A stretch of 15,742 nucleotides of DNA from a virus (lineage: Duplodnaviria > Heunggongvirae > Uroviricota > Caudoviricetes), in IMG/VR virus record IMGVR_UViG_2859783438_000001; one strand, given 5' to 3'. How positions within the stretch are numbered: the first letter of the stretch is position 1; each line of letters starts with the position of its first letter. Of this stretch, positions 1 to 15,742 are shown one piece after another. The position numbers were made by a program, and so were the translations under genes. The notes under the pieces are model-generated. The model was not told the origin of the DNA. It was given only the letters and a program-made list of their open reading frames with translations, and ran no database searches.

Positions 1-483
1 ATGACGAAGAAAAAAGCACATAAACCTGGTTCAGCGACCATCGCGCTTAACAAGCGCGCCCGTCACGAATACTTTATCGAAGAAGAGTTCGAAGCGGGAC
101 TTGCCCTGCAAGGCTGGGAAGTTAAATCCCTGCGCGCAGGAAAAGCCAATATCAGCGACAGCTACGTCCTTCTGCGTGACGGAGAGGCATTTCTGTTTGG
201 CGCTAACATCACGCCAATGGCCGTGGCCTCCACGCATGTGGTGTGCGATCCTACCCGTACCCGCAAGTTACTTCTCAACCAGCGCGAACTGGACTCATTG
301 TACGGTCGCGTCAATCGAGAAGGCTATACCGTAGTGGCGCTCTCCCTGTACTGGAAAAATGCCTGGTGCAAAGTGAAAATCGGCGTCGCCAAAGGTAAAA
401 AACAGCACGATAAACGTTCAGATATCAAAGAACGCGAATGGCAGGTGGATAAAGCACGTATCATGAAAAACGCCCACCGTTAA
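1..483 (+). CDS. smpB: SsrA-binding protein SmpB (trans-translation)
   Basis: 160-aa ORF with ATG at 1 and TAA at 481-483. The translation ([56 protein letters not shown]...) is recognised as enterobacterial SmpB, and it sits directly upstream of ssrA as in E. coli. Confidence 0.96.
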
Positions 484-653
484 ACCTGCACTCCAATTAT
501 TGACCAGTTCCTCACCGCGCCTCCCTCTCCGGCGGCGCGAATGAACATCTTATTGGCTATCACATCCGACACAAATGTTGCCATCCCATTGCTTAATCGA
601 ATAAAAATCAGGCTACATGGGTGCTAAATCTTTAACGATAACGCCATTGAGGC

Positions 654-683
654 TGGTCATGGCGCTCATAAATCTGGTATACT
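654..683 (+). promoter_or_regulatory. Candidate sigma70 promoter of ssrA (-10 TATACT at 678-683, weak -35 TGGTCA at 654-659)
   Basis: TATACT lies about 14 nt upstream of the mature tmRNA 5' end, which fits a short leader removed by RNase P. The -35 match is poor. Confidence 0.35.
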
Positions 684-697
684 TACCTTTACACATT

Positions 698-1060
698 GGG
701 GCTGATTCTGGATTCGACGGGATTTGCGAAACCCAAGGTGCATGCCGAGGGGCGGTTGGCCTCGTAAAAAGCCGCAAAAAATAGTCGCAAACGACGAAAA
801 CTACGCTTTAGCAGCTTAATAACCTGCTTAGAGCCCTCTCTCCCTAGCCTCCGCTCTTAGGACGGGGATCAAGAGAGGTCAAACCCAAAAGAGATCGCGT
901 GGAAGCCCTGCCTGGGGTTGAAGCGTTAAAACTTAATCAGGCTAGTTTGTTAGTGGCGTGTCCGTCCGCAGCTGGCAAGCGAATGTAAAGACTGACTAAG
1001 CATGTAGTACCGAGGATGTAGGAATTTCGGACGCGGGTTCAACTCCCGCCAGCTCCACCA
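698..1060 (+). ncRNA. ssrA: tmRNA (SsrA, 10Sa RNA), 363 nt
   Basis: Begins GGGGCTGATTCTGGATTCGACGGG and ends ...GGGTTCAACTCCCGCCAGCTCCACCA, a tRNA-Ala-like acceptor/T-arm with CCA. The internal tag reading frame GCA AAC GAC GAA AAC TAC GCT TTA GCA GCT TAA (787-819) encodes ANDENYALAA-stop. Length and sequence match E. coli ssrA. Confidence 0.96.
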
Positions 1061-1183
1061 CTTTTGACAGGACTGCAACCGGACAGAGACTATAAAAACA
1101 GTCACTTACGGACACTGACCAGACAGTAAGCGGACCAGAAAAAGACAAAAATATACACGCAAAATGCACGTGCATTTCAAAAA

Positions 1184-1209
1184 AGCCTCTGATTATGAAG
1201 TCAGAGGCT
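1184..1209. terminator. Bidirectional Rho-independent terminator between ssrA and the prophage end
   Basis: Perfect 9-bp inverted repeat AGCCTCTGA (1184-1192) / TCAGAGGCT (1201-1209) with an 8-nt loop, flanked by A6 upstream and a T-rich tract downstream. It can terminate transcripts arriving from either strand. Confidence 0.55.
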
Positions 1210-1258
1210 TTTCTAGTTGTAAATAAGGGTAACAATTTAACACGATGCAGCTTACCAA

Positions 1259-1636
1259 TTACGTAACATCAAACGCTCTAATTGTTCCCAAATCCTCCAG
1301 ACCACTCAGCTCCTCTTTCATTTCACGCTGACGGCGATAAATCTCATCGTTGCGATCGACCTGCGCCTGCACCATTGCTGCCGCCAGTTCTTCCAGTTCC
1401 GGCATCGACAGTTTCACCTGCTGATTATCGGCATCGCTCCACGCCATATGTGTTTGTGCTGTGACAGATTTTGCCAGCATGACTACCGGGGACAGGCGGC
1501 CCAGTGAGTTGGGGCCAGCATTCCAGATACGACCGTTCCATTCAAACGTGAACGGCTTCGCCTCCTGTTCTGTGCGCCATGCTTCAATTTCCTGACGTCT
1601 GGCCTCTCTGGCCGCTTCCAGCATTTCTGGTGTCAC
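1259..1636 (-). CDS. Tail fiber assembly/chaperone-like protein, C-terminal-domain type; start codon unclear
   Basis: 125-codon ORF in the track, but its first codon is GTG with no Shine-Dalgarno, and the same frame stays open a further 33 codons upstream to a TGA at 1733-1735. Sits 3' of a fiber gene fragment. Product assignment is by position and size only. Confidence 0.45.
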   Translation of the reverse strand: MTPEMLEAAREARRQEIEAWRTEQEAKPFTFEWNGRIWNAGPNSLGRLSPVVMLAKSVTAQTHMAWSDADNQQVKLSMPELEELAAAMVQAQVDRNDEIYRRQREMKEELSGLEDLGTIRAFDVT

Positions 1637-1647
1637 AGTGAATGGGG

Positions 1648-2412
1648 CTATCTCACCCCATTTGCCACTTTGCAGTTCCTGCCAGATTCGCTGACCCGTC
1701 GGTGCGACATCATCAGCACCCAGGCCAGGAAATCACTCTTAGTGTCAAAACGGATAACATCTTCAGGCAGAAAAGCACACCCAAAGCCGAATGCGCCGGG
1801 TATCGCCAGACGGCCTTTTGTCCGGTCGTAAATGTCGCTCTGTGCTTCCATCGTGGCCGCACTTTTCAGCCCCAGATTATCCCGGGACTTCTGTTGTGCC
1901 TTTTCGCCTGCTGCTGCGATTTCAGACAGATGGTTAGCCGTTTTCAGAGTGCCGGTCAGCGCAGCATCAATGTCATTTTTGGCCTGCTCTGCTGCGCGGG
2001 CATAACCTGCGGCTGCCGCCACATCCTGCGCCGTCTGCTGTGCGTTTCCGGCTGCGGCCCCGGCGCTCTGCTGCGCCTGCGCCACCATTTCCTCAAAGCG
2101 TTTGACGACATCCGGTTTCAGGTCGCCCTCATCAGGAGCAATCAGAAAGTCATTCAGCGTGCCGGGCTTTGAGTCGTCGTATACAGCAATGTCGCCAACA
2201 CAGTACTCGTCGCGCCAGTCCCGTTTCAGATACACGCAATATTTTCCGACCTGTGCCTCAAACGAATATTCACCGTTATTTCCGGTCACTACATCAGCCC
2301 TGGTACGCATCACCACTTCTGAGGTGTTTACACGGGATTTCAGAATAATCTGGCATCCGGACATGGGGATGCCTGCGCCATCAGTCAGCGCACCTGATAT
2401 CACTACAGACAT
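1648..2412 (-). pseudogene. Truncated side tail fiber gene with lambdoid Stf-type N-terminal domain (remnant second fiber cassette)
   Basis: N-terminus MSVVISGALTDGAGIP...YDDSKPGTLNDFL follows the pattern of the lambda/Rac Stf N-terminal virion-attachment domain, followed by an Ala/Gln-rich segment. The ORF stops after only 254 aa, far short of normal side tail fibers, and its last ~30 codons overlap the open frame of the next gene in another frame. Confidence 0.55.
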
Positions 2413-2435
2413 AGTTTTTCTCGCGATAAATTAAA

Positions 2436-2981
2436 TCAGGAAGAACCTTCCGGAGAGACGGACCATTCAATGGCGTTATATGAGGATTTATCAGTGATGG
2501 TGCTGAAATCCATCGCCTGCAGCGATTTCGCGTAAATACGGTACGCTTTCAGTTTTTCCCGGTCTTCGTCGCTGATTAGCCCCAGCAGCAGGTCTTCTTC
2601 CCATTCCCCTGTCCGGGCACTGACCTGAGCCAGAAGGGCATCACGCTCATCTTCCGCTTTGAGTCTGTAGTCAAAGACAAATTCATCATTGCGGTAAAAC
2701 CAGTAACCCGGCGCGGTAATGCGGCGGTTGGCGGTAATATCAGGAACTTCAATAACACTGGCGTTACGGGGTTCAATGCCTGTCACATCCTTACCGACCC
2801 ACACCACGCGCCCGTCTCCGGTGTAAACCATTTTTATGGTGTCACTGGCAAAGTTCTTCTGTTCTTCATACCAGTTTTTGCCGTCTTCCGAAAAAAGCCA
2901 GGTGACATCATACTGTTTTGTCAGCTGATATTATTCCGCGGTTTTCGGATTACCTGCCGTAATATTTTTTAAATGCAACAT
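2436..2981 (-). pseudogene. Tail fiber assembly protein (Mu U / Tfa-like) with in-frame premature stop at codon 17
   Basis: ATG at 2981-2979 lies 2 nt after the fiber gene stop. The frame reads MLHLKNITAGNPKTAE, then TAA (2931-2933), then stays open in the same frame (YQLTKQYDVTWLFSEDGKNWYEEQKNF...MVYTGDGRVVWVGKDVTG...) to the stop at 2436. The track's 131-aa ORF is only the portion after an internal Met. Confidence 0.7.
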
Positions 2982-2983
2982 TG

Positions 2984-4024
2984 TTAAATACTCGCTACGT
3001 TATACCAGGTGCCATTAATCAGTTTTTGCAGCGGTCGGTAATACACGCCGTTGACGTTATCCGCTGAGTTACGGCCGGTATCCGATATCGATATCCCTGA
3101 CAGCCCGTGTCCCGAAGGTGAGCGAAATGTCCACGAAACGGTGTTACTGCCGGGGGTGTAATACATTTCATAACCATACCGCACATCCTGCACGCCACCA
3201 TTTCGCTGCTGGTAACGGGCATCAAAGTTTCCGTAGTCTGACGGTGTTACCCGTCCTGTAACGTTTACAGCTTTATTACTCTGGATACTGCCACTCTGAA
3301 AACGCAACACATGCACGCTATTGGCATAAACATCCAGCAGGCCATCACCATTCTGTTTGAATCCGGTGTCATTATCACCAAGAACAATTGAATTCCCCCC
3401 CAGGGCGTTCTGAACGCCGATACCCAGCGCACCATTGACCTGCGAACCACCGCCAACAGACACTTTATGCGACATGGATATTTCACCCGTCCGCAGATTA
3501 ATGGTGAACGGGCGCAGGGGACCAATATCGCCATTTTCCCCCTGACCTTCACTGGTGGGAATAAGGTGCAGGCACTCTTCCGAACGACGAAAAATCAGGC
3601 CAAAAGCTTCGTTGAAAATCCTCAGCGCATTAACACCACGGATTTTCAGCTCTCCGGTCATGGTGTCGCCATCACGCTGAACGGCATTTTTTGCCTTATC
3701 CACCGTGGGTTTTAATCCGAGGTTTTCAACAGCCTCATCCCTGTCTTCCACATCCGAAAGGTTATTTTTTATCAGCAATGCCTCTTCGTTAATTGCACCG
3801 CCCACCAGCAATAATATAGCCTTATATAGCTGGTCGTGTTCTTCTTTATTCAGTTCTATCCCGGCCTTCTCAATGACACCACAGATTTCCTCCTGAATGG
3901 CATTCCACATGGCACTGTTCAGCCAGGTAGCAAGACGTCCTGTGCGAAGATTTCCGTCAGTAAATCCGTTCTTACCCGGACCAAACTTATCTTTTACCGC
4001 AGTCAGCGTATCAATCCTGTGCAT
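2984..4024 (-). CDS. Phage tail fiber protein (C-terminal region resembles P2 gpH / Mu S-type fibers)
   Basis: Contains NALGGNSIVLGDNDTGFKQNGDGLLDVYANS and a C-terminal ...YRPLQKLINGTWYNVASI, both recalled as conserved in P2 H-type fiber C-termini. Three in-frame ATGs at 4036, 4030 and 4024; the one at 4024 follows an AGGA at suitable spacing. Overlaps the 3' end of the upstream gene. Confidence 0.8.
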   Translation of the reverse strand: MHRIDTLTAVKDKFGPGKNGFTDGNLRTGRLATWLNSAMWNAIQEEICGVIEKAGIELNKEEHDQLYKAILLLVGGAINEEALLIKNNLSDVEDRDEAVENLGLKPTVDKAKNAVQRDGDTMTGELKIRGVNALRIFNEAFGLIFRRSEECLHLIPTSEGQGENGDIGPLRPFTINLRTGEISMSHKVSVGGGSQVNGALGIGVQNALGGNSIVLGDNDTGFKQNGDGLLDVYANSVHVLRFQSGSIQSNKAVNVTGRVTPSDYGNFDARYQQRNGGVQDVRYGYEMYYTPGSNTVSWTFRSPSGHGLSGISISDTGRNSADNVNGVYYRPLQKLINGTWYNVASI

Positions 4025-4601
4025 CTTCATCCTCATCTGGATAGGAAAATAAAACGACGGTGTGTGACGGACATAATTTATTAATCACGCACTCCGCAAC
4101 CGTATCCCCCCACGTCCGGATCGGTGTGTTGCAGGCGTCCGTGCATGTCTGCCACTGAGCACCGGCATCCATCGGCAACGTCACACGCCAGAAATAACGC
4201 CAGCGATCTCCCCATTCCGGATCGGGGCTTGCATCCAAGTGCTGGAACTGTTCGATCGTTACGCCGGTATATCCCAGCGCCTCAAGCTGATCCAGGAAGA
4301 ACTGCTCATTTATGCCACCAGCCACATTGGCTTTTGCTTCAAGACGTTGCTGACGCTGGCGTAATGTCTGGGTTCCGACAGGGGAACAGGAATCAGGTAA
4401 ACCATACAATTCTTCATAACGTTCAATCAGCTCTGTGGACTGACCGGGATCGATTTCAATCACCAGTTCATCAGCCCGCTGGTGAACACGCACAAGCGAT
4501 GGTGCCAGACCGTCAAGTACACCGTCGGTATCTGACCATGCAGGCCCCGGCGGCATCAGTCCGTACAGCAGCTTTGTATAATCATCCTGTAACGAATCCA
4601 T
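4011..4601 (-). CDS. Phage tail protein, Mu gp48 / YmfQ-like
   Basis: 196-aa ORF; the ATG overlaps the stop of the baseplate J-like gene (TAATG at 4603-4599). Size and position between the J-like gene and the tail fiber match the Mu/e14 arrangement. Confidence 0.75.
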   Translation of the reverse strand: MDSLQDDYTKLLYGLMPPGPAWSDTDGVLDGLAPSLVRVHQRADELVIEIDPGQSTELIERYEELYGLPDSCSPVGTQTLRQRQQRLEAKANVAGGINEQFFLDQLEALGYTGVTIEQFQHLDASPDPEWGDRWRYFWRVTLPMDAGAQWQTCTDACNTPIRTWGDTVAECVINKLCPSHTVVLFSYPDEDEDAQD

Positions 4602-5089
4602 TATTTACTCCTTGCCGGGTCATAAGCCTGCCAGGTGATCTCGCCGAGCACCGGAAGCTCGGTCTCCCCCAGGTCAATATCCGATGAAGGGACGATTAAC
4701 CGGTGGGCCACTTCACCAGCAGACAAACTGATGGCCTCACTGATTCTGGACAGATACATACGCCCCTCTGGCACACCATCCCGTAACATCAGTGCATTCA
4801 GCTCTGCTTTTATTGCAGTCCTGATCTGCGGTGTGTCTTTCGATAATGCAATCGTCATCGGGATGACTTTTTCTGTGGCACCGAATACATACAATCCGCT
4901 TCCGGCAACAGGTGCCAGAGGAAGGATGTGGTCCCTGACTGCGTTAATCACGCTTTCATCCGGGGCCGGGCGTTCCGGATCGTTTGTCGCCACCATCACG
5001 CCAACCGTTCCAGTGCCTTTCCAGTGTCTGAAAGTCCATGCACGGTTAATACCCTGAACTTCTTTCGCCCAGATAACATAATCAGGGTC

Positions 5090-5098
5090 TGCGCCCCC
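5090..5098. repeat. Target-site duplication, left copy (TGCGCCCCC) of IS1 copy 1
   Basis: Identical 9-mer directly abuts both ends of the element (5090-5098 and 5548-5556). Confidence 0.9.
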
Positions 5099-5547
5099 GG
5101 TGATGCTGCCAACTTACTGATTTAGTGTATGATGGTGTTTTTGAGGTGCTCCAGTGGCTTCTGTTTCTATCAGCTGTCCCTCCTGTTCAGCTACTGACGG
5201 GGTGGTGCGTAACGGCAAAAGCACTGCCGGACATCAGCGCTATCTCTGCTCTCACTGCCGTAAAACATGGCAACTGCAGTTCACTTACACCGCTTCTCAA
5301 CCCGGTACGCGTGGTGATATGGATGACGGATGGCTGGCCGCTGTATGAATCCCGCCTGAAGGGAAAGCTGCACGTAATCAGCAAGCGATATACGCAGCGA
5401 ATTGAGCGGCATAACCTGAATCTGAGGCAGCACCTGGCACGGCTGGGACGGAAGTCGCTGTCGTTCTCAAAATCGGTGGAGCTGCATGACAAAGTCATCG
5501 GGCATTATCTGAACATAAAACACTATCAATAAGTTGGAGTCATTACC
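5099..5547 (+). mobile_element. IS1 derivative with internal deletion (449 bp versus 768 bp for intact IS1)
   Basis: Starts GGTGATGCTGCCAACTTACTGAT (IRL) and ends ...AAGTTGGAGTCATTACC (IRR). The insA 5' region is joined directly to the 3' part of insB at ...CCGGTACGC/GTGGTGATATGG. Confidence 0.9.
5154..5348 (+). CDS. insA: Truncated InsA (N-terminal zinc-finger region, HTH region deleted) fused to 12 out-of-frame codons
   Basis: [52 protein letters not shown] matches the start of IS1 InsA and then diverges at the deletion junction. Confidence 0.6.
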
Positions 5548-5556
5548 TGCGCCCCC
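5548..5556. repeat. Target-site duplication, right copy (TGCGCCCCC) of IS1 copy 1
   Basis: Identical to 5090-5098. Confidence 0.9.
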
Positions 5557-6133
5557 CTGTGGAATGTAGTAATAACGTTCCATAACGCGGGCACGCCATA
5601 TTTCCAGATTTTCAATATCTTCACCGTCTGTAATGGTGTCAGCGTACCCTGTGGACGGCAGACCACTGACGGGTGTTCCCAGTTGCATGGCAATACCATC
5701 ATCCGTATTCCCCGCCGATCCCGGTTCGTCTGCCACAACAGGCACCCGGAGAAGACCATCGGCTGCGGTCACCGTCGCCGTCGTGGTAAAGGTCACCTGA
5801 TTATCACGCTGGATCTGCGTTCCCGCTGGCAATACCGGCGTCCCCTCTACGCCATCCCAGCGCACAAATCCCCGGGCTGCCACCGCTTCTTTTCGCGGGC
5901 AGCGTTTGATTCTGGCGTGCCGGTACAGCCAGTCTTCATCACACACGTCCGGTAACAGATTTCTGGCAAGATAATCGATATACCCGTACAACGTGTGTAC
6001 GGCTGCAGCCTGTACACGGGCATACACTTCCGCATCCATACGACGAAGCAGCGTATCCTGCTCAAAGCGGGTTAATAAATCGCTCCGGATCATAGAAATA
6101 AGTTGCGGGAGGCCGGGGCGATAAAACTGACTG

Positions 6134-6544
6134 TCAGCCATTCAGTTCACTCCAGATATCATCAAAAATAATGTTGTGAATATTGCCGTCACGCTGGTAA
6201 ATGGTAATGGCAAGTGCCAGCGAGTCTGTCCCGGTCCGGACAGCGTTAATATCAAGACGGGAAGCAACACCATCCTCCACCATCCACGCCAGCGCCTCAC
6301 GGACATAATCTCTGGCAAGCTGCGGGGTTTTATTTGTCAGCTTGCTGCGTCGCAACAGATACAAACGCGACCCCGTGCGATCATTCTGAACCGCAGGCCA
6401 GGTATCCCCCCACCATCCAAATATCCGTGGTGCATCATCACGCCCGGCACGCCGCCATGTAAAAAGCGAAATAATCACAGCACGCGTCAGAAGGTCGATC
6501 GAAGCCCCGGTCGACACGGGTCGCCCGTTAACATTAATCATCAT
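6134..6544 (-). CDS. Phage baseplate protein, Mu gp46-like
   Basis: 136-aa ORF with ATG at 6544 and overlapping stop/start with the downstream J-like gene. Position and size fit Mu gp46. Confidence 0.75.
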   Translation of the reverse strand: MMINVNGRPVSTGASIDLLTRAVIISLFTWRRAGRDDAPRIFGWWGDTWPAVQNDRTGSRLYLLRRSKLTNKTPQLARDYVREALAWMVEDGVASRLDINAVRTGTDSLALAITIYQRDGNIHNIIFDDIWSELNG

Positions 6545-6549
6545 GATTT

Positions 6550-7032
6550 TCAGCCCATCGGTTGATCCGGCGTGTCAGTGATCCCGCCACCATCACCATT
6601 TTCGGTATGTTTGTGGGCATTGTAGGCCTGCCGCATTTGCTGCATGCTGAGTCCGCCACTGTCGCAATTGTCAGTAATATCGGCGGTGGATTCGACTGGC
6701 ATTTCAAAGCGCGCTTTAGGCGCGTTTTTAAAAATTATGGCCTTCCCGGCCCCGTCCACCACAATACCGGAACGGGTCAGGACAACGGACTGTCCCAGAT
6801 CGTCATAAAGCGCCACTTCCCCACGTTTCAGTCCTTTCAGCCGGTAACGTCTGTCAGCCACGACCACAACCACACCATGAGAACGATCGCCCGCCGGAAA
6901 TAAAGCAACGCCCTCAGCACCGTTCTGTGCGGCAGATGTAAAACCATAAGGTTCAAGGTGCTCAACGTGTTGTTTCTGATCTCCGGCTATCATTTTCAAC
7001 CCTACAGACTGACACTTTCTGGCGGAATCCAC
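6550..7032 (-). CDS. Baseplate spike/hub protein (gpV / Mu gp45-like)
   Basis: C-terminal ...AHKHTENGDGGGITDTPDQP resembles gpV-type spike termini. The start is ambiguous: GTG at 7032 or ATG at 6993, neither with a strong SD. Confidence 0.75.
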   Translation of the reverse strand: MDSARKCQSVGLKMIAGDQKQHVEHLEPYGFTSAAQNGAEGVALFPAGDRSHGVVVVVADRRYRLKGLKRGEVALYDDLGQSVVLTRSGIVVDGAGKAIIFKNAPKARFEMPVESTADITDNCDSGGLSMQQMRQAYNAHKHTENGDGGGITDTPDQPMG

Positions 7033-7059
7033 CGCGTGATGACAGCCCGGGAAATCAGA

Positions 7060-8136
7060 TTACGAAGAGAAAACCCGTTCATCAGAAATCCTCCTCAACA
7101 TTTTTTTCTTCCTGGCGGTAACAGGCTCGGGGAGATAAGCATCTGCCGGGCCAACCCGTAATTCAGTCGTCGTGCCCCGGTCGTCCTGGTTATAGGTAAC
7201 TTCTGCGATCACCAGTTCATCATTATCAAAATTATTCAGCGGGTCGAAAACGATGACAGATAACCCCGGACGCCATAACGCGCCACTGCCCTGCCGCCAG
7301 CCCTGAACCGTATATGTTGTCTCACGGGTAAGCGCAGCCCGTTGGCGCGCTTCAAATTCACAACGGGCCTTACAGGTTGCTGTCGTTGCTGTGCCTGACT
7401 GCTGAATCAACAAAGGGCGATAACGGGTCACGCCACTGTCCTGAATGGTCTGACGTATTGCGGCAATGGTGGCCTCACCAAAATCATCGTCGTTGCCCGG
7501 GCGCTGCCCACTGACCTGATATTCAGAAAACCGCTCTCTGATGCTTCTTTCCGTGTCACAGGAAAGAATATTCTCTCCCAGCACCAGCGCCGTCGCCGCT
7601 TTACCTGTTCCGGGTTTTCCCAGAACCAGTCGCCCGCATTCATCGTCATAAGCCAGCGTCTGAACCTGCCCCAGTAACCGGTTAAGACAATCGGCAACGG
7701 TTTCGCCGTGTTCCGGCTGGGCATCAATCACCGCTGTCTGCGGCACGCCAGCATCAACAACGGTGATGCCAAATGGCGCAGCCAGTTCACTGACTATTCT
7801 GAGCAGGTTTTTTCCGCTCTGCTGGAGTGGCAAAGCAGAGCAGTCAACCAGATCGGCTGTTTTGCTTCGCCCGACAATTCCCATGCTGACGCTGCTGGCG
7901 TCATAACGAAGCGGTAGTGCCTCCACATATCCGGTGAGCACAGGCTCATCCCCGATAAGCACTTCAACCAGCTCACCATTTTTTATCCGGGGTTGATAAT
8001 CCCGGCTTCCGGGCCAGCGGGTGGTAATGGCAACATTAAAATCCCGGGCAATACGGTTAATGCCCGCACTGATACGGACGGATGTCCAGCCGCCCCATTC
8101 GCGACCGGAAACCCGAAGTAAAACGGTATCATTCAT
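7060..8136 (-). CDS. Phage tail/baseplate protein (Mu gp44 P-like, P2 gpD-like)
   Basis: 358-aa ORF whose ATG overlaps the stop of the upstream gene by 4 nt. Order and size are conserved with Mu. Confidence 0.8.
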   Translation of the reverse strand: MNDTVLLRVSGREWGGWTSVRISAGINRIARDFNVAITTRWPGSRDYQPRIKNGELVEVLIGDEPVLTGYVEALPLRYDASSVSMGIVGRSKTADLVDCSALPLQQSGKNLLRIVSELAAPFGITVVDAGVPQTAVIDAQPEHGETVADCLNRLLGQVQTLAYDDECGRLVLGKPGTGKAATALVLGENILSCDTERSIRERFSEYQVSGQRPGNDDDFGEATIAAIRQTIQDSGVTRYRPLLIQQSGTATTATCKARCEFEARQRAALTRETTYTVQGWRQGSGALWRPGLSVIVFDPLNNFDNDELVIAEVTYNQDDRGTTTELRVGPADAYLPEPVTARKKKMLRRISDERVFSS

Positions 8137-9524
8137 CTGACGGGTACCCTTAATGCCCTGACCGGAACAAAGCCCGGATGAGAGATGGCATTTCGATCCA
8201 GGATATCAGTTTCACGGGACGCATCGTCGTACCATGACGCAGCCAGAACAAGCGCAGGCAGAACTTCCGCTGGCGTTCGCTCTGCGGTTTCCTCCGTCTG
8301 AACCAGACGCGCCTGAATATCCCGGTTCAGTTCTGTACGTAATGACGTCAGCTGAAAAAACAGCCTGTCATCCGCCGTACGCCTGAGCTCCTGTTCAATC
8401 GCCGCGTTCAGCGATTCGCGTATGATGGTGAGATTTTCCCGCGTGGGTGGTTGCGCTCTCTCATCCTGTCCTGTGCTGGCTGCCACGCTGTCAAGTGCCG
8501 GATGAGAAACGTGAATAATATCGGACTGACGTTCAGTGGAACCACCAACAGCCACAACCGCCTGCTGATTTTTCACCAGGCTTCCGGGTTGTGGCAGTGA
8601 AGTGACCGCCCTTGTGGCTTCGCTGATTGCCGTCGTCCGGATGACAGCAGCCACAAGGTTTGTCTGCTGTTTTTGCCTGATAACCGATGCGGAATCTGTG
8701 GGCCACACCGCACGCGGTGCCAGTCCTGGGTCCAGCGTAATGCCGGACATTGTCGTTATGGACTGCACCAGATCCTGTGTGTTATCCACCAGCCGGGTTC
8801 CGGCCCGCCAGGTATCCTGCAACGTATGCACAAAATCACTGGCAACCGACGGCGGCATCAGAATGACGGATAAATCGCCCTGCAGTAGTCTCGCTCCGGC
8901 AGAAACAGCCGAATTAACCATTTTGAAAGCTGTCTGAACGGTTCCCAGCATATCGGTCGTCCGGGCAATAACATCGTTCTGAATAAAGTCCGGTATTCCC
9001 GCGAGATCAAAATCGCCGAACATGTCTTCAATCAACTCATCCAGGAATACGGACGACTCCTCCAGTTTTCTGGCGGTTGCAGCTCCGGCGACCGGAAATG
9101 ACAGTTCCCCGCTCTCAACAAACTGAAATGAAACCCGGCACATACGGCCTTCAGTGCCGGAGTGAGAAACGGTCACCTGCCCGTCAATACAGCCCTGCAT
9201 TTCACCGAACTGCGGATGGATCAGCGTCCCCGGCCCGGCGGTTTCAATCGCTGTAATCAGCCTGTCGCGCTGCTCTGCGTAATCATCACCAACGAGATAC
9301 GCATTAATCGTCAGCCGTCGCGTGGCACGCCCGAGATCTTCCGTGTACGGTTTGTCACGGTTTGGGTATTCATGGACCTGAACGCGGCGTCCGAACGAAC
9401 CCTCGTCGCTCTCCACCGAAAACGGAACGCCACGAAATGAAGCGTCGTAAAGATTATCGCGCCAATTGATACCTGAAGATGCAGAAAAGAGTGAAGAAAG
9501 AGAAGGTAAAGAAGGTAAGTCCAT
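8133..9524 (-). CDS. Phage DNA circulation protein (Mu gp43 N-like)
   Basis: 463-aa ORF with ATG at 9524 preceded by GGAGA at 5-nt spacing. Lies between the tape measure and the baseplate genes as in Mu. Confidence 0.8.
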   Translation of the reverse strand: MDLPSLPSLSSLFSASSGINWRDNLYDASFRGVPFSVESDEGSFGRRVQVHEYPNRDKPYTEDLGRATRRLTINAYLVGDDYAEQRDRLITAIETAGPGTLIHPQFGEMQGCIDGQVTVSHSGTEGRMCRVSFQFVESGELSFPVAGAATARKLEESSVFLDELIEDMFGDFDLAGIPDFIQNDVIARTTDMLGTVQTAFKMVNSAVSAGARLLQGDLSVILMPPSVASDFVHTLQDTWRAGTRLVDNTQDLVQSITTMSGITLDPGLAPRAVWPTDSASVIRQKQQTNLVAAVIRTTAISEATRAVTSLPQPGSLVKNQQAVVAVGGSTERQSDIIHVSHPALDSVAASTGQDERAQPPTRENLTIIRESLNAAIEQELRRTADDRLFFQLTSLRTELNRDIQARLVQTEETAERTPAEVLPALVLAASWYDDASRETDILDRNAISHPGFVPVRALRVPVR

Positions 9525-9538
9525 ACTGTCTCCACTAT

Positions 9539-9562
9539 AAAAAAACCGCCAATTTCTGGCGG
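9539..9562 (-). terminator. Rho-independent terminator downstream of the lipoprotein cargo gene
   Basis: On the minus strand: stem CCGCCAG, loop AAATT, stem TGGCGG followed by T7 (plus 9546-9562, A7 at 9539-9545). It lies 9 nt after the cargo gene stop and immediately before the RBS of the N-like gene. Confidence 0.6.
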
Positions 9563-9943
9563 CTTATATATTAATCATCATTAATATCTTTCATATTCAA
9601 TTTGCAATTTTCGTAGGTCACTCCCGACTCGCCATTAACATTAACTCCAGCTCTGATATTCCCGTTTTCTTTTACATCTACAAAAAACTGGCCTCTTGGC
9701 ATCTTGAACGCAAATGTAAAACCAACAGTATCTGAATCAAAATCATCATCTTTATATATTGGGATCAAAAATGTCATCGTCGCTGGTGATGCATTGTTTG
9801 CAAAATCAAATACACCTATACTTTTGCCGAATTCATAAGAAGCTTTTCTCAATATAATCGCACCGCTGGCAGAAGGGGATGGGCACGATATCCTCAGTTG
9901 TCTGAATCCATCTGTATCCAAGTCAACGTCATTATCTGCAGAT

Positions 9944-9952
9944 GTTTTAACG
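9944..9952. repeat. Target-site duplication (GTTTTAACG) of IS1 copy 2
   Basis: Identical 9-mer at 9944-9952 and 10417-10425, directly abutting the element ends. Confidence 0.9.
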
Positions 9953-10416
9953 GGTAATGACTCCAACTTATTGATAGTGTTTTATGTTCAGATAATGCCC
10001 GATGACTTTGTCATGCAGCTCCACCGATTTTGAGAACGACAGCGACTTCCGTCCCAGCCGTGCCAGGTGCTGCCTCAGATTCAGGTTATGCCGCTCAATT
10101 CGCTGCGTATATCGCTTGCTGATTACGTGCAGCTTTCCCTTCAGGCGGGATTCATACAGCGGCCAGCCATCCGTCATCCATATCACCACGTCAAAGGGTG
10201 ACAGCCGTACCGGGTTGAGAAGCGGTGTAAGTGAACTGCAGTTGCCATGTTTTACGGCAGTGAGAGCAGAGATAGCGCTGATGTCCGGCAGTGCTTTTGC
10301 CGTTACGCACCACCCCGTCAGTAGCTGAACAGGAGGGACAGCTGATAGAAACAGAAGCCACTGGAGCACCTCAAAAACACCATCATACACTAAATCAGTA
10401 AGTTGGCAGCATCACC
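9953..10416 (-). mobile_element. IS1 derivative with internal deletion (464 bp), inverted relative to copy 1
   Basis: Ends GGTAATGACTCCAACTTATTGAT (9953...) and ...AGTAAGTTGGCAGCATCACC (10416). Same deletion junction as copy 1 but keeps 15 extra bp (GCTGTCACCCTTTGA). Confidence 0.9.
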
Positions 10417-10425
10417 GTTTTAACG
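10417..10425. repeat. Target-site duplication (GTTTTAACG) of IS1 copy 2, second copy
   Basis: Identical to 9944-9952. Confidence 0.9.
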
Positions 10426-10593
10426 TTACTAATAAATCGTGAAACAATCTCCTCATTTGTTAGTATTTTCGCCTGAGCACAGCAAGAGGTTAATATTGCA
10501 ACCGTCATTAAAAATGGCTTTATCACAAAACAAACTCCATTGTTAGCATGTTACGCGATAATTTTGCCTCATCTTTCACCACAAAAAAAGAAC

Positions 10594-12543
10594 TCACCTT
10601 TTAAATGGAGAATACCCAACATCATGGGTGATTTTCATAAAGGGATCGCCTGTTTTCGGCAAATCGATAACGCGCATTCCAGGCGGCGCGTTGTCAAACG
10701 TCACCTTAAGTTCGCTGCGGGTTGCCGGTGAAGATGCAAGGCTTAACAGCTGATTCCTTTCCAGTGATACATTCGGGGTGTAGCGTTTATCGGGAGATAA
10801 ATACCCATCACCACGTGGCATCTGCCATCCGGTCATGTCATAGACAAAATCATGGAACTGTTTGCCCCACTCGTCGAACTTATCATTCAGACCAAATCCA
10901 CTGTTCAGTGCATCAGCCACAAAATTTTTAACAAGCCAGGGATGTGCTTTTTCAAACTCCTGCGCCATCATGCCCAGTTCAAGCAATCCACCAATCAGAC
11001 TGATCTTTCCGAGGCCCTTTAATTTCAGCCCTGTTTTTCCTGCCGCCGTTGTCCATTGATTCTGGGCGACTGTTGCCGCACGAATACTTGCCACCGCCTT
11101 CACACCAATATACAGGGCAGAAACCGTTGCTATTGTTTTTACTGCCTGTTCCCATCCCCCCATTGCTCTGACAACCTGATCAACCTCCTGCCAGACTTTT
11201 TTCACAACCGGACCGACCGTTTCCCAGTTATCAATTATGAGATATGCACCACCGACGAGAAGCGCAATTAATCCCTTTGCCGGCGTCATATTCATCACGC
11301 TACCCATGATTTTTGTTATGCGTGTCAATGTGCCAATCGCCACGCCCATCGTCAGTAATGCCGCACCAGTTTTCGCGATGGTTTTTACGACCTCAGGATT
11401 TTCTCTGACAAACGTGCGCACTTCTTCCAGAAAAGGCTTCATCTCTTTTATGCCTTCATTGAGTGAAGGCAGGAAGGTTTCCCCCAGCGTGGAAGAAATC
11501 GCATTGATCTGGTTCTGCAGCAGCAACAACTGATTTTCTGTCGTCGCGGCACGGGCGGCATATTCTTTCTGCATTGAGCCGCCATACTGCTGCGCATCCG
11601 CCACACGATTAAAGTTGGTTCGCAACAAATCCAGATTCGTGAGCAGCGGCGCAATGGCCCCCAGGGATTCCTTCCCGAACAGCGCTTTCAGCACAGCAGC
11701 CTGTTTTTCTTTCGGCACTTTTGCCAGAGAATCCAGTACGTGCAGCATGGCCCCGCGGGCGTCTTTCTGCATATCCGCCGCCAGTTTTTTCGGGCTAATG
11801 CGCAACGAGCGGAGCACTTTTTTCTGCGATTTGGTGGCAGAATCCCTCGCTGTCAGCGACAACATAAAATTCTTTATCCCCGTCGCAGCAATTTCTGACT
11901 CCACCCCCATTCCGGCAATGGTTGCCCCCATTGCGGCAATCTCTCCGGAGGCCACACCCGCAACACTGCCTAAAGGGCCAATACGGGTCACAACATCAGA
12001 AATCTTTTTCGCACTTGCAGGACCGGTATTACCAAGATAGTTAATCTTATCCGCAAGCCCTGCCACCTCTCCCTGTGTCAGTTTAAAGGCAGTGCGCCAC
12101 TGCGCCATCATCTGACCGGATTCTTCTGCCGTGGTGTCAAAGGCCACGCCCATCTTCACGGCATCGTCAGTAAACTGCATCAGCTCGTCACGGGCGATAC
12201 CAGCCTGACCACCCGCCGCCACAATTTCGGCGATACCTTCCGCCGACATGGGCAGTTCTGTTGACAGGTCGCGCACCTGCTCCGTCATTGCCTTAAACGC
12301 TTCCGGCGTATCCAGACCATCCACCACTTTCCGGACATCCGCCATTTTTGATTCAAGGGCAATGGCAGATTTGACCGGGAGCGCCAGCGCCCCCAGTACT
12401 GCGGTTCCGGCACCCGCTGCGCCCAGTAACAGGCTGGCAAACTCCTTTTTAAAACCTTTCAGCTGGCGCTGCATTCCCTTCAGCGGTGCCGATACCTTAT
12501 CCACGGCAGTGATGATCGCCTTCAGCTGAAAACTGTCAGCCAT
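10594..12543 (-). CDS. Phage tail tape measure protein
   Basis: 649-aa ORF with ATG at 12543 preceded by GAGGAG. Ala/Gly-rich with hydrophobic segments, and placed after the tail chaperone gene. Confidence 0.88.
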   Translation of the reverse strand: MADSFQLKAIITAVDKVSAPLKGMQRQLKGFKKEFASLLLGAAGAGTAVLGALALPVKSAIALESKMADVRKVVDGLDTPEAFKAMTEQVRDLSTELPMSAEGIAEIVAAGGQAGIARDELMQFTDDAVKMGVAFDTTAEESGQMMAQWRTAFKLTQGEVAGLADKINYLGNTGPASAKKISDVVTRIGPLGSVAGVASGEIAAMGATIAGMGVESEIAATGIKNFMLSLTARDSATKSQKKVLRSLRISPKKLAADMQKDARGAMLHVLDSLAKVPKEKQAAVLKALFGKESLGAIAPLLTNLDLLRTNFNRVADAQQYGGSMQKEYAARAATTENQLLLLQNQINAISSTLGETFLPSLNEGIKEMKPFLEEVRTFVRENPEVVKTIAKTGAALLTMGVAIGTLTRITKIMGSVMNMTPAKGLIALLVGGAYLIIDNWETVGPVVKKVWQEVDQVVRAMGGWEQAVKTIATVSALYIGVKAVASIRAATVAQNQWTTAAGKTGLKLKGLGKISLIGGLLELGMMAQEFEKAHPWLVKNFVADALNSGFGLNDKFDEWGKQFHDFVYDMTGWQMPRGDGYLSPDKRYTPNVSLERNQLLSLASSPATRSELKVTFDNAPPGMRVIDLPKTGDPFMKITHDVGYSPFKR

Positions 12544-12700
12544 GCTTCATCTCCTCGTTAATGCGGACGGCCTCGGCTTCCAGTTCTGTAAACTGCGAAA
12601 CAGCCCCCCGTCGCAGCTCCAGTGGATTCAGTTTCCAGAACCAGGCAACATTGTAGAGTCGTTTCCGGAGGTGCTTCCCGTCTCCGACTGGGTAAAAAAA
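12536..12700 (-). other. Putative programmed -1 frameshift extension of the tail assembly chaperone (G/GT-like)
   Basis: A T7 slippery run (minus strand, plus 12694-12700) sits at chaperone codons R-F-F. The -1 frame from there is open for 56 codons and ends at a TGA overlapping the tape measure start codon. Confidence 0.45.
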
Positions 12701-12963
12701 CGCAGGATCTGCATGCTGGTCTTAAAAATATCCAGTTTTGCCATCTGCGCCGCCGATGAACGCGGGATCCCCGCCAGCAACGGGATATATTTCAGTGCCA
12801 CCTGGCTGTCCAGTTTAATACTGCCTTCACCGGAAATAATGAAAGGAAAACCCAGCGCCTCGATTTCGTCATACGTGGGCTCGCGCAACTCCAGCACATG
12901 CAGCATTTCGTTATGCGCTGTCACCGGTTTTTTTAAAACTATTTCTGTAACGTTCATTGCCAT
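12628..12963 (-). CDS. Tail assembly chaperone (Mu gp41-like)
   Basis: 111-aa ORF; its ATG overlaps the tube gene stop (TAATG at 12965-12961). Located between tube and tape measure. Confidence 0.7.
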   Translation of the reverse strand: MAMNVTEIVLKKPVTAHNEMLHVLELREPTYDEIEALGFPFIISGEGSIKLDSQVALKYIPLLAGIPRSSAAQMAKLDIFKTSMQILRFFTQSETGSTSGNDSTMLPGSGN

Positions 12964-13318
12964 TACTGATACCCTCCCTCTTCGCCGTGGAATTCAAGAT
13001 CTGCCGTGCCTTCTTCGGCATTATGATTAGCCTCTCCGTGCAGCCATGCCGCCGAAAGCACATACACCATGCCGTTTGCCAGCTCAGCGGTAATCGTCAT
13101 CTGGTCTGAGGTGGTAATTTTGTCGACCGGAAAGTTTTTGGGCACTTTAAACGTGCCCTTAACGTAAGGTGACCGCCAGGTCTCCTTGTAATCCACATCC
13201 CCTGCCATGCCGACGATGTCATCCCGGACATTGGTGTTCATCGGCACTTCAATGCCACCTGTCAGCGATAACTGCTGACCATCCACTTTAAAAAAACAGG
13301 TTCCGGCGATCTTTGCAT
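12963..13318 (-). CDS. Tail tube protein (Mu gpM-like) with a frame break near its 5' end
   Basis: The long open frame (...FFKVDGQQLSLTGGIEVPMNTN...) follows the sheath gene. The only coupled start, ATG at 13318-13316 overlapping the sheath TAA, is offset by one base from that frame. A T7 run at 13290-13296 lies between them. Confidence 0.7.
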
Positions 13319-14814
13319 TATGCTGACTCCTCTGAATACTGAAGACGGAACTGGTTAACCACCGCAAAGACACGTAACTGATTAACATAATCCGGCGGGA
13401 ACAGCGTATTCAGTCGGTTCGGGTTATCTGCATCACGCTCAACTATCAGATACTGTTTAAACAGATCGTAATTTTCCACAATACCGGCACGCTCCATCTG
13501 ACGATATGTCGCCAGAAGTTCCCCTTTGATAACGGCAGGAGTGACAATCGCCTGCCCCGGACCAAAACGGGTACCATCATTTGCCAGCTTGTGACGTCCG
13601 TACTTGCTTGTGATGACCGATTTCAGTTTGCGAAGAACATATGCACTGGTATGCAGAGTTTCACTGTCCAGATAGCTGTTGTCTGCCACGCCATACGCAT
13701 TCTTTTTGTAGGTGGTTACGGAACGCTGGATCTGCAACGTGCCGCCTTCCACATAAGCCGTCGCCACGCCGTGAGATAAAAGGGTCTGCTGCTCTGTCAT
13801 GATGAATCGCTTACCTTTCGGTGCCGGAAGCATCCCCACCAGCTCCCCCGTCTGTGTCGGACGGGCAGGATCATTCCGGATAAATACCGCTTCACGGGCA
13901 AGGCGACTGGCAACCAGTTCATCGACAGGCGACTGGGTTTCTTTTTCGTAACCGGCAAGCGTGATATGTTGCTGATTATGCATATCTCCGGCACCAACCA
14001 GCTCTGACAGCGTTCCCAGTTTTGCGGTATAGACATGCCCGTATAACTGGCGCGCATAACTCCAGCGACCGCTGCTGTCATTCATTTCGGTCATCATCAT
14101 ATTGATGGAGGCGGCATCGTTGAACGGCAGACCGATAAAGTCGAATGCCTCATCGCCCATAGCAGCAACAGCGGCGGTAAGATCAGGCGCTCCGCTACCG
14201 GCAGCACCGACTTCCGTCACCACCCGAAGCCCTGCTGGCAGAATCTCACCACCACCAGAACCATAATAATTCAGACAGACCGGTAACTCATTACCATACA
14301 GCCCCTTATGACGGGCAGTCAGCGTCACCACACCTGCATCAGATGACGCCGTAAACGGCAGGGTGATAACCCCGTTTACCGCTTCCTTAATCGCGGTGGC
14401 AACCGCAGTGGCATCATCGCCATTCACCACAGGCACCTGTACACGGGAGCGCCCGACATACAGACTCAGGGTGCCGCTTTCCTCTGCTTCTCCGGCAACC
14501 GTCACCCTGACCGTCGCCGCCGCCCCTCTGGCTTCCGGTACTGCAATAACATACAGTTCACCGAAAGGATCTGTCTGACGGTAGACTTCCACCATACGCG
14601 CCAGCTGGCTCCCCGCCCCACAAATCTGGCGGGCATAATCTGCCGATGGCATCAGCACCAGGCTGTTAACCTCAATGGCTGCATCGTTGCTGGCATGCCC
14701 GATCAGTAATGCAGGCGCGCTGGTCACCGCTGTATTTGCCGCAGAATTGTTCATCTCGGCGTAGAACAACGGCACCAGCGTATTCGACGGAACAGTATTA
14801 AAACTTATCGTCAT
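13318..14814 (-). CDS. Contractile tail sheath protein (Mu gpL-like)
   Basis: 498-aa ORF with ATG at 14814, directly upstream of the tube gene. Size is typical of sheath proteins. Confidence 0.88.
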   Translation of the reverse strand: MTISFNTVPSNTLVPLFYAEMNNSAANTAVTSAPALLIGHASNDAAIEVNSLVLMPSADYARQICGAGSQLARMVEVYRQTDPFGELYVIAVPEARGAAATVRVTVAGEAEESGTLSLYVGRSRVQVPVVNGDDATAVATAIKEAVNGVITLPFTASSDAGVVTLTARHKGLYGNELPVCLNYYGSGGGEILPAGLRVVTEVGAAGSGAPDLTAAVAAMGDEAFDFIGLPFNDAASINMMMTEMNDSSGRWSYARQLYGHVYTAKLGTLSELVGAGDMHNQQHITLAGYEKETQSPVDELVASRLAREAVFIRNDPARPTQTGELVGMLPAPKGKRFIMTEQQTLLSHGVATAYVEGGTLQIQRSVTTYKKNAYGVADNSYLDSETLHTSAYVLRKLKSVITSKYGRHKLANDGTRFGPGQAIVTPAVIKGELLATYRQMERAGIVENYDLFKQYLIVERDADNPNRLNTLFPPDYVNQLRVFAVVNQFRLQYSEESA

Positions 14815-14876
14815 GATTTTTTAGCCTTATCCTTGAGGTGTACTGGCAATAGCGGACACTACCATTTGTTCTTTTT

Positions 14877-15029
14877 TTAAGCAGCCATCTGATGATATTT
14901 TTCCCTGAAGGCTGCCGGGGAGATATTCCCCAGACGAGAGTGACGACGCTGACGATTGTAGAAAATCTCAATGTATTCCCGTATTACTGAGATGGCTTCA
15001 TCCCGGTTATTAAAACGATAGTGGCTCAG
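14877..15029 (-). CDS. IS3-family transposase OrfB, C-terminal fragment (partial at gap)
   Basis: Translation ...IEIFYNRQRRHSRLGNISPAAFREKYHQMAA-stop has the typical C-terminal motif of IS3-family OrfB. Confidence 0.7.
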   Translation of the reverse strand: MSHYRFNNRDEAISVIREYIEIFYNRQRRHSRLGNISPAAFREKYHQMAA

Positions 15030-15129
15030 NNNNNNNNNNNNNNNNNNNNNNNNNNNNNNNNNNNNNNNNNNNNNNNNNNNNNNNNNNNNNNNNNNNNNNN
15101 NNNNNNNNNNNNNNNNNNNNNNNNNNNNN
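15030..15129. other. Assembly gap (100 N)
   Basis: Run of exactly 100 N characters. Sequence and true length are unknown. Confidence 0.99.
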
Positions 15130-15318
15130 CAGTTCAGCCACCGTGCGGGAACCAGGAGTACCGAGCCCTTTTCTGGCGGCGGTAACCCATTGTCCTAAAG
15201 TGCCTTCAGGAAGAGATAATCGGGAAGCGCCTTCACTGATCGAAAGTTGATTTTCAAGAACCGTTCTGACAGCTTCGGCTTTGAACTCTTTAGAGTAACG
15301 TTGGGTTTTTCTGCTCAT
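15130..15318 (-). CDS. IS3-family (IS600-like) transposase OrfA, N-terminal part (partial at gap)
   Basis: MSRKTQRYSKEFKAEAVRTVLENQLSISEGASRLSLPEGTLGQWVTAARKGLGTPGSRTVAEL, ATG at 15318. Confidence 0.8.
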
Positions 15319-15379
15319 TATTAGCTCCTTCTGATGCCATTCTATTTCAGGAAGGAGCGTCCGTTAAACTCAGGCTACC

Positions 15380-15742
15380 TCAGTCTTTCAGGACGTACCC
15401 AATAGAAAGGCCGGTTAACGAACCGGCCTTCATGTGTGCATGTGCACGTTTTGCGAGGGGATCATCATCAATAAGCAACCGTCCCCTGACGTAAAGCCCG
15501 ACATCGTCTTCCTTCATTTCGGTGTAAACACCGATGGGTTCATCCATGCGGTGCTGCCAGAGCAGCGCAGGTAACGCTTTTCTGTCACTCCACGCCCGCA
15601 GGGAAGCAGCAAATGCCCCGGACATCACCACATCATCGTGGCTGTCCTTTACACCAAAGACGGAGCCATACCCTTCAAACTCACCGGAGTCACTGACAGA
15701 TTTCAGACTCAGCGGTACATCAAGACGTTGTTTCGTCTGCAT
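15380..15742 (-). pseudogene. Prohead protease (HK97-type family) truncated at codon 120 by the IS600-like element
   Basis: ATG at the window edge (15742). The translation MQTKQRLDVPLSLKSVSDSGEFEGYGSVFGVKDSHDDVVMSGAFAASL... resembles prohead proteases but stops at a TGA that is the terminal TGA of the IS inverted repeat (15380-15382). Normal length is about 200+ aa. Confidence 0.7.

Follow-up and report, generated by a model that had tools for sequence, protein, structure and literature searches.

Organization of the locus

The window that we analyzed, i.e. the whole stretch of 15,742 nt, belongs to a prophage of the phiP27 type, in which lambdoid regulation is combined with a head like that of HK97 and a contractile tail like that of Mu. 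The prophage that carries the gene considered here is defective. All features described below are encoded on the minus strand, where the coordinates given in a first-pass annotation of this DNA were all found to be correct. The tail tape-measure gene (10594..12543; Pfam PhageMin_Tail, 1.4e-44) is the upstream neighbour of an additional gene, referred to here as the cargo gene. Between the two lies an AT-rich leader of 67 nt (10527..10593), in which the RBS GGAG (10538-10535) is located 8 nt ahead of the GTG start codon at 10526. The cargo gene is found in two pieces, with the 5' fragment (10417..10526) containing codons 1-36 and 2 nt, and including the left copy of a 9-bp duplication, and the 3' fragment (9571..9943) containing codons 37-160 and the stop codon TAA (9573-9571). 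Separating these fragments are an internally deleted IS1 of 464 bp (9953..10416) and the right copy of the target-site duplication (9944..9952). Downstream of the 3' fragment, an intrinsic terminator (9539..9565), composed of the stem GCCGCCA/TGGCGGT and a T7 tract, abuts the RBS (GGAG, 9533-9530) of the downstream neighbour, a Mu N-like DNA-circularization/tail protein gene (8133..9524; Pfam DNA_circ_N, 3e-36).

The IS1 derivative has both terminal inverted repeats intact, with ends identical to those of IS1A, from which it differs by a 304 bp internal deletion (IS1A nt ~212-515). The duplicated 9 bp, CGTTAAAAC, are found at 10425-10417 and 9952-9944. The splitting of the cargo gene by IS1, as first proposed, can thus be assigned to a derivative with perfect IS1 ends and a 9-bp duplication. 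As InsA is truncated and intact insA/insB transposase genes are absent, the element is therefore non-autonomous. A 140-aa ORF in the IS1 remnant (9968..10390) was also considered as an InsA-InsB fusion and was rejected upon reading the sequence by eye, as its 5' part is not in the insA frame.

The insertion, located after codon 36, parts the signal peptide from the barrel of the encoded protein. The 5' fragment encodes the signal peptide, MIKPFLMTVAILTSCCAQA, which precedes a Lys and contains both LTSC (Cys15) and the AQA-K cleavage site, while the 3' fragment codes for the end of the N-terminal helix, a CPSPSASG loop and the 8-stranded barrel with Cys57 and Cys150. The cargo gene is dead in the present genome. 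A partial protein of 37 aa from S. sonnei (P0036) ends exactly where the 5' fragment ends. In the present window, the gene is of value mainly because it illustrates how IS elements drive prophage decay in a Shigella-type genome and because it points to intact alleles.

The uninterrupted gene and its conservation

Taking out the IS1 derivative and one copy of the duplication leaves 483 nt, corresponding to 160 aa and a stop, so that the single 161-codon frame claimed in the first-pass annotation could indeed be rebuilt in silico. The rebuilt protein begins with MIKPFLMTVAILTSCC and has a Cys at position 15. A rebuilt query of 683 nt, comprising the ORF and its flanks, is matched at 100% identity in E. 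coli FDAARGOS_944, where the corresponding stretch holds an intact annotated gene (WP_000594909.1), and 10 further E. coli genomes match this query at 97-99% identity. In all 11 matching genomes, the gene is flanked by the tape-measure and DNA-circularization genes, and an intact gene was annotated in 7/7 genomes examined out of the 11 with uninterrupted sequence. An intact copy at the same position in a related genome, for which the first-pass annotation had proposed to look, thus exists in identical form.

Comparison with relatives at 74% and ~50% protein identity gave dN/dS values of 0.11-0.15, and homologues could be traced down to 24-30% identity, with cysteines and motifs conserved. The rebuilt protein matches PHROG 5586 over its full length (E 9.7e-89), with residues 1-160 aligned to profile positions 1-161. 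The cargo gene is thereby catalogued in a family whose function is annotated as unknown, such that membership carries no functional information. Scans of Pfam, NCBIfam and PADLOC yielded no match for the cargo protein, Pfam returned nothing of use for 12 family members with E values of up to 10 allowed, and a literature search using the accession numbers and the PHROG identifier retrieved no paper. Three large proteins from the exhaustive profile search (P0017, P0018 and P0020) were artefacts of Ser/Thr-rich repeats rather than relatives. Intact homologues, strong coding constraint and a lipobox pattern, the lack of which had been named as grounds for abandoning the original reading, were all found. 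Judged by its sequence record, the cargo ORF is a genuine gene. The idea of a chance ORF in AT-rich DNA, in favor of which one can cite the low GC content and nothing else, is already refuted by the occurrence of the uninterrupted sequence in this position in 11 E. coli genomes, by the distant homologues that keep the cysteines and motifs, by the dN/dS values, by the PHROG 5586 match and by a fold that is predicted with confidence.

The cassette as a probable moron

Morons are the main way in which temperate phages change their hosts and, to our knowledge, the majority have yet to be assigned a function. In phiP27, only 15 nt separate the tape-measure gene from the N gene, and homology between phiP27 and the window is lost ~5 codons ahead of the tape-measure stop and picks up again at the ATG of the N gene. 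The last ~5 tape-measure codons thus differ from those of phiP27 and therefore mark the left edge of an inserted cassette. The junction is empty and of the phiP27 type in ~50 complete E. coli genomes, while in 112 complete E. coli genomes the slot is occupied by a family member (11 of the window clade and 101 of the 720R4 clade). Carriage of the family thus amounts to ~2% of complete E. coli genomes (112/5,426), and Shigella, Salmonella and Yersinia carry members as well. The earlier statement that such tail modules do not normally contain the cargo should be read accordingly, as it describes the ~50 empty junctions but not the 112 occupied ones. Presence or absence of the cassette varies on tail modules that are otherwise near-identical, and the slot is stable across family members at 30-50% identity.

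In 300-nt windows taken outside the IS1 copy, the GC content of the cargo segment is 36-45%, as compared to mostly 47-59% in the neighbouring phage genes. The same trend is seen across five lineages, where GC contents are 34-38% for the gene and 44-55% for its flanks. The description of an AT-rich cargo gene that has an RBS and a terminator of its own and lies between tail genes is hence borne out, its flanks being adjacent in phiP27. Remote homologues are found in accessory regions of phage-plasmids, where they adjoin RepA, ParA and toxin-antitoxin genes, and another, accompanied by a HIRAN-domain cargo gene, lies downstream of a tape-measure gene. When considered against the Hendrix/Juhala definition, the region presents extra DNA separating two genes that adjoin each other in a related phage, a deviant base composition and its own terminator. 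The definition further calls for a promoter of its own, for which only weak candidates were seen, and for expression from the repressed prophage, which is predicted here. The region is best explained as a phage moron, namely a gene-plus-terminator cassette between the tape-measure and Mu-N-like genes.

Predicted fold and export of the cargo protein

An AlphaFold2 model, obtained with 12 diverse members in the alignment, reached a pLDDT of 84.9 and a pTM of 0.77. The cargo protein is confidently predicted to comprise an N-terminal helix followed by an 8-stranded beta-barrel, and the cysteine pair Cys57 and Cys150 is present family-wide. Foldseek searches of the PDB and BFVD returned nothing below E 1e-3, and the hits of a profile search against PDB sequences did not rise above noise (E >= 0.1). 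It should be noted that the predicted fold is a generic barrel with which ligand-binding roles are also compatible. Among close alleles, helix codons 20-41 contain 9 nonsynonymous and 0 synonymous polymorphic sites, as compared to 9 and 9 elsewhere (Fisher p = 0.012), although this value refers to 27 sites and to a region that was picked after the model was seen.

Signal peptides are found in all family members and, as far as can be judged from these, the cargo protein is certainly exported. The intact protein would be exported by the Sec pathway and would then be disulfide-bonded in the periplasm. How the signal peptide would be processed is a more delicate matter. The window protein contains the lipobox FLMTVAILTSC (Cys15, with Lys3) and fits PROSITE PS51257, which calls for a Cys at 15-35 and a K or R within the first seven residues, in full, the stretch before the box being uncharged. 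Such a lipobox is, however, limited to the Escherichia/Shigella/Yersinia clade, with 720R4, L014, L017, P0011, P0012, P0013, P0022 and P0024 all presenting ...A-K sites and no validly placed lipobox. Moreover, the window protein also retains the signal-peptidase I site AQA-K, aligned to the family junction. The lipoprotein of the first-pass annotation hence holds with regard to the LTSC pattern at Cys15, whereas its restriction to one clade and the retained AQA-K site call for qualification. On the basis of the motif, we consider it an even call that proteins of the Escherichia/Shigella/Yersinia clade are lipidated at Cys15 and sorted to the outer membrane, the sorting being predicted because residue +2 is not Asp.

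With slightly less than even weight, the protein could instead be soluble in the periplasm, with signal peptidase I cutting after AQA19 and the LTSC match being incidental. Such a cut would remove both Cys15 and Cys16 and leave a mature protein with two cysteines like the rest of the family, while a signal peptidase II cut would yield a protein in which Cys16 lacks a partner. Every other clade indeed has a plain ...A-K site with which AQA-K of the window protein aligns, and the E. coli alleles present only A, T or V at position -3, all of which are allowed by signal peptidase I. Against an incidental match stands not only the full agreement with PS51257 but also the retention of L[TI]SCC between the E. 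coli and Yersinia copies despite a saturated dS of 1.3, with the rest of the signal peptide having diverged. A precedent for both forms within a single family also exists elsewhere, MliC being a lipoprotein while PliC is soluble.

Transcription of the cassette

The hairpin and T7 tract at 9565-9539 have a folding energy of -14 kcal/mol (z -4.1 to -4.5). A terminator follows the gene in 7/7 lineages examined, including two phage-plasmid contexts, with stems that differ and z values of -3.0 to -5.8. The same gene-plus-terminator arrangement is found in vB_EcoM-720R4, which was deposited as a complete phage genome. The first-pass annotation had pointed out that expression of the baseplate genes would need read-through. 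The terminator does lie directly before the N-gene RBS, and the concern is answered by phiP27 and vB_EcoM-720R4, relatives with the same tail module in which Q antiterminators are annotated, and therefore transcription can reach the baseplate genes. Since a terminator can stop only those polymerases that have not been antiterminated, the fact that it is kept speaks for transcription independent of Q. In the lysogen, the intact gene would be transcribed from a nearby Q-independent promoter (none located), and the terminator would halt this transcript ahead of the baseplate genes. In lytic growth, the Q-modified polymerase would pass through the terminator.

An unlikely alternative to such expression in the lysogen is that the gene is a lytic-cycle accessory, expressed only within the Q-dependent late operon and not involved in lysogenic conversion, with a possible role in keeping progeny from being wasted on cell debris. 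In that case, the hairpin would be a 3' stabiliser of the mRNA or an attenuator, rather than the end of a lysogenic transcript. In line with this, no convincing promoter was found, as no upstream sigma-70 site reaches 9/12 consensus matches and the weak candidates have positions that are not conserved in the five lineages. Moreover, one lineage has a gap of only 16 nt from the tape-measure stop, with a good RBS, and the gene could be transcribed mainly, if not solely, with the late operon. The stability of the slot at 30-50% identity would also fit a gene of the late operon. However, stand-alone homologues with their own terminators lie in maintenance regions of phage-plasmids, far from late genes, the cassette is polymorphic in presence on near-identical tail modules, and a terminator would be powerless on antiterminated polymerase.

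Possible functions

The best overall explanation, to which we assign a probability of about 0.5, is a moron encoding an exported, disulfide-bonded beta-barrel protein. With less than even confidence, we tentatively propose that its most likely role is that of a periplasmic binder which shields the lysogen envelope from incoming phage, i.e. superinfection exclusion. Such exclusion could proceed by blocking of genome delivery or at the periplasmic face of a receptor, and the contact surface would be the N-terminal helix, which is variable between alleles. A positional precedent is the HK97 gp15 moron, which adjoins the tape-measure gene and encodes a superinfection-exclusion protein that stops genome entry of the superinfecting phage (Juhala et al. 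2000; Cumby et al. 2012; review PMC3594210). It is, as the cargo gene would be, an extra transcription unit in the tail operon next to the tape-measure gene, and both deviate in base composition from their neighbours and encode a small envelope protein. The two differ, nonetheless, in that gp15, a small protein of the inner membrane, is a relative of YebO and is encoded upstream of the tape-measure gene, while the cargo protein is an exported beta-barrel of ~140 aa in its mature form, encoded downstream of the tape-measure gene, for which no sequence relationship to gp15 was found. Neither the profile and structure searches nor PADLOC linked the cargo protein, by sequence or by a specific fold, to any known protein of exclusion, immunity or inhibition.

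A more far-reaching form of this proposal, which we consider rather doubtful, is that PHROG 5586 represents a new class of phage-encoded periplasmic beta-barrel exclusion/immunity proteins. If so, the class would be associated with the tape-measure/baseplate junction in myophages of the phiP27 type, as well as being found on phage-plasmids, and its proteins would stop genome delivery by binding, in the periplasm, either a tail component of an incoming phage, such as the tape-measure protein or spike, or a cell-wall hydrolase. The fast-evolving N-terminal helix would then be the specificity determinant, and one clade would have turned the soluble protein into an outer-membrane lipoprotein. With a confident fold, an export signal, a fixed slot and a variable helix, the family can now be tested for phage exclusion or envelope protection.

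It is distinctly less probable that the protein is a periplasmic inhibitor of peptidoglycan hydrolases, similar to MliC/PliC/PhiA or to type VI immunity proteins, which would guard the lysogen from host lysozyme, from the amidase/muramidase toxins that competitors use or from lysins associated with phage tails. MliC/PliC (PF09864) and PhiA are small 8-stranded beta-barrels of the periplasm with a disulfide. The cargo protein would share their compartment and, as predicted, the small size of the barrel, and has conserved Cys near the first and last strands, and MliC/PliC presents the same duality of lipoprotein and soluble forms. The CPxPSASG loop contains SASGA, which is also found in the inhibitory loop of E. 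coli MliC (ISASGARY), and the enteric hosts are exposed to lysozyme. On the other hand, the Pfam MliC model matches 0/12 members at E up to 10, and profile-profile alignment with MliC/PliC (hhalign) gave a probability of 0.1%, on which basis membership in the MliC/PliC family was rejected. The loop lies elsewhere in the chain, and in the cargo family PSASG is followed by hydrophobic strand residues, with the Tyr of SxSGAxY absent family-wide. The cargo protein also has an extra N-terminal helix, and many unrelated barrels (avidins, lipocalins and designed barrels) score equally or better.

Returning to protection of the lysogen envelope by exclusion, the first-pass annotation had drawn an analogy to Cor (phi80, N15) and Llp (T5). 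Accordingly, an outer-membrane lipoprotein could mask the receptor of its own phage from the periplasmic side, a reading that we hold to be improbable. Cor, which HK022 also has, and Llp are also phage-encoded, exported, small lipobox proteins that protect the host at the envelope, and the lipobox pattern, the place of the gene in the prophage tail region and the allelic variation of the helix, which is compatible with a binding interface, would all suit such a role. However, the analogy finds no support in sequence (Pfam, PHROGs, NCBIfam and PADLOC) or fold (Foldseek), with no detectable similarity to Cor or Llp. The mature cargo protein is about twice as large as either, and most family members, with the lipobox occurring in only one clade, have no lipid anchor and would be soluble.

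Finally, the cargo gene can be compared to bor and lom of lambda, the classical morons of lysogenic conversion. The protein families are unrelated, and serum-resistance and adhesion phenotypes belong to bor and lom, but these are likewise cargo genes situated within or close to the late region in lambdoid phages and encode envelope proteins, of which Bor is a lipoprotein, and they are expressed from the prophage with their own transcription signals, as the cargo gene would be.

The interrupted cargo gene

The tape-measure ORF (10594..12543, minus strand; Pfam PhageMin_Tail, 1.4e-44), whose stop side is at 10594, is directly followed by an AT-rich spacer of 67 nt that holds a GGAG at 10538-10535, and the cargo gene starts 8 nt further on with a GTG at 10526. 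After 36 codons, the frame is interrupted by a 464-bp IS1 copy (10416..9953, minus strand), on either side of which the 9-bp sequence CGTTAAAAC is repeated directly and without mismatch (10425-10417 and 9952-9944). Excision in silico of the IS1 copy and one repeat, as had been proposed by the first-pass annotation, yielded a single open frame of 483 nt, encoding 160 amino acids and a stop (9573-9571), with the N-terminus MIKPFLMTVAILTSCCAQAK. The next features are a hairpin and T7 run (9565-9539; -14 kcal/mol, z -4.1) and then the RBS and ATG (9524) of the Mu-N-like gene (Pfam DNA_circ_N, 3e-36). The GC content of the cargo segment is 36-45% (windows outside the IS1 copy), as compared to mostly 47-59% in neighbouring genes. 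The earlier description of a split, AT-rich gene with its own RBS and terminator was thus correct in every element once coordinates, repeat and hairpin had been checked, and the structural interpretation of the region was right.

When aligned with K-12 IS1A, the inserted copy retains both termini and lacks 304 internal bp and, therefore, encodes no transposase. A second internally deleted IS1 copy (5099-5547, plus strand, 449 bp) splits the baseplate J-like gene and is flanked by its own 9-bp duplication, TGCGCCCCC, at 5090-5098 and 5548-5556. The deletion has the same left endpoint in both copies, and both have T in place of C at IS1A position 127; 15 bp more are missing from the copy at 5099-5547 than from that at 9953-10416. 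As neither contains a transposase and each has a separate target duplication, this suggests a non-autonomous mini-IS1 that was mobilised in trans and later underwent a 15-bp slip deletion. The copies (5098-5547 and 9953-10417) are inverted relative to each other, with 100%-identical arms of 212 and 238 nt, and bracket 4.4 kb containing gp46-, V-, P- and N-like genes, a segment that could invert by recombination or act as a composite element.

Relatives and moron character

The cargo gene is genuine and normally occupies the slot between the tape-measure and N genes. The rebuilt 683-nt stretch (ORF and flanks) was found unbroken in 11 complete E. coli genomes, once at 100% identity, so that the intact copy sought in related prophages does exist, in all 11 between genes annotated as "phage tail tape measure protein" and "DNA circularization protein". 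In the seven genomes examined for annotation, an intact hypothetical protein lies under the match (WP_000594909.1 in FDAARGOS_944). The same slot holds a 74%-identical homologue in a Yersinia enterocolitica prophage, a ~50%-identical copy in 101 further E. coli genomes as well as in vB_EcoM-720R4, a phage whose genome was deposited as complete, and members of 34-38% identity in other viral contigs. A member of 30% identity follows a tape-measure gene, from which it is separated by a HIRAN-domain gene. Coding constraint is strong, with dN/dS over the mature part being 0.11 against Yersinia and 0.15 against 720R4. This small family comprises some ten clusters at 50% identity (1.8 billion representatives searched). 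The protein matches PHROG 5586 (E 1e-88), which is catalogued with no assigned function, and it has no match in Pfam, NCBIfam or PADLOC; a literature search by accessions and PHROG id found no paper naming the family. The order tape-measure gene, HIRAN-domain gene, distant family member occurs on the metagenomic phage contig L034 (2387-2974), and the slot may thus be a multi-gene cargo hot spot.

The cassette is a moron. The tail module of phiP27 is almost identical to that of the window (flanking identity 91-97%) and has only 15 nt between the tape-measure and N genes; homology is lost about 5 codons before the tape-measure stop and returns at the N start codon, and this empty junction is common to ~50 E. 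coli genomes. GC content across five lineages is 34-38% in the gene, as compared to 44-55% in its flanks. An intrinsic terminator stands straight after the stop codon in all seven lineages examined (z -3.0 to -5.8), with stems of GCCGCC/GGCGG in the window and E. coli, CCGCG/CGCGG in 720R4, CCCGCC/GGCGGG and GCCCGC/GCGGGT in loci L014 and L017, GGAGC/GCTCC and GGGGC/GCCCC in phage-plasmids L004 and L005, and a window-like CCGCC/GGCGG, but with a different loop, in Yersinia. The two most distant placeable homologues have IncFII RepA, ParA, a CI-like repressor and toxin-antitoxin pairs as neighbours in the maintenance regions of phage-plasmids, indicating that the cassette moves between contexts. 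An own promoter is the one moron feature that our scans do not support, as consensus searches upstream of the gene gave nothing convincing or conserved in position.

Terminator and transcription

The terminator does stand directly before the N-gene RBS, as first described, but the expected obstacle to baseplate expression does not follow. In phiP27 and 720R4, the two fully annotated relatives, a single late operon is preceded by a gene for a Q-type antiterminator, and in 720R4 the gene-terminator pair likewise precedes the N gene. In lambdoid phages, Q-modified polymerase ignores intrinsic terminators, and the hairpin should hence be no block during lytic growth. Since a terminator kept in every lineage would act only on non-antiterminated polymerase, its retention is indirect evidence that the cassette may be transcribed independently of Q in the lysogen. 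In the uninduced lysogen, a transcript would be made without Q and ended by the hairpin, and in lytic growth Q-modified polymerase would pass through.

Protein features and export

All full-length family members begin with a signal peptide, from which export is securely predicted, and share a cysteine pair (Cys57 and Cys150 in the window protein) and the motifs CPxPSASG, KASYEF and MPxGQFFV. An AlphaFold2 model from a 12-sequence alignment (pLDDT 84.9, pTM 0.77) shows eight strands between an N-terminal helix (24-41) and a short helix at the C-terminus. The protein is thus a small exported beta-barrel, probably with a disulfide bond, and its fold does not fix its function.

Whether it is also lipidated, as the first-pass annotation proposed, is an even call from sequence. 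LTSC with Cys15 satisfies PROSITE rule PS51257 in full, and L[TI]SCC is retained in the Yersinia copy despite saturated synonymous sites. However, the lipobox is absent in every other clade, where signal peptides end in A|K (SFA|K, LALA|K, VFA|K, ALA|K, AMA|K), and the window protein has such a junction as well, AQA|K, at which signal peptidase I might cleave instead. Position -3 in E. coli alleles varies only among A, T and V, all accepted by this enzyme, and cleavage at AQA|K would leave exactly the two conserved cysteines, whereas lipoprotein processing would leave Cys16 unpaired. In the Yersinia homologue (L006 7976-8010, contig JBRUQM010000038.1), the signal peptide seems to be frameshifted by 1 nt: one frame reads MKKPIYLCL* and the next MMLISCC..., and with one base added the sequence becomes MKKPIYLCFMMLISCC, with a lipobox. 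The gap of 1.5 kb preceding this homologue on its contig contains no called tape-measure gene.

Candidate functions

We favour a candidate role as a lysogen-protective periplasmic binder. This rests on the build of the cassette as a moron, the predicted placement of the protein in the envelope and the finding of distant homologues in maintenance regions, together with a positional precedent and the polymorphism of the helix. The precedent is HK97 gp15, a protein that prevents genome entry (PMC3594210) and whose gene is, like the cargo gene, a moron next to a tape-measure gene. Of the variable sites among nine close E. coli/Shigella alleles (L008-L013, L031 and L032 against the window), 9 nonsynonymous and 0 synonymous ones fall in codons 20-41, the predicted N-terminal helix, and 9 of each kind in the remaining codons (Fisher p = 0.012; a small test on a region picked after the model had been seen). 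Diversifying selection acting on a binding surface is a possible cause. An MliC/PliC-type inhibitor is a minority hypothesis: compartment, barrel, lipoprotein/soluble duality and the pentapeptide SASGA are shared, but the tests of family membership that were run, by Pfam model and by profile-profile comparison, came out negative. The analogy to the exclusion lipoproteins Cor (phi80/N15) and Llp (T5), raised earlier, is supported by neither sequence nor fold.

Decay of the gene and its prophage

In the window, the cargo gene is a pseudogene. The 43-aa peptide expected from its 5' piece would consist of the signal peptide, the next 18 residues of the protein and 6 residues encoded by the IS, and the barrel part has no export signal. 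A 37-aa "partial" protein of Shigella sonnei stops exactly at the IS1 insertion point, which makes S. sonnei or a close relative the probable source of the window. Shigella assemblies repeatedly contain the gene as fragments. E. coli PEC122 (NZ_CM168021.1, 4438216-4440142) carries a 720R4-type allele between its tape-measure and N genes, and a full-length IS1B has independently inserted close to the 5' end of this allele. Such repeated hits on a cassette of 34-38% GC would be in line with the preference of IS1 for AT-rich targets. The prophage is defective in other ways too, its baseplate J-like gene being split by the second IS1 copy, and the broken copy of the cargo gene represents ordinary genome decay.

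At the left end of the window, smpB (Pfam SmpB, 1.5e-57) and the tmRNA gene ssrA (tag ANDENYALAA) occupy 1-483 and 698-1060, so that the tail-fibre end of the prophage abuts the classical ssrA integration site. In FDAARGOS_944, the closest intact relative (L001; regions 3528-6328 and 18496-18683), ISEc60 sits in the gene for the tail sheath, and the tail-fibre genes have a frameshifted ipaHe effector gene beside them. Compared with this relative, the window lacks, within 1258-3291, ~690 bp at 1717/1718, and the tail-fibre region differs around 3256-3291.

Follow-up and report, generated by a model that had tools for sequence, protein, structure and literature searches.

One IS600 element in place of head and neck genes in a phiP27-like prophage remnant assigned to Shigella sonnei

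Prophages of the phiP27-like type combine an HK97-type head with a Mu-like contractile tail and a P27-family small terminase. The window analysed here (the whole stretch of 15,742 nucleotides filed as IMG/VR virus record IMGVR_UViG_2859783438_000001) departs from that plan: its prohead protease gene stops short, an insertion sequence containing a run of 100 Ns follows, and the next phage gene is the one for the tail sheath (Table 1). The locus therefore raises the question of whether the head genes were deleted beside a single insertion sequence or lie between two copies of it, hidden behind the gap, and, if they were deleted, by what route. The insertion sequence is IS600, a member of the IS3 family first described from Shigella sonnei; elements of this kind produce orfA and orfB as a fusion through -1 frameshifting, and their simple insertion generates a 3-bp duplication of the target.

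Table 1. Coordinates of the features in the 15,742-nt window.
Feature	Position	Strand	Description
smpB	1-483	+	Identified by Pfam
ssrA (tmRNA gene)	698-1060	+	Tag peptide ANDENYALAA
Tail sheath gene, intact, 498 aa	13318..14814	-	Pfam Phage_sheath_1, Phage_sheath_1C, Phage_sheath_domII
Native phage DNA, 19 nt	14815..14833	-	3' end of the DUF2635 gene, including the sheath ribosome-binding region; right-hand deletion breakpoint
IS600, right part, nt 1069-1264	14834..15029	-	Last 50 codons of orfB and right inverted repeat
orfB, 3' end	15029->14880, stop 14879-14877	-	rve_2 E 6e-10; rve_3
N gap, 100 N	15030-15129		Most probably 815 bp of IS600 interior, nt 254-1068
IS600, left part, nt 1-253	15130..15382	-	Left inverted repeat TGAGGTAGCC..., its own promoter-like site, orfA codons 1-63
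orfA, codons 1-63	15318->15130	-	HTH_Tnp_1 E 2e-16; begins MSRKTQRYSKEFK...
Prohead protease fragment, HK97-family	15383..15742	-	5' 360 nt, codons 1-120 of 216; Peptidase_S78 E 7e-21

Both junctions of the element can be read directly in the window. On the minus strand, the protease reading frame opens with an ATG whose first letter is the window's final base (15742) and spans 120 codons as far as 15383, where it ends in ...CTG AAA GAC; its stop codon is the TGA at 15382-15380, which consists of the first three bases of IS600, so that the junction reads ...CTG AAA GAC followed immediately by TGAGGTAGCCTGAG. The fragment matches positions 6-115 of the 165 in the Peptidase_S78 profile (E 6.9e-21, 75.5 bits against a cut-off of 21). 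A full-length protease would have 216 aa and be followed by the major capsid gene; here only codons 1-120 are present and the capsid gene is missing, and the fragment is a pseudogene fragment. At the other side, the last base of IS600 is 14834, and the 19 nt of phage DNA at 14833-14815 (AGGATAAGGCTAAAAAATC) separate it from the sheath ATG at 14814, with which the surviving Mu-like tail module begins. Read on the minus strand, the element is flanked by the triplets GAC and AGG (GTC and CCT on the plus strand), which form no 3-bp duplication. The original prediction, made from the letters of the window, had described an IS600-like element with a scaffold gap in place of the head module, a protease stopped after codon 120 by the TGA of the IS terminus, a far IS end 19 nt upstream of the sheath start and no target duplication, and all of these are seen in the sequence. 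The extent of 14834-15742 that it gave for the element is correct for 14834-15382 only, the remainder being phage DNA.

The left end of the element extends, in its longer form, through TGAGGTAGCCTGAGTTTAACGG to a ribosome-binding site and orfA, and the right end finishes with ...CCAGTACACCTCA (in longer form ...GCTATTGCCAGTACACCTCA). The terminal inverted repeats are imperfect and bounded by TG...CA, as appears when the left end is set beside the reverse complement of the right end, TGAGGTGTACTGGC.... The two end pieces present in the window (253 and 196 bp) are 100% identical to the copy in a closed genome, L003, where the left piece occupies positions 10361-10613; over its 1264 bp, the complete element of that genome (L003 10361-11624) shares 99.8% identity with copies that carry the annotation 'IS3-like element IS600 family transposase', a pattern that is not due to chance. 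Pfam searches identified HTH_Tnp_1 in orfA and HTH_21, rve and rve_3/rve_2 in orfB, and orfB lies in the -1 frame relative to orfA, a putative 385-aa fused OrfAB being annotated in several assemblies. Every tested feature of IS600 was found apart from the 3-bp target duplication (GAC versus AGG). Because the neighbouring DNA appears to have been deleted, the missing duplication is no argument against membership in IS600.

What lies behind the gap can be judged from closed relatives. The exact 120-aa protease fragment occurs in 674 blocks of the assembly collection and is recorded on 622 contigs; since the sources name this protein 'HK97 family phage prohead protease [Shigella sonnei]' and 'putative prohead protease [Shigella sonnei Ss046]', the window is assigned to Shigella sonnei. 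As a closed comparison set we used nine chromosome-size assemblies of 4.8-5.0 Mb that carry the exact protein (L003-L011). Their gene order is clpB, a yfiH-like gene, a rluD-like gene, bamD (YfiO), an IS4-type transposase and the 120-aa protease fragment, beyond which come one IS3-type element and then the sheath, tube, chaperone and tape-measure genes. The spacing between the two junctions is 1264 bp in eight of these genomes and 1263 bp in the ninth, and the flanks are GAC and AGG in all nine. BLAST alignments of the window to the closed genomes show 100% identity across the 613 bp ahead of the gap and 99.96-99.98% across the 4825 bp behind it, and the edges of the gap map to L003 10613 and 11429, an interval of 815 bp that contains the remainder of orfA, the frameshift region and most of orfB. 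The same arrangement was returned independently, in L018 and L021, by a lookup of the sheath protein. As both flanks are near-identical to those of closed genomes with a single copy, the gap most probably hides only these 815 bp of IS600 interior and no genes. Head genes had been predicted to be missing between protease and sheath, and the closed relatives agree, holding only one IS600 there. The arrangement is already known, being present in finished S. sonnei genomes including Ss046 (the reference genome of 2005), and the deletion event is apparently old and common to sequenced S. sonnei.

The extent of the loss becomes visible by comparison with intact prophages. In the prophage of E. coli FDAARGOS_944 (L001), which BLAST aligns with 100% identity to the window at both breakpoints, the protease fragment corresponds to L001 9001-9362 and the 19-nt flank matches L001 12872-12890 exactly; the homology to intact prophages, which resumes at L001 12872, starts precisely at the end of IS600. 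The L001 interval between the breakpoints measures 3509 bp (3511 bp if the shared TG is counted to the IS terminus) and contains protease codons 121-216 and the genes for the major capsid protein, the head-tail connector, the head closure protein, a 174-aa protein, the tail terminator and a DUF2635 protein, the last of which has been lost but for its final 23 nt. Two further prophages, L002 and L015, have the same intact gene order. The comparison with relatives lacking the IS, proposed originally as a check, has thus been run and places the capsid-to-DUF2635 genes between two identical breakpoints; it upholds the predicted IS-associated deletion, for the closed genomes have one IS600 where L001 has 3.51 kb of head and neck genes. 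We consider it very probable that the locus arose by a 3.51-kb deletion of these genes, marked by one complete 1264-bp IS600.

The exact sheath protein of the window is carried by 4015 blocks of the assembly collection, among them both intact prophages and loci that have decayed in other ways. The FDAARGOS_944 prophage is likewise decaying, through different insertion sequences: it contains two ISEc60 elements (IS4-like), at 7652-8842 in the portal gene and at 13365-14555 in the sheath gene, and is also frameshifted in Q and the large terminase. Among loci L013-L022, those that carry the identical sheath protein on chromosomes of 4.4-4.7 Mb, with an ipaH-like gene nearby, are, on our reading, Shigella flexneri. 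In this prophage type several IS600 copies can occur within a few kb (L020). In L020 and L022 an IS600 copy lies in the tail-terminator gene, flanked by an ATG/ATG duplication and with the connector-to-terminator genes still upstream. The same IS600 with the same right flank is found in L013, L014, L016 and L019; its left flank there is a truncated tnpC of the IS66 family, and the 1.6 kb between has been lost. These four loci lack both the duplication and the adjoining DNA; head-gene loss beside IS600 thus took place independently in this second set of genomes. The truncated tnpC itself ends within 2-4 bp of one position, whether it is joined to IS600 (L014 4190-4245) or directly to the 3' part of the capsid gene (L020 2585-2650 and 4200-4245), a hint that a common ancestor carried an IS600 at this spot, which later left by recombination or excision.

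How the deletion arose in S. sonnei has to be reconstructed from its product: one intact IS600, deletion bounds that coincide exactly with both of its ends, and no duplication. We infer that the element is not a simple insertion, because its flanks do not form a 3-bp duplication; this was argued originally from the mismatched triplets, and the same mismatch, GAC versus AGG, recurs in the nine closed genomes. As the most likely route, to which we give somewhat better than an even chance, we hypothesize that two IS600 copies of like orientation inserted, with GAC behind protease codon 120 as the target of one and AGG, 19 nt ahead of the sheath ATG, as that of the other, and that RecA-type homologous recombination between them would then have excised 3.5 kb together with one IS copy. 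Hawkey et al. (2020) list IS600 among five insertion sequences that expanded across all Shigella and present deletions between homologous copies of an IS as a general way in which genes are lost (PMC7373316). Recombination would have been readily available in this prophage type, given the multiple neighbouring IS600 copies in the related loci.

The principal alternative, to which we assign roughly one chance in three, is a one-step, transposase-dependent adjacent deletion, in which a single IS600 at one of the two sites would attack, with one of its ends, a target 3.5 kb away on the same molecule; a variant covered by the same estimate is an excision-enhancer reaction of the IEE type. Either would delete the DNA in between and leave the IS intact with one old and one new flank. 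Such a mechanism predicts the observed product (an intact IS, no duplication, a deletion beginning exactly at the IS terminus), but that product is indistinguishable from the one left by recombination between two copies. Moreover, transposition in the IS3 family is copy-out/paste-in by way of a circle and does not by itself delete adjacent DNA, and the adjacent deletions described for IS629, another member of the family, are IEE-promoted (PMC9330008); several nearby IS600 copies, by comparison, are seen directly in the related loci. A search of 5426 complete E. coli genomes (a match being at least 80% of the query covered), a set in which Shigella diversity is poorly sampled, recovered neither of the junctions and no simple insertion at the two sites, while the two flanks separately are present in thousands of these genomes. 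The reciprocal junctions predicted for the two sites, namely the IS right end, GAC and protease codon 121 onward (CAGTACACCTCA-GAC-TGGGAATACGAC) and the DUF2635 end, AGG and the IS left end (GTGTTAAACAGG-TGAGGTAGCCTGAG), had no match in species-representative genomes or JGI metagenomes, sets that likewise sample Shigella diversity poorly. As no intermediate turned up, recombination between two copies is favoured over one-step deletion as a preference and not as a result.

The claim of a single IS600 in the window's own strain rests on near-identity to its closed relatives, and the way in which the window was assembled has a bearing on it. A draft contig from another assembly (L012, 857 bp) stops at the same base within IS600 as the window's contig, and the longest contig bearing the protease fragment is shorter than 2 kb in 554 of the 674 blocks; the assembly break at this locus is the normal behaviour of short-read assemblers inside a multicopy repeat. 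Elsewhere in the window, two IS1 copies are shortened in the absence of Ns, one at 9953-10417 (464 bp, IS1 nt 212-515 missing) and one at 5098-5547 (450 bp, IS1 nt 213-530 missing); the closed S. sonnei genomes have a full 768-bp IS1 at both sites, and it looks as though contigs had been abutted inside the repeat, from the same cause as the IS600 gap. At 1717/1718, 690 bp of the closed S. sonnei sequence are absent, again without Ns (L023 12885-13574, in the tail-fibre / DUF4376 region); the breakpoints show no repeat, 5 mismatches fall within the next 1717 bp, and the discontinuity could be a real deletion or a mis-join.

Mechanical joining of contigs of this sort (IS1 interiors gone without Ns, and the 690-bp discontinuity) and the frequency of IS-mediated rearrangements in Shigella (PMC7373316) lend some colour to the reading that an inversion or translocation between IS600 copies separated the two junctions in this strain, and that a reference-guided scaffolder rejoined them. 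We regard this as very unlikely, given that both junctions lie on one IS copy in all closed genomes examined, and the head genes would stay lost even if it were true. Least probable is the reading in which two IS600 copies in this strain flank further DNA, possibly the head genes, behind a gap whose 100 Ns conventionally denote an unknown length and with which the window by itself would be compatible: one IS and nothing more is present in each of the nine closed genomes with 100%-identical junctions, the sheath lookup led to the same single copy, the edges of the gap are 253 and 196 bp from the ends of the IS, as short-read contigs entering a repeat would leave them (and as L012 breaks too), and junctions without a duplication are a derived state from which the head genes could not reappear. 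For the lineage, this second possibility offered by the original prediction is refuted by the nine closed genomes with one IS600 each (1264 bp, and 1263 bp in one). The locus serves as a cautionary case, in that a 100-N gap in a multicopy IS of a short-read Shigella assembly most probably stands for the interior of the IS and not for genes; the missing target duplication was the correct flag for a secondary deletion.

Transcription from the element into the tail genes had also been proposed. The orientation is as described, orfA and orfB reading in the same direction as the sheath gene, and a consensus scan of this strand found nothing resembling a terminator from orfB up to the sheath ATG, so that read-through from IS600 into the sheath gene would be possible in principle. 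The only promoter-like site found by the scan is IS600's own at the left end (TTAACG-17-TAGAAT, equivalent to L003 10376-10404). The right end supplies a -35 element in other IS3-family members (PMC9330008). In the window, the scan found no hybrid promoter across the right end of IS600; by eye, a TTGCCA hexamer lies 10 nt from the right tip, the 19-nt flank has no acceptable -10 partner for it, and any start from this hexamer would fall at or beyond the ribosome-binding region. Expression into the sheath gene thus goes without support, there being no hybrid promoter and the tail module being broken by IS1, and there is no indication that expression of the tail genes would matter, given the IS1 insertions downstream. 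That read-through from the IS600 promoter, with the native ribosome-binding region kept, would express the orphan sheath, tube and tape-measure genes and have them retained for a host function is an idea to which we attach hardly any weight.

The deletion beside IS600 is one of several losses. One IS1 copy (5098-5547) lies within the baseplate J gene and the other (9953-10417) between the tape-measure and DNA-circularisation genes, and, in place of the complete order of terminase, portal, protease, capsid, neck and tail genes, the closed genomes have bamD, IS4, 90 bp of the portal gene, the truncated protease gene, IS600 and the sheath gene. With IS1 in baseplate J, the head genes gone and IS4 following after 90 bp of portal gene, the remnant is a dead phiP27-like prophage. 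Since phage homology upstream of the protease lasts only for those 90 bp (the 3' end of the portal gene, followed by the end of IS4 and bamD), the portal, terminase, lysis and regulatory genes are also lost from this place; the original prediction was right about the head module, but the actual loss is much larger. An R-type tailocin (a domesticated headless contractile tail) was considered and rejected, as IS1 interrupts baseplate J and the boundary between the tape-measure and circularisation genes, and there are no lysis or regulatory genes next to the module. The IS600 deletion would have had no functional consequence beyond completing the death of the prophage, the loss upstream of the portal 3' end having come before or after it. 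It is one more instance of the documented IS-driven decay of prophages and genomes in Shigella, and poses no new biological question.

Several observations concern the remainder of the window and its chromosomal surroundings. The remnant's tail-fibre end lies directly against ssrA, a gene that is a classic site of integration; in L024, one of the closed genomes, another element with an integrase follows the tail-fibre end at the place that ssrA and smpB take in the other closed genomes. At the protease side, a first IS4 is found in the region L003 8551-10000 (past the window end at 15742), between the portal remnant and bamD; beyond smpB, at the opposite side, a second one separates ratB from raiA (L025 16288-17619). 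In E. coli K-12, bamD and raiA are neighbours. The whole segment made up of smpB, ssrA and the remnant thus seems to have an IS4 copy on either side, which points to a rearrangement mediated by IS4. The gpP-like baseplate gene (window 7060-8136, minus strand; about 18627-19715 in L003-L011) encodes 350, 358, 360, 362 or 364 aa among closed S. sonnei, a variation that suggests a short in-frame repeat polymorphism; Tandem Repeats Finder at its default score reported no tandem repeats in the window.

Among known systems, the closest isolated phage is the Stx2e phage phiP27, to which L001 9001-13344, from protease to sheath, is 94.4% identical over the whole 4344 bp; phiP27-like E. coli prophages have the same gene order and are 100% identical at both breakpoints. 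Unlike phiP27, the remnant keeps only protease codons 1-120 and the tail module, itself interrupted by two IS1 copies, and is without head, neck, portal, terminase, lysis and regulatory genes. The insertion sequence resembles IS600 in its length of 1264 bp, its TG...CA ends, the helix-turn-helix domain of orfA and the rve (DDE) domains of orfB, and differs from an IS600 that has undergone simple insertion in lacking the 3-bp duplication, its interior being represented in the window by 100 N. The loci read as S. flexneri are alike in their identical sheath, the partial or complete loss of head genes, and an IS600 that stands at the edge of the deletion and is oriented with the tail genes. They differ in that IS600 lies inside the tail-terminator gene, as against 19 nt before the sheath in S. 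sonnei, that the partner at the left is a truncated IS66-family element, as against the protease, and that the simple-insertion form with its ATG duplication still exists there. Finally, the deletion recalls those of IEE type associated with IS629 in enterohaemorrhagic E. coli, where an IS3-family element is likewise left intact and the deletion starts exactly at its end (PMC9330008); IS629 is linked there to IEE, whose part in S. sonnei would be hypothetical.
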